From Dehalococcoidia bacterium (lineage in GTDB: Bacteria; Chloroflexota; Dehalococcoidia; Bin125): a stretch of 64,000 nucleotides of DNA. The notes under the pieces are model-generated. The model was not told the origin of the DNA and made no database searches. It was given only the letters and a program-made list of their open reading frames with translations. Location of the stretch: contig OZ244557.1 of NCBI GenBank assembly GCA_965217625.1, forward strand, positions 1,799,305 through 1,863,304, given 5' to 3'. Position 1 is the stretch's first letter. Each line of letters begins with the position of its first letter. The position numbers were made by a program, and so were the translations under genes. Below, piece after piece: positions 1 through 64,000 of the stretch.

Positions 1-202
1 CGCCGGCGCGGCGGCGGGCGGCGCTGTCGCCGCGCTTGCCGAGCGTGATGACCCGTTCGGCGATCGGCCGCAGCTCCTTGGCCTTGGCCTCGGTCGTGAC
101 GATGCGGTCATGGCGCAGCAGGGCGGTGACCTGATTGTGGATCAGGGCCTTCCGGTGCGTCGCGGTGCGCCCCAGCTGACGCCGTGCAATGCGATGGCGC
201 AT
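1..202 (-). CDS. rplQ: 50S ribosomal protein L17, 5' part only (3' end runs off the window)
   Basis: Minus-strand ATG at 200-202 opens [47 protein letters not shown], the canonical L17 N-terminus. It lies directly downstream of rpoA. Confidence 0.9.
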
Positions 203-241
203 GGCTGTGTCCGTTCCTGTCCGTTCGCCCCGGCGCCGTCG

Positions 242-1348
242 CTAGGGCCGGATGCCGGGCTCCTGGCCCGCCTCGCGCAGCGCCTCGAGCAGCGCCGTGC
301 CCAGCGAACTGATTTCTTCTTCGGCTTCCCCGGCCGGCTCGGCGTCGGGGGCGTCTTCGCCGGCCGCGGCCGCGACCGCCTCCAGCAGCTCGGCGCTGCC
401 GAGCCGGCCGCGGGGGTCGTCCGGGGCCACGTAGCCGAGCTCGCGCAGGCGGTCCATCAGTTCGAAGAACGACTTATCGCCGAAGTTGCGCAGGCCCAGC
501 AGCTGCTCGTCGGACTTCTCCAGCACCTGCCCAACGGACATCAGACCGCTGCGCTTGAGGCAGTTGAAGGCGCGGACGGAGAGCGAGAGATCCTCGATGG
601 AGACGTTGTAGCGCTCGTGGCTGAGGCCCAGCGCCACGCCCGGCAGCAGGTCGTAGGAGGTGGCCGGGGTGCCCATGTGGACGAACAGGCGCAGCTCGCG
701 CTGGAGGATTTCGGAGGCCCGGCGGACGGCGTCCTCGCCGGTCAGGGAGCCATCGGTCCAGACTTCCAGGATGAGCCGGTCGAGGTCGCTCTCCTGGCCC
801 ACGCGGGTGGGCTGCACGGTGTAGTTGACCTTGCGCACGGGGGTAAAGACGGCGTCCATGGGGATGACGCCGATCGGCATGCCGTCGGTGTGGCCGGCGG
901 GCACGAAGCCGAGGCCGCGCTCGACGTCGAGGGCGGCGCTGAGCCGGGCCGCGGGGGCGTCGAGCGTGGCGATGTGCAACTCCGGGTTGACGATCTCGTA
1001 GTCGCCGGGGACTTCCAGGTCGGCGGCGGTGACGACGCGTTCGCCCGCAACATCGAGGAAGATCTTGGCGGGGCGGTCGGAGAGCGCGCGCAGGCGGATG
1101 CCGCGCAGGTTGAGCAGCAGCTCCGTGGTGTCTTCCTTGATGTGGTCGATGGTGGAGAATTCGTGCTGGACTTGGTCGATGCGGGCGGCGACGACGGCGG
1201 CGCCGGGCAGCGCGGCGAGCAGCACGCGTCGCAGGGCGTTGCCGACGGTCGTGCCGAAGCCGCGGGCGAGCGGCTCGGCGACGAGCCGGACGTAGGTGGC
1301 GGTGGACTCTTCGATGGCGAGCCGGGGGTTGTCTTGCTCGGTAGTCAC
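242..1348 (-). CDS. rpoA: DNA-directed RNA polymerase alpha subunit
   Basis: Contains EPLARGFGTTVGNALRRVLL, the alpha N-terminal domain signature, plus a C-terminal domain. I prefer the GTG at 1346-1348, which has GGGAGGG upstream and clears the rpsD stop at 1410. The ORF track start at 1444 overlaps rpsD. The C-terminus carries an acidic extension. Confidence 0.9.
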   Translation of the reverse strand: MTTEQDNPRLAIEESTATYVRLVAEPLARGFGTTVGNALRRVLLAALPGAAVVAARIDQVQHEFSTIDHIKEDTTELLLNLRGIRLRALSDRPAKIFLDVAGERVVTAADLEVPGDYEIVNPELHIATLDAPAARLSAALDVERGLGFVPAGHTDGMPIGVIPMDAVFTPVRKVNYTVQPTRVGQESDLDRLILEVWTDGSLTGEDAVRRASEILQRELRLFVHMGTPATSYDLLPGVALGLSHERYNVSIEDLSLSVRAFNCLKRSGLMSVGQVLEKSDEQLLGLRNFGDKSFFELMDRLRELGYVAPDDPRGRLGSAELLEAVAAAAGEDAPDAEPAGEAEEEISSLGTALLEALREAGQEPGIRP

Positions 1349-1409
1349 GTGGGGCGGTCCCTCCCGGGCCGTCTCTCCGCTGAGGCGGAGGACGTCTTGG
1401 ATGGCGGTG

Positions 1410-2018
1410 CTAGCGGGAGTAGTACTCAACAATGGCATTCTCATCGAACTTGGTATCGACGTCGGTGCGCAGGGGCAGGGCGGTCAGCGACGCTTCCAGC
1501 TGCAGCGGATCGACGGCGATCCAGCCGGGCACCTCGCGGCCTCCCTGCCACTCTTTCACGTTCTCAAAGAACTTCGTGCCCTTCCCCCGCGCGGTCCAGC
1601 CGATGCGGTCTCCAACCTTGGCCTGAATGGATGGGATGTCGGCCTTGTGGCCGTTGATCGTGATGTGGCCGTGACAGACGATCTGGCGCGCCTGGGGCCG
1701 CGATTCGGCCAGCCCGGCCCGGTAGACGACGTTGTCGAGGCGCAGTTCGAGCAGCTGCACCAGGTTGTCGCCGGTCGCGCCGGAGCGGCGGGTGGCCTCT
1801 TTGTACATGCGCCGGAACTGCCGCTCCAGCACGCCGTAGGTGTAGCGGGCCTTCTGCTTCTCGAGCAGCTGGCGGGCGCGGTCCGAGACCTTGCGCCGGC
1901 GCGGTGATCGCTGGCCGGGCGGGTTGGGGCGCCGCTCGAGGGCGCAGCGCGCCTTCGAGCACAGGGTTTCGCCGGTGCGACGGCAGAGGCGACACGTGGG
2001 TCCGGTGTAACGCGCCAT
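1410..2018 (-). CDS. rpsD: 30S ribosomal protein S4
   Basis: Starts MARYTGPTCRLCRR and ends ...IVEYYSR. Position between rpsK and rpoA is the usual one. Confidence 0.95.
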   Translation of the reverse strand: MARYTGPTCRLCRRTGETLCSKARCALERRPNPPGQRSPRRRKVSDRARQLLEKQKARYTYGVLERQFRRMYKEATRRSGATGDNLVQLLELRLDNVVYRAGLAESRPQARQIVCHGHITINGHKADIPSIQAKVGDRIGWTARGKGTKFFENVKEWQGGREVPGWIAVDPLQLEASLTALPLRTDVDTKFDENAIVEYYSR

Positions 2019-2027
2019 GGGTCGCTC

Positions 2028-2516
2028 CTAGACCCGGCGCCGCTTGCGAGGGCGGCAGCCGTTATGCGGGATGGGTGTGATGTCACGGATGGTGCGCAGC
2101 GCGATGCCGCTGGCCTGTAGGGCGCGGACGGCGGATTCGCGCCCGCTGCCGGGGCCCTTGACGAAGACATCGACCTCGCGGAGGCCGTGGTCCATCGCCT
2201 TGCGGGCGGCGTTCTCGGCCGCGATCTGGGCGGCGTAGGGGGTGCTCTTGCGGGAGCCCTTGACGCCGGTCGAGCCGGCGCTGCCCCAGGCGAGCGTGTT
2301 CCCGTTGAGGTCGGTGAGGGTGATGATCGTGTTGTTGAAGGTCGATTGCACGTAGGCGCGCCCGCGGGGCACGTTCTTGCGCTCCCGGCGCCGGCCGCGT
2401 GCGGCGCGCGCGGGCGCGGGCGCGGTGGTGGCGGGCGCCGTGGCGGCGGGCGCAGCGGCGGCGGGCGGCGCCGGGGCGGCGGGGTCGGGCGGGGGCGTTG
2501 GCTGGTCTTGCACCAT
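2028..2516 (-). CDS. rpsK: 30S ribosomal protein S11 with a Pro/Ala-rich N-terminal extension
   Basis: Core [18 protein letters not shown]...[11 protein letters not shown] is typical S11. About 30 extra P/A-rich residues sit at the N-terminus. Confidence 0.93.
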
Positions 2517-2554
2517 GCGGTCCTCGGGCTCCTTGGATTCCCTTTGCTGGCGGG

Positions 2555-2938
2555 CTACTTCTTGAGGGCGGCGCGACGACGGCCGGCCACGGTCCGGCGC
2601 GCGCCGCGGCGCGTGCGGGCGTTGGTGCGGGTGCGCTGGCCCCGCAAGGGCAGGTTGCGACGGTGGCGCTGGCCGCGGTAGCAGTTGATGTCGATCAGCC
2701 GCTGGATGTTCTGCCGCGTCTCGCGGCGCAGGTCGCCCTCGACGAGGTAGTCGCGGTCGATGATCTCGCGCAGGCGGGAGATCTCCGACTCGGTCAGCTC
2801 GCGCATGCGCTTGTCGGGGTTGAGCTGGCTCTTGCGCACGATCTCCCGCGCGCGAGTGGCCCCAATGCCGTAGATGTAGCGCAGGGCGTACTGGATCTTC
2901 TTGTCGTCCGGCACGTCGACGCCGGAAATGCGGGCCAT
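2555..2938 (-). CDS. rpsM: 30S ribosomal protein S13
   Basis: [26 protein letters not shown] starts at the ATG at 2936-2938. The track ORF extends 18 codons further upstream. Confidence 0.93.
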
Positions 2939-3032
2939 CGTGCTCCTCCTCGTTCCGTTTCCGTTCGTTCCCGATTCCCGCTCCGCGCCCACCCGGACGG
3001 CGACATCCCCCGGCCGGGAGGCCCCAAGCGGG

Positions 3033-3806
3033 TCAGTCCCAGGCGGTCAGGACATCTGCCGGCTCCCCGTCCCGGAGGGCCATTGTGTGTTCGAAGTGAG
3101 CAGAAAGTTTGCCATCTTTTGTGCAGACGGTCCAGCCGTCCGCTAACTCTACGGTCTCCGGGCTGCCAATGGTGGCCATTGGCTCCAGCGCGACGACCAT
3201 TCCGCAGCGCATAATCATGCCGCTGCCCGCGCGGCCGTAGTTCGGCATGCTGGGCGGCTCGTGCATGGCGCGGCCGACGCCATGCCCGACATACTTCCGC
3301 ACCACACCATAGCCCGCGTCCTCGAGCACCGCCTGGATGGCAGCGCCGATGTCGCCCTTGCGGACGCCGACGCGCGCGACATCGATGCCGACCCGCAGCG
3401 ACTCCCGGGTGACGTCGATCAGGCGCTGGGCCTCAGCCGACACCGTCCCGACGGGCACGGTGATGGCGGAGTCCGCCACCCAACCACCGACCGTCGCGCC
3501 GTGGTCGATGGAGAGGATGTCGCCGTCCTCCAGGATACGATCGGTGGCGAAGCCGTGGACGAGCTGTTCGTTCACGGAGGCACAGATGGCGTCGGGGAAG
3601 CCGTGGTAGCCCACGAAGGTGGGCACGACGCCGAGGCGGTCGTACTTGCGCACGACGTGCTGGTTGAGGGCCGCGAGGCGGCGGCCAGGGCGCACCATCG
3701 CGGCGAGCTCCTGCAGCGTTTCGGCGACCAGGCGGCCGGCCGCGCGCATCTGCTCGATCTCCGCCGGGCTCTTGAGGATCACCTGGTTCGCGCGCCCGTC
3801 GAGCAT
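3033..3806 (-). CDS. map: Methionine aminopeptidase type I
   Basis: Reads [24 protein letters not shown]...[11 protein letters not shown]...FEHT. The ATG at 3804-3806 overlaps the adk stop as ATGA. The Arg-rich upstream part of the track ORF is rejected. Confidence 0.92.
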
Positions 3807-4468
3807 CAGCGCCCCTCCGGCAGGCCAGTCGGCAGAGCGGCCAGCAGGTCGGCGCCGACGCCGGCGGGAGGGCGGGCGCCGTCGATGCGGACGAGGCGGC
3901 CGGCCGTCTCGTAGAAGGCGATCAGGGGGGCGGTCTGCTGGGCGTAGACGGAGAGCCGCCGATCGATCGCGGCCGGGGTGTCGTCGTCGCGCTGGGTCAG
4001 CGCGGCGCCGCAGCGGTCGCATGCGCCGGCGGTCGTGGGGGGGTTGTTCGTCTCGTGGTAGACCGAGCCGTCGGCGGGGCAGGTCCAGCGGCCGCCCAGG
4101 CGGGCGCGGACCTCGTCGGGCGGCACGTCGATCAGGAGCGCCGCGTCGACCGCTTGGTCGCGCTCGGCGAGGGCGTCATCGAGGGCGCGCGCTTGCTCGA
4201 CGGTGCGGGGGAAGCCGTCGAGCAGGGACCCGGCGGCGGCATCGGGCCGGTCCATGCGCTCGCGCAGCATGGCGATCGTGACGGCGTCGGGGACGAGTTC
4301 GCCGCGGTCCATGTACTGCTTCGCCAGGCGGCCGAGGTCGGTGCCGCCGCGCACATTCTCGCGGAACATGTCGCCCGTGGCGACGTGCACGAGGCCCGTC
4401 GCCTGCACGATGCGGGCGGCCTGGGTGCCTTTGCCGGCGCCGGGGGGGCCGAGCAGGATGATGTGCAT
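3806..4468 (-). CDS. adk: Adenylate kinase
   Basis: MHIILLGPPGAGKGTQA P-loop and a lid region with CDRCG. Located between secY and map. Confidence 0.95.
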   Translation of the reverse strand: MHIILLGPPGAGKGTQAARIVQATGLVHVATGDMFRENVRGGTDLGRLAKQYMDRGELVPDAVTIAMLRERMDRPDAAAGSLLDGFPRTVEQARALDDALAERDQAVDAALLIDVPPDEVRARLGGRWTCPADGSVYHETNNPPTTAGACDRCGAALTQRDDDTPAAIDRRLSVYAQQTAPLIAFYETAGRLVRIDGARPPAGVGADLLAALPTGLPEGR

Positions 4469-4470
4469 CG

Positions 4471-6222
4471 CTAGCGGATGAACCCTTCGTAGTTGCGCAT
4501 GAGGAGTTGCGACTCGACCTGCTTCATGGTGTCGAGGGCGACGCCGACGACGATCAGCAGGCCGGTGCTGGAGATCGTGAGGGCCTGACTGTCGGGGATG
4601 AACTCGGTCGTCAGGAAGGGCACGATCGCGATGAAGCCGAGGAAGAGGGCGCCCGCGAAGGTGATGCGAACCAGCACCTTGTTGACGTAGTCCTGCGTGG
4701 GACGGCCGGGACGGATGCCGGGCACGAAGCCGCCCTGCTTCTGCAGGTTCTCGGAGATGTTCTGCTGCTGGAAGGTGACCACGGTGTAGAAGAACGTGAA
4801 GCCCATGACGAGCAGGAAGGAGAGCGCCCAGTACAGCGGGCGGCCGGGGGAGAAGTTCTCCTCGACCCAGGAGGCGGCGCGCACGGCGACGCCCGGGCGC
4901 TGGCCGGCGATCTGCCCCTCGACGGCGTCGACGGTGAACGGATCGTCGGGGCCATCGAGGTGGGTGCGCACCGCCGTCTGGGCGATGAGGTCGCCCTCGA
5001 TGTCGTCCAGGACGATGAGCCCGGTTCCGATCTCGTTGTTCTCGATGCTCCAGGTGGGCACGATCTGGCCGCTGCCGGGGTCGGTTTGCGCTTCGACGCG
5101 GGTGAGCACGTTGGCCTTGTTGGCGCGGTTGATGTCATCGATGACGTCGCGGAAGGTGTCCTCCTCGGCGTTCCAGGCGACCTCGCCGGCGTTGACGAGG
5201 ATCGTCCCCTCGGCGGCGATGCCGGGGAAGGCCTCGGCCAGCGACAGTTCGTCGGCCTGGTCGGCGGCGAAGGGCAGCTCGACGCGGGTGCGGGTGGCGG
5301 TGTCGTCGCCGGCCGTGCCGGTCACCCAGCCGGCGATGACGGAGGGGAAGATGATGATCGAGAAGGCGAAGATGAGCGGGATCATGCCGGCGCTGTTAAC
5401 GCGCAGGGGGATATGACTCTGCCCGCTCTGCCGGTACATGCGTCCGCCCCGGAAGACGGACCGGGCGTACTGCACGGGGATGCGTCGCTGGGCTTCCTGG
5501 AAGAAGACGATCAGGGCGACCAGGACCAGGGCGATGGCGACCACGATCAGGATGCCGCTGGCGCCGGTGTCGCTGGCGCGGATGGAGTTGAACAGCGTGG
5601 GGAAGCTGGCGATGATGCCGCCGAAGATGATCAGCGAGATGCCGTTGCCGATGCCGCGCTCCGTGATCAGCTCGCCCAGCCAGATCAGGAACATCGTGCC
5701 GGCGGTCATCGAGATGACGGCCGAGAGCGTGGGCAGGGCGTCGGCGCCGCTGAAGCCGATGCCGGAGATCGCGTTGGCGTTCTCGAGCAGCAGCAACTGG
5801 CCGTAGCCCTGCACCACCGACATGGGCAGCGCGAACCAGTAGGTGTAGAGGCCGATCTTGTTGCGGCCCGCCTCGCCCTCCTTGGAGAGCGCCTGCAGGC
5901 GGGGGATCATCGGCGTCATCAGCTGCATGACGATGGACGCGGTGATGTAGGGATAGACGCCCAGCGCGACGATGCTGAGGTTCTCCAGGCCGCCGCCGCT
6001 GAACAGGTTGAGGAAGCCCAGCACGGGGTTGTTCTGCAGGGCGTTGTCGAGCTGGACGAGGTTGACGTTGGGCACGGGCACGTGCGCGAGGAAGCGGAAG
6101 ACCACCAGCATCGCCAGCGTGAAGGCGAGCTTGCGGCGGACGTCCGGCTGGCGCCAGGCGTCGACGAGGGCCTGGAGCAGGCGCGGTCTAGTTGGACTCT
6201 GCGCCGTCGGGGCTCGCTGCAT
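4471..6222 (-). CDS. secY: Preprotein translocase SecY carrying a roughly 150-aa insertion
   Basis: Conserved blocks are present: LNLFSGGGLENLSIVALGVYPYITASIVMQL, ITERGIGNGISLIIF and GGFVPGIRPGRPT. GAGGAG lies 4 nt upstream of the ATG at 6220-6222. At 583 aa it is far longer than usual. Confidence 0.93.
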   Translation of the reverse strand: MQRAPTAQSPTRPRLLQALVDAWRQPDVRRKLAFTLAMLVVFRFLAHVPVPNVNLVQLDNALQNNPVLGFLNLFSGGGLENLSIVALGVYPYITASIVMQLMTPMIPRLQALSKEGEAGRNKIGLYTYWFALPMSVVQGYGQLLLLENANAISGIGFSGADALPTLSAVISMTAGTMFLIWLGELITERGIGNGISLIIFGGIIASFPTLFNSIRASDTGASGILIVVAIALVLVALIVFFQEAQRRIPVQYARSVFRGGRMYRQSGQSHIPLRVNSAGMIPLIFAFSIIIFPSVIAGWVTGTAGDDTATRTRVELPFAADQADELSLAEAFPGIAAEGTILVNAGEVAWNAEEDTFRDVIDDINRANKANVLTRVEAQTDPGSGQIVPTWSIENNEIGTGLIVLDDIEGDLIAQTAVRTHLDGPDDPFTVDAVEGQIAGQRPGVAVRAASWVEENFSPGRPLYWALSFLLVMGFTFFYTVVTFQQQNISENLQKQGGFVPGIRPGRPTQDYVNKVLVRITFAGALFLGFIAIVPFLTTEFIPDSQALTISSTGLLIVVGVALDTMKQVESQLLMRNYEGFIR

Positions 6223-6673
6223 TCAGCTCCTCAATGGTTCCACCCGCGGCTTCGATCTTCCGGCGCGCGGCAGCCGAGACCTTGGGGGCGCGCAGCGTGA
6301 GGGCGTGGGACAACTCGCCGCCGGCCAGGACTTTGAACGGCTCATCGGCGCGCTTCAGCAGCCGCGCGCCCACGAGCGCCGCCGCATCGACGGTGGCGCC
6401 CGCCGGGAAGCGATCGCCCAGCGCGCCGACGTTGATCGCGGTGTACTCGACGCGGAAGGGATTGCGGAAGCCCGGTTTGCGCGGCAGCTTGCGGATCAGG
6501 GGCATCTGGCCGCCCTCGAAGCCGGGACGGAGGTCGTGCCCGGAGCGCGACTTCTGGCCCTTGAGGCCCTTGCCGGCGTAGGTGCCGCCGCCGGCGGCGT
6601 TGCCGCGGCCGATGCGCTTGCGGGGCCGGGTGGCCCCAGCGGGCGGACGCAGGTCGTTGGCGCGAAGTGGCAT
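6188..6673 (-). CDS. rplO: 50S ribosomal protein L15
   Basis: Contains RKRIGRGNAAGGGTYAGKGLKGQKSRSG. Positioned upstream of secY, which it overlaps by 35 nt. Confidence 0.93.
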   Translation of the reverse strand: MPLRANDLRPPAGATRPRKRIGRGNAAGGGTYAGKGLKGQKSRSGHDLRPGFEGGQMPLIRKLPRKPGFRNPFRVEYTAINVGALGDRFPAGATVDAAALVGARLLKRADEPFKVLAGGELSHALTLRAPKVSAAARRKIEAAGGTIEELNAASPDGAESN

Positions 6674-6676
6674 GAC

Positions 6677-6859
6677 TCAATCGACCTCACTCACCGCCAC
6701 CAAGTGCGCCACCTTGCGGAGCATACCACGCACATCAGGCGTATCCGGCTTCTCGACGCTCTGTCCCAGGCGGCGCAGACCCAGGGATCGGACGGTGTGC
6801 TCCTGGTCCGATCGATGGCCGATGGCGCTCTTGACGTAGGTGATCTGCAACGTGGCCAT
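6677..6859 (-). CDS. rpmD: 50S ribosomal protein L30
   Basis: 60 aa, [33 protein letters not shown]. Lies between rpsE and rplO. Confidence 0.9.
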
Positions 6860-6862
6860 GGG

Positions 6863-7459
6863 CTACTCCGTCGCCGGGGCGGCCGGCGCCGGCTCGGGCG
6901 GCGCGGCGGGCAGGCGGCCGGCCAGGGCCAGGCGCTCGCGCCGCACCTCCACCGGGTCGCGCAGCAGCTGCAGCGCTTCGATGGTGGCGCGCACGACGTT
7001 GATCACGTTGTTGGATCCCAGCGACTTGGTCAGCACGTTGCGCACGCCGGCCGCCTCGAGGATGGCGCGCACGCCACCGCCGGCGATGACGCCGGTGCCG
7101 GGCGCGGCGGGCTTGAGCATGACGCGGGCAGCGCCGAAGTCGTGCGTGATGGGGTGCGGCAGGGTGCCGTCGCGCAGCGGCACGGTGATCATGTTGCGGC
7201 GGGCGACGGTCGCGCCCTTACGGATCGCCTCGGGCACCTCGTTGGCGCGGCCGATGCCGACGCCGACCTTGCCCTTCTGGTCACCGGCGACGATGACGGC
7301 GGTGAAGGAGAAGCGCCGCCCGCCCTTGACGACCTTCGCGACGCGGTTGATGGAGACGACCTTCTCGACGACATCGTCACCGGGGCGATCGTCGCGGCGG
7401 CGGCGATCCCCGCGGTCACGTCCACCGCCGCCGCCTCCGCCTCCTCGATACTGGACCAT
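6863..7459 (-). CDS. rpsE: 30S ribosomal protein S5
   Basis: Contains [27 protein letters not shown]. The N-terminus is Gly/Arg/Asp-rich. Confidence 0.93.
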
Positions 7460-7469
7460 GGGCAGCTCC

Positions 7470-7838
7470 CTAGAAGTTCAGGCCGCCGGCACGGGCGGCG
7501 TCGGCCAGCGCTCGCACGCGGCCGTGATATTGGAAGCCTCCACGGTCGAAGACGACCCGCGTGACCCCGGCGGATGTGGCGCGTTCGGCGACGCGGGCGC
7601 CCACGGTCGTGGCGCGGGCGGTCTTGTCGCCGCTGCTGCGCAGGTCGGCTTCGACGTCGGAGGCGGCAGCGAGGGTGCGCTGGGCGTCGTCGTCGATGAC
7701 CTGGCAGTAGATGTGGCTGTTGGACCGGAAGACGGCGAGGCGCGGGCGATCGGCCGTGCCGCGCACGTGCTTGCGCACGCGGGCGTGGCGGCGGATGCGG
7801 GCGGCGCGCGAATTGCGGCGGCTGCGTCGGGTTCCCAT
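7470..7838 (-). CDS. rplR: 50S ribosomal protein L18
   Basis: Reads [20 protein letters not shown]...[20 protein letters not shown]. Confidence 0.93.
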
Positions 7839-7847
7839 CTGTCGCTC

Positions 7848-8393
7848 CTAGCCGCCGACGCCGGCGGCGCCCTTGCCGGCCTTGCGGCGGACCCATTCGC
7901 CCTGGTAGCGAATGCCCTTGCCCTTGTAGGGCTCGGGGGGCCGAATCTTTCGGATCTCGGCGGCCTGCTGGCCGACGGCCTGCTTGCTGATGCCACTGAC
8001 CCGGACGAGCTGGCCTTCGACCGCGAGGCTGATGCCCGGGTGCGGCTCGACGACGACCGGGTGCGAGAAGCCGACGCGCAGGTTGACGTTCTCGCCCACC
8101 ATCTCCGCCCGGTAGCCGGTGCCCTGGATCTCGAGCACCTTGGTGAAGCCCTCGGAGACGCCGAGCACCATGTTGTTGATCAACGCGCGCGTGAGGCCGT
8201 GCAGGGCGCGCATGCTGCGCTTGTCGGTGGGGCGCGTGACGGTGACCTCGTCGCCCGCGACGCGGATCTCGATGGGCGCGGGCGCCTGCCAGGCGAGCTC
8301 GCCCTTGGGGCCCGTCACGGAGACCAGACCAGCATCGACGCTGACCGCGACGCCGCTGGGGATGGGGATTGGCAGTCGTCCAACTCGGCTCAT
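7848..8393 (-). CDS. rplF: 50S ribosomal protein L6
   Basis: Reads MSRVGRLPIPIPSGV...PEPYKGKGIRY. Confidence 0.93.
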   Translation of the reverse strand: MSRVGRLPIPIPSGVAVSVDAGLVSVTGPKGELAWQAPAPIEIRVAGDEVTVTRPTDKRSMRALHGLTRALINNMVLGVSEGFTKVLEIQGTGYRAEMVGENVNLRVGFSHPVVVEPHPGISLAVEGQLVRVSGISKQAVGQQAAEIRKIRPPEPYKGKGIRYQGEWVRRKAGKGAAGVGG

Positions 8394-8397
8394 GAGG

Positions 8398-8802
8398 TCA
8401 CCATACGTAGCACAGCACTTCCCCGCCGACGTTCTGGCGGCGCGCGTCGCGGCCGGTCATCACGCCGCGCGGCGTGGACATGATGGCGACGCCGAGGCCG
8501 CCGTACACGCGGGGGATCTCGCGGCGCTGCACGTAGACGCGCAGGCCGGGACGGCTGACGCGCTGCAGGCCGGCGAGGACGGAGTCGCCGCCCTCCTTGT
8601 AGAGCAGTTCGATGTCGATCTCGGGCTGCGGGCCGCGGGTGGAGTCGCGGGTCTGGTAGCTCTTGATGAAGCCTTCCTCGGCCAGCACGTCCGCGATCGC
8701 CACCTTCATCTTCGAGGCGGGCACGCGGACGCGGGCGTGTCGCGCGGTGACCGCGTTGCGGATCCGGGCGAGCATGTCGGCGATGGGATCGGTAACGGGC
8801 AT
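8398..8802 (-). CDS. rpsH: 30S ribosomal protein S8
   Basis: [17 protein letters not shown] starts at the ATG at 8800-8802, and the protein ends GGEVLCYVW. The upstream part of track ORF 8398-9387 is an out-of-frame shadow of rplE. Confidence 0.93.
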
Positions 8803-8813
8803 CGCGATGGCTC

Positions 8814-9368
8814 CTAGTTGTCCGACCGGGCGAAGGGCATGCCGAGCAGCTCGAGCAGGCGCCGCGCCTCGGCATCGTTCTGGGCGGAGGTCAGCACGTT
8901 GACCTGCAGACCGCGGATGCGGTCGACGGTGCTGAACTCGATCTCGGGGAACACGATCTGTTCGCGCAGGCCAATGCTGTAGTTGCCGCGGCCGTCGAAG
9001 GCGGTGCGGGAGAGGCCCTGGAAGTCGCGGATGCGGGGCAGCGTGGCGTTGATCGTGCGGTCGAGGAACTCCCACATGCGATCGCCGCGCAGGGTCACGG
9101 TGACGCCGACGGGGTTCCCCTCGCGCAGCTTGAAGTTGGCGATCGATTTGCGGGCGCGGGTGATGACGGGGCGCTGGCCGGTGATCTGGCCGATCTCGGC
9201 CGCGACGATGTCGAGCACGCGGGCGTTGCCGAGCGCCTCGCCGAGGCCCACGTTGACCACGACCCGGGTCACGCGCGGGACCTGCATGATGCTGGAATAG
9301 CGGAACTCCTCCTGGAGCTTGGTTTGGATCTCGTCGCGGTAGCGCTGCTTGAGCCGGGGGACGGGCAT
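8814..9368 (-). CDS. rplE: 50S ribosomal protein L5
   Basis: Reads [14 protein letters not shown]...[13 protein letters not shown]. Confidence 0.93.
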
Positions 9369-9682
9369 CAGTCCAGATCCTCCTCACAGCGACGGCAGAA
9401 GCGGACCTTGACGCCGTCGGACCGGCGACGGAAGCCCACGCGCGTGCGCTTGTCGCAGTCGGCGCAGACGACGGCCACCTTGCTCCAGTGCAGGGGGGCC
9501 TCGACCTCGATGATGCCGGCCTGCGTGCCGAGCTGGCGCGCCTTCATGTGTTTCTTGACGATGTTGACGCCTTGCACGATCACGCGGCCGCGCTCGGGCT
9601 GCAGCTCGCGGACCTGGCCGCGGCGGCCGCGGTCCTTGCCGCTGATGATCTCCACGACGTCGTCCTGGCGCAGGCGGCGCAT
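9368..9682 (-). CDS. rplX: 50S ribosomal protein L24 (Cys4 zinc-ribbon C-terminus)
   Basis: Reads [24 protein letters not shown]...VNIVKKH with a CADC...CRRC tail. The ATG at 9680-9682 overlaps the rplN stop as ATGA. Confidence 0.9.
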
Positions 9683-10050
9683 CAGATCACCTCCGGGGCG
9701 AGCGAGACGATGCGCATGTAGTTCTTCTCGCGCAGTTCGCGGGCCACGGGCCCGAAGATGCGCGTGCCCTTGGGGTTGGTGGCATCGGTGAGGATGACGG
9801 CGGCGTTGTCGTCGAACTTGATGTAGGAGCCGTCGGACCGCCGGTAGCCCTTGGCGGTGCGCACGACGACGGCGCGCACGACATCGCCCTTCTTCACCTC
9901 GCGGCCCGGATCGGCCTGCTTGACCGTCGCGACGATGACGTCGCCCACGCTGGCATAGCGCCGGCCGGTGCCGCCGAGCACACGGATGCAAGAGATCTTG
10001 CGGGCGCCGGAGTTGTCGGCAACGACGAGGCGACTCTCCTGCTGGATCAT
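9682..10050 (-). CDS. rplN: 50S ribosomal protein L14
   Basis: Reads [27 protein letters not shown] and ends ...SLAPEVI. ATG at 10048-10050. Confidence 0.95.
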
Positions 10051-10693
10051 GACTCCGTCTCGGCTTCTGGTGCTGCGTCGGTGGTGGCATCCGCGGTCGT
10101 CTCCGCGGCCGTTTCCGCAGTGGCTTCCGCAGTGGCTTCCGCGGTCGCGTCGGACGGCGGCGACTCCGCATCCTCCGGGGCCGACTCGGGCGTGGCGTCG
10201 GCGCTGACCTCCGCGTCCGGCGGCGCTTCGGCGGCTGCGGCGGCTTCCGCGGCCGGCGTTTCGTCCGGGAGCCTCAGCGGCCGGCGGCTCCGGTTCGTCC
10301 TGGGTTTCCGGCGCTTCGGGCTTCGGGCTCCTCCGAGGCCGCAGCCTCGGGCTCGTCCGGGGCTTCCGGCTCGTCTGGCGCTTCGGGCTGCTCGGGGGCG
10401 TCGGCCTCCGGTTCGTCCAGTGCTTCCGGCTCTTCCTGTGCTTCCGGCGCCTCGGGTTCTTCCGGCTGTTCCGGTTCTTCCGCGGCTGGCGCCTCCGATG
10501 CCTCAGCGGGGGGCTCCGCCGGCGTGTCGGCGGGCGTTTCGTCCGTCGCCTCGGCCGTCGTGTCGGCGGGCACCTCCGGCGCCTCTTCGGCGGCGGGGGC
10601 GTCGGCGACCTCAGCCGCGGGAACCTCAGCCGCGGGGGCGTCGGCCGACGCTTCCTCGGCCACTGGGGCCTCGGGGGCCGACGGCGGGTCCAC
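10047..10693 (-). other. Acidic Pro/Glu/Ala/Asp low-complexity coding-like tract between rpsQ and rplN, split over three reading frames
   Basis: Track ORF 10274-10693 reads ...APEAPVAEE...[19 protein letters not shown].... The acidic reading continues in a second frame near 10265-10320. It then runs in the rpsQ frame from about 10265 to a TGA at 10047-10049, which overlaps the rplN ATG. Confidence 0.5.
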
Positions 10694-11009
10694 CGCGGGG
10701 GCGGCGGGCGGCCGGGGCCTCGTCGACGGAGGGCGCCTGGATATCGCGGGGCTGGAGCTCGGCGACCTCGTGGTGGGCCAGGATCTCGACGACGCGCCAC
10801 TGCTTGTGCCGCGAGAGGGGCCGGCACTCTTCGATCAGGACCTGGTCGCCGAGTTCGCAGACGTTGGTCTCGTCGTGCGCCTGGAACTGCTTGCGCCGTC
10901 GCAGCACCTTCTTGTAGCGCCGATGCGTGACGGTGCGTTCCACGCGCACGACGACGGTCTTGTCCATCTTGTCGCTCACGACGACGCCGGTGCGCTGCTT
11001 GCGTGCCAT
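10626..11009 (-). CDS. rpsQ: 30S ribosomal protein S17 (as it reads; the C-terminal end is uncertain)
   Basis: [35 protein letters not shown]...VVEI is canonical S17. After the core, the frame runs into the low-complexity tract. Confidence 0.88.
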
Positions 11010-11011
11010 CG

Positions 11012-11461
11012 CTAGCTCGTCTCCTTCTCGGGGGCGGTCTCGGCGTCGCCGGCGGCGGCGGCGGCGGATGAGGTCAACTCGACATCTTCGACGGCGTCAT
11101 CGACGAGGTCGTCGGCGAAGGCGGCGGGCGGGACCAGCGCGCGGGCGTCCTGGGGCAGCGCGGTCGCGGCCTCCGCGCGCTCGTCCAGCGCGCGCTGGCG
11201 CTGCGGGGAGATCGGGGCGGGCGCGGTCGCGGCCAGCGGCTGCAGCGGCGCGCCGGCGACGATGGCGAGTTCGCGCTCGCGCAGGATCGTCCGCAACCGC
11301 GCGATGCGGCGCCGGGCGCGCCGGATCGCCGTGAGGTCCTGCAGCTGATGCGTGCCCTTCTGGAAGTTCAGGTTGAAGACCTCGCGATAGGCCTCGTTGA
11401 CCGCGCTGGTGAGCGCGGCGTCGTCCATCTGGCGGGCTTCGTCGGCGAGCGGGTTGGGCAT
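11012..11461 (-). CDS. rpmC: 50S ribosomal protein L29 with a roughly 85-aa C-terminal extension
   Basis: The L29 core is [52 protein letters not shown]. The ATG at 11459-11461 lies 3 nt after the rplP stop. Confidence 0.88.
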
Positions 11462-11463
11462 GG

Positions 11464-11883
11464 TCAGATGACCTCCATTTCGCGCTGCACGACGCGGGTG
11501 TGCACGGGGAGCTTGTGGGCGGCGAGGCGCAGCGCCTCGCGGGCGTCGAGCTCGGAGACGCCGCCGATCTCGAACAGGATGCGGCCGGGCTTGACGACGG
11601 CGACCCACTTCTCGGGCGCGCCCTTGCCCTTGCCCATGCGCGTTTCGGCCGGCTTCTGGGTGACCGACTTGTCGGGGAAGATGCGGATCCAGACCTTGCC
11701 GCCGCGCTTGACGTGGTGGGTGATCGCGCGACGCGCGGACTCGATCTGGCGGCCGTCGATCCAGGCGGCGTCGAGCGACTGCAGGCCGAAGTCGCCGAAG
11801 GCCACCTGGCTGCCGCCGTGGGCGACGCCGCGGCGGCGGCCGCGATGGTGCTTGCGCCACTTGACGCGCTTGGGTTGCAGCAT
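11464..11883 (-). CDS. rplP: 50S ribosomal protein L16
   Basis: Reads [19 protein letters not shown]...TRMGKGKG. The ATG at 11881-11883 overlaps the rpsC stop as ATGA. Confidence 0.93.
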
Positions 11884-12623
11884 CAGACGCTCCCCCGGGT
11901 GGCGGCGCCGCTGGGCCGCGCCAGGGGCGACGAGGGCGGCGGCGGCACGGCGTGCGCCGGGCCGGTGACCTCGCGCGCCTCGGGCTTGTTGGCGGCGGCG
12001 GGCAGGATGTCGCCCTTGTAGATCCAGCACTTGACGCCGATGCGCCCGAAGACCGTATGCGCCTCGACAAAGCCGTAGTCGATGTCGGCGCGGATCGTGT
12101 GCAGGGGGACGCGGCCGTCCATCTCGCCGGCGCTGCGCGACATCTCGGCGCCGCCCAGACGGCCGCTGATGTGAATCTTGACGCCCTCGGCGCCCCGCTG
12201 GCGGGTGCGCAGCACGGCCTGCTTGATGGCCCGGCGGAAGGCGACGCGGCGCTCGAGTTGGTCGGCGACGTTGCGCGCGACGAGGTAGGCGTCGAGTTCC
12301 GGGGTGCGGATCTCCTGGATGTTCACGCGCACGCGCCGGCCGGTGAGCTTCTCGAGGTCGGTGCGGAGTTCGTCGACCTTCTGGCCGCCGCGGCCGATGA
12401 CGATGCCCGGCTTGGCCGTGTGGATGGAGACCGTGAGCTGGCTGATGTTGCGCTCGATCTCGACGCGGGAGATGCCGGCCTCGCCGCGGGCGTCGGCCAG
12501 GAAGTCGCGAATCGCGCGGTCCTCGCGCAGGAGCTTGGCGTAGTCCTGGTCGGCGTACCACTGGCTGCGCCAGGTGTAGATGGTGCCGATGCGGAAGCTG
12601 GTGGGATGCACCTTGTGGCCCAT
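11883..12623 (-). CDS. rpsC: 30S ribosomal protein S3
   Basis: Reads [24 protein letters not shown], with KH and S3-C domains. Confidence 0.95.
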
Positions 12624-12626
12624 GGG

Positions 12627-12965
12627 CTACTCCTGCTCGTCCGTGACGATGACGGTGATGTGGCACGTGCGCTTGAGCAGCGGCTGCACGCGGCCGCGCG
12701 CGGCGGCCCGGAAGCGATGCAAGGTGCGGGCGTCACCGGCGTAGATCTGCGCGATGCGCAGGTCGCCGGCGGCGAGGTCGTAGTTGCTCTCCGCGTTGGC
12801 GGCGGCCGACTCGACGACCTTGGCGACCTGCTTCGCGCCCGGCTTGGGGGTGAAGCGCAGCGTCGTGAGGGCGGCCTCGACGGGCATGCCGCGCAGCCCC
12901 TGCAGGATCATGCGGGCCTTGCGGGGCGACATGCGGACGTACTTGGCGGTCGCGCGGACTTGCAT
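12627..12965 (-). CDS. rplV: 50S ribosomal protein L22
   Basis: Reads [21 protein letters not shown]...KRTCHITV. Confidence 0.93.
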
Positions 12966-12968
12966 GAT

Positions 12969-13253
12969 TTATCGCACCCGGGTGCTACGGTCGGAGCGGC
13001 CCACGTGACCCCGGAAGGTGCGCGTGGGGGCGAACTCGCCGAGCTTGTGGCCGACCATGTTCTCGGAGACGAAGACGGGGATGTGGCGGCGGCCGTCGTG
13101 GACGCCGATCGTCATGCCCACCATCTCGGGCGTGATGGTGGAGGCGCGCGCCCAGGTCTGGATGACCGTGCGCTTGCCGGAGACGCGCACCCGCTCGACC
13201 TTCGCCTGCAGGCGATGGTCGATGTAGGGCCCCTTCTTGGTCGATCGGGACAT
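12969..13253 (-). CDS. rpsS: 30S ribosomal protein S19
   Basis: Reads [15 protein letters not shown]...[19 protein letters not shown] at 13251-13253. Confidence 0.93.
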
Positions 13254-13261
13254 GGGGTCTC

Positions 13262-14101
13262 CTAACGCCGCTTGCGCCCGCGGCGACGGACGATGTACTT
13301 GTCGGAGGGCTTCTTGCCCCGCGTGCGATAGCCCAGCGTGGGCTTGCCCCAGGGCGTCTTGGGCGAGGGCAGGCCGATGGGCGCCTTGCCTTCGCCGCCG
13401 CCGTGGGGATGGTCGACGGGGTTCATGGCGGAGCCGCGCACCTGTGGGCGCCGGCCGCGATGCCGGGTGCGGCCCGCTTTGCCCAGCTTGATGTTGCCGT
13501 GCTCCACGTTGCCGACCTGGCCGATGGTGGCGTAGCACTCCTGGCGCACGCGGCGCATCTCGCCCGAGGGCAGGCGCAGCAGGACGAAGTCGCCCTCCTT
13601 GGCCATGATCTGGGCGGCGGCCCCGGCGCTGCGCACGATCTGCGCGCCGCGGCCGGGATTCAGCTCGACGCCGTGCACGGCGGTGCCGTTGGGAATGAGA
13701 TTCAGCGGCATGGTGTTGCCGGTGCGGACGGGCGCCTCGGGGCCGGTGTGGATGCGGGCGCCGACGGCCAGGCCCAGCGGCGCGAGGATGTACCGCTTCT
13801 CGCCGTCGGCGTAGAAGATGAGGGCGATGCGGGCGCTGCGGTTGGGGTCGTACTCGATCGCGCGCACGCGGCCTTCGATGCCCACGCGGTCGCGGCGCTT
13901 CCAGTCGATGATGCGGTAGCGCCGCTTGTGGCCGCCGCCGCGATGCCGCACGGTCAGGCGGCCCTGGTTGTTGCGGCCGGCCCTCTTCTTCTGCGGCGCG
14001 AGCAGGCTCTTCTCGGGCCGCTTCTTGGTGATCTCCTCGAACGTGTGTCCCGAGGAGTTGCGGCGGCCGGGCGAGGTGGGCTTGAACTTCTTGAGCGGCA
14101 C
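13262..14101 (-). CDS. rplB: 50S ribosomal protein L2
   Basis: Reads [14 protein letters not shown]...[16 protein letters not shown]. Confidence 0.95.
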
Positions 14102-14102
14102 C

Positions 14103-14399
14103 CTACACCCCCTCGAAGAGTTTGATCTCGTAGCCGTCGGCCAGGGTGACGACCGCCTTCTTCCAGCTCGGCTCGGTGCCGTAGTGGCGGCCGAAGCGGC
14201 GGCGGCGGCCGCGCACGTTCATCGTGTTGACGCGACGCACGACGACGTTGAAGCCGATCTCGACGGCTTCCTTGATCTGCATCTTGTTGGCGCGCGGGTC
14301 GACCTCGAAGACGTACTGCCCCGCGCCGGCGAGCTCGGTCGACTTCTCCGTGATGATCGGCCGTCGCACGACCGAGAAGGGGTGAATGTCCTTGGGCAT
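14103..14399 (-). CDS. rplW: 50S ribosomal protein L23
   Basis: 98 aa, reads [10 protein letters not shown]...[10 protein letters not shown]. Lies between rplD and rplB. Confidence 0.9.
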
Positions 14400-15080
14400 C
14401 TAGGACTCCTCCTCGTGCGGCGGGGGCGGGGCGGCGGGGGAGCGGCGCGCGGCGCTGCGCTCGCCGCCCCAGAGGGCCTCGGCGCGGCGCAGGGCGGCCT
14501 CGGTCATGACGATGTGGTCATGCGTCAGCAGCGATTCCACGTTGAGCGTGTCCGCGGGGCAGGTGTCCATGGCGCGCAGGTTGCGGATGCCGCGCTTGAG
14601 TGCGTCGTTGCTGCGGCTGGTCACGAGCAGGGCGCTGCGCTGCACGCCCAGATCGGCGAGCAGTTGCTGCACCGCCTGCGTCTTGGGCTCGAAGGCCTCG
14701 CCGTCGAGGACGATGAGGCCACCCTCGGCGGCGCGCTGCGAGAGCATGGAGCGGATCGCCAGGCGGCGCATGCGCCGGGGCATGCGCTGGCGGTAGGAGC
14801 GGGGGTGGGGGCCGTGGGCGACCGCGCCGCCGCGACGCACGGGCGAGGAGGCGCCGCCCTGGCGGGCCCGGCCGGTCCCCTTCTGGCGGCGCGTCTTGCC
14901 GGTGCTGCTGCGGTGGTCGGAGCGATTGAGCGTGCTGGCCGTGCCCCGCCGCCGGTTGGCGAGCTGGGCGACGTGGGCTTGGTGCACGACGGGCAGGTTC
15001 GGCTCGATGCCGAAGACGGCGTCATCGACGTCGATCTGGCGCAACTCCGCACCGCTGCGGTCGACGAGAGAGAGCTTCAT
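14400..15080 (-). CDS. rplD: 50S ribosomal protein L4
   Basis: Contains GKTRRQKGTGRARQGGASSP. Its start overlaps the rplC stop. Confidence 0.92.
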   Translation of the reverse strand: MKLSLVDRSGAELRQIDVDDAVFGIEPNLPVVHQAHVAQLANRRRGTASTLNRSDHRSSTGKTRRQKGTGRARQGGASSPVRRGGAVAHGPHPRSYRQRMPRRMRRLAIRSMLSQRAAEGGLIVLDGEAFEPKTQAVQQLLADLGVQRSALLVTSRSNDALKRGIRNLRAMDTCPADTLNVESLLTHDHIVMTEAALRRAEALWGGERSAARRSPAAPPPPHEEES

Positions 15081-15724
15081 GCCCGGCTCCGTGACTGGCG
15101 ATTGGTCTGGCGGATGCGCACAAGGCCGTCGGTCGCGCCGGGGACGGAGCCGTTGACGAAGACGAGGCCGCGCTCGGGCTGCACGCGCACGACTTCGAGG
15201 TTGATCGTGGAGGCCGTCTTGCCGCCCATGCGGCCCGCCATGCGGGTGCCCTTGAGGACCCGGCCCGGCGTGGAGCCGGCGCCGATCGAGCCGGGCGAGC
15301 GGTGGCGGTCGCTCTGGCCGTGCGTCTTGGGGCCGCCGGCGAAGTGATGGCGCTTGACGCCGCCCTGGAAGCCCTTGCCCTTGCCGATGCCCTGCACGTC
15401 GACGCGGTCGCCGACGTGGAAGACCTCATCGGCGGTGAGCGTCTGGCCGACGCTGAGCGCGTCGTAGTCGTCGGCGGGGAACTCCGCCAGGTGCTTGAGG
15501 GCGCCGTTGGAGCGGGTGTGTCCGCGCTCGGCCTTGGTGACCTTCCACTCGGGCATGGGGCCGAAGCCGACCTGCACGGCGGCGTAGCCGTCGCGCTCGG
15601 GGGTGCGGATCTGGGTGATGGGACAGGGGCCGACTTCCAGCACCGTGCAGCCGGCGACGCGGCCATCCTCCTGGATGACCTGCACCATGCCGCGCTTTTT
15701 GCCGAGGAGTCCCAGCACCGCCAC
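15077..15724 (-). CDS. rplC: 50S ribosomal protein L3
   Basis: Core is [13 protein letters not shown]...[14 protein letters not shown] chose the in-frame GTG at 15722-15724, just before LGLLGKK, with AAGGGACGGGGA upstream. The track start at 15913 is unlikely. Confidence 0.85.
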
Positions 15725-15797
15725 GATTATCCGTCCCCGTCCCTTCTGCTCTTGTTTCTTCGCTGCGCCGGTTCTGGGCGCGGGCGTCTTGGCCGGC

Positions 15798-16106
15798 CTA
15801 CAGCTTGATCTCGATGTCGACGCCGCTGGGCAGCTGGAGCCGCATGAGCGTGTCCACCGTGCGACCGGTGGGCTCCAGGATGTCGATGAGGCGCTTGTGG
15901 GTGCGAATCTCAAACTGCTCGCGGCCGTCCTTGTGGACGAACGGCGAGCGGATCACGGTGTACTTGTTGATGTCGGTGGGCAGCGGGATCGGCCCCGCGA
16001 CGGCCGCGCCGGTCTTCTCCGCGGACTCCACGATCTGCGCGGCGCTCTCGTCGAGCACGCGGTGGTCGTAAGCCTTGAGTCGGATGCGGATTTTCTGACG
16101 CGCCAT
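15798..16106 (-). CDS. rpsJ: 30S ribosomal protein S10
   Basis: Reads [27 protein letters not shown]...VDIEIKL. ATG at 16104-16106. Confidence 0.95.
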
Positions 16107-16113
16107 GCGACGG

Positions 16114-17313
<1,200 letters not shown>

Positions 17314-17364
17314 GGGATTCCTTCCTGCGTTCCTGACCGGCGGCGCTCGCGGCGCCCCGGCACT

Positions 17365-19428
<2,064 letters not shown>

Positions 19429-19440
19429 GGGGCAGCGGTC

Positions 19441-19911
19441 CTACCAGCGGTAATGCACGAAAGCGCGGTTCGCCTCGGCCATCCGGTGGGTGTCGTCACG
19501 ACGCTTGACGGCCGTGCCTTGGTTCTCGGAAGCGTCCATCAGCTCTTGCGCCAGGCGCTCGGCCATGGAGCGGCCGCCGCGCGCGCGCGCGGCGGTCAGG
19601 ATCCAGCGCACCGCCAGCGCGGCGCGGCGGTCGGCGCGGATCTCGACGGGCACCTGGTAGGTCGCGCCGCCGACGCGGCGGGGCTTGACTTCCATCTGCG
19701 GCGTGACGTTGCGCATCGCCTGCTGGAAGACGTCGATGCCGTCGCGGCGGGTGCGCTCTTCGATGTGCGCCAGCGCGCCGTAGACGATGCGCTCGGCGGC
19801 GCCCTTCTTGCCGTTCATCATCACCTTGTTGATGAACTGCTGCAGGACGTGGCTGTTATAGCGCGGATCAGGCGGGATCTTGTGCCGCTCGGGCCGATTC
19901 CGGCGTGGCAT
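19441..19911 (-). CDS. rpsG: 30S ribosomal protein S7
   Basis: Reads [18 protein letters not shown] and ends ...[10 protein letters not shown]. Confidence 0.95.
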
Positions 19912-19933
19912 ATCGCTCGCAATCCTTCGCTGA

Positions 19934-20371
19934 TCAGGCCGGCGCGGCCGTGGTGGGCCCGCCGGTGCGACGGGTGCCGTACTTCGAGCGGCCGCGCTTG
20001 CGGTCGCCGACGCCCTGGGCGTCGAGCGCGCCGCGGATGACGTGGTAGCGCACCCCCGGCAGATCCTTCACGCGCCCGCCGCGGATGAGCACCACCGAGT
20101 GCTCCTGCAGCGTGTGCCCCTCGCCGGGGATGTAGGCCGTGACCTCGATGCCGTTGGTCAGCCGCACGCGACAGACCTTGCGCAGGGCGGAGTTGGGCTT
20201 CTTGGGCGTCATCGTGCGGACGGCCGTGCAGACGCCGCGCATCTGGGGAGAGCCGCGCCCCTCGCGGGTGCGGTTAGTCAGCGAGTTATGCATGAACCGC
20301 AGCGCGGGCGCTTTGGTCTTCTTGACGGTCTTCTTGCGACCGCGGCGCACCAACTGATTGACTGTGGGCAC
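19934..20371 (-). CDS. rpsL: 30S ribosomal protein S12
   Basis: Reads (V)[13 protein letters not shown]...[19 protein letters not shown] chose the GTG at 20369-20371, immediately before PTVNQL. The track ORF starts 9 codons earlier. Confidence 0.92.
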
Positions 20372-20604
20372 GAGCCCCGCCCTTCGCTTGGCCTGCACGC
20401 TTCGTCCACGCGCTTCGTGCGCCGCGGACCCCCGCCGTCCCGATCGGGGCCGGCATGGCCGGGCAATCCCCGGCGCCCTCTCCGGAGCAATCAGAAAGGG
20501 CCCAGGCCGTCCGATAGAACCCTTCCGGCACCACGTGCCGGCGGTTGTCTCCGGTTTCGGCCTCGACCCGTACGGGGGACGTGAACCTCGGCGTACAGCA
20601 GCAC

Positions 20605-20634
20605 AGCCTACGGACGCCGGATCGCCGCTGTCAA
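20605..20634 (-). promoter_or_regulatory. Candidate sigma-70-type promoter of the str/S10 superoperon
   Basis: The minus strand reads TTGACA (20629-20634), an 18-nt spacer, then TAGGCT (20605-20610). It lies about 230 nt upstream of rpsL, and the leader contains a CCGGCAC...GTGCCGG hairpin. Motif match only. Confidence 0.3.
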
Positions 20635-20692
20635 GGGAGGCAGCGGGCGATCGCGGGGCAGTTTACGCGCGGCGGGCTCACCGCGTCGCCGC

Positions 20693-22093
20693 TCAATCGG
20701 CCGCGGCGGCGTCCCCGGCGGTGAGTTCCGGCGCGGCGGCGGCGCGGACGCTGTGATCGATCGGCTCCACGATGTCGATGCGCTTGGCGCCCGACGCCGC
20801 CGGGCCGAGCTCCTCAAACCGCCGGGCGCGAACCAGCACCCGCCCTTCGAGCGAGCCCACGCTGTCGTTGTAGGCGCTCAGGGCCTGCTGGAGCCCCTTG
20901 CCCACGCGCCCCACGTGGCCGGCGTAGACCTGCAGGCTCTCGTACAGCCGCCGCGCCTCGTCCGAGATCTGCTGGGCGTTCTCCTGCATGTCCTGCCGCT
21001 GCCAGGCCAGCGCCACGGTGCGCAGGAACGCCACCAGCAGCCCCGGCGTCGCGATCAGCACGTGGTGCTTCTGCCAGGCGTCCTCCCACAGCGACGGCTG
21101 GACCTCCATGGCCGCCTCCAGGATCGCCTCCGTGGGCAGGAACATGACGACGAAGTCGGGCGAGACGGCCACCGTCGCCGTGTAGTCCTTGTCGCCCAAC
21201 TCCTTGACCCGATCGCCCAGCGACTTCGCGTGCCGCTGCAGCAGTTCCCGCTGCTGCTGCTCGTCGGCCGCGTTGTGCGCGTCGAGGTAGGAGCTGAGCG
21301 GCGTCTTGGCGTCGATCACGACGTGCACGCCGCCGGGGATGCGCACCACCGCGTCGGGCCGCCGCCGCGCCCCGTCATCGTCCGCCGCCGTCGTGACCTG
21401 CTCGTCGAAGTCGATGCCCGGGCGCAGGCCCGACAGCTGCAGGATGTTGCGCAGCTGCTGCTCGCCCCACTGCCCGCGAATCTGCGGCGAGCGCAGCGCC
21501 TCGCTGAGGCTGCCCGTCACCTCCTGCAGCCGGCCGATCTGCACCTTCAGGCCGGCGTAGGCGCCCTCGCGCTTCTGCTCGATGTCGTTGACCTGCTTCT
21601 CGAACTTGTCCAGGTGGTCGCGGACCGGCTTGACCAGCGCCGCGACGGCCTGCTGGCGCTTCTCCAGCTCCGCGTCGCTGACCTGCAGCTGCTGGGCGAA
21701 GTGCGCCGTGGTCTGGACGCGCAGCGCCTCGCTGTTGGCCTTCAGCACGCCCGCCGCGAGGCCCTTGAAGTGCGTGTCGATCTGCGCCTGGGCCTTGGCC
21801 AGCTCCTCGTTGCGAGCGATGTGGTCGGCCCGCACCTGCGCGAGCTCGACGCGGGCCTGCTGGCCCGCCGCCTGGGCCGCATCGCGGTCGCGGCGGGCCG
21901 CGTCGCGGTCGGCCCGGACCTCGTCGAGCTGGCGGTCGCGCTCGGCGATCTGGGCGCTGAGCCCCGCGATGCGCTCGCCCGGCCGCTCCCCGTCGGCCCG
22001 CACCGCCCGCCGCGCCAGGTACGCCGTCGCCAGCACGCCGATCAGCGCCACCAGCCCCACGAGGACGAGTGCGATCTCCATGGTCGGCAGCAT
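20693..22093 (-). CDS. rmuC: DNA recombination protein RmuC
   Basis: N-terminal TM helix MEIALVLVGLVALIGVLA, a long coiled coil, then the RmuC nuclease-like block PDAVVRIPGGVHVVIDAKTPL...DFVVMFLPTEA. Start is the ATG at 22093 or 22081. Confidence 0.88.
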   Translation of the reverse strand: MLPTMEIALVLVGLVALIGVLATAYLARRAVRADGERPGERIAGLSAQIAERDRQLDEVRADRDAARRDRDAAQAAGQQARVELAQVRADHIARNEELAKAQAQIDTHFKGLAAGVLKANSEALRVQTTAHFAQQLQVSDAELEKRQQAVAALVKPVRDHLDKFEKQVNDIEQKREGAYAGLKVQIGRLQEVTGSLSEALRSPQIRGQWGEQQLRNILQLSGLRPGIDFDEQVTTAADDDGARRRPDAVVRIPGGVHVVIDAKTPLSSYLDAHNAADEQQQRELLQRHAKSLGDRVKELGDKDYTATVAVSPDFVVMFLPTEAILEAAMEVQPSLWEDAWQKHHVLIATPGLLVAFLRTVALAWQRQDMQENAQQISDEARRLYESLQVYAGHVGRVGKGLQQALSAYNDSVGSLEGRVLVRARRFEELGPAASGAKRIDIVEPIDHSVRAAAAPELTAGDAAAAD

Positions 22094-22127
22094 AGGGGGT
22101 GGGGTCGGGGGTCGGGGGGTCGGGGGG

Positions 22128-23447
22128 CTACGACGCCTGCAGGACGCCACGCTCCCGCAGCACCGACAGCAGATAGGCCTGCGGGCGATCGCCCTTGAGG
22201 CTGTTGCAGGCGCCGCACAGCAGTTGCAGGTTCGACAGGTGATCCGTCCCGCCTTGGCTGCTCGGCACGACGTGATCGACTGTGAAGTTGCGGAACGGGA
22301 AGAAGACCCGGCAGCCGGCACAGACGCCCTCCTGCTGCCCGTAGAGGTGGTGCTTGTGCGTGCGGTAGGCCGGCAGGTCGCCGATGTCGGTGCGCTGGGG
22401 GATGTCGTCGCGGCGGATGCAGCGCGCGAAGGTGCGCGCGCGGTCTCGGAGCCGGCGCTCCACCAGTTCGGCGGCCAGGGGAGAGAGGTCGATCCCGACC
22501 CACTGCCGCTCATGATGCTCGGCGGCCACACAGGCCGTCGCACAACCGGCGAACGGGTCGAGGATGACATCGCCGGGATTGCTGCTCGCGAGGACGATGC
22601 GCTCAAGGAGCCTGAGGGGCTTTTGCGTCGGGTACCCGACGCGTTCTTTGTTCTTGGGGCCGCCGAGAATCTTGATATCTTCCCACCAGTCGCTCAGGGG
22701 CGGGTTCCCACCCTGGAAGGCAACGGGCTTTAGATCAGGCGGGATTACACCGCTCGCGACGGCCGCGTGGTACTTGTCCCAGTCGAAAACGGTGACCATC
22801 CGCTTCGCGTTGTTGGCGTTGTAGCCACGTCGGCGGCCGGAGGCGAACGTGCGCAACGACCCCGCAGTTGGTGGGCCGGTGATCTTGTTGAACGTCGCGG
22901 CGTTGTCTCGGGCGTAGAACAAGATGATGTCGTGCTTCGCTTGGAACTTCTTCGCCCTCGACGGCAGCCCGCGGTAGCACCAGGCGATCTCGTTCCGGAA
23001 CTGGGCCACCCCGAACACGGCATCCAGCAGCAGCTTGAGATAGTGGCTCGCAGTCGGGTCGCAGTGCAAATACAGGCTCCCCGTGTCTTTGAGCAGCCGG
23101 TGCATCTCCAGCAGCCGGACGGCCATCATGATGAGGTAGGACTGCATCCCCGGCCCGTGGGTCTGGCCCGCGGCGGCGATGGCTGCGTAGACGGCCGGAG
23201 CCTGCTCCGCGATCTCTCCGTGCCACGCCAGGTCCACATCGTCGAGCGTCCACGTGTCCTTGAAGGCAACTCCCGCCGCCTCGGAACCGATGGGGGCGCT
23301 GTAGGTCTTGTTCGAGTTGAAGGGCGGATCCAGGTAGATCAGGTCGACGCTGGCGCTGTTCATGCCGCGCATGATGGGCAGGTTGTCGCCCGTCCAGATC
23401 GTCCGGTTGGCCCAGTTGGGATCCGCCATGCGGTCGCCCGGCGGCAC
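22128..23447 (-). CDS. N6-adenine/N4-cytosine DNA methyltransferase (beta-class motif order) fused to a C-terminal HNH endonuclease domain
   Basis: Methyltransferase part has DLIYLDPPFNS (motif IV), then YPTQKPLRLLERIV and VILDPFAGCATACVAA (motif I). The C-terminus reads CAGC...FTVDHVVPSSQGGTDHLSNLQLLCGACNSLKGDR, an HNH domain with CxxC pairs. Confidence 0.85.
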   Translation of the reverse strand: MPPGDRMADPNWANRTIWTGDNLPIMRGMNSASVDLIYLDPPFNSNKTYSAPIGSEAAGVAFKDTWTLDDVDLAWHGEIAEQAPAVYAAIAAAGQTHGPGMQSYLIMMAVRLLEMHRLLKDTGSLYLHCDPTASHYLKLLLDAVFGVAQFRNEIAWCYRGLPSRAKKFQAKHDIILFYARDNAATFNKITGPPTAGSLRTFASGRRRGYNANNAKRMVTVFDWDKYHAAVASGVIPPDLKPVAFQGGNPPLSDWWEDIKILGGPKNKERVGYPTQKPLRLLERIVLASSNPGDVILDPFAGCATACVAAEHHERQWVGIDLSPLAAELVERRLRDRARTFARCIRRDDIPQRTDIGDLPAYRTHKHHLYGQQEGVCAGCRVFFPFRNFTVDHVVPSSQGGTDHLSNLQLLCGACNSLKGDRPQAYLLSVLRERGVLQAS

Positions 23448-23839
23448 CGGTTGCTACGCGACTGGAATCGGCCGCGCGATCGCGCCGACCGCCAAGCTGC
23501 GGTGGCAGGTGTGATTCGCCGGCCGTCCCCGCACCGCTACGGCCCGCGTCTGCAGGCCCTGGTCCTCCACGAGGTGCCCCCTCTCGGCAACGGACGGATG
23601 GGGACTTGCCAGTCATCCAGCTGTCTCGCGTGAGCCTTGAGGGGGCAGGAGCCCGCCCCGCGGCCGAAGCCCACGCGGAAAACATGCTCAGACGACTGGC
23701 AAGTCGGAAGGAAAGCTATGGGCAGGGGGTAGTCGCGTCAAGCAGGGTCAGGTTGAGGCACTGCCCGGGAGGAGTTGGGAGTCCACGTCCGGGGGGTCCG
23801 TGCGGGCCGACGAAAGATCACGCCCCCGGCGATGACCGA

Positions 23840-24274
23840 TCAGTTGTTCTCCGAATGACGCTGGTGTTGCGTGCGCTGCCAGACCTGATGCTCGCGGGAG
23901 ATCAATTCCTCCGTGCGCAGCGTGAGTTCCTCCGCAAGATCGTCATCTCCAAGACCGCGGTAGGGCCCTGTCCGAGTGTCATAGAATGCTCGCTCTTTCT
24001 TCAGGGCCTCCGCGTTCCCGCGAAACTGAAGCCAGTTCTCTTGCCACTTGAACAAGGCGAGCAAAGAGAGGGCAACGGTGGCGAGCGCGCCCAGCCCCGC
24101 CAGTGCCCAGCGATCGAGGTCCACAGTGGCGGCGACCGGGATGCTCGCAGCAGCGATGATGGCTAGCACCGACGCGCAATGGAAGCAGCGCTTGTTCGCC
24201 GCCGCCCGGCGCTCGTAGTACTCGATCTCTGGCGCAAGGCGCTCGGCGACGTACTTCTCTGCGTCTAGTTGCAC
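23840..24274 (-). CDS. Two-TM DUF4231/SLATT-like putative membrane effector
   Basis: Reads EIEYYERRAAANKR, then two hydrophobic helices (ASVLAIIAAASIPVAATV and WALAGLGALATVALSLLALF), then WQENWLQFRGNAEALKKERAFY. The preferred GTG at 24272-24274 overlaps the end of the TIR gene. An alternative GTG lies at 24352. Confidence 0.7.
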   Translation of the reverse strand: MQLDAEKYVAERLAPEIEYYERRAAANKRCFHCASVLAIIAAASIPVAATVDLDRWALAGLGALATVALSLLALFKWQENWLQFRGNAEALKKERAFYDTRTGPYRGLGDDDLAEELTLRTEELISREHQVWQRTQHQRHSENN

Positions 24275-24786
24275 GGGCGATTGTTCTTGAAAAGGTCGCG
24301 CCTGTTGTCGGGAGTATGCGTCGAGCGCCGGTCGAACGCCTCCTGGATCCACTTCCGAACTGTGCTTTCGGACGAAGGGTAGGCGTAGTACCGGGCATAC
24401 GAGGAGGAGTCATCCTTCGTCCAGTTGTCCTGGAGTCGAACTGGCGCTGCGTTGCGGGTCCCCAGGCTCTTGAGATTGATGCCGAGCAGCCCGCTCCGGC
24501 CGTTCTCGGGATCGTTCCGGAGCGTCGAGGCGATCTCCCAGTCGACGTACTTCCGCGCCTGGGTGCATTCGCCGATGAGGACGATGGTCACCGTAGAGTC
24601 CGTAAGATACTCCTCGCGGATCCTCCGCATGACGTAGTTGCGGTTCTCGGAGTTGATGAAATCGTCGGTGTCTGATACTCCCACCGTCTTCGCGATGAAG
24701 ACATCCTCGAAATCATCGAGGAAGCGCTGGACGGCCACCCGATTCTTGGCGTGGTAGGAAACGAAGCACTTGTGCCGCACAGCCAT
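24265..24786 (-). CDS. ThsB-type TIR-like (DUF1863-like) protein
   Basis: Contains KCFVSYHAKN near the N-terminus and STVTIVLIGECTQARKYVDWEIAS. This parallels the FFSFHY... and SVTCVLIGSQTFNRRWVRYEI blocks of Bacillus ThsB as I recall them. GAGGAAG lies 7 nt upstream of the ATG. Confidence 0.75.
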   Translation of the reverse strand: MAVRHKCFVSYHAKNRVAVQRFLDDFEDVFIAKTVGVSDTDDFINSENRNYVMRRIREEYLTDSTVTIVLIGECTQARKYVDWEIASTLRNDPENGRSGLLGINLKSLGTRNAAPVRLQDNWTKDDSSSYARYYAYPSSESTVRKWIQEAFDRRSTHTPDNRRDLFKNNRPCN

Positions 24787-24875
24787 GGAGCAGTCTTCCT
24801 CACCCGTTAGTCACCCGGTGCCATCTCAGACGCACCATCACAGCCTACTCCATGCTCAGCAGTCGAGCCCGGCCT

Positions 24876-25856
24876 TCACACCCCCGCATACGAGTGCAGA
24901 CCGCTGACCCACAGGTTGACGCCCAGGTACGTGAACAGGACGGCGGCGAAGCCCACGACGACGATCCAGGGGCCGGGGGGCGGCCACAGGCGGCGTCGGC
25001 GGGGGCGGGGAGCGGTGGCTTTGACGGTCCGGGCGCCGGGGCCGGCGGCGGCGGGCTGCAGGCCGCGGGCGTGCAGGTAGACGGCGAAGATGAGCCAGGT
25101 GACGAGGGCGGCGGTCTCCTTGGGATCCCAGCCCCAATAGCGGCCCCAGGCGTCGTTGGCCCAGAGGGCGCCCAGGGCGACGCCGGCGCCCAGCAAGGGG
25201 AAGCCCACGAGGACTGCGCGGTGGGTGAGCTCCTCGGCGCGGCGGGGCGAGGGCAGCCAGGCGATGCGCTGACGGTCGTTGCCCTGGACGATGTGCATGA
25301 CGGCGGCGCCGAAGGCCACGGCCAGGACGGCGTAGGCGAGGATCATGACGGAGACGTGGATGGTGAGCAGGGTGGGGTTCTGCAGCGCCGGGACGAGCGT
25401 CGGCTGGCCGGCGCTGGGGAAGACGAGGGCGCTGGCGTAGAGGCCGAAGGAGACGGGCATCACGAACGCGCCCAGCAGCCGCGTGCGGTAGGCGCGCTCG
25501 AAGAGGAGGTAGACCAGCGCGATGGCGAAGCCGAAGGCCATCGAGAACTCGAACAGGTTGCTGAACGGCGGGTGGTCGAGGGCGATGGTGCGGAAGACGA
25601 GGCCCAGGCCGCCGAAGACGACCGACGTCCAGGCGGCGAAGGTCGCGAGGCCGCCGAGGGTGCGCGGGCGGGCGGCGCGTCCGGGCGGCGGGGCGGTCGC
25701 GACGCCCGAGGGCGCGCCCTCGGGGAGGGGGGCCGCAGCCGGGGCGCGGGCGAGCAGGCGGATCCGCGGCGCGGCGGCGAAGCCGATGTACAGCGGGGCG
25801 GCGATGCCCGCCGCGACGAGTCCGGCCCACAAGCAGTAGAGGGCGAGGTCTTCCAC
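24876..25856 (-). CDS. ccsA: Cytochrome c biogenesis protein CcsA/ResC family
   Basis: Polytopic membrane protein containing the WGRYWGWDPKETAAL heme-handling motif. Confidence 0.88.
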   Translation of the reverse strand: MEDLALYCLWAGLVAAGIAAPLYIGFAAAPRIRLLARAPAAAPLPEGAPSGVATAPPPGRAARPRTLGGLATFAAWTSVVFGGLGLVFRTIALDHPPFSNLFEFSMAFGFAIALVYLLFERAYRTRLLGAFVMPVSFGLYASALVFPSAGQPTLVPALQNPTLLTIHVSVMILAYAVLAVAFGAAVMHIVQGNDRQRIAWLPSPRRAEELTHRAVLVGFPLLGAGVALGALWANDAWGRYWGWDPKETAALVTWLIFAVYLHARGLQPAAAGPGARTVKATAPRPRRRRLWPPPGPWIVVVGFAAVLFTYLGVNLWVSGLHSYAGV

Positions 25857-25857
25857 G

Positions 25858-26667
25858 CTAGCTCTCCGGGTCGTCCTGTGAGGCGGCGGCGCGTTTGCCG
25901 ACGGCGCGCAGGGCGGCGGCGCGCGACGGGGGGGCGGTCCCGCCGAAGGTCAGGCGGCGGAAGCCCTCGGCCCAGGGGATGCGCCCCTGCGCGGCCGCCT
26001 CCGACTGTCGCTTGCGCATGCGCCCGCCGAGTTCGTCGCGGGTGGACCCCACCTGGCTGGCGTGGCAGAGCAGGGCGTCGATCTTGCGGTCGAACTGGCG
26101 GCCGACGTCGACGAAGTAGTCGGGCTCGCGGCTGCCGGCCAGGAGGACGGTGTTGACGCGGTGCCAGCGCAGGCCGGCGTCGGCGTGGCCGGGGAAGTAG
26201 TGCGGCGTGCGGGCGAGCGGGAAGGCGGCGTCGAGGGCGACGAGGCCGACGGTGCGGTGGTCGCGATGGTTGAAGCCGCGGTAGCCGTCCCAGGTGACGA
26301 GCATCTCGGGCTGCTGCTCGCGGATGACGCGGACGAGGCGCTCGCGCAGTTCGGCCGAGTCCTCGACGAAGCCGTCGGGCCAGCGTAGGAAGACGCACTC
26401 GGCGACGCCGAGGCGGGCGGCGGCGGCCTGCTGCTCGGCCTCGCGCATGCGGCCCAGCTCCCAGGCCCGGATGGTGTCGTCCTTGCTGCCCTTGTCGCCG
26501 CTGGTGACGAGGCAGAAGGTCACGCGCCAGCCGTCGTCGGCGAAGTTGGCGGCGGTGCCGCCGCAGGTGAACTCGATGTCGTCGGGGTGCGCCATGATGA
26601 CGAGCGCGCGGCGGGGACCGTCGGCGGCGGGGGAAGCAGAGGCGGCGGCAGGCGTGGCGGCGGTCAT
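25858..26667 (-). CDS. PIG-L/LmbE family deacetylase
   Basis: Contains ALVIMAHPDDIEFTCGGT and HRDH motifs. Confidence 0.85.
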   Translation of the reverse strand: MTAATPAAASASPAADGPRRALVIMAHPDDIEFTCGGTAANFADDGWRVTFCLVTSGDKGSKDDTIRAWELGRMREAEQQAAAARLGVAECVFLRWPDGFVEDSAELRERLVRVIREQQPEMLVTWDGYRGFNHRDHRTVGLVALDAAFPLARTPHYFPGHADAGLRWHRVNTVLLAGSREPDYFVDVGRQFDRKIDALLCHASQVGSTRDELGGRMRKRQSEAAAQGRIPWAEGFRRLTFGGTAPPSRAAALRAVGKRAAASQDDPES

Positions 26668-26709
26668 CGCTGGCAGTCTATCGCCGTCATGGGCGGGGCG
26701 GGGGCGGAA

Positions 26710-27987
26710 TCAGGAGGCGTGGCACGAGGCGGCGCCGGTCGCGTGGCGCTCGAGCAGGTCCTCGTAGACATCGACGATCTGGCCGGCGACGACGTCCCAG
26801 TCGAACTGGCGCACCGAGGCGGGGGCGGCGGCGGCGAAGCGGGCGCGCAGGTCGTCGTTGGCGAGCAGCGCTTCCAGCCGCTCGGCGAAGGGCTCCGGGC
26901 AGCGCCACGAGATCAGGTGGCCGGTCTGGCCGTCGCGGACGGTGTACTGCAGGCCGCCGACGCGGGTCGCGATGACGGGCGTGCCGCAGGCCAGCGCCTC
27001 GACCGCGACGAGGCCGAAGCTCTCGTAGTACGACGGCACGACGCAGACGTCGGCGGCGCGGTAGTACTGCGCCAGCGTGTCGCGATCGACGGCGTCGAGG
27101 AAGTGGATGCGCTCGCCGATGCCCTGCGCCTCGGCGAGCGCGCGCAGCCGCGCCCGTTCGGGGGCATCGACCGCGTCGCCGCCGACGATGACGAGGTGCA
27201 GGGGCGGCTCGACGTCGGCCAGGGCGGCCGCGCGGACGAGGATGTCGACCCCTTTGAGCCGCTCCAGCCGGCCGACGAAGAGGGCCGTGGGCTCGGCGGG
27301 GAGGCCCAGCGCGCGGCGGGCGGCGGCGCGGTCGTGGGGAGGATCGGCGGGGCGGAAGCGCTCGAGGTCGACGCCGCCCGGCACGACGCTGACGCAGTCG
27401 GGGTGGGCGCCGTAGATCTGCACCAGGAAGATCTGCTCGTGCGGGGTCGCGCAGATCACGCGATCCGCGCGTGCGACGATGCCGCGCTCGGCGTCGATGC
27501 GCAGGGCGGGCTCGCGCTCGGCGCGGCGGGCGCGGTTCTTGACCTCGCCCAGGGTGTGGAACATCGCGACGTGGGGACGGCGCCAGTCGTCGGCCAGGGC
27601 CATGCCGGTGATCGCGGAGATCCAGTAGTGGGAGTGGATGAGGTCGTAGGGCGCGCCGTGGCCGGCGGGCTCGGCGTCCTGCTCGACGAAGGCCTGCACG
27701 CCGGCGCGGAACTCGGCTTCCACGGCGTACACGTCGAGCGGGGGGAGGGACGCGGGCGGGCCGGCGCTGATGTTGACGACGCGCACGTTGCGATCGAGGG
27801 GCACGACGGCGGGCAGGGCGGGGTCGTCGCGGCGGGTGAAGATGTCGACGCGGCGGCCGGAGCGGCCCAGCCGCCGGGTGAGGGCGTCGATGTAGACGTT
27901 CATGCCGCCGGCCTTGGTCGTGCCGGGCATGGCCAGCGGCGAGGAATGCGTGCTGAGGAAGGCGAGGCGCTGCAGGTGGTGCGACAT
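26710..27987 (-). CDS. GT4 glycosyltransferase, MshA-like
   Basis: N-terminus has TKAGGMNVYIDAL, as in MshA-type enzymes. The GT1/GT4 C-terminal fold shows VVPSYYESFGLVAVEALACGTPV. Confidence 0.85.
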   Translation of the reverse strand: MSHHLQRLAFLSTHSSPLAMPGTTKAGGMNVYIDALTRRLGRSGRRVDIFTRRDDPALPAVVPLDRNVRVVNISAGPPASLPPLDVYAVEAEFRAGVQAFVEQDAEPAGHGAPYDLIHSHYWISAITGMALADDWRRPHVAMFHTLGEVKNRARRAEREPALRIDAERGIVARADRVICATPHEQIFLVQIYGAHPDCVSVVPGGVDLERFRPADPPHDRAAARRALGLPAEPTALFVGRLERLKGVDILVRAAALADVEPPLHLVIVGGDAVDAPERARLRALAEAQGIGERIHFLDAVDRDTLAQYYRAADVCVVPSYYESFGLVAVEALACGTPVIATRVGGLQYTVRDGQTGHLISWRCPEPFAERLEALLANDDLRARFAAAAPASVRQFDWDVVAGQIVDVYEDLLERHATGAASCHAS

Positions 27988-29000
27988 CAGGCGGTCCCCC
28001 CGTCGGCGGGGGCGCGCTGCAGGACGAGGCGGGTGACCGGCGTGGGCTTCGCGCCAAGCTGGAACTTGTAGGGCTCCTCGCCGCGCAGGAAGTTGACCCG
28101 CGCCAGCCCGCGCTCGATGGCGTCCCGCACGACGAAGACCTTGGAGGCGAGGCCCACGGAGAGCTCGCGGAAGTCGGGGTCGTAGCCGCTGTTGTACATC
28201 TGCAGTTCACCGTCGGCGAGGAAGCAGAGCACCGCCGCGACGCGCTTGCCGTCGACGTGGAAGAAGTAGAGCCGCAGCAGCCCGGCCGGGGCCATGGCCG
28301 CCGTCAGGCGGTGGAAGAAGTCGGCCATGCGCGGGGTCAGGAAGCCGGCCTTGTCGGCGCGGGAGCCGGCCATCAGGGCCAGGAACTCGGGCAGGGCCGC
28401 GATCAGCGCCTGCGGCTCGTCGATCGCCTCCAGCGCGACCGTCGCGCCGCCGTCGAGCAGGTTGCGCATCTTGCGCCGCACCTCGCGCCGGTGGCGCGTC
28501 TTGATGCCGGCCAAGTAGCCGTCCCAGTCGGGCGCGAGTTGGAGCACGGGGCAGACGGCCTCGGGCTCGGAGCGCACGTCCCAGCCGCGAGCGGCGGCGG
28601 CGGCCGGCAGCAGCGTCAGCGTGCCGGAGCCGTGGGGCAGGCCGGGCAGCGACAGCAACGTCGCGCCGCTGGCGTCGAGGTGGTCGAGCAGCGCGCCGGC
28701 GACGTCGGCCTCGCGGCCGGCGCTCGCCACGATGTCCATGTAGTCGCAGACGTCCGGGTCGCCGATGAGGCCCAGGCCGCCATCGTGGCGCATGAGCGGC
28801 AGCACCCCGATCAGCTCGCCGCCGTCGCGGACGGCGTGCAGGTCGATGCGGCAGTCGGGGCCGGTGGCGAAGGCGTCCCACCAGGCCGACTGGAACTGGG
28901 GCGTCGCGAACGCGCCGGCGGGCGGGCGGGCGCGGGCCAGCAGGGCCGACCACTCCGGGGCGACGCTGGCCCAGACGGCGGGGAGGGTGGTGAGGCTCAT
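27987..29000 (-). CDS. GNAT-fold acyltransferase, CelD/BioF2-like
   Basis: Contains LYFFHVDGKRVAAVLCF...MYNSGYDPDFRELSVG...FLRGEEPYKFQLGA. Its stop overlaps the GT4 start as ATGA. Confidence 0.75.
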   Translation of the reverse strand: MSLTTLPAVWASVAPEWSALLARARPPAGAFATPQFQSAWWDAFATGPDCRIDLHAVRDGGELIGVLPLMRHDGGLGLIGDPDVCDYMDIVASAGREADVAGALLDHLDASGATLLSLPGLPHGSGTLTLLPAAAAARGWDVRSEPEAVCPVLQLAPDWDGYLAGIKTRHRREVRRKMRNLLDGGATVALEAIDEPQALIAALPEFLALMAGSRADKAGFLTPRMADFFHRLTAAMAPAGLLRLYFFHVDGKRVAAVLCFLADGELQMYNSGYDPDFRELSVGLASKVFVVRDAIERGLARVNFLRGEEPYKFQLGAKPTPVTRLVLQRAPADGGTA

Positions 29001-29010
29001 GGGCGGGGTT

Positions 29011-29610
29011 TCACCGGCCCAGGGGGCCGATCAGGGAGAGGAACTCGGTGCGGGTCTCGGGCTGCGACTGGAAGGTGCCGCGCATGGCGGAGGTGACCAT
29101 GCGGCTGCCGGGTTTCTTGATGCCGCGCATCGTCATGCAGAGGTGCTCCGCCTGCACCGCGACGGCGACGCCGTCCGGCTCCAGCACGTCGATCAGGGTG
29201 TCGGCGATCTGCGAGGTGAGGCGCTCCTGCAGCTGCGGCCGGCGGGCGACCGCGTCGACCAGCCGCGCGATCTTGCTGATCCCGACGACGCGGCCGCGCG
29301 GCACGTAGGCGACGTGGGCGCTGCCGTGGAAGGGCAGCAGGTGATGCTCGCACATGGAGAAGAAGGGGATGTCGCGCAGGATGACCATCTCATCGTGGCC
29401 CTCCTCAAAGCCGACCCGCAGCAGCGCGGCCGGGTCGGCGTGCATGCCCGCGAAGACCTCGGCGTAGCCCTCGGCGATGCGGCGGGGGGTGTCGCGCAGG
29501 CCCTCGCGATCGGGGTCTTCGCCGATCGCGTGCAGCAATTCACGCACGGCGGCCTCGATGCGCTCGCGGTCGAAGGCGGGGCCGGTGGTCGTGTCGAGTT
29601 GGAGGGTCAT
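29011..29610 (-). CDS. folE: GTP cyclohydrolase I
   Basis: Contains [22 protein letters not shown] and [22 protein letters not shown]. Confidence 0.93.
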
Positions 29611-29798
29611 GTCATCCCCGCTGCCGCGGATGCGCTCGTCGCGGCGGAGCCCGCCGGCCGCGGACCGGCCGGCACGAGTGGACGCCGCGCCCAGCCTACC
29701 GGACGCGCGGCCTCCGGCCTGTCGCGCCGGGGCGCGCCGGTAAATCGCTCCGTGACGTGCGAGGCAGTCGCGCCGCGGCGCCAGCGTGCGGGCCGGCG

Positions 29799-30905
29799 TC
29801 AGGCGAGCGCGGCCTCGACGGCGTTGATGTCCACCGGCACGTCGCGGACGTCGGCTTCGATCGAGAGCGCCGTCTCGGGGTCCTTGAGGCCGGAGCCGGT
29901 GATGATGCAGACGATGCGCGCGCCGGCGCAGTCGATACCGCGCGCCGGCAGGGCGAGCAGCCCGGCCACGGACGCCGCCGAGGCCGGCTCGCAGAAGACG
30001 CCTTCCTCGCGGGCGAGGTGGCGGTAGGCGTCGAGGATTTGGGCGTCGCTGACGGCCTGGATGTCGCCGCCGGAGGCGTCGCGGGCGTTGATCGCGCCCC
30101 GCCAGGAGGCGGGGTTGCCGATGCGGATCGCGGTCGCGACCGTCTCGGGGTGCTCGACGATCGCGCCCGACACGATGGGGGCGGCGCCGGCGGCCTGGAA
30201 GCCGAACATGCGCGGCGGCCGGGTGAGCCGCTCCTCGGCCTGATAGTCGCGGTAGCCCATCCAGTAGGCGGTGATGTTGCCGGCGTTGCCGACCGGCATG
30301 CAGTGCAGGTCGGGGGCGTCGCCGAGGTCGTCGACGATCTCGAAGGCGCCGGTCTTCTGGCCCTGGATGCGATGAGGGTTGACCGAGTTGACGAGGGCGA
30401 TGGGGTGGCGGGCCGTGATCTCCTGGGCCAGGCCGAGCGCGTCGTCGAAGGAGCCCTGCACGGCCAGGATGCGCGCGCCGTGCGCGATCGCCTGGGCCAG
30501 CTTGCCCTGCGCGATGGAGCCGCGCGGGACCAGCACGTAGACCGTCAGCCCCATGCGCGCGGCGTAGGCGGCGGCCGAGGCGCTGGTGTTGCCCGTCGAG
30601 GCGCAGAGCACGGCCTCGTGGCCGTCCTCGATCGCCTTGGCGACTGCCAGCACCATGCCGCGGTCCTTGAAGGAGCCCGTGGGGTTGCAGGACTCGAGCT
30701 TGAGATGCACCGACGCGGCGCCGGTGGCCCGCTCGAGCGAGGGGGCGCGCACGAGCGGGGTCGCGCCCTCGCCCAGGGTGATGCGCGGCGTTGCGTCGGT
30801 CAGGGGCAGGTAGGCGGCGTAGCGGGCGATGATGCCGGCGGATGCGCCGGTGGCGGCGGGCGCGGCCGGCTCCGTCGCGAGGCGGGCGCCGGGCAGGTCA
30901 GGCAT
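29799..30905 (-). CDS. thrC: Threonine synthase
   Basis: Contains [20 protein letters not shown] (PLP lysine) and [14 protein letters not shown]. Confidence 0.9.
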
Positions 30906-31917
30906 CGCGGCTCTCGGCCTGCTGGCGGATGTGGCCGCGGATCTCGCGGACCTCCTGTTCGAGGTCGGAGATCTGGCGGCGGCGCAGCTTCTCCTGGAAT
31001 CCCAGCAGCCGTTCCGAGTCGCGCTGCAGCAGCTCCCGCAGGTCGTCGAAGGCGGCGCGGATCTCGGTCAGGCCGCGCTCCTGCTGCTCAGACCGGGTGC
31101 GCGACCGCTCCAGCGATCGCTCGAACTCGCCGAAGCGGGCCTGGATCTGCTCGTGCTCGCTCTGCATCGTGCTGACGCGGGCGATCGCGGCCTCGTTGTC
31201 GACGCGCATGCCCTCGAAGCGGTCGCGCAGGGCGTGCGCTTCCTCCTGTGACCGTTCGCTGTCCTCGAGGCGTTGCTGCACGCGGCGGGCCAGCTCGGTG
31301 AAGCGCTCCATGCGGTCGCCGATCTCGGCGAAGAGGCGATCGTGCCCCTCGATCTCAGCGCTGGCGGTGCGACCGTCGTCCTGCACGCGGCGCACGGCTT
31401 CGCCGAGCGCGGCCAGGCGGGCATCGAGCCCGGCGACGTGGATGTCGCTCTGTTCCAGGCGCTGGCTGACGACGGACATCGTCTCCTGGGCGCGCTGCGA
31501 CATCTCTTCGGCGACGCGGACCTTCTCCGCGCCGGTCAGCGCGGCCTGCTCGGCGAACTCGGTGCGGCGGCGCAACTCGGCGCGCTCGTCGCGTTCGGAC
31601 TGCATCTCCGCGCGCAGTTGCCGGCCCAGGAGCTCCATCTGCTCGGAGTCCTGGCCCAGGGCGGCCTGCATCCGTTCGGAGCGATCGCGCAGCAGGCGGA
31701 CCTCCTCGGGCAGGTCGGACAGGATCTGCAGCTGCGTCACCATGTTGGCCGCGCCGCCTTCGGCGCGCTGGACATCCTCGCTGATCTGCCACAGGCGGGT
31801 GCGATCCTCCTGGGCTTGTGCTTCGGCCTGGGCGAGCTTGGCCTTGAGGCTGCCGACTTCGGCCTCCAGCCAGTCCACCACGCTGGCCAGCTGTTCGGGG
31901 TCGTGTGGGGTGGTCAC
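30898..31917 (-). CDS. Hypothetical all-coiled-coil protein embedded in the hom-thrC operon
   Basis: 339 aa, rich in E/R/A/Q/L heptad-like sequence. The GTG at 31915-31917 overlaps the hom stop as GTGA. The 3' end overlaps the thrC start by 8 nt. Confidence 0.6.
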
Positions 31918-33269
31918 GGGCTGCTCCCAATCCGGATGCGGACCGCCAACTCACGGACCACATCCAGCATGGCGGCCGTCGCCATGAAGCGATCGATGTC
32001 TGATTCGCGGGCCTCGTGGGTCGTGATGATGAGTTCCGCGGTTCCCGCCACCGCGTCCGCCTCGACCTGCAGCAGGGAGGCGATGCTGATGTGATTGGTG
32101 GCGAAGACACGGCCGATCTCGGCCATCACGCCGGGGCGGTCGCGGACCAGCACGCGCAAATAGTACCGCATGCGCAGGTCGCCCCGGCGCACGAAGCCGG
32201 GCGCGGGCGTCGCTGGCCCGGCCTCTCGCGCGCCGGCCGGGGGGCGCCGCGCCCCCGCGCGGACCCCGTTGGAGACGATGTCGAGCAGGTCCGCCACGAC
32301 CGCGCTCGTGGTGGGGCGCGACCCCGCGCCCTCGCCCTCGAAGATGGCGCGGCCCAGGAGGTCGCCCTCCACGGCGACCGCGTTCAGCACGCCGTCGACG
32401 CGCGCCAGGGGGTCGTGCGAGTCCAGCAGCGTGGGGTGCACGCGCACGTCCAGGGCGCCGCCGGCGTCGCGGCCGGCGATGGCGAGCAGCCGGATGACGT
32501 AGCCCAAGTCGGCGGCGTAGCGGAAATCTCCGGCGCTCAGGGCGGTGATGCCCTCGTGGTAGACGTCGTCCGGGTGCACGCTGGTGTGGAAGGCCAGGCT
32601 GGCGAGGATCGCGAGCTTGAAGGCGGCATCGACACCCTCGACATCGCTGCTGGGGTCGGCTTCCGCGTAGCCCCGGCGCTGCGCCTCGGCGAGGGCGTCG
32701 GCGTAGGACATGCCGTCCTGCGCCATGGCCGTGAGGATGAAGTTGGTCGTGCCGTTGATGATCGCCTGCAGCGAGCGGATCTCGTTGGCCTGCAGGTCGC
32801 GGGTGAGGGGGGCGATGATCGGGATGCCGCCGCCCACGCTGGCCTCGTAGAGCAGCGCGACGCCGCGCTCCTGCGCCAGCGCCAGCAGCTCCGGGCCGCG
32901 GCGCGCCATCACTTCCTTGTTGGCCGTGACGACCGACTTGCCCGCCCGCAGCGCCGCCGCGATGCAGTCCGCCGCGGGCGCCATGCTGCCCATGAGCTCG
33001 ACCACGATGTCGATGTCGTCGCGGGTGGCGAGCGCCAGCGGGTCGTCGCCGAGCAGCGCCGCGTCGACCCCGGGGCGGGGCCGGGCGCCGTCGCGCACGG
33101 CGATGCCGCGGATCTCGATCGCGCGCCCCGAGCGCTGGGCGTAGGTCGTCGCGTTTGCGCGCAGGGCGTCATGGACGCCGCGCCCCACGACACCGAGACC
33201 GAGCAGCCCAACCCCCACCGTGCCGGAGCCGGGGGACTCCTGCGTAGCGGCCATTGCTTGCGCGCCCAT
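31914..33269 (-). CDS. hom: Homoserine dehydrogenase with a C-terminal ACT domain
   Basis: Contains GLLGLGVVGRGV (NAD-binding motif), TANKEV and a C-terminal ACT-like region. Confidence 0.9.
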   Translation of the reverse strand: MGAQAMAATQESPGSGTVGVGLLGLGVVGRGVHDALRANATTYAQRSGRAIEIRGIAVRDGARPRPGVDAALLGDDPLALATRDDIDIVVELMGSMAPAADCIAAALRAGKSVVTANKEVMARRGPELLALAQERGVALLYEASVGGGIPIIAPLTRDLQANEIRSLQAIINGTTNFILTAMAQDGMSYADALAEAQRRGYAEADPSSDVEGVDAAFKLAILASLAFHTSVHPDDVYHEGITALSAGDFRYAADLGYVIRLLAIAGRDAGGALDVRVHPTLLDSHDPLARVDGVLNAVAVEGDLLGRAIFEGEGAGSRPTTSAVVADLLDIVSNGVRAGARRPPAGAREAGPATPAPGFVRRGDLRMRYYLRVLVRDRPGVMAEIGRVFATNHISIASLLQVEADAVAGTAELIITTHEARESDIDRFMATAAMLDVVRELAVRIRIGSSP

Positions 33270-33286
33270 CGCCGCCGGCCGCCGGC

Positions 33287-34291
33287 CTAGGGGGAGGCCT
33301 CGGGCGTCGGGGGGGCGTCGGGGGTCTCGGGGGTGTCGGCCGGGGGGTCGTCGGAGGTCGTGGCTGGGGCCTCCTCGGGCTCGTCCGTGGGCGTGTCCGC
33401 CTCCGCGACCGCGTCCGTCGCGGGGGCCTCAGGGGTCTCGGCGTCGGCCGGGGCGTCCGTCTCCGCGACGGCGGTTTCCGGCTCGTCCGGGGGCGCTTCC
33501 GGCTCCGCGACCGCGTCCGTCGCGGGGGCCTCGGGGGCCTCGTCGGCCGGGGGGTCGTCGTCCTCCGCGGCAGCCGCTTCCGGCTCGTCCGCGGGCGCCT
33601 CCGCCTCCGCGACCGCGTCCGCCGCGGGGGCCTCGGGAGTCTCGTCGACCGCCGGGGTCTCGTCCTCCGCGGCAGCCGCTTCCGGCTCGTCCGGGGGTGT
33701 GTCCAACTCTGCGGCAGCGTCCGTCGCGGGGGCCTCGGAAGTCTCGTCGACCGCCGGGGCCGCTTCCGGCTCGGCGGGGGGCGCTTCGGGCTCGGCGGCG
33801 GCGGGAGGGGGGGCGTCGTAGCGGGCGGCGCGGCTGGCCTGCCGGTAGGCCGAGGTGACCCGCAGGTGGGCGGCCGTGTACGGCAGCAGCGCGACGTGGC
33901 GGGCGCGCTTGATCGCGCGGGTCAGCTTGCGCTGGTCCTTGGCCGTGAGCCCGGTCTTGCGTCGCGGCTCAATGCGGCCGCGGTCCGAGACGAGCCGGCG
34001 CAGCCGGTCGACGTCCTTGTAGTCCATCGTCTCGACTTCGGCCGGGACGAACATGGGGGCCTTGCGGCCGCGCCGGCGGCCGGAGCGCCGGTCGCGATCA
34101 CCGTCGCGGTCGCCACGGTCGCGGTCGCCACGGTCGCGGTCGCCCCGATCGCGCCGATCGCGGCCACCGCCATCGTCGCGGTCGCGACGCGGGGGGCCGC
34201 CGCGGGGGCGGGGGGCCGGCGCCGCAGCGGGGGCGGGGCGGGGCGGGGTGGGGTCGGAAGCGGGCGCGCCCGCTCCAGCATCGGTCGTCAT
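33287..34291 (-). CDS. rpsR: 30S ribosomal protein S18 with very long N- and C-terminal extensions (334 aa)
   Basis: The S18 core is [50 protein letters not shown]. It is preceded by an RD/RG repeat region and followed by about 190 acidic P/E/A/D/T residues. GGAGA lies 6 nt before the ATG at 34289-34291. Confidence 0.85.
33329..33736 (-). repeat. Four tandem 102-bp (34-aa) repeats inside the rpsR 3' extension
   Basis: Each unit starts EAPA(T/A)DA(V/A)AE...DEPE.... The DNA string ctccgcgaccgcgtccgtcgcgggggcctc recurs at 33401, 33503 and 33605 (1 mismatch), and in degenerate form near 33706. Confidence 0.85.
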
Positions 34292-34366
34292 GGGCGGTCT
34301 CCTCTGGAATCCCCCACCACGACCGGCGGCGCCACGCGGCGACGCGCCGGGCCCGGGAAGGATGCC

Positions 34367-34783
34367 CTATTCAAAGGGCAGGTCGTCGGGATCCACGCTG
34401 CCGGCGGCGCCGGCGGCGGGCTTTCCAGAATCCCCATCGTAGTCACCGCCCCCACGGCGGTCGAGAAACTGGACGTCCCGGGCGACGACTTCGGTGGTGA
34501 AGCGGCGCTGCCCCTCCCGGTCCTGCCACTCGCGGGTCTGCATGCGGCCCTCGACGTAGACCTGGCTGCCCTTGGAGAGGTACTGGCTGACCAGTTCGGC
34601 GAGTTTCGCCCAGGCGACGACGCGCACCCATTCGGTCTCTTCGCGGCTGTCCCCGTCCTGCGTCGTGTAGCGGCGGCTGCAGGCGACCCGCATCGAGGCG
34701 ACGGCGCGGCCGTTGGCGGTGAAACGCATCTCCGGGTCGGCGCCCAAGTTGCCGATGATCTGGACTTTGTTGAGGCTGGCCAT
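34367..34783 (-). CDS. ssb: Single-stranded DNA-binding protein
   Basis: Reads MASLNKVQIIGNLGADPEMRFT with a C-terminal DDLPFE tip. Confidence 0.95.
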   Translation of the reverse strand: MASLNKVQIIGNLGADPEMRFTANGRAVASMRVACSRRYTTQDGDSREETEWVRVVAWAKLAELVSQYLSKGSQVYVEGRMQTREWQDREGQRRFTTEVVARDVQFLDRRGGGDYDGDSGKPAAGAAGSVDPDDLPFE

Positions 34784-34842
34784 GGCGATGTCCGTCTCCG
34801 CCCCCGCGGCCCGCTCGCGCCGGTGCGCGGGCGGCGGAGGAG

Positions 34843-35136
34843 CTAGTCGTCGGTGCGGATGATGAGGTGCCGCAGCACGCTCTCATCGATGCGCAGCGTC
34901 CGCTCGACTTCCTGGTTGCCGGCGCCGTCCTCGCTGGTGAACTCCGTGATCAGGTAGTGCCCCTCGAAGTTGCGGCGGATGGGGTACGCCAAGCGGCGAC
35001 GGCCCCAGTCGATCACCTCGGTGACGCTGCCGCCGTTCTCGCTGACGAGGCTGCGCAGCCCCTCCATGCGGTCGGGAATCTGCTCGGCGTTCACGTCGCC
35101 ACTGAGGACGACCATCATTTCGTAGGCTCTTGCCAC
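34843..35136 (-). CDS. rpsF: 30S ribosomal protein S6
   Basis: Reads MARAYEMMVVL...RRLAYPI...GHY. It is first in the rpsF-ssb-rpsR order. Confidence 0.92.
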   Translation of the reverse strand: MARAYEMMVVLSGDVNAEQIPDRMEGLRSLVSENGGSVTEVIDWGRRRLAYPIRRNFEGHYLITEFTSEDGAGNQEVERTLRIDESVLRHLIIRTDD

Positions 35137-35181
35137 TGCGTACTCCTGCTTCGCCCGCAGGCCGGTCGACGGGCGGCGGTC

Positions 35182-35187
35182 ATTATA
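35182..35187 (-). promoter_or_regulatory. Candidate -10 box for rpsF-ssb-rpsR
   Basis: Perfect TATAAT on the minus strand about 46 nt upstream of the rpsF ATG. No convincing -35 element. Confidence 0.25.
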
Positions 35188-35279
35188 GACAACCCCGGCC
35201 GTCGGGGCCCATTCCCCGGCACACTCGCGCCGAATTCGCCCGACTCAGCGTGCGATGCGACGCCAGCTGCCCGGGCGCG

Positions 35280-36542
35280 TCAGCTGCCCAGACCGGGCAC
35301 CGGGAAGCCGGCGACGAGGTCGCGGACGGCGGCGCGCACCGCGGCGTGCGTGGCCTCGTCCTTGATGTCGTCCAGCACGCGGCCGATCAGCCGGGCGATG
35401 GCGCGCATCTCGTCCGGCCCCATGCCGCGCGTCGTGAGCGCCGGCGTGCCGATGCGGATGCCGCTGGTCACGGTGGGCCGGCGCTCGTCGTAGGGGATGG
35501 TGTTCTTGTTGACCGTGATGCCGGCCGCGTCGAGGGCGCCCTCGACGGCCTTGCCGGTCAGGCCGCGGACGCCGACGTCGACGAGCAGCAGGTGGGTATC
35601 GGTGCCGCCCGAGACGAGCCGCAGCCCCTCGCCGCGCAGCGCGTCGGCCAGCGTGCGCGCGTTCTCGATGATGCGGATCGCGTAGTCCCGGAACTCCGGC
35701 CTGGCGGCCTCGCCGAAGGCCACGGCCTTGCCCGCGATGACGTGCATGTGCGGGCCGCCGGAGGTGCCGGGGAAGATGGCCCGGTCGACGGCGCGCGCGT
35801 GATCGGCGTCGCTGAGGATGAAGGCGGAGCGGGGGCCGCGCAGCGTCTTGTGGGTGGTGGACGTGATGACCGGCGCGGGACCGACGGGGGTGGGGTGCTG
35901 CCCGGCCGCGACGAGCCCCGCGATGTGCGCCATGTCCGCCATCAGGACCGCGTCGACGCTGCGCGCGATCTCCCCCGCGCGGGCGAAGTCGTACTGCCGC
36001 GGGTAGGCCGTCGCGCCGATGACGATGACCTTGGGGCGCACCTCGCGCGCGACGGCGGCCATGGCGTCGTAGTCGATGCGCTCGGTCTCGCGGTCGACGC
36101 CGTAGGAGGCGAAGTTGAACCACTTGCCGGAGACGTTGACCTTGAGGCCGTGCGTCAGGTGGCCGCCGTGGCTGAGCTCCAGCCCCAGCGCCACATCGCC
36201 CGGGTTCATGAGCGCGAAGTAGGCGGCGAGGTTGGCCTGGCTGCCCGAGTGCGGCTGCACGTTGGCGTGGTCGGCGCCGAACAGCGCCTTCACGCGCTCG
36301 ATGGCGAGCGTCTCGACCTCGTCGACGAAGTCGCAGCCGCCGTAGTAGCGCTTGCCGGGGTAGCCCTCGGCGTACTTGTTGGTCAGGACCGAGCCGACCG
36401 CGGCCAGGACGGCCGGGCTGGTGTAGTTCTCCGACGCGATCATCTCCAGGGACTCGCGCTGACGCCCGGCCTCGCGGCCGATGGCGGCGGCGACATCGGC
36501 ATCGGCGGCGGCCAGCAGATCGGGCGGCGACGTCTGGACCAT
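35280..36542 (-). CDS. glyA: Serine hydroxymethyltransferase
   Basis: Contains [15 protein letters not shown] and [12 protein letters not shown] chose the ATG at 36540-36542, which has GGGAG 5 nt upstream. The track ORF begins 10 codons earlier. Confidence 0.93.
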
Positions 36543-36682
36543 GGCGCTCCCTGCGCGCGTGCCCGGGGGCACGACCTCGGCGACGGCGTCCCCGGCCGCC
36601 GAGGGGCGAGTCTATGGGCGGCGCCGTCCATCGGCAATGCGGCGTGAGCTCGCGTCCTTCGCAGATGCGCGTGGGCGGAGAG

Positions 36683-36718
36683 TTGACATCATGTGTTCCA
36701 CATATCTAATATTATAAC
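36683..36718 (+). promoter_or_regulatory. Candidate sigma-70-type promoter in an AT-rich patch upstream of the ATPase gene
   Basis: TTGACA (36683-36688), an 18-nt spacer, TAATAT (36707-12), immediately followed by TATAAC. The line 36681-36740 is 21/60 G+C by hand count, in an otherwise very GC-rich window. Confidence 0.45.
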
Positions 36719-36732
36719 TCTCCCTACATTTA

Positions 36733-37956
36733 GTGATGCGAGTTGTAATGTCTCAAGAATTCCGGAACCCATTCCGGCCAGGAGCCGGACACATGCCCCC
36801 CTATCTCGCCGGGCGCGAGCAAGAACAGCAGGAGTTCGCGAGGCTCCTGGGTCAGGAGACGATCTTCGAGAATCTCGTCTTGACCGGCCTCCGAGGCGTG
36901 GGGAAGACCGTCCTCCTGGAGACCCTCAAGCCCATGGCCACCAGTGGCGGCTGGCTGTGGGTTGGGACGGACCTGTCGGAGTCGAGCAGCATCAGCGAGG
37001 AGCGCCTCGCCCTGCGCCTGATGACGGACCTCGCGGTCGTGACCTCACCGATCGTGATCGCCGAAGAGGAGCGGCGCCACATCGGACTGACGGCGCCGAC
37101 CGAGATCGTGCGACGGACGCTCGACTTCTCCGCCCTGCTTGAGATCTGGAACTCCACCCCCGGAATCGCGTCGGACAAGCTGAAGGCCGTCCTGGAGACG
37201 GTCGCGGCGGCGATTGCTCCGCTCGGCAAACACGGAGTCGTCTTCGCGTACGACGAAGCGCAGAACCTCGCCGATCACGCGGCCAAGGAGGAGTACCCGC
37301 TCTCGCTGCTGCTCGATGTCTTCCAGTCGCTGCAGCGGAAGGGGATCCCGTTCATGCTCGCATTGACGGGGCTCCCCACCCTGTTCCCAAAGCTGGTCGA
37401 GGCGCGGACGTTCTCCGAGCGGATGTTCCGGGTGGTCTTCCTGGACCGGCTCGACGAAGCCGCTGCCCAGGATGCGATCCTGCGGCCGATCGATGACAGC
37501 CAGTGTCCGGTCCGCTTCGCGGAAGAGTCCGTGCAACGCATCTACATGCTGACGCGGGGGTACCCCTACTTCATCCAGTATGTCTGCCGCGAGGTCTACG
37601 ACGTGTGGACTCAGCACGTCACCGCGGGAGCACAGCCGGCCGATATCCCGGAGGCGGCGATCGTGCGGAAGCTGGACACGGACTTCTTCGCCGGGCGCTG
37701 GGCGCGGGCCACGGATCGGCAACGGGATCTGTTGGGCGTGATCGCGCGGCTGCCGAACGCCGGGGACGAGTTCACGGTGCAGGAAGTGGTCGCCGAGTCC
37801 CAGCGCGGCGAGGCCAAGGCCTTCACGTCGAGCCACGTCAGCCAGATGCTCTCCACGCTCAGCGACGCGGGCCTGATCTACAAGAACCGCTGGGGGCGGT
37901 ACTCGCTCGCCGTGCCGCTGCTGGATCAGTTCATCCGGCGTCAGTCCGGACCGTGA
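36733..37956 (+). CDS. P-loop NTPase of the archaeal-ATPase/ORC-like type with a C-terminal winged-helix-like region
   Basis: Contains FRNPFRPGAG...YLAGREQEQQEF, Walker A LTGLRGVGKTVLL and Walker B VVFAYDEAQNL. The C-terminus reads FTVQEVVAE...VSQMLSTLSDAGLIYKNRWGRYSLAVP. ATGs at 36736 and 36748 are alternative starts. Confidence 0.7.
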   Translation: MMRVVMSQEFRNPFRPGAGHMPPYLAGREQEQQEFARLLGQETIFENLVLTGLRGVGKTVLLETLKPMATSGGWLWVGTDLSESSSISEERLALRLMTDLAVVTSPIVIAEEERRHIGLTAPTEIVRRTLDFSALLEIWNSTPGIASDKLKAVLETVAAAIAPLGKHGVVFAYDEAQNLADHAAKEEYPLSLLLDVFQSLQRKGIPFMLALTGLPTLFPKLVEARTFSERMFRVVFLDRLDEAAAQDAILRPIDDSQCPVRFAEESVQRIYMLTRGYPYFIQYVCREVYDVWTQHVTAGAQPADIPEAAIVRKLDTDFFAGRWARATDRQRDLLGVIARLPNAGDEFTVQEVVAESQRGEAKAFTSSHVSQMLSTLSDAGLIYKNRWGRYSLAVPLLDQFIRRQSGP

Positions 37957-37957
37957 G

Positions 37958-38704
37958 CTAGCGCGCGCTGGCGACGGCCCAGCCATCGACGGAGGCGGCG
38001 CCGGCCGACAGCAGGGCCTCCGCGCAGGCGTTGAGCGTCGCGCCGGTGGTGGTCACGTCATCGACGACGAGGACGGCGCGGCCGCGCACGCGCTCGGGGT
38101 CGGCGGCGAAGGCGCCGCGCACGTTGGCGAGGCGGGCGGCGCGATTCGGCTGCCCGACTTGCCGGGGGGTGCGCCGCCGACGCCGCAGCGCCCGCTCGTC
38201 GAAGGGGCGGTCGAGACGCGCGGCCAGCAGCCGGCCGAAGACGGCGGCTTGGTTGTGCCCGCGCCGGCGGCGCCGGCCGCCGGGCATCGGCACGGCCGTG
38301 ACGAGGTCGAGGTGCGGGGGGAGGTCGGTCAGGTCCGCGACCTCCAGCATGGGCGCGGCGGTGGCGGTGAGGCTCTGGTACTTCACGGCGAGCACGGCCC
38401 GCCGCGCCGTGCCCTGGAACACGAAGGCGGCGCGCAGCGCCGGCGGGTCGAGGCGGCAGCGATGGCAGACCGCGGCGCCGGGCCCGTCGCCGGGTTCCCA
38501 GCAGCGCGGGCAGCGCGGCGGCGCGGCGGGCGTGAACGTGGCGCGACAGTCGTCGCAGAGCAGGGCGCCGTCGGCGGCGCAGACGGCGCAGCGCGGCGGG
38601 AAGAGGAAATCGGCGGCGCGACCGCGCCAGCGGCGCAGGCGATCGCGGTCGATGACATCGGTTCGCACAGCGCACCCCTCCTCATCCGGCCGGGCAGAGC
38701 CCAT
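37958..38704 (-). CDS. comF: ComF family phosphoribosyltransferase-domain protein
   Basis: Has an N-terminal Cys-rich zinc motif (PPRCAVCAADG...CDDC...CPRC...CHRC) and a PRTase motif (VLVVDDVTTTGATL). The rest of the 719-aa track ORF is shadow. Confidence 0.85.
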   Translation of the reverse strand: MGSARPDEEGCAVRTDVIDRDRLRRWRGRAADFLFPPRCAVCAADGALLCDDCRATFTPAAPPRCPRCWEPGDGPGAAVCHRCRLDPPALRAAFVFQGTARRAVLAVKYQSLTATAAPMLEVADLTDLPPHLDLVTAVPMPGGRRRRRGHNQAAVFGRLLAARLDRPFDERALRRRRRTPRQVGQPNRAARLANVRGAFAADPERVRGRAVLVVDDVTTTGATLNACAEALLSAGAASVDGWAVASAR

Positions 38705-38731
38705 CCGGCCGGGCGAATATAGACTGCGCGC

Positions 38732-39439
38732 ATGACGATCACGGTGCAGCTCTTCGCCAGCCTGGCCGAGTCGGCGGGGACGCGGCGCATCGAGCTGCCG
38801 CTCGACGGCGCGACGACGGCCGGATGCCTGACCAGCGCCGTCGTCGAGCGCTACCCGGCGCTGGCGGCGATGCGCGACTCGGTCATCGTGGCGGTGAACG
38901 CCGAGTACGTGTCGGCGGACTTCCCGATCCGCCCCGGCGACGAGGTGGCGCTGATCCCGCCGGTGAGCGGCGGCGCCGCGGACGCGGACTGCGACGCCTA
39001 CTTCCGCATCACCGACGCCCCCCTCGATGTCGCCGCGCTGCACGACCTGGTGCTGCGCCCCGAGGCGGGCGCGGTCTCGGTGTTCAGCGGCGTCGTGCGC
39101 AACAACAACCTGGGCCGCGAGGTGGACTACCTGGAGTACGAGGCCTATCCGGCCATGGCCTGCAAGATCATGCGCCAGATCGCCGACGAGGTGCGGGCGC
39201 GCTGGGAGGTCTGCGCGGTGGCGATGCACCACCGCCGCGGCCGCCTGGAGATCGGCGAGGCGAGCGTGCTGATCGCCGTGTCGTCGCCGCACCGCAAGGA
39301 GGGCATCGAGGCCTGCCACTACGCGATCGACCGGCTCAAGGCGATCGTGCCCGTGTGGAAGAAGGAGGTCTGGGCCGACGGCGAGCACTGGATCGAGGGC
39401 AGCCTGACGCCCCAGGCGGAGGCGCGGGGGGCGGACTAG
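38732..39439 (+). CDS. moaDE: Molybdopterin synthase MoaD-MoaE fusion
   Basis: Residues 1-80 are MoaD-like and end PPVSGG. The remainder is MoaE (VSVFSGVVRNNNLGREV..LEYEAYP...HRRGRLEIGEASVLIAVSSPHR...PVWKKE). Confidence 0.88.
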   Translation: MTITVQLFASLAESAGTRRIELPLDGATTAGCLTSAVVERYPALAAMRDSVIVAVNAEYVSADFPIRPGDEVALIPPVSGGAADADCDAYFRITDAPLDVAALHDLVLRPEAGAVSVFSGVVRNNNLGREVDYLEYEAYPAMACKIMRQIADEVRARWEVCAVAMHHRRGRLEIGEASVLIAVSSPHRKEGIEACHYAIDRLKAIVPVWKKEVWADGEHWIEGSLTPQAEARGAD

Positions 39440-40317
39440 CGCACGTTGCGCAGGCGCGGGTCGAGGGCGTCGCGCAGCCAGTCGCCCATCAGGTTGCCGG
39501 TCAGCGAGATCGTCACCAGGGCGAGGCCCGGCAGCCAGATCGGCCACCAGGCGACGTTCATGAAGTCGCGGCCCTCCGAGATCATCACCCCCCACGAGGG
39601 CGTGCCCGGCGGCGCGCCGACGGTCAGGAAGCTGAGCGCCGCCTCGGCCAGGATCACCAGCGCCACCTCCAGCGTCATGATGATGACGACGGTGTTGACG
39701 ACGTTCGGGAACAGGTGCCGGCGCATGATCCAGACCGGGCCCGCCCCGGTCGCCCGCGATGCCGTGACGAAGTCGCGCTCCTTGAGCGAGAGCACGTCGG
39801 CCCGCACCAGCCGCGCGTACGAGGGCCAGGTCCAGATCAGCAGGATGATGATCACGTTGCGCAGGCTGGGGCCCACTAGGCTCGCCAGCAGCACCGCGAA
39901 GAGGATCGCCGGCATCGCCAGTTGCACGTCGACGAAACGCATGAGCAGTTGGCCCGTGAGGCCGCCCACCCAGCCGGCGATCAGCCCCAGCAGCGTCCCC
40001 AGCAGCGCCGCGCCCGGCACCACGATGCCCACGACGATCAGGGAGATGCGCGCCCCGTACAGCAGCCGGCTGAAGATGTCCCGCCCCACGTCGTCCGTGC
40101 CCAGGAAGTAGTCCCAACTGCCCCCGGCGAAGACGGGCGGCTCCAGGCGCCCGCCCAGGTTGATGAACTCCGGGTCGTGCGGCGCCAGCCAGTCCGCCCC
40201 CACGCCCGCCACGAGCAGCGTCAGCGCGATCGCGCCGGGGATGGAGAGCCCCAGCCAGCGCCGCCAGCGCAGGCCGCGCCGCGGGCCCAGCTCCACCGCC
40301 GCCGCCTGGCCGGCCAT
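39436..40317 (-). CDS. ABC peptide/nickel-type transporter permease (DppC/OppC-like)
   Basis: Six-TM BPD-transport permease with the EAA-like loop SRATGAGPVWIMRRHLFPN. Its ATGA overlaps the upstream permease gene. Confidence 0.88.
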   Translation of the reverse strand: MAGQAAAVELGPRRGLRWRRWLGLSIPGAIALTLLVAGVGADWLAPHDPEFINLGGRLEPPVFAGGSWDYFLGTDDVGRDIFSRLLYGARISLIVVGIVVPGAALLGTLLGLIAGWVGGLTGQLLMRFVDVQLAMPAILFAVLLASLVGPSLRNVIIILLIWTWPSYARLVRADVLSLKERDFVTASRATGAGPVWIMRRHLFPNVVNTVVIIMTLEVALVILAEAALSFLTVGAPPGTPSWGVMISEGRDFMNVAWWPIWLPGLALVTISLTGNLMGDWLRDALDPRLRNVR

Positions 40318-41255
40318 CAGGCGGCCCCCGCCCGGATGCGCGGGTCGATCAGCCGGTACGAGACGTCGACCAGCAGGTTCACGATCGCGATCGACGCCGC
40401 CAGCACGATGATCGAGGCCTGCACCATCGGGAAGTCGTTCTTGAAGATCGAGTCGACGATCAGCCGGCCGACCCCGGGCCAGGCGAACACCACCTCGATG
40501 ATCACGGAGCCGCCGATCAACCGGCCCAGCGAGAGGCCCAGCATCGTCACGACCGGCAACAGCGCGTGCCGCACGGCGTGCCGCCCAATGACCACCCGCT
40601 CACTGAGCCCCTTGGCCCGCGCGGTGCGAATGAAGTCCGTGTCCATCACCTCGATCATCCCCGAGCGGGTCAGCCGCATGATCGCGACCAGTTCAAACAG
40701 GCCGAGTGCGATCGCGGGCAGGATCAACGAGCGCAAGCCGGCCTCTTCACCGCCGGTCGGGAACCAGCCCAGCTCGACGGCGAAGAAGAAGATCATCATC
40801 AAGCCCAGCCAGAAGCTGGGCGTGGCCTGGCCGATCACCGCCACGAAGCGCGCCAGCCAGTCGAGGACGGTGCCCCGCTTCAACGCGGCCAGGATGCCCA
40901 GCGGCACCGCCAGCGCGAGCGCGAACACCACGCCCGCCACCCCCAGCTTGAGCGTGCTCACCGCCCGGTCACCGATCGCGCTAAGCGCGGGTCTGCCCCC
41001 GCCCAGCCATGAGCTCCCGAAGTCGCCTTGCGCCAGCTTGCCCAGGAAAATGGCGTATTGGACGTGGAGCGGGTGGTGCAGCCCGAGATCCTCCCGCAGG
41101 CGCTCGACGGCTTCGGGCCGTCGCTGATCGGGCGCCAGCAAGGTCGACTCGGGATTGCCCACGAGGCGCGAAACGAAGAAGACGGTCGTCGCGACGATGA
41201 AGACGACGAAGAACGCCTGGACCAGCCGGATCGCGAAGTAGCTCCAGAACTGCAT
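40317..41255 (-). CDS. ABC peptide/nickel-type transporter permease (DppB/OppB-like)
   Basis: Reads MQFWSYFAIRLVQAFFVVF...TARAKGLSERVVIGRHAVRHALLPV. I chose the ATG at 41253-41255. Confidence 0.88.
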   Translation of the reverse strand: MQFWSYFAIRLVQAFFVVFIVATTVFFVSRLVGNPESTLLAPDQRRPEAVERLREDLGLHHPLHVQYAIFLGKLAQGDFGSSWLGGGRPALSAIGDRAVSTLKLGVAGVVFALALAVPLGILAALKRGTVLDWLARFVAVIGQATPSFWLGLMMIFFFAVELGWFPTGGEEAGLRSLILPAIALGLFELVAIMRLTRSGMIEVMDTDFIRTARAKGLSERVVIGRHAVRHALLPVVTMLGLSLGRLIGGSVIIEVVFAWPGVGRLIVDSIFKNDFPMVQASIIVLAASIAIVNLLVDVSYRLIDPRIRAGAA

Positions 41256-41346
41256 CAGGCTCCGTGCGGATTGCGCGCCGGGGTTCCGCCGAGTGGGGCT
41301 CCCCCGACGCGGTACCGGCGGCAAGTGTAACGGCCGCGCCCCGGGC

Positions 41347-41430
41347 CCTCACCCTAGCCCTCTCCCAGAGGGAGAGGGGACCGGATCCCCCTCTCCACCG
41401 TTCAAATGGAGAGGGGGACAGGGGGTGAGG
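41347..41430. repeat. Nested-hairpin intergenic repeat, copy A
   Basis: Outer stem CCTCACCC (41347-54) pairs with GGGTGAGG (41423-30). It encloses hairpins CCCTCTCCC-aga-GGGAGAGGG (41358-79) and TCCCCCTCTCCA-ccgttcaaa-TGGAGAGGGGGA (41386-41418). Confidence 0.75.
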
Positions 41431-41446
41431 TCCGGCAGGCGGCGCC

Positions 41447-43726
41447 TCAGGCCTTGCGCCGCTGGATGGCGTAGGCCGAGCCGCCCCACGCGAAGCCGGT
41501 GCTCCCGCCCTTGGGCCAGTTGACGTCCGCCGGGGTTAGCACCGCGTCCGGCGCCTCGACGATGAAGATGAGCCACGCTTGGCGCGCGTGCTCCAGCATC
41601 AGTTCCGCGGTCATCGCGCTGCGCCGTGCGGGATCGAGCTCGGCGCGCTGTGCGAGGTACAGCTCGTGCAGGGCCGGATCCATAACCCCCTCGCCGCCGA
41701 GCTTCGTGAAGTAGGATTCGGGCCCGACGCAGCAATCCCACATCGATCCGATGTCGCGGACGATGTTGGACCACATCCAATAGAGGCCCACCGGGCGGTC
41801 GCGGCCGCCGACGAGGTAGGCGTCGGAGAAGTACTCGGAGACGATGGCCGCCTCCGGCTGCGTGCGGATGCCGATCGCGGCCAGGTCCTGGGCCACGGCC
41901 GGCACCATGTCCGCCATGGCCTGGCCGCCCCAGTCGGTCGTCCAGTACAGCGGAACCTCGAAGCCGTCCGCGTAGCCGGCCTCCGCCATCAACTGCCGCG
42001 CCAGTTCGGGGTCGTAGTGGTACTCGACTTCCGCCCGCTGCTCCGGGGTCGGGTAGCCGTACACGCCGGCGAACGTGAACAGAGGATAGTGGCCCTGGCC
42101 GAGCAGGAGGTTGTCGATGATGGCTTGGCGGTTGATCGCGTGGTTCGCGGCCCGGCGGACGCGGAAGTCGAGGAACGGGTTCGGGCTGCCGTCCGGCATC
42201 GTCTGGGGGTACAGGTTGGGATAGAGCACCTGGATGGCCGCCCCGTTGATGCCGGGTTGGTACTGCACCGTGAAGTCGGGGTCGTCCAGGTACGGCTGCA
42301 CGTTGTTGGGGCCCAGGTCCGGCACCACGTCGATCTCCCCGGCCTCGAGGCCGGCCAGCTGCGACTGGATCTCGGGCCGCACCACGACCCGCTGGTGCTT
42401 GTGGTGGGCGTAGCGCGACACGACGACGGGATGGTCGACCGGGAGGAAGTGCTCCTCGAAGCGCTCGAAGACGAAGTCCGTGTCGTCTTCGTGGCTGACG
42501 AAGCGGAAGGGGCCGGTACCCATCGGTGAGGTGTCCATCGCGAGGTCGCCGCGCGCCTCCGTGTCCGCCTGCGACATGATGACGACCTCGCCGGTCCCGG
42601 CCAGGTTGACGACGAAGAAGCCCGCATCGGGCAACGGCAACTCGATCGACCAGGTGCGGTCGTCCACGGCCTCGTTGCGGACCCAGTTCGCGGAGCTCCG
42701 GCCGACGTTCGAGGGGGTCCAGCCGCTGGGGTGATCGGTCGTCTCGCCGCCCTGGTGGTAGGCGGCCTTCCCGGCCATGCGGTCGTAGCTGAACACGATG
42801 TCGTGGGCGGTGAGGATCGAGCCGTCGTGGAACGGCGCCGGTACCACCGACGCCACGATCGACGTGGCATCGACCCACTCCGGCGCGGCGAGATGCGGGA
42901 TCGCCACGGCGGCGGCGGGCTCCCATTCCATGGTCGGACTGAAGACGGCGCCGTGCGAGTACTGGTTCGTCTTGCTGCCGGTCCGCATCTGGTCCAGCCC
43001 CCCCGCGTCGGAGGGGACCACCGGGATGATCGTGGCGTCCAGGTCGACCTGGTCGAGTGGCCAGGGCACGGAGAAGTCCTCGGTGTCGCCCAGGACGGTG
43101 ATGGCGGCGGCGGCGGCCTCCTGGGCCGCTTCCGCGGCCTCTTGGGCCGCCGCGACGGCCGCCGCGGCGGTCTCGGCCGCGGCTGCGGACGCCTCTCCGG
43201 CGGCAGCCGCGGCCGCAGCGGCGGCATCGGCCGCGGCCTGGGCGGCGGCAGCGGCAGCGGCGGTGTCCTCGGCGCCCGCCTCGCGGGCGGCGGCGGCGGC
43301 GGCCTCGGCGGCATCCGCGGCCGCCTGCGCGACGGCGGCGGCGCCCGCGTCGCCGGCGGCCCGGGCGGCCTCGGCCGCGTCAGCGGCGGCATCGGCGGCC
43401 GCCTGGGCGGCGGCGGCGGCCTGTTCGGCGTCATCGGATTCGGCCGCTTCGGCCGCCAGGGCCGAGGCCGCCTCGGCGGCTTCGGCGGCGCGGCCGGCGG
43501 CCTCGGCGGCGTCGCTCGCGGCCTCCGCCGCCGCGCTCGCGTCGCCCGCCGCCGCGTCGATCGCGGACGTGTCGACGGCGGCCGGCGCGGCGTCATCGTC
43601 GTCGTCGCCGCAGCCGACCAAGGCGAGGCCGGCCGCTCCAACGCCAGCCTTCGCGCTGGCTCCCAACATGGTGCGACGCGAGATCTTTCGCTGTCGCAGA
43701 GCGGTCCAATAGTTCCGGTCGCTCAT
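41447..43726 (-). CDS. ABC transporter substrate-binding lipoprotein (family 5, peptide/nickel type) with a Tat signal and a long Ala-rich linker
   Basis: Starts MSDRNYW..ISRRTMLGASAKAGVGAAGLALVGCG (twin-Arg motif plus lipobox), then about 168 aa of A/E/D/Q, then an SBP_bac_5-like domain. The upstream 494 codons of track ORF 41447-45208 are rejected. Confidence 0.85.
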   Translation of the reverse strand: MSDRNYWTALRQRKISRRTMLGASAKAGVGAAGLALVGCGDDDDDAAPAAVDTSAIDAAAGDASAAAEAASDAAEAAGRAAEAAEAASALAAEAAESDDAEQAAAAAQAAADAAADAAEAARAAGDAGAAAVAQAAADAAEAAAAAAREAGAEDTAAAAAAAQAAADAAAAAAAAAGEASAAAAETAAAAVAAAQEAAEAAQEAAAAAITVLGDTEDFSVPWPLDQVDLDATIIPVVPSDAGGLDQMRTGSKTNQYSHGAVFSPTMEWEPAAAVAIPHLAAPEWVDATSIVASVVPAPFHDGSILTAHDIVFSYDRMAGKAAYHQGGETTDHPSGWTPSNVGRSSANWVRNEAVDDRTWSIELPLPDAGFFVVNLAGTGEVVIMSQADTEARGDLAMDTSPMGTGPFRFVSHEDDTDFVFERFEEHFLPVDHPVVVSRYAHHKHQRVVVRPEIQSQLAGLEAGEIDVVPDLGPNNVQPYLDDPDFTVQYQPGINGAAIQVLYPNLYPQTMPDGSPNPFLDFRVRRAANHAINRQAIIDNLLLGQGHYPLFTFAGVYGYPTPEQRAEVEYHYDPELARQLMAEAGYADGFEVPLYWTTDWGGQAMADMVPAVAQDLAAIGIRTQPEAAIVSEYFSDAYLVGGRDRPVGLYWMWSNIVRDIGSMWDCCVGPESYFTKLGGEGVMDPALHELYLAQRAELDPARRSAMTAELMLEHARQAWLIFIVEAPDAVLTPADVNWPKGGSTGFAWGGSAYAIQRRKA

Positions 43727-43819
43727 GACAAGTCCTCTCTGGATTCCCGGCCGTCCCGTTGTGGGACCGCTCGGTGCACGAGCGCGCACAGTATGGCACA
43801 TAGAAAAAACTATTGATGC

Positions 43820-43829
43820 TTCCATGGAA
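43820..43829. promoter_or_regulatory. Perfect 10-bp palindrome TTCCATGGAA in an AT-rich patch upstream of the binding-protein gene
   Basis: It sits in a locally AT-rich stretch (about 43790-43840, including a T6 run on the minus strand). It lies about 95 nt upstream of the SBP start. Possible operator or promoter region. Confidence 0.25.
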
Positions 43830-43840
43830 TCTATCGGTGC

Positions 43841-43928
43841 CGGGCGGGGGAACCTCAGCCCCCTCCGGTCCCCCCTCTCCAGCGCTTCAACTGGAGAGGG
43901 GGTTAGGGGGTGAGGTTCCGCCCGCCGG
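43841..43928. repeat. Nested-hairpin intergenic repeat, copy B
   Basis: Inner hairpin is CCCCCTCTCCAG-cgcttcaa-CTGGAGAGGGGG, followed by TAGGGGGTGAGG as in copy A. A long imperfect outer stem pairs CGGGCGGGGGAACCTCAGCCCCCT with AGGGGGTGAGGTTCCGCCCGCCGG. It overlaps the last codons of the dnaI-like ORF. Confidence 0.75.
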
Positions 43929-45318
43929 ACCGGCGGCGCGGCCCCGACCGCGGCGCGACGGGCCGGGGAGACGTGCCGGTGCGGTAGTCGCGCACGGCCA
44001 GCTCGTAGACTTGGCTGAGGCGTGGGTCGAAGATGCGCGAGGCCAGCCGCGGGTCGAGATCGCCGGGCCCCATGTTGGTCGTGATCAGCGTCGGCGACTC
44101 CTGCAGGTAGCGGTAGGAGAGCAGCTGGTAGAGCTTCTCCTCGGCCCAGGGCGTGGTGGAGTGCGCGCCGAGGTCGTCGAGCACGAGCAGGCCGGCGTGG
44201 CGCAGGGCGTCGAGCACGTCGTCGTAGGTTTCGGCGTTGTCGGGGCGGTAGGCGCGCCGCAGGCGGTCGAGCAGGTCGGGCACGACGGCGAAGAAGACCG
44301 AATCGGCGGCGGCGATGCGCTGCCGGGCGGCGGCGGCCGCGAGATGCGTCTTGCCCGTCCCGGTGGGCCCCATCAGCACCATCCAGCCGCGCGGGCGGGC
44401 GGCCCACTGCCCCACCATGTTGCGCACCAGCCCCAGGTTCTCCGCCTCCTTGGCGCTGAGGCGGCCCTCCAGGCGGAAGCCGTCGAACGTGCAGCGCTCG
44501 AGCTGCTCGCGGGAGAGGCCCCCGATCTCCCGGTAGCCGCCGGCCGGGTCCGCCGCCGACCCCGCGGGGCCGGCGAGGTCGTGCCGATCGACGAGTTCGT
44601 CCCGGTCGAGCATGGGCAGGGCGCGACGCAGCGCGGCGCCCGGCGCCGCCGAGGCCAGCAGCACGGTGGGCAGCCGGGCCGTCATGCGGTGGTTGGCGAT
44701 CTGGAAGATCTTCTCGCCGGCCCAGTCGGTGGGGTTGGCGGCGTCGAGGTCGTCGAGGATGAGGAAGGGCGCGCTGCGCACCTGCTCGAACAGTTGCGGG
44801 AAGGGCGTCTCGGCGTTCTTGCGATAGGCGGCGCGCAGATGGTCGAGCAGGTCGGGCACGACGACGTACAGGGCGGCGCGCCCGCGGCCGATACGGTCGT
44901 TGGCGATGGCCGCCGCCAGGGACGTCTTGCCCGCGCCCGACGGCCCCGTGATGAGCAGCCAGGGTTTCGCGCCGGCCTCGCGCGCGGCCCCCTCGGCCGC
45001 GGCCCGCGCGGCGCCAAAGGCCGCCGGCCGATCGGCCGGGAGCTGCTCGAAGGTCACGCCCGACAGGGGCCCCAGGTTGCTGTAGCGCTGCAGCCGCTCG
45101 GCGCGCTTGCCGACCGATTCCTCGCGCGCGCAGCGGCAGGCGATCGCCTTGCCGAAGGCCGGGTCGTCGAGCGGCGCGTCGCGGCGCACGAAGCCGGCGT
45201 CGTTGCACAGCGGGCAGGCGGGCGCGGGCGGCGGGGGCGGGGCCTCAGCGGCGGATGAGGTGGTCGAACTGCGACGCGGATCGCCAGCCAGCACGTCGCT
45301 CAGACGGCGCATCGTCAT
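43903..45318 (-). CDS. DnaC/DnaI-like helicase-loader ATPase with two tandem AAA+ modules and an N-terminal Cys motif
   Basis: Module 1 has GPSGAGKTSLAAAIAN and FLILDDLD. Module 2 has GPTGTGKTHLAAAAA, LLVLDDLG and LITTN. The N-terminus reads CPLCNDAGFV....CRC. The start is uncertain because of a 74-nt overlap with the upstream gene. Confidence 0.8.
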   Translation of the reverse strand: MTMRRLSDVLAGDPRRSSTTSSAAEAPPPPPAPACPLCNDAGFVRRDAPLDDPAFGKAIACRCAREESVGKRAERLQRYSNLGPLSGVTFEQLPADRPAAFGAARAAAEGAAREAGAKPWLLITGPSGAGKTSLAAAIANDRIGRGRAALYVVVPDLLDHLRAAYRKNAETPFPQLFEQVRSAPFLILDDLDAANPTDWAGEKIFQIANHRMTARLPTVLLASAAPGAALRRALPMLDRDELVDRHDLAGPAGSAADPAGGYREIGGLSREQLERCTFDGFRLEGRLSAKEAENLGLVRNMVGQWAARPRGWMVLMGPTGTGKTHLAAAAARQRIAAADSVFFAVVPDLLDRLRRAYRPDNAETYDDVLDALRHAGLLVLDDLGAHSTTPWAEEKLYQLLSYRYLQESPTLITTNMGPGDLDPRLASRIFDPRLSQVYELAVRDYRTGTSPRPVAPRSGPRRRSGGRNLTP

Positions 45319-46012
45319 CGTCCCTCCCCTCGTCGTCCCAGCGCTCCAGGATGCGCTGGATGTAGCGCCAGCTGCGCTTGTTGAGCTCGGCGGCCTCGCG
45401 GAAGGCGTCCTCGATCCAGGCCGGCGGGTAGAGACCCTCGGCCTCGGCCAGGGCGTCGGCGATCTGCGGCGTGATGGGGCCGACCGTCGCCTCGTAGAGC
45501 GCGTAGACGTTGATCTCGGCGCCCGCTTGGGGGCCAGGCTGCGGCGCGATCACACTGGTCTTGCCGATCGGAACCTGCCCCGTCGCGGCGAGTTGCCCGC
45601 GCCGCCAGCGATCGAGGGCGCGCGCGTCGGACTCGCTGTTGAGCGTCAGCACTTCGGCCCGAACCGGCGCGCCGTCGGCCGGGACGGGCTGGGCCGCGGC
45701 GCGCAGCAATGTCCCGCGCGACACGGCCGCCTCGAGCCCCCGGCGGAAGACCGCGTCGACGTCGGCGTGGGGGAAGAAGCGGGCCAGCGCGGCGACCAGG
45801 GGACGCTCGGCGCGCAGCGCGGCGACGTCGAGCAGGCGCGGGAAGCGGCGCAGCCGCTGCACGCCCGCGACGCCGTACAGCGTGACGAGCAGCTCCGCCG
45901 GGTCGTCCATCCGCGGCACGGCCTGGTGCAGCAGCGCCGCGGGCAGCACCACCTGGCGCGCGCCGGCGGGCAGCGTGGGGGACGGGCGCGCCGGGTCGCC
46001 GGGGGCGGTCAT
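45245..46012 (-). CDS. DnaD-domain replication initiation/primosome protein
   Basis: The C-terminal block NVYALYEATVGPITPQIADALAEAEGLYPPAWIEDAFREAAELNKRSWRYIQRILERW matches the DnaD/DnaB_2 domain signature. Confidence 0.75.
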   Translation of the reverse strand: MTAPGDPARPSPTLPAGARQVVLPAALLHQAVPRMDDPAELLVTLYGVAGVQRLRRFPRLLDVAALRAERPLVAALARFFPHADVDAVFRRGLEAAVSRGTLLRAAAQPVPADGAPVRAEVLTLNSESDARALDRWRRGQLAATGQVPIGKTSVIAPQPGPQAGAEINVYALYEATVGPITPQIADALAEAEGLYPPAWIEDAFREAAELNKRSWRYIQRILERWDDEGRDDDDAPSERRAGWRSASQFDHLIRR

Positions 46013-47511
46013 TGCGGTCCGTCGTTGCGCAGGTGCGGGGGCGGGTCGTCGAAGTCGGCCAGATTCCAGGAGGCGTCGCCGCCGGGGAGCGTGCCGGGCG
46101 CGGCCCCGACGGAGGCGAAGTCCGGCCGGGTCGGCGGGGCATCCTCGGCGTAGACGAGCAGGTCCTCGAACTTCGCCAGGTCGCGGCGGAAGCGCACGTT
46201 GACCGTGCCGATGGGCCCGTTGCGGTGCTTCGCGACGATGATCTGCGCCAGGCCCCGCTGATAGCCCTCGGGCTCCTCGGGGTGCATGGTCTCCCAGTCC
46301 TCCTGGCGGACGTACATGTCCTCGCGATAGATGAAGATCACGATGTCGGCGTCCTGCTCGATGGAGCCCGACTCGCGCAGGTCGCTGAGCAGCGGCACGT
46401 GCGGCTGGCGGGTCTCGACGGCGCGCGACATCTGCGAGAGCGCGAGCACGGGGACCTCCAACTCGCGGGCGAGTTCCTTGAGCGAGCGCGAGATGTAGCT
46501 CATCTCGGAGACGCGGTTGACGTCGAAGCCGCTGCCGGCGCCGCCGTGCACCAGCTGCATGTGGTCGACGACGATCAGGTCCAGCCTCACCTCGTGCGCC
46601 AGCCGCCGGGCCTTGGCGCGGATCTCCGCGACTGTGCCGCCGGGCGTGTCGTCGATGTAGACCTCGGCGCGCGAGAGCACGCCGATGGCGCGGCTGATGC
46701 GCCCCTCCTCCTGCTCCGTGTGCTGGCCGTAGGGCAGCCGTTGGGAGGTGACCTCCGCCTCGGCCGAGACGAGGCGCGTGGCGACCTGGTCGGCCGACAT
46801 CTCCAGGCTGAACAGGGCCGCCGTGCCGCCCTGGCCGATCGCCAGGTTGCGCGCGATCGCCAGGGACAGCGCCGACTTGCCGACCGAGGGGCGCGCGGCC
46901 AGCACCACAAGGTCGGACTTCTTGAGCCCGCCGAGCAGGCGGTCCAGCTCCATGAAGCCGGTGCGCGCGGGCTCGCGCAGCCCATCGCCGTCTTCCTCGT
47001 CGGGCGGGCCCAGGAAGCTCTCCAGCAGGTCGCGCAGGGTGACGAAGTCGCGCAGGCGCTCGCCGCCGCGCAGGGACAGCAGCAGGGCCTCGGCGCGGCC
47101 CAGGCTCTCGGGCAGGTTGGGCGCGGCCTGGTAGCCGATGCGGGCGATCACGCCGGCCGCGTCGATCAGGCGGCGGTAGGTGGCGTCGCGCTGGACGATC
47201 TTGGCGGCGTACTCGACGCCGACCGTGGTGGGCAGGTCGGCCATGATCTGGCTGAGGTAGGCGTGGCCGCCGGCCTCGGCCAGCTTGTCCTCCCGCGCCA
47301 GCTCGTGCGCCAGCGTGATGGGGTTGATCGCCTCGCGGCGTTCGTCCACGGCCAGCGCGGCGCGGTACATCGCCTGGTGGCGATTCTCGAAGAAGTCCTC
47401 GGGCTGCAGGAAGGAGGCGACGCGGGAGAGCGCCTCGGGATCGACGAGGATCGAGGCGAGAACCGTGGTCTCGGCCTCGATATTGCTGGGCGGGGCCTGA
47501 TCCAGGACCAC
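46009..47511 (-). CDS. dnaB: Replicative DNA helicase DnaB
   Basis: Contains PPSNIEAETTVLASIL, ARPSVGKSALSL (Walker A), LIVVDHMQL and SQMSRAVE. Confidence 0.95.
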   Translation of the reverse strand: MVLDQAPPSNIEAETTVLASILVDPEALSRVASFLQPEDFFENRHQAMYRAALAVDERREAINPITLAHELAREDKLAEAGGHAYLSQIMADLPTTVGVEYAAKIVQRDATYRRLIDAAGVIARIGYQAAPNLPESLGRAEALLLSLRGGERLRDFVTLRDLLESFLGPPDEEDGDGLREPARTGFMELDRLLGGLKKSDLVVLAARPSVGKSALSLAIARNLAIGQGGTAALFSLEMSADQVATRLVSAEAEVTSQRLPYGQHTEQEEGRISRAIGVLSRAEVYIDDTPGGTVAEIRAKARRLAHEVRLDLIVVDHMQLVHGGAGSGFDVNRVSEMSYISRSLKELARELEVPVLALSQMSRAVETRQPHVPLLSDLRESGSIEQDADIVIFIYREDMYVRQEDWETMHPEEPEGYQRGLAQIIVAKHRNGPIGTVNVRFRRDLAKFEDLLVYAEDAPPTRPDFASVGAAPGTLPGGDASWNLADFDDPPPHLRNDGPQ

Positions 47512-47550
47512 CGGGGCTCCCCTCCGCGGGGAGCCGGCTGGCGCCCCGGG

Positions 47551-48135
47551 CTACTCGGTCTCGGCGGCCGCGTCGGTCGACGCCTCCACCGCTTCGGACT
47601 CCGTCGCCGCCTCGCCGTCGGGCGGCTCATCCTCCATCTGTTCCAGCGCCGGCTCGTCCGGCTCCATCTGCTCTGGCTCCGGCTCCGGCTGGTCCGACGC
47701 GACCGTGACGCCGACGGTGGCGAACACGTTGCGGGTCAGCCGGACGCGCACCTCGTGCGTGCCGACCGTGCGGATGGCCTGGCCCAGCAGGACCTGGCGG
47801 TGGTCGACATCGCCGTCCGCGAGTTCGGCCAGCCGCTCGGCGATGGCGGCGGCCGTGATCGATCCGTACAGCCGTCCCTGCTCGCCCACCAGCGCGGTGA
47901 ACGACAGCGCGGCGCCATCGATCTTCGCGGCGATGACGCTCGCCACGCCGTCGAGCTTGTCCTGGCGGATGCTGTCCGCCCGGGCGAGGCGCTCGCCACG
48001 CTCCAGGTTGTCCTTGGTCGCCGGGACGGCGAGGCCACGCGGAAGCAGGAAGTTGCGCGCGTAGCCCCTCTTGACCTCCTTGACCTCGCCGACCAGCGCG
48101 GAACCGGGCACTTCTTCAACGAAAACGACCTTCAT
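47551..48135 (-). CDS. rplI: 50S ribosomal protein L9 with an acidic C-terminal extension
   Basis: MKVVFVEEVPGSALVGEVKEVKRGYARNFLLPRGLA starts at the ATG at 48133-48135. The last roughly 45 aa are SDQPEPEPEQMEPDEP... Confidence 0.9.
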   Translation of the reverse strand: MKVVFVEEVPGSALVGEVKEVKRGYARNFLLPRGLAVPATKDNLERGERLARADSIRQDKLDGVASVIAAKIDGAALSFTALVGEQGRLYGSITAAAIAERLAELADGDVDHRQVLLGQAIRTVGTHEVRVRLTRNVFATVGVTVASDQPEPEPEQMEPDEPALEQMEDEPPDGEAATESEAVEASTDAAAETE

Positions 48136-48411
48136 GGCGACTCTCCGTGCTGCCCGGAATGCGCCGGACTTCAGTGTCGGCCCATCCGGGAATCGAGCCA
48201 AATGGGGGCTCGTGGATGACCCGGCTTATGGCGGGGCTCCTCCACGGAGTCCACCGGGGGTCAACACGATAACTCGCGGCGGCGCGACGCTGTAGCGGTT
48301 CTGTCACAGCCGACGCCGGGGCCCTGCGTCGAGAGTCGTGCTCCTGCCTGCGCCCACCCTCACACCAGGACCATGGTAGTACAAATGTGCTAACCCTGGC
48401 GAGGGGCGGAT

Positions 48412-50706
48412 TCAGCCGTCGAGGGCGCGGGGCAGGGCCTCGCGATGGGCCGCGGTGGCCTCGGCGACGGAGACATCGATCGCCGCGCCAAGGCGCAGCC
48501 GCGCGGCGGGGCCGGCCGCGGCGACCGTGCCCAGCGGCGTGACCACCACGCCGATCTCGGCGGCGAGGGCGGCCAGCGCGTCGGCGTGGGCGGGGTCCAG
48601 GCTGACGACGGCGCGCGCGCCGGCCTCGCCGAAGAGCGCCGCGTCGCGTCGGCCGTCCCACGTCACGCCGGCGCAGTCGGCGCCGAGCGCCCCGGCGATC
48701 GCGCACTCGGCCAGCGCGACGGCGAGGCCGCCGTCGGAGCAGTCGTGGGCGGAGCGCAGCAGGCGCCGCTCCGCCGCCGCGACCAGCAGCCGCACCAGCG
48801 CGGCCTCGGCGTCGAGATCGACGGGGATGGGGCCCGCGACCCGGTCGTGCTGCTGGACGAGGAACTCACTGCCGCCCAGCGTCGCGGCGGGCTGCCCGAT
48901 CTCCGCGCCCAGCAGCCAGATGACGTCGCCGGGGCGCTGGAAGCCCATGCGCACGACGGTCGTCACGTCGTCGAGCACGCCCAGCATCCCGATGACCGGC
49001 GTCGGCGTGACCGCGACGCCGCTGCTCTCGTTGTAGAGCGAGACGTTGCCCGAGACGACGGGCGTGCCCAAGGCGCGGCAGGCGTCACCGATGCCGCGCA
49101 CGGCTTCGCGCAGCTGGTAGTAGATCTCGGGGCGCTCGGGGTTGCCGAAGTTGAGGCAGTCGGTCACGGCGAGCGGGCGGGCGCCGGTGCAGGCGACGTT
49201 GCGCGCCGCCTCACAGACGCTGCGCGCGGCGCCGGCCCAGGGGTCGAGGCTCACGGCGCGGCCGGCGCCGTCGGTGCAGACGGCGATGGCGCGGTCGCTG
49301 CCCTTGATGCGGACGACGCCGGCGTCGGCGCCGGGCACAAGGACGGTGTTGGTCAGCACCTGCTGGTCGTACTGCTGGGTGACCCAGCGCTTGTCGGCGA
49401 TGTTGGGGGCCGCGAGCAGCGCGAGCAGCGCCGCGTTCGCATCGGCGACATCGGGCAGGCTGGCCGGGTCGAAGGCGGCGCGGGCGGCGGCCCGCGGGTC
49501 GGGGCGGGCGTCGGGGACGTAGGCGGGCGGGTCGGTCAGCAATCCGACGGGGGCCGCCGCGACCTCGGCGCCCGCCTCGTAGATGCGGGCGCGGTCGCCG
49601 TCGGTGGTCGCGCCGACGACGGCGGTGGGCAGGTCCCAGTACGCGAAGTGGGCGCACACGTCATCGACGTGCTCGGGCTTGGCGATCACGAGCATGCGCT
49701 CCTGGGACTCGGAGAGCATGACGTCGTAGGCGGTCATGCCGGCCTCGCGGCGGGGCACGGCGTCGACGTCGATCTCGATGCCGCTGTTGCCGCGGGCGGC
49801 GCACTCGACGCTACTGCTGGTCAGGCCGGCGGCCCCGAAGTCCTGCAGGCCGACGATCCAGTCGCGGTGATCCTGCACAAGGTCGACGCAGGCCTCCATG
49901 AGCAGCTTCTCGAGGAAGGGGTTGCCGACCTGCACGGCCGGACGCCGCTCGGCGCTGCGCTCGTCGAGTTCGACGCTGGCGAAGGTCGCGCCGTGCAGGC
50001 CGTCGCGGCCGGTGTCGGCGCCGACCAGCAGCAGGACGTGGCCGGGGCCGCCGGTGGTCGCGCCGATCAGCGTGCCGCGCCGGGCGATGCCGACGCACAT
50101 GGCGTTGACCAGCGGGTTGCCGCTGTACCGCGGCCCGAAGCGGACCTCGCCGCCGATGTTGGGGATGCCCAGGCAGTTGCCGTAGCCGCCGACGCCGGCC
50201 ACGACGCCGCGCAGCAGGCGGCGGTTGCGCGCGCCGGCCTGCGGGTCGTCGAGGGGGCCGAAGCGCAGCGAGTCGAGCAGGGCGATGGGTCGCGCGCCCA
50301 TGGCGAAGATGTCGCGCACGATGCCGCCCACGCCGGTGGCCGCGCCCTCGTAGGGCTCGATCGCGCTGGGGTGGTTGTGGGACTCGACCTTCATGACGAC
50401 GACCCAGCCGTCGCCGATGTCGACCGCGCCGGCGTTCTCGCCGCCGAGTTCGGTGAGCACGTGCGGGGCCTGGGTGGGGAAGTGGCGAAAGAGGGGCTTG
50501 CTGTGCTTGTAGCCGCAGTGCTCGCTCCAGAGCGCGCCCAGCATGCCCACTTCGACCGGCGTCAGGTCGCGGTCGAGGTGGTCGCGGGCGCGACGGTACT
50601 CGTCGCGGGAGAGCGCGAGTTGCGCCAGCGTCTCGTCATCGACGGCGACGGGCGCGGCATCGGCGACGCGGGCGCCCGGTCCATCAGCAGGGCGGCCGGC
50701 GGGCAT
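48412..50706 (-). CDS. purL: Phosphoribosylformylglycinamidine synthase subunit PurL
   Basis: Contains VEVGMLGALWSEHCGYKHSK and VESHNHPSAIEPYEGAATG. The ATG at 50704-50706 overlaps the purQ stop as ATGA. Confidence 0.93.
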   Translation of the reverse strand: MPAGRPADGPGARVADAAPVAVDDETLAQLALSRDEYRRARDHLDRDLTPVEVGMLGALWSEHCGYKHSKPLFRHFPTQAPHVLTELGGENAGAVDIGDGWVVVMKVESHNHPSAIEPYEGAATGVGGIVRDIFAMGARPIALLDSLRFGPLDDPQAGARNRRLLRGVVAGVGGYGNCLGIPNIGGEVRFGPRYSGNPLVNAMCVGIARRGTLIGATTGGPGHVLLLVGADTGRDGLHGATFASVELDERSAERRPAVQVGNPFLEKLLMEACVDLVQDHRDWIVGLQDFGAAGLTSSSVECAARGNSGIEIDVDAVPRREAGMTAYDVMLSESQERMLVIAKPEHVDDVCAHFAYWDLPTAVVGATTDGDRARIYEAGAEVAAAPVGLLTDPPAYVPDARPDPRAAARAAFDPASLPDVADANAALLALLAAPNIADKRWVTQQYDQQVLTNTVLVPGADAGVVRIKGSDRAIAVCTDGAGRAVSLDPWAGAARSVCEAARNVACTGARPLAVTDCLNFGNPERPEIYYQLREAVRGIGDACRALGTPVVSGNVSLYNESSGVAVTPTPVIGMLGVLDDVTTVVRMGFQRPGDVIWLLGAEIGQPAATLGGSEFLVQQHDRVAGPIPVDLDAEAALVRLLVAAAERRLLRSAHDCSDGGLAVALAECAIAGALGADCAGVTWDGRRDAALFGEAGARAVVSLDPAHADALAALAAEIGVVVTPLGTVAAAGPAARLRLGAAIDVSVAEATAAHREALPRALDG

Positions 50707-51395
50707 CAGCCCCACCACTCGATCATCGACCGCCAGATCAGCAGGCCATCCTCGCTGCCCAGCAGGGCCTCGCTGGATCGCTCGGGGTGGGGCATCATGC
50801 CCAGCACGTTGCCGGCGGCGTTGATCACGCCGGCGATGTTGGCGCGCGAGCCGTTGGGGTTGGCGTCGGGCGTGACGCGCCCGGCCGGGTCGGAATAGCG
50901 GAAGACGATGCGGCGCTCCGCCTCGAGCTCGGCCAGGGTGTCGTCGTCGACGAAGTAGTTGCCCTCGCCGTGCGAGATGGGCAGCATCAGGGCGTCGCCG
51001 GCGCGGCTGGCGCAGCTGAAGCCGGTGTCGTCGCGGGCGACGCGGACGTACTGCTCCTGGCAGCGGAACTGCAGGCTGTCGTTGCGCAGCAGCGCGCCGG
51101 GCAGGAGCCCCGCCTCGCACAAGATCTGGAAGCCGTTGCAGGAGCCGAAAACGGGCCGGCCGGCCCGGGCGTGACGCTGGAGCGCGCCCATGACGGGCGA
51201 GAAGCGGGCGATTGCGCCGCAGCGCAGGTAGTCGCCGTAGGAGAAGCCGCCCGGCACGACGACGGCGTCGTAACCGTCCAGATTCGCCTCGCGATGCCAG
51301 ACGCGGTCGGCCTGCTGACCCAGCCGGGCCTGCAGGACGTGCTGGCAATCGCCGTCGGACCAGGTGCCGGGGAAGACGAGAACGGCGAAACGCAC
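50706..51395 (-). CDS. purQ: Phosphoribosylformylglycinamidine synthase glutaminase subunit PurQ
   Basis: Contains MRFAVLVFPGTWSDGD, GSCNGFQIL (catalytic Cys) and MMPHPER. Confidence 0.93.
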   Translation of the reverse strand: MRFAVLVFPGTWSDGDCQHVLQARLGQQADRVWHREANLDGYDAVVVPGGFSYGDYLRCGAIARFSPVMGALQRHARAGRPVFGSCNGFQILCEAGLLPGALLRNDSLQFRCQEQYVRVARDDTGFSCASRAGDALMLPISHGEGNYFVDDDTLAELEAERRIVFRYSDPAGRVTPDANPNGSRANIAGVINAAGNVLGMMPHPERSSEALLGSEDGLLIWRSMIEWWG

Positions 51396-51447
51396 CGAAC
51401 CCCCTCTGGCCCGCAGCGTATCAGCGGCCGGGCCAGGGGCCAGTGGG

Positions 51448-53652
51448 TCAGGCGCGGCGGGCGGGGCGCTCCAGCTCGGGCAGGGCGCCGCCGTCGACGG
51501 GGGCGTCGCTGCTGGGGGCGGGCGCGCCGCTCGGCACGGGCACGACGCCGCGGCGTCGCTCGGCGTCGCTCGGCTCGGGGTATTCGATGCGGGGGTGGTA
51601 AACGCCGTTGAGCGTGACCTTGAAGGACTCGCCGATGGCCTGGATCTGGCGCAGGGTGAGGTCGCAGTCGTCGAACTGGTGCTCGTTGAGCCGCTCCTGG
51701 ATCACGGCGTCGACGAGCCGCGCGATGGTCTCCTCGTCGCGCGCCTTGCTGGAGCGCACGACGGCCTCGGTCGAGTCGGACATCATCACGATCGCGGTCT
51801 CCTTGCGGCGCGGCCGGGGTCCGCCGTAGGTGAAGAGCCCGGGGTCGACGCTGGGGTCGCGCTGGGCCGCCTTGCGGTAGAAGTAGGTCACCAGCCGCGT
51901 GCCGTGGTGCTCGGGGATGAAGGCCCGCACCGGTTCGGGCAGGTGGTAGCGCTTGGCCAGCTCGACGCCGCGGCGGACGTGATCCTGGATCACGCTGGCG
52001 CTCTCGAGCGGGTCCAGCGCGTCGTGCGGGTTGCCGCCGTCGGCCTGGTTCTCGATGTACATGTGCGGCTGGGCCAGCTTGCCGATGTCGTGGTAGTAGG
52101 CGCCGACGCGGACCAGGAGGGCGTCGGCGCCGACCTGGGCGGCGGCGCGCTCGGCCATCGTCGCGACGAGCAGCGAATGGTGGAACGTGCCCGGGGACTC
52201 TTCCTGCAGGCGTCGCAGCAGGGGCTGGGTGAACTGCGCCAGCTCCAGCAGCTGCAGGCGCGTGGCGATGCCGAAGACCTGGCCCAGGAACGAGAACGCG
52301 CCGATGACCAGGACCGAGGTCGCGATCGCGAGGACGACGGAGGAGAGGGCGAGCAGCCCCAGGTCGACGGTCGCGCGGGCCGGGTCGAGCAGCCAGAAGG
52401 AGAGCCCGGTGAGGAAGGCCGTGGCGCCGACCACGCCGCCCGTCGCGCCGTACTGGGTGACGTGCATCACGCGCTGGGTGGCGAGCACGCCGGCCACGCC
52501 GGTGAACAGGAAGACGATCAGCGGGCGCAGGGCCTGGGCGCCGGCGAAGCCCTCGCCGGCGGCGAAGCTGGGGTGGATCACGGCGGCGACGCCGGCGAGC
52601 ACGGCGACCACGACCGCGACGACGATGGCCAGGCTGCGCTCGAGCAGGGCGGCCACGAGGACGGCGGCCGTGGCGAGGGGCAGGCCCACGTCAAAGTAGT
52701 CGTCCAGGTGGCCGGGCAGCATCTCGGGCAGGAGCCAGCGCGCCAGCGCGACGAACACCACGACCAGCAACACGATCATGCCCAGGCGGCGGTTGCTGGC
52801 CGCGGCCTCGGGCGCCGCCAGCAGCAGATACGCGCCCAGCGTGGCGGCGCCGGCCAGGGCCAGGATCAGCATCGCGACGAAGTCATCGACCGGGATGCCG
52901 CCGCCCTGCAGGGGGAGCAGGGCCAGGGCGCCGGCGGCGGCGGGTCCGACGGCCTCCCCGGCGGGCACGATCACGTCGCCCTCGGCGAAGCTCACGCTGA
53001 CCTCGTCGACGCGCAGGCGCGCGTCGGCGCGGCCCGCCTCGGTGGCCTCGGCGTCGATGGTGATGTTGGCCGAGACGCGGGGCGCGACGAGGGCCGTGAC
53101 GAGGCGCATCTGCTCGTTGTTGAGGTCGTCGGCGACGCGCTCCTCCATGGTCTCCCGGACGGTGACCACGTCGGCGTCGCTGATGTTGCCGGTCAGGATG
53201 TCGGTCAGCAGCCCCAGCGATTCCTCGCGCACGGTGCGCCAATCGCGGGGGCTGAGCTCCAGCAGCAGGAAGTCCGCCGGGCCAACGCTGAGGTCGGGGA
53301 TGGCGTCGAGGGCGCGGCCCTGCTCGGTCTCGCTGAGGCCCCGGTCGCCGCGGACCGCGTCGATCGCGTCGAGGGTGGCGCTGAGCGTGGCGACCTCGCG
53401 CGGGCGGACGCCGGCATCGAAGATCAGCACCGGCGCGACCTGCGCGGCCGCTTCCGCCCGCGCGAGGTCGGTGGCGCCTTCGTCGACGACGCGCACGTCG
53501 ATCACGGCGACCACGTCGGCGTCGGCCACCTCGCCGAGCATCGGCAGCCGTTCGGCCGCCCGGGTGGGGATCAGCGCGAGCGTGAGCAGCAGCGTGAAGC
53601 ACGCGATGAAGATGGCGATGCGGGCCGGGGAGTAGAACGTCGCGGGCGACAT
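51448..53652 (-). CDS. 7TM-receptor-type HD/HDIG phosphohydrolase (PgpH/YqfF-like)
   Basis: N-terminal TM helix plus an extracytoplasmic domain, a 7-TM block, and a C-terminal HD domain with YYHDIGKLAQP. Confidence 0.85.
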   Translation of the reverse strand: MSPATFYSPARIAIFIACFTLLLTLALIPTRAAERLPMLGEVADADVVAVIDVRVVDEGATDLARAEAAAQVAPVLIFDAGVRPREVATLSATLDAIDAVRGDRGLSETEQGRALDAIPDLSVGPADFLLLELSPRDWRTVREESLGLLTDILTGNISDADVVTVRETMEERVADDLNNEQMRLVTALVAPRVSANITIDAEATEAGRADARLRVDEVSVSFAEGDVIVPAGEAVGPAAAGALALLPLQGGGIPVDDFVAMLILALAGAATLGAYLLLAAPEAAASNRRLGMIVLLVVVFVALARWLLPEMLPGHLDDYFDVGLPLATAAVLVAALLERSLAIVVAVVVAVLAGVAAVIHPSFAAGEGFAGAQALRPLIVFLFTGVAGVLATQRVMHVTQYGATGGVVGATAFLTGLSFWLLDPARATVDLGLLALSSVVLAIATSVLVIGAFSFLGQVFGIATRLQLLELAQFTQPLLRRLQEESPGTFHHSLLVATMAERAAAQVGADALLVRVGAYYHDIGKLAQPHMYIENQADGGNPHDALDPLESASVIQDHVRRGVELAKRYHLPEPVRAFIPEHHGTRLVTYFYRKAAQRDPSVDPGLFTYGGPRPRRKETAIVMMSDSTEAVVRSSKARDEETIARLVDAVIQERLNEHQFDDCDLTLRQIQAIGESFKVTLNGVYHPRIEYPEPSDAERRRGVVPVPSGAPAPSSDAPVDGGALPELERPARRA

Positions 53653-53695
53653 GTCGTCATCATACGGCGGCCCGCGCGAGGCGGGGCGGGGCGGA

Positions 53696-54145
53696 TCAGG
53701 CGCCGAGCAGTTCGCCCACGACTTCGTTGACGAGGCGGCCGTCGGCCTTGCCGCGCAGCTGGCCCATCAGCGGCCCCATGACCTTGCCCTTGTCGCCGGG
53801 CCCGCTCGCGCCGGTGCGCGCCACGACGGCCTGGGCGGCGGCCATGATCGCGTCGCGGTCCATCTGCGCCGGCAGGTAGACCTCGAGCACGCCGATCTCG
53901 GCGCGCTCCCGGGCGGCCAGGTCATCGCGCCCGCCGGCCTCGAACTGCTCGATCGAGTCCTGGCGCTGGCGCAGCTGCTTCTGGATGATCGTCAGCACCG
54001 CGGCGTCGTCCACCTCGGCGCGCTGTTCGATGTCGGCGTTCTTGATGGCCGCCTGCAGCAGCCGGATGGTGTCGCGACGCAGCGCATCCTTGGCGCGCAT
54101 CGCCGTCTTCACGTCCTCGCGGAGTTGATCACGTAATCCAGCCAT
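53696..54145 (-). CDS. GatB/YqeY domain protein
   Basis: 149 aa. Reads LREDVKTAMRAKDALRRDTIRLLQAAIKN...GKVMGPLMGQLRGKADG. Confidence 0.85.
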   Translation of the reverse strand: MAGLRDQLREDVKTAMRAKDALRRDTIRLLQAAIKNADIEQRAEVDDAAVLTIIQKQLRQRQDSIEQFEAGGRDDLAARERAEIGVLEVYLPAQMDRDAIMAAAQAVVARTGASGPGDKGKVMGPLMGQLRGKADGRLVNEVVGELLGA

Positions 54146-54194
54146 GCCACCCCCTCGCGCCGCGCCGACGCTTGCCTCCCACCGACGATACGCG

Positions 54195-54215
54195 AAAGGC
54201 CGCCGAGCGGCGGCC
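54195..54215 (-). terminator. Weak intrinsic-terminator-like hairpin
   Basis: The minus strand reads GGCCGCC-GCTC-GGCGGCC followed by TTTCGCG. It lies 70 nt downstream of the small ORF ending at 54284. Only three U residues follow the stem. Confidence 0.3.
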
Positions 54216-54283
54216 TCGTCGATCGCGCCGGCCAGTCAGCGCCAGCCAGTCAGCGCCGGTGCGTCAGCCTCAGTCCGTCAGGC

Positions 54284-54427
54284 TCAGTCCGCCGACGGCA
54301 GCACCTTGGGCTGCATCAGCTCCATCTCGCGATCGCCGACCTTGAGGTCGCACTCGCCCGGCTTGATGCAGAGCACCTCGATGCCGGTCTCTTCGTCCTT
54401 GTAGCGCTTGCCAAGTTGCACAGCCAT
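54284..54427 (-). CDS. Small protein (47 aa), Cys-poor paralogue of the neighbouring zinc-ribbon-like ORF
   Basis: Reads MAVQLGKRYKDEETGIEVLCIKPGECDLKVGDREMELMQPKVLPSAD. GGAGA lies 7 nt upstream of the ATG. Not in the ORF track because it is under 60 aa. Confidence 0.5.
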   Translation of the reverse strand: MAVQLGKRYKDEETGIEVLCIKPGECDLKVGDREMELMQPKVLPSAD

Positions 54428-54481
54428 GGGATCGGTCTCCTGGACGCCGGGGCGCGGTCCGTTTTCGCTCCCCGGGCTCGA

Positions 54482-54604
54482 CTACTTCTTCTCCACGAGC
54501 GCCGCGTCGCCGCAGCGCAGCTCGGCGTCGCCGCCGCGCGTCACGATGAACTCGGCGCCGCAATTGGGGCAGGTGTAGCGCTTGCCGGTCTGGGCAGGGG
54601 GCAT
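54482..54604 (-). CDS. Small CxxC protein (40 aa), desulforedoxin/zinc-ribbon-like
   Basis: Reads MPPAQTGKRYTCPNCGAEFIVTRGGDAELRCGDAALVEKK. It shares the GKRY...V...G..EL..GD spacing with the downstream small ORF. Confidence 0.5.
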   Translation of the reverse strand: MPPAQTGKRYTCPNCGAEFIVTRGGDAELRCGDAALVEKK

Positions 54605-54691
54605 GGGGTCGCTTTCCAGAGAAGATTCTCGATAGCGGAATGGCGGGAAGTGTACCCAGCGAGCGTCAGAGCGTCAAAGCCGGGCACCGGA

Positions 54692-55636
54692 TCAGCGCTG
54701 GCCGCAGGTGCCGCGGGTCAGTTCCAGGGGCAGCGGCTGCTGTTGGATGGGGCGGCCCACCTCCACCTTGCTGATGGCCAGATCGAGCGCCTCCCGCGCC
54801 TCGGCCAGCTGGACCCGGGCGAGCGCGTCGTGGGCGCGGATCAGCGCGACTTCGGCGTCACCGTCGGACGCGTTCAGGGCGTCGGCGACGCCCTCCTCCA
54901 GCAGCGCGGCCTCGCGGGCCTCCATCTCGGCCTCGAGCGCCTCCAGCGCATCGTCGTCGTCCTCGGCCGCGGCGGCGGCGAGCGCCTCCGCGAACTCCGC
55001 CTCGATTTGGGCGGCGATGCCCTCGCGGGTGAGCTCGAGGATCGCCGTCTCCAGCGCGACGGCCAGGTCGCCGCCGGCGGCATCGATCGCGGCGTTGACC
55101 GCGGTGGCGACGAAGGACGCGCGGGTGCCGGTCAGCGCCAGGTCGGCGGCCTCTTCCAGGCCGGCGAGGGCCAGCTCGTCCTGCTCGACGGCGAGGTGCA
55201 CGGCCTCTTCCCAGGCGTTGCCGGCGTTGGTGGTGATCAGCGTGACCAGGTTCTCGATGTGGAAGAAGTTCAGCGAGCCGCCGTGGGCCACGGCCCAGGG
55301 CGGCATGGCGGTGCCGTTGCGCCCGCACTCGATCGTGCCGCGGTAGCGGGCCTGCAGTTCGTCCAGGGCGGGGTCGTTGAAGGAGCGGAAGGCCAGGGTG
55401 TTCGCGGGCGTGTTGAGGGCCAGGCCGATCAGGCCCTCGCCGGCGTTGCCGTGGCAGACGCGGCAGTTGTTGGCGAAGATGCGGGCGCCGCGTTCGGCGG
55501 CTTCGATGAGGTGCTGGTCTTCGGCCTCGGCGCGGCGGCCGTCGTCAAACCAGACGTAGGCGCCCAGGCTGGCGACGCCCAGGAACATCAGGATCGTCAT
55601 CGCGATGATCTGCTTGTGCGTGTTCTGGCTGCTCAT
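54692..55636 (-). CDS. Membrane-anchored c-type cytochrome with an Ala/Glu-rich C-terminal region
   Basis: N-terminal TM helix and a single heme motif CRVCH in FANNCRVCHGNAGEG. Last gene of the bc-type operon. Confidence 0.8.
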   Translation of the reverse strand: MSSQNTHKQIIAMTILMFLGVASLGAYVWFDDGRRAEAEDQHLIEAAERGARIFANNCRVCHGNAGEGLIGLALNTPANTLAFRSFNDPALDELQARYRGTIECGRNGTAMPPWAVAHGGSLNFFHIENLVTLITTNAGNAWEEAVHLAVEQDELALAGLEEAADLALTGTRASFVATAVNAAIDAAGGDLAVALETAILELTREGIAAQIEAEFAEALAAAAAEDDDDALEALEAEMEAREAALLEEGVADALNASDGDAEVALIRAHDALARVQLAEAREALDLAISKVEVGRPIQQQPLPLELTRGTCGQR

Positions 55637-55675
55637 GCCGCGACCTCGCGGTGGCGACGCCCATCCATGGACCGC

Positions 55676-56479
55676 TTAGGCATAGGGGACCGTCCGTTGC
55701 GGGTTGTCCTGGTCGCCCTTGCGAACCACGCCGGTATCGACGCTCAGGGAGCCGTCGGGGTTGACGGTTACCTCCATCGTGTCCATGGGCCGCGGCGCGG
55801 GGCCGAAGACGCGCACGCCGGCGGGGGTGTAGGTCGAGCCGTGGCAGGGGCAGCGGAACCAGCCGGTGACGCCCTCGAAGTTGAAGGCGCCGCGCCAGGG
55901 CACGGTGCAGCCCAGGTGGGGGCACTTCCACCACAGCGCCAGCAGGCCGGTGTCGCCCTCGAAGCCGAAGCCGCCGTGGGTGCCGGCGCCGGCCTCGAGG
56001 TGGCTGAGCCAGAACTTGCCGGTCGTGATGCGGACGGGGTCCTCGCCCGCTTCCGGGACGAGCGTCGCGGAGACGGGCACCTTGCCGCCGAAGCCCTGCA
56101 CGCCGCGCGGCCAGAAGAACGACAGGAAGGCCGCCAGCGCGCCGGTCAGACCGAAGCCCATGCCGCCCCAGAAGGTGGCCTTGACGAATTGGCGGCGATT
56201 CATCTCGGCGCGGTGGGCGCGGCGGCGCTGGGCGCGCGTGACGATGGCCCGCTCGCCGGCCTGCTCGTCGGTGACGACGGCGCGGCCGCTGGTGTCGAGG
56301 TGGGGGGCGCGGGCGGGGCGGGAGCCGGAGGCGATCTCGGCCGGCGCGGGCTCGATCTGGGAGGGGCCGCCCTCGCCCAGGGGCCGCGCCACGACGCCGC
56401 TGCCGGGGGCCGCGGGCGGCGGCTCCTCATTCACGGCGGGCGGCGGCCCGGGGGCGGTCTGGTCGTCGGGGGCCGTCAC
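55676..56479 (-). CDS. Rieske 2Fe-2S subunit
   Basis: Contains CPHLGC and CPCHGS boxes plus the Tat-like MNRRQFVKA. The proposed GTG at 56477-56479 overlaps the upstream stop as GTGA. The ATG at MNRRQF is an alternative start. Confidence 0.8.
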   Translation of the reverse strand: MTAPDDQTAPGPPPAVNEEPPPAAPGSGVVARPLGEGGPSQIEPAPAEIASGSRPARAPHLDTSGRAVVTDEQAGERAIVTRAQRRRAHRAEMNRRQFVKATFWGGMGFGLTGALAAFLSFFWPRGVQGFGGKVPVSATLVPEAGEDPVRITTGKFWLSHLEAGAGTHGGFGFEGDTGLLALWWKCPHLGCTVPWRGAFNFEGVTGWFRCPCHGSTYTPAGVRVFGPAPRPMDTMEVTVNPDGSLSVDTGVVRKGDQDNPQRTVPYA

Positions 56480-57378
56480 TCTTCCACCACCACAATGTCC
56501 CACGGCGGGCGCAACTCCTGGCCCTGGCCACGGAAGAACTGGCCCACGGACGTCGTGACGATGAAGACGGCGATGAAGCCGGTGAAGACGACGAGGGCGA
56601 TGTCGCGCCGGCTGTGGATCCAGCCCAGCACGTTCTTGGTGAAGCCGATCAGCAGGAGCGGCAGGCCGACCATCGTCGCGACGGGCACGACTTGTTGGCT
56701 GAGGAAGCTGGGGAAGTTGAGGTTCAATAACCAGGGGTCCTCGGTGGTGCCGGGGATGCCCAGGGGGATCGCGCGCCAGTCCTCGAACATAGTGAAGGGG
56801 CCGATGGTGAAGCTGAGGGCGCTCCAGTTGATGCCCGTGTCGAGGCCGCGCAGGTTGCGCGCCCAGTCGAGCCAGGCGGGCCAGAGGAAGTCGCTGTTGA
56901 GGCCGGTCCCGCGGATGATGTCCTCGGTCCACTCCACGTGCTTGGAGGCGTCGTAGAGGATCAGCCAGATGGTGAGCAGGCTGGCGATGCTGAAGGCCCA
57001 GATGGCGATCTTCGAGGCGTGCTGGGTGCCGAACCAACTGCCCTGGCCCTCGGAGGAGCGGTCCCAGTAGGGGATGGCGGCGAGCAGGATGAGGGCGATC
57101 GTGGGCACGATGACGCCCGCCCAGGCGGGCTCCATGTGCAGCAGGAGCTCCTGCAGGTTGAGGAAGTACCAGGGCGCCTTGGAGGGGTTGGGCGTGGTGT
57201 TGGGGTCGGCGCGGTCGAGCAGCGGGGCGTTGACGAACGCCGAGAGCACCATCAGGCCGATGGTGAAGACGATCGACGAGATGAACTCGACGAAGACGAG
57301 ATCCGGCCAGACGAGGACCTCTTCCTCGCGCTCCCGCCGGGGACGGGCGCGTACCGCCGAGACCGCTTGACTGACCAT
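56476..57378 (-). CDS. Cytochrome b C-terminal / subunit IV-like protein with extra C-terminal TM helices
   Basis: Contains NTTPNPSKAPWYFLNLQELL, a PEWY-like block, and multiple TM helices. 300 aa. Confidence 0.8.
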   Translation of the reverse strand: MVSQAVSAVRARPRREREEEVLVWPDLVFVEFISSIVFTIGLMVLSAFVNAPLLDRADPNTTPNPSKAPWYFLNLQELLLHMEPAWAGVIVPTIALILLAAIPYWDRSSEGQGSWFGTQHASKIAIWAFSIASLLTIWLILYDASKHVEWTEDIIRGTGLNSDFLWPAWLDWARNLRGLDTGINWSALSFTIGPFTMFEDWRAIPLGIPGTTEDPWLLNLNFPSFLSQQVVPVATMVGLPLLLIGFTKNVLGWIHSRRDIALVVFTGFIAVFIVTTSVGQFFRGQGQELRPPWDIVVVEE

Positions 57379-57459
57379 GCTGTCCTATCCGCTCGCGGTC
57401 CGTACCGGGGGGCCGGGCGGCGGCGGCGCGCCGTCTGGTCCCACTGCCCACTGTGGCCC

Positions 57460-58215
57460 CTAGAGGGGCCGCGCCAAGCCGCCGTCGCGCCGCACGCGCC
57501 AGAAGTGCACGGCCAGGAAGATGGAGATGATCAGCGGCAAGCCAATGACGTGCAGGGTGTAAAAGCGAATCAGGGCGTTGGGGCCCACTTCAAAGCCGCC
57601 CAGGAGCAGGAACCGGCTCTCGTCGCCGAGCACCGGAGCGGAGCCGACCATCGTCGTGCCGACGGTGATGGCCCAGAAGGCGAGCTGGTCCCAGGGCAGC
57701 AGGTAGCCCGTGAAGGAGAGCAGCAGCGTGAGGATGAAGAGGATCACGCCCACGACCCAGTTGAACTCGCGCGGGGGCTTGTAGGCGCCGGTGTAGAAGA
57801 CGCGCATCATGTGCAGCAGCACCAGGATGATCATCGCGTGGGCCATCCAGCGATGCAGGTTGCGCAGCAGCAGCCCGAAGCGCACGTTCGTTTCCAGCGC
57901 CTGGATGTCGGCGTAGGCCCGTTCGACGGAGGGCACGTAGTAGAACATCAGCAGCACGCCGGTGACCGTGAGGCCCAGGAACATGAAGAACGAGAGCCCG
58001 CCCAGGCAGTAGGTGTGCGTGATTTTGACGTGCGTGCGATGGATGCGCGTGGGGTGCAGGTGCAGGAAGACGTTCGTCGCGACGACGAGCATCTGGTTGC
58101 GCGGGGTGTTGGGGTAGCCGGTCCGGAAGATGGACTGCCAGACGTAGTTGCGGAAGAGCAGATCGTAGATCTGGTCATTGACGCCCTTGCTGGGGGGTCG
58201 CTCGGCTTGGGCCAC
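57460..58215 (-). CDS. Cytochrome b6-type (N-terminal cytochrome b) subunit
   Basis: Contains the heme-ligand context [37 protein letters not shown], plus a second His pair near FYTLHV...AVHF. Confidence 0.88.
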
Positions 58216-58218
58216 CGT

Positions 58219-58338
58219 CTAGCGCTCCCACCAGCGGCCGAGCAGCACCATCGCGCCCAGCGAGAAGATGGTCGTCAGCGCGACCAGGGGGAGCTCCATG
58301 ATCTCGGAGCGGAACGGTATCTGCAGCAGCACTTCCAT
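58219..58338 (-). CDS. Possible small single-TM subunit preceding cytochrome b6
   Basis: Reads MEVLLQIPFRSEIMELPLVALTTIFSLGAMVLLGRWWER and ends 4 nt before the b6 start. The start codon is uncertain; track ORF 58219-58407 is longer. Confidence 0.3.
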   Translation of the reverse strand: MEVLLQIPFRSEIMELPLVALTTIFSLGAMVLLGRWWER

Positions 58339-58448
58339 GGCCTCATCCGCTCCTGCCCGGGGGCCGGATTCCGCGCCGGCCCGGGCCGGCACGGAGGCGC
58401 ACATCACCCTCCCGAACCCACCGTTCGTGAAGGATCGTGCAATTCGAG

Positions 58449-58477
58449 AATCTACGGCCGGGCCTGGGCAGTGTCAA
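58449..58477 (-). promoter_or_regulatory. Candidate sigma-70-type promoter of the cytochrome bc-type operon
   Basis: The minus strand reads TTGACA (58472-77), a 17-nt spacer, then TAGATT (58449-54). It lies upstream of the small ORF and cytochrome b6. Confidence 0.45.
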
Positions 58478-58553
58478 CCTGATCGGGCGCGCCGGGGTCA
58501 CCCGCATGGCATCCGGCGCGCTATCTGGAGGGGCCCCTCGGCGACGCGCGAAG

Positions 58554-59630
58554 TCAGCGCGCGGCAGTCGGCTCGGCCGGTGCCACGACGACGGCCGGGC
58601 CCGCGCCGCGCGCGACGACTTGGCCCACCGCCGTCGCGCCGGGCAGGGCCGCCAGCACGTCCGCGGCGTCGGCCGGGTCGACCGCGATCACGAGCCCCAG
58701 GCCGATGTTGAACACGCGCATCATCTCGTCGTCGTCGATCTCGCCATCGGCGCGGATGCGCTCGAAGATCGGCGGCTCGGGCCAGGCGCCGGCCCGCAGA
58801 TGCGCCGCGCAGCCCGCCGGCAGGATGCGCGCCACGTTGCCGGGGATGCCGCCGCCGGTGATGTGCGCGATGCCCTTGCAACGCTCGATCACGGGCGCCA
58901 GCAGCGGCCAGTATGGCGTGTGTGGGGCCAGCAAGGCGTCGGCGAGGGAGGCGCCGAGTGCGTCGTCGTGCGCCGCGAGATCGGCCGCGGGGGCGTCGTC
59001 CAGATGCAGGACGGCGCGCGCCAGGGTATAGCCGTTGGTGTGCAGCCCGTTCGACGGCAGACCGATGAGCGCATCGCCGGGGCGGATGCCGCGGCCGTCG
59101 ATCTGCCGCCCCTTGCGCACGACGCCGACGATCGTGCCCGCGAGGTCGAAGTCGCCGTCGCGGTAGAGGCCGGGCATGTCGGCCGTCTCGCCGCCCAGCA
59201 GCGCCAGCCCGCCGTCGGCGCAGGCGGCGGCGGCGCCGCCGACGATCGCGACCTTCTCGTCCTCGCTCAGGCCGTGGCCGGCCAGGTAGTCGAGGAAGAA
59301 GAGCGGGCGGGCGCCGGCGGTGAGGATGTCGTTGATGCAGTGGTTGACGATGTCCCGGCCGACGCCGTCGAGCCGCCCCAGCCGCCGCGCCACGAGCACC
59401 TTGGTGCCCACCCCGTCGGTCGAGGCGACGAGCACGGGGTCGTCGAAGGCGGTGAGGTCGAAGAGGCCGCTGAACACGCCGACGCCGCCCAGGACTTCGG
59501 GCCGCGTGGCGGCGCGGGCGAGCGCGCGGTAGCGGGGGATGAGCCGGTCGTTGGCGGCGATATCGACGCCGGCGGCGGTGTAGCGGGGCGTCGCGGCGGC
59601 GGACTCGCGGGGCGCAGCCGGATCAGCCAC
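58554..59630 (-). CDS. purM: Phosphoribosylformylglycinamidine cyclo-ligase (AIR synthetase)
   Basis: Contains YTAAGVDIAAND, DGVGTKV, DYLA and HITGGG. Confidence 0.93.
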   Translation of the reverse strand: MADPAAPRESAAATPRYTAAGVDIAANDRLIPRYRALARAATRPEVLGGVGVFSGLFDLTAFDDPVLVASTDGVGTKVLVARRLGRLDGVGRDIVNHCINDILTAGARPLFFLDYLAGHGLSEDEKVAIVGGAAAACADGGLALLGGETADMPGLYRDGDFDLAGTIVGVVRKGRQIDGRGIRPGDALIGLPSNGLHTNGYTLARAVLHLDDAPAADLAAHDDALGASLADALLAPHTPYWPLLAPVIERCKGIAHITGGGIPGNVARILPAGCAAHLRAGAWPEPPIFERIRADGEIDDDEMMRVFNIGLGLVIAVDPADAADVLAALPGATAVGQVVARGAGPAVVVAPAEPTAAR

Positions 59631-61143
59631 CCGACCCCTCGTCCGTGCGCGGCGCGACCCGGGAGAAGCTGGGCGGCGCGCTGTGCACCGTCGCGGTCGC
59701 GACGAGATGGGGGGAGTCGCCGTCCAGCATCGTGGGGCGCTCGAGGGCCAGCTTGTCCATCTCGAGCTGCACCGGCACGGGGTAGTCGCCGGTGAAGCAG
59801 GCGAGGCAGTGCCGCTCGCCCAGGCCGATGGCGCGGACCAGCCCGGCGAGGCTGAGGTAGCCCAGGCTGTCGGCCCCGACGTGCTCCTGGATTTCGGGGA
59901 TCGTGCGCTGCGCGGCGACGAGTTCGCCGCGGTTGGCCATGTCGACGCCGAAGAAGCAGGCGTGGCGGATCGGCGGCGCGCAGATGCGCATGTGCACCTC
60001 GGCCGCGCCGGCCGCGCGCAGCATCTGCACGATGCGCGGCGTCGTCGTGCCGCGCACGATCGAGTCGTCCACGACGGCCAGGCGCTTGCCCTCGATGACC
60101 TCGCGCAGGGGGTTGAACTTCAGGTTGACGCCCAGCTCCCGCAGGCGCTGGTCGGGCTGAATGAAGGTGCGGCCGACGTAGCGATTCTTGACCAACCCCT
60201 CGGCGTAGGGCAGGCCCGACCCGCGGGCGTAGCCGACGGCCGCGGCGGTGGCGGAGTCGGGCACACCGATCACGAGGTCGGCGTCGGCGGGCTCCTCGCG
60301 CGCCAGCTCCTCGCCCATGGCGAGGCGGCTGGCGTAGACCAGCGTGCCGTCGAGCCTGGAGTCGGGGCGGGCGAAGTAGATGTGCTCGAAGACGCAGCCG
60401 GCGGCGGGCGCGTTCGAGGCGACCTGCTCCGACTTGACGCCGTCGGCCGTGATGGTGACGAGTTCGCCTGGGGCGATGCTGCGCACGAAGGTCCCGCCGA
60501 TGTGGTCCAGGGCGCAACTCTCGGACGCGACCACGTAGCCGCCGTCGATCCTGCCCAGGCAGAGCGGGCGCACGCCGCGCGGGTCGCGGGCGGCCATCAG
60601 ACGATCGGGCGTCAGGATGACCAGCGAGTAGGCCCCGGAGAAGGTGCGCATCATCTGCGCGAAGCGATCGCCCCAACTGCCGGGCGTCGCCAGCAGGTAC
60701 TTGCCGATCACCTCGGAGTCGGTGGAGGTGTGGAAGGCGTGGCCCTCGCGCTCCATGCCCTCGCGGATCTGGCCCGCGTTGACGACGTTGCCGTTGTGGC
60801 CCAGCGCCAGCTCGCCCTCGACGCCCTGCAGCAGCAGCGGCTGGGCGTTGCGGGCGCGGGACGCGCCGGTGGTCGAGTAGCGCGTGTGCCCGATGGCGGC
60901 GATGCCGTTCAGGGGGCTCAGCGAACTCTCGTCGAAGACCTGCGAGACGAGGCCCATGCCGGTGCGCAGCCGCAGCCGGGCGCCGTCGCTCGTGCAGATG
61001 CCGGCGCTCTCCTGCCCGCGGTGTTGCAGCGCGTAGAGGCCGTAGAAGGTCAGCCGGGAGACATCGAGATCGGGGGCGAAAACACCGAACACGCCGCAGG
61101 CTTCCCGCATCTGGTCGCCCACGAGTCCCTCCGCTGCAAGCAC
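59623..61143 (-). CDS. purF: Amidophosphoribosyltransferase
   Basis: Contains EACGVFGVF (N-terminal nucleophile Cys), HTRYSTTG and the PRTase loop VVDDSIVRGTT. The GTG at 61122, with GGAGGGA upstream, is a likely real start. Confidence 0.93.
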   Translation of the reverse strand: MLAAEGLVGDQMREACGVFGVFAPDLDVSRLTFYGLYALQHRGQESAGICTSDGARLRLRTGMGLVSQVFDESSLSPLNGIAAIGHTRYSTTGASRARNAQPLLLQGVEGELALGHNGNVVNAGQIREGMEREGHAFHTSTDSEVIGKYLLATPGSWGDRFAQMMRTFSGAYSLVILTPDRLMAARDPRGVRPLCLGRIDGGYVVASESCALDHIGGTFVRSIAPGELVTITADGVKSEQVASNAPAAGCVFEHIYFARPDSRLDGTLVYASRLAMGEELAREEPADADLVIGVPDSATAAAVGYARGSGLPYAEGLVKNRYVGRTFIQPDQRLRELGVNLKFNPLREVIEGKRLAVVDDSIVRGTTTPRIVQMLRAAGAAEVHMRICAPPIRHACFFGVDMANRGELVAAQRTIPEIQEHVGADSLGYLSLAGLVRAIGLGERHCLACFTGDYPVPVQLEMDKLALERPTMLDGDSPHLVATATVHSAPPSFSRVAPRTDEGSGG

Positions 61144-61214
61144 CTCGCCAAGTGCTAAGCGCCGGTCGACGTTCGCTAGCGCGAGTGTATCACGAGGTCG
61201 GCCGCGGGCCGCCG

Positions 61215-61664
61215 TTACGTCCGCTCGCGCTCCCGGGCGGCGCGCCGGCGCCGATGCTCGACCATCAGGCAGCGGTCCTGCACGGACAGCAGCCCGGCCG
61301 CGCGGGCGCGGGCGAGGCCGGCCGGGTTGCGGATGCCCAGCTGCAGCCAGACCGCCTTCGCGCCCACGGCGATCGCCTCATCGATATGCGCGTCCGTGAA
61401 CTCGGGACGGCGGAAGACGTCGACGAGGTCGATGGGCTCCGGGATCGAGGCCAGGTCGGGGTAGGGGCGCTCGCCGAGCACGGGCGCGGTGAGCCGCGGG
61501 TTGACCGGGATGATGCGCAGGCCCTGCCCCTGCAGGTAGCGGGCGACTTCGTGGTCGTCGCGGGTGGGACGGTCGGTCAGGCCGACGACGGCGATCGTGC
61601 GGGCGACGGCCAGGATGGCGTCGACGTCGTCGGGCGGTTGCGGTGTGGGGGCTGGGTCGGTCAC
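61215..61664 (-). CDS. CoA-binding domain protein (YccU-like)
   Basis: Contains ARTIAVVGLTDRPTRDDHEVARYLQGQGLRIIPVNP...VDVFRRPE...AVWLQLG. Confidence 0.8.
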   Translation of the reverse strand: MTDPAPTPQPPDDVDAILAVARTIAVVGLTDRPTRDDHEVARYLQGQGLRIIPVNPRLTAPVLGERPYPDLASIPEPIDLVDVFRRPEFTDAHIDEAIAVGAKAVWLQLGIRNPAGLARARAAGLLSVQDRCLMVEHRRRRAARERERT

Positions 61665-61691
61665 GGCGTGTCTCCTGCCAGAACGGGCCTC

Positions 61692-62453
61692 CTACCAGTA
61701 CGGGCCGCGCACGGGGGCGCCGGAGAGCGCGGCGAAGGCCTCGCCGACGCCCATGACGATATCGAGGCCGGCCTCGTCGTGCTCGCGCGGCAGGCTGTAG
61801 CCGCCCAGGCGGATGCGCTTGCCGCTCTTCTTGACCAGCGTCAGATCCCACTGCGCGATGTCGTGGGCGGGCTCCCGGCCGTGGGCGTGCTCCTGCGCGC
61901 GGGCCACGTCCTCGACGACGAACTCGCGGATCTTCCAGAACGGGATCAGCTCCGTCGTGCCGACGCCGAGGCCCAGGAAGCGCTGCTTGACGGAGACGTT
62001 CTGCCCGGCGCGGTCGGCGACGATGTTGGCCCCGAAGATCGCGTAGACGAGCGTGATGCCCGACAGCGGCAGGACCACGACCGAGGCCAGCAACACCAGC
62101 GGCAGGATCAGGAAGGGCAGCGAGTCGATCCAGACGACGGCTGCGGCCAGCAGCGCCGACATCAGCACGCTGCCCACCAGCGGCAGCAGCATCGTGCTCT
62201 TGGGGGGGCGGATCTCGATGCGCCGCGGGTTGATCGTGACGATGCGCCGGTGCAGGAACAGCTGTCGCGTCGCGAGCGCGTCCTCACCGGCCGGCCCATC
62301 GGCCAGCGCGGGGGGGCGTTCGTCGTTCGGGGGCAGGGGGTCGGCGTGCACGGCCATGGGCGGGGCCAGTATACCGGGGCCGGCGGCGGCGGCGGGGTCG
62401 GTCGGCCCGGCGCGGAGCGCGGCGGCCCGATACCCTGCGCGCATGGATCGCAC
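61692..62453 (-). CDS. Hypothetical membrane protein
   Basis: Two or three hydrophobic helices (MLLPLVGSVLMSALLAAAVVWI, FLILPLVLLASVVVLPLSGITLVYAIF). No recognisable motif. The internal ATG at MAVHADP (62357) may be the true start. Confidence 0.5.
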   Translation of the reverse strand: MRSMRAGYRAAALRAGPTDPAAAAGPGILAPPMAVHADPLPPNDERPPALADGPAGEDALATRQLFLHRRIVTINPRRIEIRPPKSTMLLPLVGSVLMSALLAAAVVWIDSLPFLILPLVLLASVVVLPLSGITLVYAIFGANIVADRAGQNVSVKQRFLGLGVGTTELIPFWKIREFVVEDVARAQEHAHGREPAHDIAQWDLTLVKKSGKRIRLGGYSLPREHDEAGLDIVMGVGEAFAALSGAPVRGPYW

Positions 62454-62673
62454 ACGACTGACCGGGGCGCTGCTGATGGCGGCCTGCGCGCTGCAGGTGC
62501 TGCTCTTCCTGGCCGGGGCGATGAAGCGCAGCTACGCCGCGCTGGCGCTGCCGGTCGGGCTGCTGGTGGGCGTGGGCTCGGTGCTGGGCTTCTGGGTCGG
62601 CTGGACGCTGCTCTCGATGGAGGACGACCTGTCGGGCCTGGAGTACGAGGCCGAGCCGCTCACGCCCGAGTAG
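62443..62673 (+). CDS. Hypothetical small two-TM protein (76 aa)
   Basis: MDRTRLTGALLMAACALQVLLFLAGAM...LALPVGLLVGVGSVLGFWVGWTLL. Divergent from the neighbouring membrane protein. It is the only plausible part of track ORF 62053-62673. Confidence 0.4.
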   Translation: MDRTRLTGALLMAACALQVLLFLAGAMKRSYAALALPVGLLVGVGSVLGFWVGWTLLSMEDDLSGLEYEAEPLTPE

Positions 62674-64000
62674 GGCCCGGCCCCGGCGCCCACTCGGGCC
62701 CGGCGACACGGCGCAGCCCCTCCTCGCCGATCGCCGCCAGCGCCGCCGCGACGCTGCGCTCCCAGCCGGGCGGCACGATCTCGGGGGCGAGATCGGCCAG
62801 CGGCCGCAGCACGAAGCCGCGCTCGGCGATGCGGGGGTGGGGGATGATGAGCGCCTCGTCGTCCAGCTGGAGATCGCCGTAGAGCAGGATGTCGAGGTCG
62901 AGGACGCGCGGGCCCCAGCGACGGCCGGGCGTGCGGCCGGCCCCGGCCTCCACCGCCTTGCACTTGGCGAGCAGGTCGTGGGGGGAGAGCCGCGTCTCGA
63001 CGCGCAGGGCGGCGTTGAGGAACGGCGGCTGGTCGGTGACGCCCCAGGGGGCCGACTCGTACAGCGCCGACGCCGCCGCGACGCTGACCTCGGGCGCGAG
63101 CAGCGCGACGCCGCGGCGCAGGTGCGCCAGGCGGTCGCCGAGGTTGCCGCCCACGCCCAGGAGGACCGTGGGGGGCGGTCGCCAGCCGCGCACGACGGCG
63201 TCGGTCATGCGGGCGACCTGGGCCATCTCTGCCACGTCGTGGACGCGGACGATGTCGGCGCCGTTGGCGATCGCCATCGCGACGGTGGCCGCCGTGCCCA
63301 GCAGACGCTCCTCGACGGGCAGGCCGAGCACGGCGCCGATGGCGCTCTTGCGCGACGTGCCGACCAGCAGCGGCCGGCCGAGGTCGCGCAGCTCGCCCAG
63401 CCGTCGCAGCATCTCGATGCTCTGCTCGGGCCGCCAGCCGAAGCCGAAGCCGGGGTCGAGGATCAGGCGCTCGCGGGGGATGCCGGCCCGCTCGGCGACG
63501 GCGCAGCCGGCCAGCAGGCCGTCGCGGATGTCGGCGGCGACGTCGTGGAAGGGGCGGTTGCGCTGGTTGTGCATGATGACGACGGTCGCGCCGGCCGTGG
63601 CCGCAGCCTCCGCGACGCCGGGATCACCGCGCAGCCCGCGCACGTCGTTGACGACGGTCGCGCCGGCGGCCAGCGCCGCCCGCACGACGTCGGCCTTGGT
63701 GGAATCGATGCTGAGCGGGGCGTCGGTCTCGCGCGCCAGCCGCTCGATCACGGGCACGACGCGGGCCAGTTCGACATCCGCGCCCACGGGCTGGAACCCC
63801 GGCCGGGTCGACTCCGCGCCGACGTCGAGCAGGTCCGCGCCCTCGGCCAGCATGCGCAGGCCCTGACGCACCGCGGCGTCGGCGTCGGCGCGCAGGCCGT
63901 CGCCGGAGAAGGAGTCCTCGGTGCAGTTGATGACGCCCATCAGGAAGGTGCGGGCGCCCCACTCGAAGCGGCGGCGGCCGATCAGGCCGGGCGGGGGCGG
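62660..64000 (-). CDS. folP-folK: Dihydropteroate synthase - HPPK fusion (FolP-FolK); 5' end probably beyond the window
   Basis: The N-terminal part has MGVINCTEDSFSGDG, DVGAESTRPG and GFGF. The C-terminal part has VLLGVGGNLGDR, WGPRVLDLDILLYG and IIPHPRIAERGFVL. The frame stays open upstream of 63940 (..RRFEWGARTFL-MGVIN) to the window edge. Confidence 0.88.
   Translation of the reverse strand, partial: PPPPGLIGRRRFEWGARTFLMGVINCTEDSFSGDGLRADADAAVRQGLRMLAEGADLLDVGAESTRPGFQPVGADVELARVVPVIERLARETDAPLSIDSTKADVVRAALAAGATVVNDVRGLRGDPGVAEAAATAGATVVIMHNQRNRPFHDVAADIRDGLLAGCAVAERAGIPRERLILDPGFGFGWRPEQSIEMLRRLGELRDLGRPLLVGTSRKSAIGAVLGLPVEERLLGTAATVAMAIANGADIVRVHDVAEMAQVARMTDAVVRGWRPPPTVLLGVGGNLGDRLAHLRRGVALLAPEVSVAAASALYESAPWGVTDQPPFLNAALRVETRLSPHDLLAKCKAVEAGAGRTPGRRWGPRVLDLDILLYGDLQLDDEALIIPHPRIAERGFVLRPLADLAPEIVPPGWERSVAAALAAIGEEGLRRVAGPEWAPGPGPTRA

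Follow-up and report, generated by a model that had tools for sequence, protein, structure and literature searches.

An overlapping TIR-SLATT gene pair as a probable two-gene Thoeris system of type VII architecture

How might a ThsB-type TIR gene serve in antiphage defense when the gene coupled to it encodes a small membrane protein with no recognizable ligand sensor? The question is raised by two overlapping genes in a 64,000-nucleotide stretch of a Dehalococcoidia genome (contig OZ244557.1), which as a whole is called the window here. The original prediction, made from the sequence, described them as a candidate Thoeris-like module lacking a SLOG, Macro, or SIR2 sensor, and it proposed that the pair be examined by profile searches, structure comparison, PADLOC, and neighborhood conservation. 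Domain profile searches indeed find no SLOG, Macro, or SIR2 sensor in either the TIR or the SLATT protein. The accompanying premise, that no experimentally characterized system of such architecture was known, does not hold, as TIR+SLATT operons were validated in December 2025 by Yirmiya et al. as type VII Thoeris, ThsB/ThsH (bioRxiv 10.64898/2025.12.03.692087). The architecture of the pair is real and no longer novel, and the pair, which is intact, is likely to be a two-gene Thoeris-type abortive-infection system of type VII architecture (ThsB plus ThsH).

The TIR and SLATT genes and their surroundings

The predicted 173-aa TIR open reading frame is present on the minus strand (Table 1), with a TIR domain at approximately residues 8 to 107 followed by a conserved C-terminal extension. 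Both of the hallmarks named for it are found, the beta-A strand KCFVSYHAKN at residue 6 and the block with the conserved Glu, STVTIVLIGECTQARKYVDWEIAS, at residue 64, and the YVDWEI motif contains the catalytic Glu, E84. Profile searches agree with the TIR assignment, matching ThsB_TIR in Pfam (PF08937, E = 3.1e-16) and ThsB in PADLOC (E = 1.8e-10). PADLOC also matches the protein to PDC-M50B; no mention of the candidate PDC-M50 was found in the literature searched, and the PDC-M50 partner model does not match the SLATT protein. There are >1180 TIR homologues, and an alignment of 29 of them shows W83 to be nearly invariant and D82 and E84 to be fully so. The AF2 model (pLDDT 87.7) has solved structures of the expected kind as its best PDB matches, namely, EcThsB (8wcf), a Bacillus cereus TIR (8fz9), and ThsB-Tad3 (9b7d), and alignment of the TIR family profile to BcThsB (6lhy and 9b7d) places the WEI Glu on the YEI Glu. 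The sequence 5' of the start reads ...GGGTGAGGAAGACTGCTCC-ATG. A consensus scan of the locus found no sigma-70-like promoter, and a scan for terminator-like sites on the coding strand likewise found none at the locus.

The second gene encodes a SLATT protein, the original SLATT paper reportedly being that of Burroughs et al. in 2015. From its first GTG, the open reading frame spans positions 23840 to 24352 and would encode 170 aa, while an alternative GTG at 24272 to 24274 yields 144 aa. The prediction had left the length at 144 to 170 aa; both starts exist, and since every homologue measures 141 to 145 aa, the 144-aa start is the real one and the 170-aa start was rejected. The proposed DUF4231/SLATT identity is borne out by matches to DUF4231 (E = 8.3e-19) and SLATT_1 (E = 8.2e-6) in Pfam and to SLATT_1 in NCBIfam (NF033634, E = 6.7e-29). 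The two SLATT motifs, EIEYYERRAAANKR and WQENWLQFRGNAEALKKERAFY, are both present, and the two hydrophobic helices appear as hydropathy peaks centered near positions 42 and 66 in the 144-aa protein. The AF2 model (pLDDT 79.6) has four helices (5-50, 55-74, 77-100, and 110-142), and the predicted layout is an N-terminal cytoplasmic helix, transmembrane segments at ~31-50 and ~55-74 with a 4-residue loop between them, and C-terminal cytoplasmic helices. This C-terminal region has many conserved Arg and aromatic residues, and in an alignment of 44 diverse members, R12, Y20, W81, R85, Y105, R120, E122, and W132 show very little or no variation.

A structural counterpart for SLATT did not emerge: Foldseek of the model against the PDB gave nothing below an E value of 0.6, and the SLATT profile matched no PDB sequence at E <= 1, so that the pocket and pore proposed below are without a structural anchor. 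PADLOC gave a divided outcome, recognizing the TIR protein and having no model that matches the SLATT protein; the version used, 2.0 (2023), predates type VII Thoeris.

Table 1. Positions of the TIR-SLATT pair and associated features in the window
Feature	Position	Strand	Description
thsB-like gene	24265-24786	minus	173 aa, ATG start; ThsB-type TIR protein
TIR stop codon TAG	24265-24267	minus	Read from sequence
TIR/SLATT gene overlap	24265-24274	minus	10 nt: TIR 3' end and SLATT GTG start
thsH-like gene	23840-24274	minus	144 aa, GTG start; single-domain SLATT_1/DUF4231 protein
Putative Shine-Dalgarno-like site GAGGA	24797-24801	minus	10 nt 5' of TIR ATG
N6/N4 DNA-methyltransferase fused to C-terminal HNH nuclease	22128-23447	minus	In the same low-GC3 islet
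Compositionally foreign islet, ~2.7 kb	22128-24786		Methylase-HNH, SLATT, and TIR genes; from GC profile and GC3

As predicted, the GTG start of SLATT falls within the final codons of the TIR gene. The resulting overlap can be read directly from the sequence, and it implies that the two genes are translationally coupled in a single operon. In seven homologous loci (L001, L003, L004, L030, L066, L067, and L068), gene calls overlap as well, by 4 to 10 nt. The pair is conserved as neighbors: each close SLATT homologue examined (64 to 89% identity) has a TIR gene immediately upstream, and six TIR-SLATT contexts are found besides that of the window (L001/L002/L006, L003/L066, L004/L005, L030, L067, and L068), with L004/L005 being syntenic with the window. 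The suggested proximity to defense genes is seen as well, with several contexts lying beside integrases or other defense genes. A tyrosine recombinase is immediately upstream of the pair in two contexts, and genes nearby in others include Eco57I, an extra ThsB_TIR with Nmad2, and TIR_2/LD_cluster2/MazG. Among distant SLATT_1 relatives, retrieved with a 15-sequence SLATT alignment as the query, the commonest neighbor is again TIR (5/17).

The pair lies in an islet that is less GC rich than its surroundings, as had been noticed, with G+C of 0.58 to 0.64 over about 22500 to 24900 versus 0.70 to 0.77 in the flanks. The hand counts given for individual lines were exact (61.7% at 24541, 53.3% at 24601, and 51.7% at 24661, with 81.7% at 25621 in ccsA). 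Likewise, GC3 is 0.83 for the TIR gene, 0.75 for the SLATT gene, and 0.875 for the methylase-HNH gene versus 0.96 to 0.97 in neighboring housekeeping genes. RmuC and rpsL-rpsG-fusA flank the islet on one side and the housekeeping genes ccsA, PIG-L, and GT4 on the other. A scan for tRNAs as island borders found none at the locus, and an Rfam scan found no associated noncoding RNA there, such as that of DRT10. RmuC was considered as a DRT-linked component and rejected; its GC3 of 0.97 is host-like, relatives have it in synteny with rpsL, and the PADLOC match "RTasRmuC" arises from the RmuC domain alone.

Relationship to Thoeris types and to other SLATT systems

In the work that established type VII Thoeris, the TIRs produce cyclic ADP-ribose (cADPR) only upon infection, the operons protect against phages, and added cADPR arrests cells carrying them, whereas 2'cADPR and 3'cADPR do not (bioRxiv 10.64898/2025.12.03.692087). 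AlphaFold 3 models of ThsH in the same work are membrane-spanning oligomers with positive pockets between protomers, the validated systems function as two genes, and Thoeris types are defined, by the authors' rule, by the effector (bioRxiv 10.64898/2025.12.03.692087). The preprint also presents a tree of 10,332 TIR domains and DefenseFinder models for Thoeris types V to XI. The sponges Tad1 and MoTad2 bind 2'cADPR and 3'cADPR and leave type VII systems unaffected. An independent study of 2026 employed type VII Thoeris as a biosensor for cADPR. The window has the same gene organization: a conserved two-gene operon in which the gene for a small ThsB-type TIR that retains its catalytic Glu adjoins one for a SLATT transmembrane protein. 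Both effectors have a SLATT_1-type domain, a SLOG/Macro/SIR2 sensor is found in neither, and the pair occurs in defense or mobile contexts. The window pair would extend type VII architecture to an uncultured lineage of high GC, probably within Chloroflexota, and it would be among the smallest versions, with a 173-aa TIR and a 144-aa SLATT encoded by overlapping genes.

The differences from type VII concern both proteins. The window TIR falls outside the TIR clusters of the validated systems, and BLASTP against the validated cADPR-making TIRs gives E values of 0.19 for Bacillus licheniformis and 0.45 for Alteromonadales and no match for Pseudohongiella. The window effector is a single 144-aa SLATT_1/DUF4231 domain, whereas proxies of the validated Alteromonadales ThsH (effectors adjoining TIRs that share 84 to 95% identity with the tested Alteromonadales ThsB) have SLATT_3 and SLATT_1 in tandem and measure ~290 aa. 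These proxies match the profile of the window SLATT family with E values of 1e-12 to 1e-17, and direct BLASTP of a proxy with the window SLATT gives 21% identity (E = 0.017). Single-domain SLATTs that lie beside TIRs of the Alteromonadales clade (L050, L051, and L053) share 32% identity with the window SLATT (E = 3e-26). In addition, a Chloroflexota/Dehalococcoidia-like lineage is absent from the tested systems.

Among tested ThsB proteins, the closest to the window TIR are those of type VI, in cluster 2741407742 (Escherichia coli S1, E. coli ACN001, and a Gammaproteobacteria scaffold), with 41 to 43% identity over 101 to 128 aa and E values of 1e-16 to 1e-22. The best of these is the Gammaproteobacteria-scaffold TIR (43% over 128 aa, E = 1e-22). 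Type VI and window TIRs have in common an HKxFxSYH N terminus and a DSTVT(I/V)VLIG strand, and the VDWEI motif is also present in the Gammaproteobacteria-scaffold TIR. However, the type VI effector is DUF6650 (ThsG) and its signal is 2'cADPR, and no DUF6650 is found in the five gene products scanned (TIR, SLATT, methylase-HNH, RmuC, and ccsA).

Other systems resemble the pair in part. In type I Thoeris, a ThsA SIR2-SLOG effector adjoins ThsB, whereas the neighbors in the window are SLATT, methylase-HNH, RmuC, and ccsA, with no match to SIR2 or SLOG in the gene products scanned at the locus. Type II (ThsB plus TM-Macro) is similar in that a TIR signal activates a membrane-spanning effector, but that effector senses His-ADPR by its Macro domain, and no Macro domain matches the two-transmembrane (2TM) protein of the window at E <= 0.1. 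In CBASS and DRT10/UG17, the 2TM SLATT superfamily supplies the terminal membrane effector for a defense enzyme that generates nucleotides or nucleic acids, and SLATT-RT pairs, too, typically have coupled overlapping genes. There, however, the signal comes from a CD-NTase or from a reverse transcriptase with noncoding RNA, whereas in the window it would come from a TIR, and the DRT10 SLATT belongs to the SLATT_5 family; neither a CD-NTase (SMODS)/nucleotidyltransferase nor a reverse transcriptase is found in the five gene products scanned. TIR-SLATT neighborhoods have been described computationally in Firmicute phages, with the phage SLATT predicted to be an effector regulated by ADPr derivatives that controls membrane permeability (Iyer, Burroughs, Anantharaman, and Aravind, 2022; PMC9503650). 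The domain pairing is the same, but those genes are phage borne, whereas a tblastn search of 50,697 phage records with the window SLATT gave no match, indicating that its subfamily differs from those of Firmicute phages. The notion that the window subfamily is phage borne was accordingly dropped.

A proposed mechanism and its alternatives

In the proposed mechanism, the TIR protein would be silent before phage infection and, upon infection, would use the catalytic E84 to make an isomer of cyclic ADP-ribose from NAD+. By analogy with the validated type VII systems, this isomer is most likely canonical cADPR, with 2'cADPR a serious alternative. The cyclic nucleotide would bind the Arg- and aromatic-rich cytoplasmic helical region of the 144-aa SLATT, the putative ligand pocket, and the SLATT protein would then oligomerize or open in the inner membrane, probably as an oligomeric pore. 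Membrane integrity would collapse, and growth of the infected cell would stop before phage release. A separate SLOG or Macro sensor would be unneeded because the SLATT protein is proposed to be receptor and effector in one. For the window pair, we infer the isomer made, the ligand pocket, and the oligomeric pore, while phage defense, infection-dependent cADPR synthesis, and cADPR-specific toxicity are carried over from the literature on the architecture.

A variant of this scheme that we regard as possible but doubtful keeps the architecture and changes the messenger: TIRs of this clade would produce 2'cADPR or some other isomer, with the single-domain SLATT subfamily tuned to match, an instance of effector swapping across signal classes. 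The window TIR is nearest to type VI (2'cADPR) TIRs and only remotely like validated type VII TIRs, and the type VI Gammaproteobacteria system answers specifically to 2'cADPR. Moreover, TIR homologues 59 to 69% identical to the window TIR have quite different partners (TPR-S/abhydrolase, HEPN_LA2681, and unknown 213- to 249-aa proteins). On the other hand, all three of the validated SLATT-type systems use cADPR, and the 32%-identical single-domain SLATTs noted above adjoin TIRs of the cADPR-making Alteromonadales clade. TIR clade is also no clean predictor of product, because cluster 2741407742 includes a TIR beside a cADPR-type (type VIII) effector. We tentatively consider that a type VI-clade TIR joined to a minimal SLATT could represent an effector gated by 2'cADPR or another isomer, with which the methylase-HNH might cotravel as a compact mobile defense islet; if this were true, the 144-aa SLATT would act as a plug-in receptor-pore, with a ligand specificity that has been retuned from one Thoeris signal class to another. 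The TIR is type VI-like in clade and the effector type VII in class, and this mismatch makes the pair a useful natural test case for whether TIR phylogeny predicts the cyclic ADPR isomer, and for ligand recognition by a bare cytoplasmic SLATT region of ~65 residues. Aside from this mismatch, it is an ordinary defense gene pair.

Signaling from TIR to SLATT, the preferred reading, must also be weighed against schemes in which the division of labor differs. Many bacterial TIRs are NADase effectors, and the TIR could likewise kill by NAD+ depletion, with the SLATT serving as an anchor, as a sensor, or as a toxin in its own right. Yirmiya et al. voice such a caveat for unverified Thoeris types (bioRxiv 10.64898/2025.12.03.692087). 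We find this very improbable for the window, where the protein is a bare ThsB-type TIR without a sensor or partner-binding domain, like known signal producers; in TIR+SLATT systems exogenous cADPR alone triggers toxicity, and in CBASS and DRT10 contexts SLATT is the terminal effector. Contact gating, in which the TIR would physically keep a SLATT toxin closed, in toxin-antitoxin fashion, until infection releases it with no diffusible signal involved, is extremely improbable, even though overlapping coupled genes would fix stoichiometry and a ligand-binding domain is not recognizable by sequence. The catalytic Glu and active-site motif are invariant across the TIR family, which argues for an enzymatic function, and the validated systems are triggered by free cADPR supplied in the medium and by unrelated cADPR-producing TIRs from animals. 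The original prediction had offered both options, direct sensing of the TIR product by the 2TM protein and gating by contact; the former has since been shown for the architecture by Yirmiya et al., while the latter is at odds with triggering by the free nucleotide. It is improbable, too, that the methylase-HNH is a functional third component of a single three-gene system, although low GC3 is common to all three genes and a methylase(-HNH) of 48% identity stands beside the pair in two unrelated contexts, the window lineage and L030. In L030 the methylase is inverted in orientation and its HNH is broken by an in-frame stop, four other independent contexts (L001, L003/L066, L067, and L068) lack the methylase, 390 nt separate the methylase-HNH and SLATT genes in the window, and two genes suffice in validated type VII systems. 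The methylase-HNH, which matches N6_N4_Mtase (E = 1.6e-36) and HNH (E = 3.4e-12) in Pfam and MTase_II in PADLOC, is probably a separate restriction-modification-like gene beside the candidate Thoeris module; the locus is not part of a large defense island, and this is the sole defense-like gene adjacent to the pair.

Overlapping TIR and SLATT genes

Rereading the open reading frames upheld the original prediction of two overlapping minus-strand genes, a ThsB-type TIR and a DUF4231/SLATT-like protein with two hydrophobic helices, and found no error in its four quoted peptides or its four hand-counted G+C values. The genes are coupled as an operon, with the SLATT GTG start lying within the final TIR codons (overlap, 10 nt), and GAGGA is found 10 nt 5' of the TIR ATG. 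As SLATT homologues are 141-145 aa long, the real gene is the 144-aa form, starting at 24274.

Positions of the TIR-SLATT pair, its neighbors, and features of related loci
Feature	Location	Positions	Strand	Remarks
TIR gene	window	24265-24786	-	173 aa; ATG start; TAG at 24265-24267; ThsB_TIR match
SLATT gene	window	23840-24274	-	144 aa; GTG start at 24272-24274
Longer alternative SLATT ORF	window	23840-24352	-	170 aa
N6/N4 DNA methyltransferase with C-terminal HNH nuclease (methylase-HNH)	window	22128-23447	-	390 nt downstream of SLATT gene; low GC3
RmuC	window	20693-22100	-	between islet and rpsL
Methylase-HNH homologue	L030	5157-6491	-	opposite strand
Tyrosine recombinase	L067	2197-3087		directly upstream of pair
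Tyrosine recombinase	L068	2414-3316		directly upstream of pair
SLATT gene between two ThsB_TIR genes	L015	4420-5971		all three overlapping

The TIR protein matches Pfam ThsB_TIR (E 3.1e-16) and PADLOC ThsB (E 1.8e-10), and the second protein matches Pfam DUF4231 (E 8.3e-19) and SLATT_1 (E 8.2e-6) and NCBIfam SLATT_1 (E 6.7e-29); judged by these profiles, both predicted domain assignments are far beyond chance. The TIR has >1180 homologues, and an alignment of 29 of them shows active-site conservation, D82 and E84 being invariant and W83 nearly so. ThsB structures are the top PDB matches of its AF2 model (pLDDT 87.7, pTM 0.86), namely EcThsB (8wcf), Bacillus cereus TIR (8fz9), and ThsB-Tad3 (9b7d). 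The family profile also finds B. cereus ThsB by sequence (6lhy, 9b7d), aligning the WEI glutamate with the YEI glutamate, the catalytic E85.

Also conserved in the 29-homologue alignment are C74, C172, and a C-terminal extension of ~65 residues past the Pfam domain (residues 120-173 noted). Both cysteines are invariant in the subfamily, Cys172 being penultimate in a tail ending NNRxC, and H5, C7, and H12 are nearly so. These Cys and His residues and the extension might form a metal or redox site or a phage-sensing surface.

The SLATT model (pLDDT 79.6) has four helices (residues 5-50, 55-74, 77-100, and 110-142), which, together with hydropathy peaks near residues 42 and 66, indicate two transmembrane (TM) helices separated by a 4-residue loop, with both termini cytoplasmic. 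Neither fold nor sequence searches found a solved structure resembling it. The family comprises 2194 cluster representatives at E <= 1e-3, nearly all stand-alone proteins of 135-165 aa. Residues fixed among 44 diverse members (R12, Y20, W81, R85, Y105, R120, E122, and W132) are mostly Arg and aromatic and lie outside the membrane, consistent with a putative nucleotide pocket.

Co-conservation and genomic setting

The pair is co-conserved in strict adjacency. A ThsB_TIR gene (170-192 aa) lies directly upstream of every close SLATT homologue (64-89% identity) on readable contigs, the gene calls overlapping by 4-10 nt, and six contexts beyond the window's own were found. The order ccsA-TIR-SLATT-methylase-HNH-RmuC-rpsL, syntenic with the window, is seen in L004/L005; in a Dehalococcoidia MAG (L001/L002/L006) the pair stands alongside a second ThsB_TIR and a TIR_2/LD_cluster2/Nmad2/MazG cluster; in L003/L066 it sits amid metabolic genes; and L030 is from a Chloroflexota MAG. 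The remaining arrangements are Eco57I-tyrosine recombinase-TIR-SLATT-GIY-YIG (L067) and tyrosine recombinase-TIR-SLATT-ThsB_TIR-Nmad2 (L068). Several of the six other contexts are mobile or rich in defense genes. The nearest homologues are in Dehalococcoidia and Chloroflexota MAGs, which makes the host genome probably Chloroflexota.

Together with the adjoining methylase-HNH gene, the window pair makes up a ~2.7-kb islet, foreign in composition, between housekeeping genes; its GC3 is 0.75-0.875 versus 0.96-0.97 in neighboring genes, in line with the lower G+C originally noticed. RmuC was rejected as a DRT defense component, as its PADLOC match, "RTasRmuC (DRT)," reflects the RmuC domain only; given its host-like GC3 and its synteny in relatives, it is probably a housekeeping gene. 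ARAGORN found no tRNA or tmRNA genes in the whole 64-kb window, and no Rfam family matched at E <= 0.1 within 19-27 kb.

The window has no integrase gene beside the pair. On the independent contigs L067 and L068, recombinases of the phage-integrase family lie directly upstream of it, which suggests that the pair is carried on small integrative elements. In the L030 methylase-HNH, an in-frame stop directly precedes the "DH" catalytic motif of HNH, which resumes in frame past the stop; it may mark a pseudogene, reflect a sequencing error, or be a recoded stop.

Relationship to type VII Thoeris

The locus has the architecture of type VII Thoeris. A TIR-SLATT neighborhood was in print by 2022, with SLATT predicted to be a membrane-permeability effector under the control of an ADPr derivative (PMC9503650). 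Yirmiya et al. (Dec 2025; bioRxiv 10.64898/2025.12.03.692087) scanned TIR clusters enriched in defense islands, found TIRs adjoining SLATT genes, and cloned six such operons, three of which (from an Alteromonadales scaffold, Pseudohongiella nitratireducens SCS-111, and Bacillus licheniformis SCCB 37) defend against phages; they named the architecture type VII and the effector ThsH. Its TIRs produce canonical cADPR only postinfection, cells carrying it are arrested by cADPR in the medium but not by 2'cADPR or 3'cADPR, and neither Tad1 nor MoTad2 sponges block it. In AlphaFold 3 models, ThsH forms an oligomer that spans the membrane and has positive interprotomer pockets, and types VII and VIII jointly occur in ~2% of genomes (same preprint). 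A cADPR biosensor has been built on type VII (2026 preprint). The minimal sensor-less architecture, originally thought experimentally uncharacterized, is thus already characterized; the prediction is right in substance and wrong on novelty.

By analogy with the defense phenotype, signal identity, and ligand-triggered toxicity published for this architecture, the window TIR, once switched on by infection, would cyclize NAD+ via E84 to a cyclic ADPR isomer; the isomer would bind the cytoplasmic helical region of SLATT, which would then oligomerize or open, breaching the membrane and aborting infection. We consider this account probably correct as a whole, although for the window pair we infer the ligand, the pocket, and the pore. 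Within it, canonical cADPR is somewhat favored as the isomer, and 2'cADPR or another isomer is distinctly less likely.

Three other accounts appear less probable. The TIR could be an NAD+-depleting effector, or the tightly overlapping genes a contact-gated, toxin-antitoxin-like pair; of the two mechanisms first proposed, the published type VII results support the other, direct sensing of the TIR product by the two-TM protein. The methylase-HNH could be an obligatory third component, and a homologue with 48% identity (E 1e-129) adjoins the pair in the unrelated L030; the L067 and L068 arrangements place other genes beside the pair.

Compared with the TIR domains of every tested system (Table S1, bioRxiv 10.64898/2025.12.03.692087), the window TIR is nearest to those of type VI, cluster 2741407742: a Gammaproteobacteria-scaffold TIR (43% identity over 128 aa, E 1e-22) and those of Escherichia coli S1 and ACN001 (E about 1e-16). 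Validated type VII TIRs give E 0.19 (B. licheniformis), E 0.45 (Alteromonadales), and no match (Pseudohongiella). The window TIR therefore resembles those of type VI, whereas its effector is of the type VII class. The type VI signal is 2'cADPR, the only isomer answered by the Gammaproteobacteria system (same preprint). The mapping of TIR clade to signal is not clean: type VII TIRs come from at least four clusters, and cluster 2741407742 includes a TIR adjoining a cADPR-type (type VIII) effector (Table S1, same preprint).

Metagenomic loci with a TIR 68-95% identical to the tested ThsB served as proxies for the validated Alteromonadales system. In 17 of them, a count that leaves out a 170-aa truncated match at the contig end of L059, the next gene downstream encodes a ~290-aa (288-306) protein with tandem SLATT_3 and SLATT_1 domains; loci listed with this effector, predicted to have four TM helices, are L033-L049, L052, L055, and L058. 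The window-family SLATT profile matches both halves, more strongly the C-terminal one. In L050, L051, and L053, whose TIRs belong to the same clade, the effector is instead a single 144-151-aa SLATT with 32% identity to that of the window (E 3e-26). By sequence, then, the window SLATT appears related to effectors also used by TIRs of the validated cADPR clade, and it represents a minimal single-domain form, in contrast to the tandem proteins. The interest that remains lies in the mismatch of a type VI-like TIR with a type VII effector and in a predicted receptor-pore of only 144 aa.

Partners of related TIR and SLATT proteins

TIR homologues 59-69% identical to that of the window can have non-SLATT partners: a 612-aa abhydrolase-TPR-S-TIR_2 protein (L029), an uncharacterized 249-aa protein plus HEPN_LA2681 (L031), and an uncharacterized 213-aa protein (L032). 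Additional types of Thoeris effector may be represented here, the pattern being the same modular effector exchange described in the Thoeris literature. SLATT effectors are also used by DRT10 reverse-transcriptase systems.

Among 17 distant SLATT_1 relatives from GTDB genomes (26-39% identity), TIR is the commonest neighbor (5/17: L011, L013, L015, L017, and L022), followed by patatin (3) and PGDYG (2). The latter pairings are not TIR-linked: patatin-like phospholipase genes adjoin the SLATT relatives of L009, L016, and L023 (Thiothrix, Chitinophagaceae), and genes for small PGDYG-domain proteins adjoin those of two Lewinellaceae loci (L019, L028), with PGDYG-SLATT fusions also seen (P0216, P0238). 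In the archaeon Methanosarcina sp. Mfa9 (L015), where two TIR genes flank the SLATT gene, the TIR encoded downstream carries a fused DUF6011 domain.
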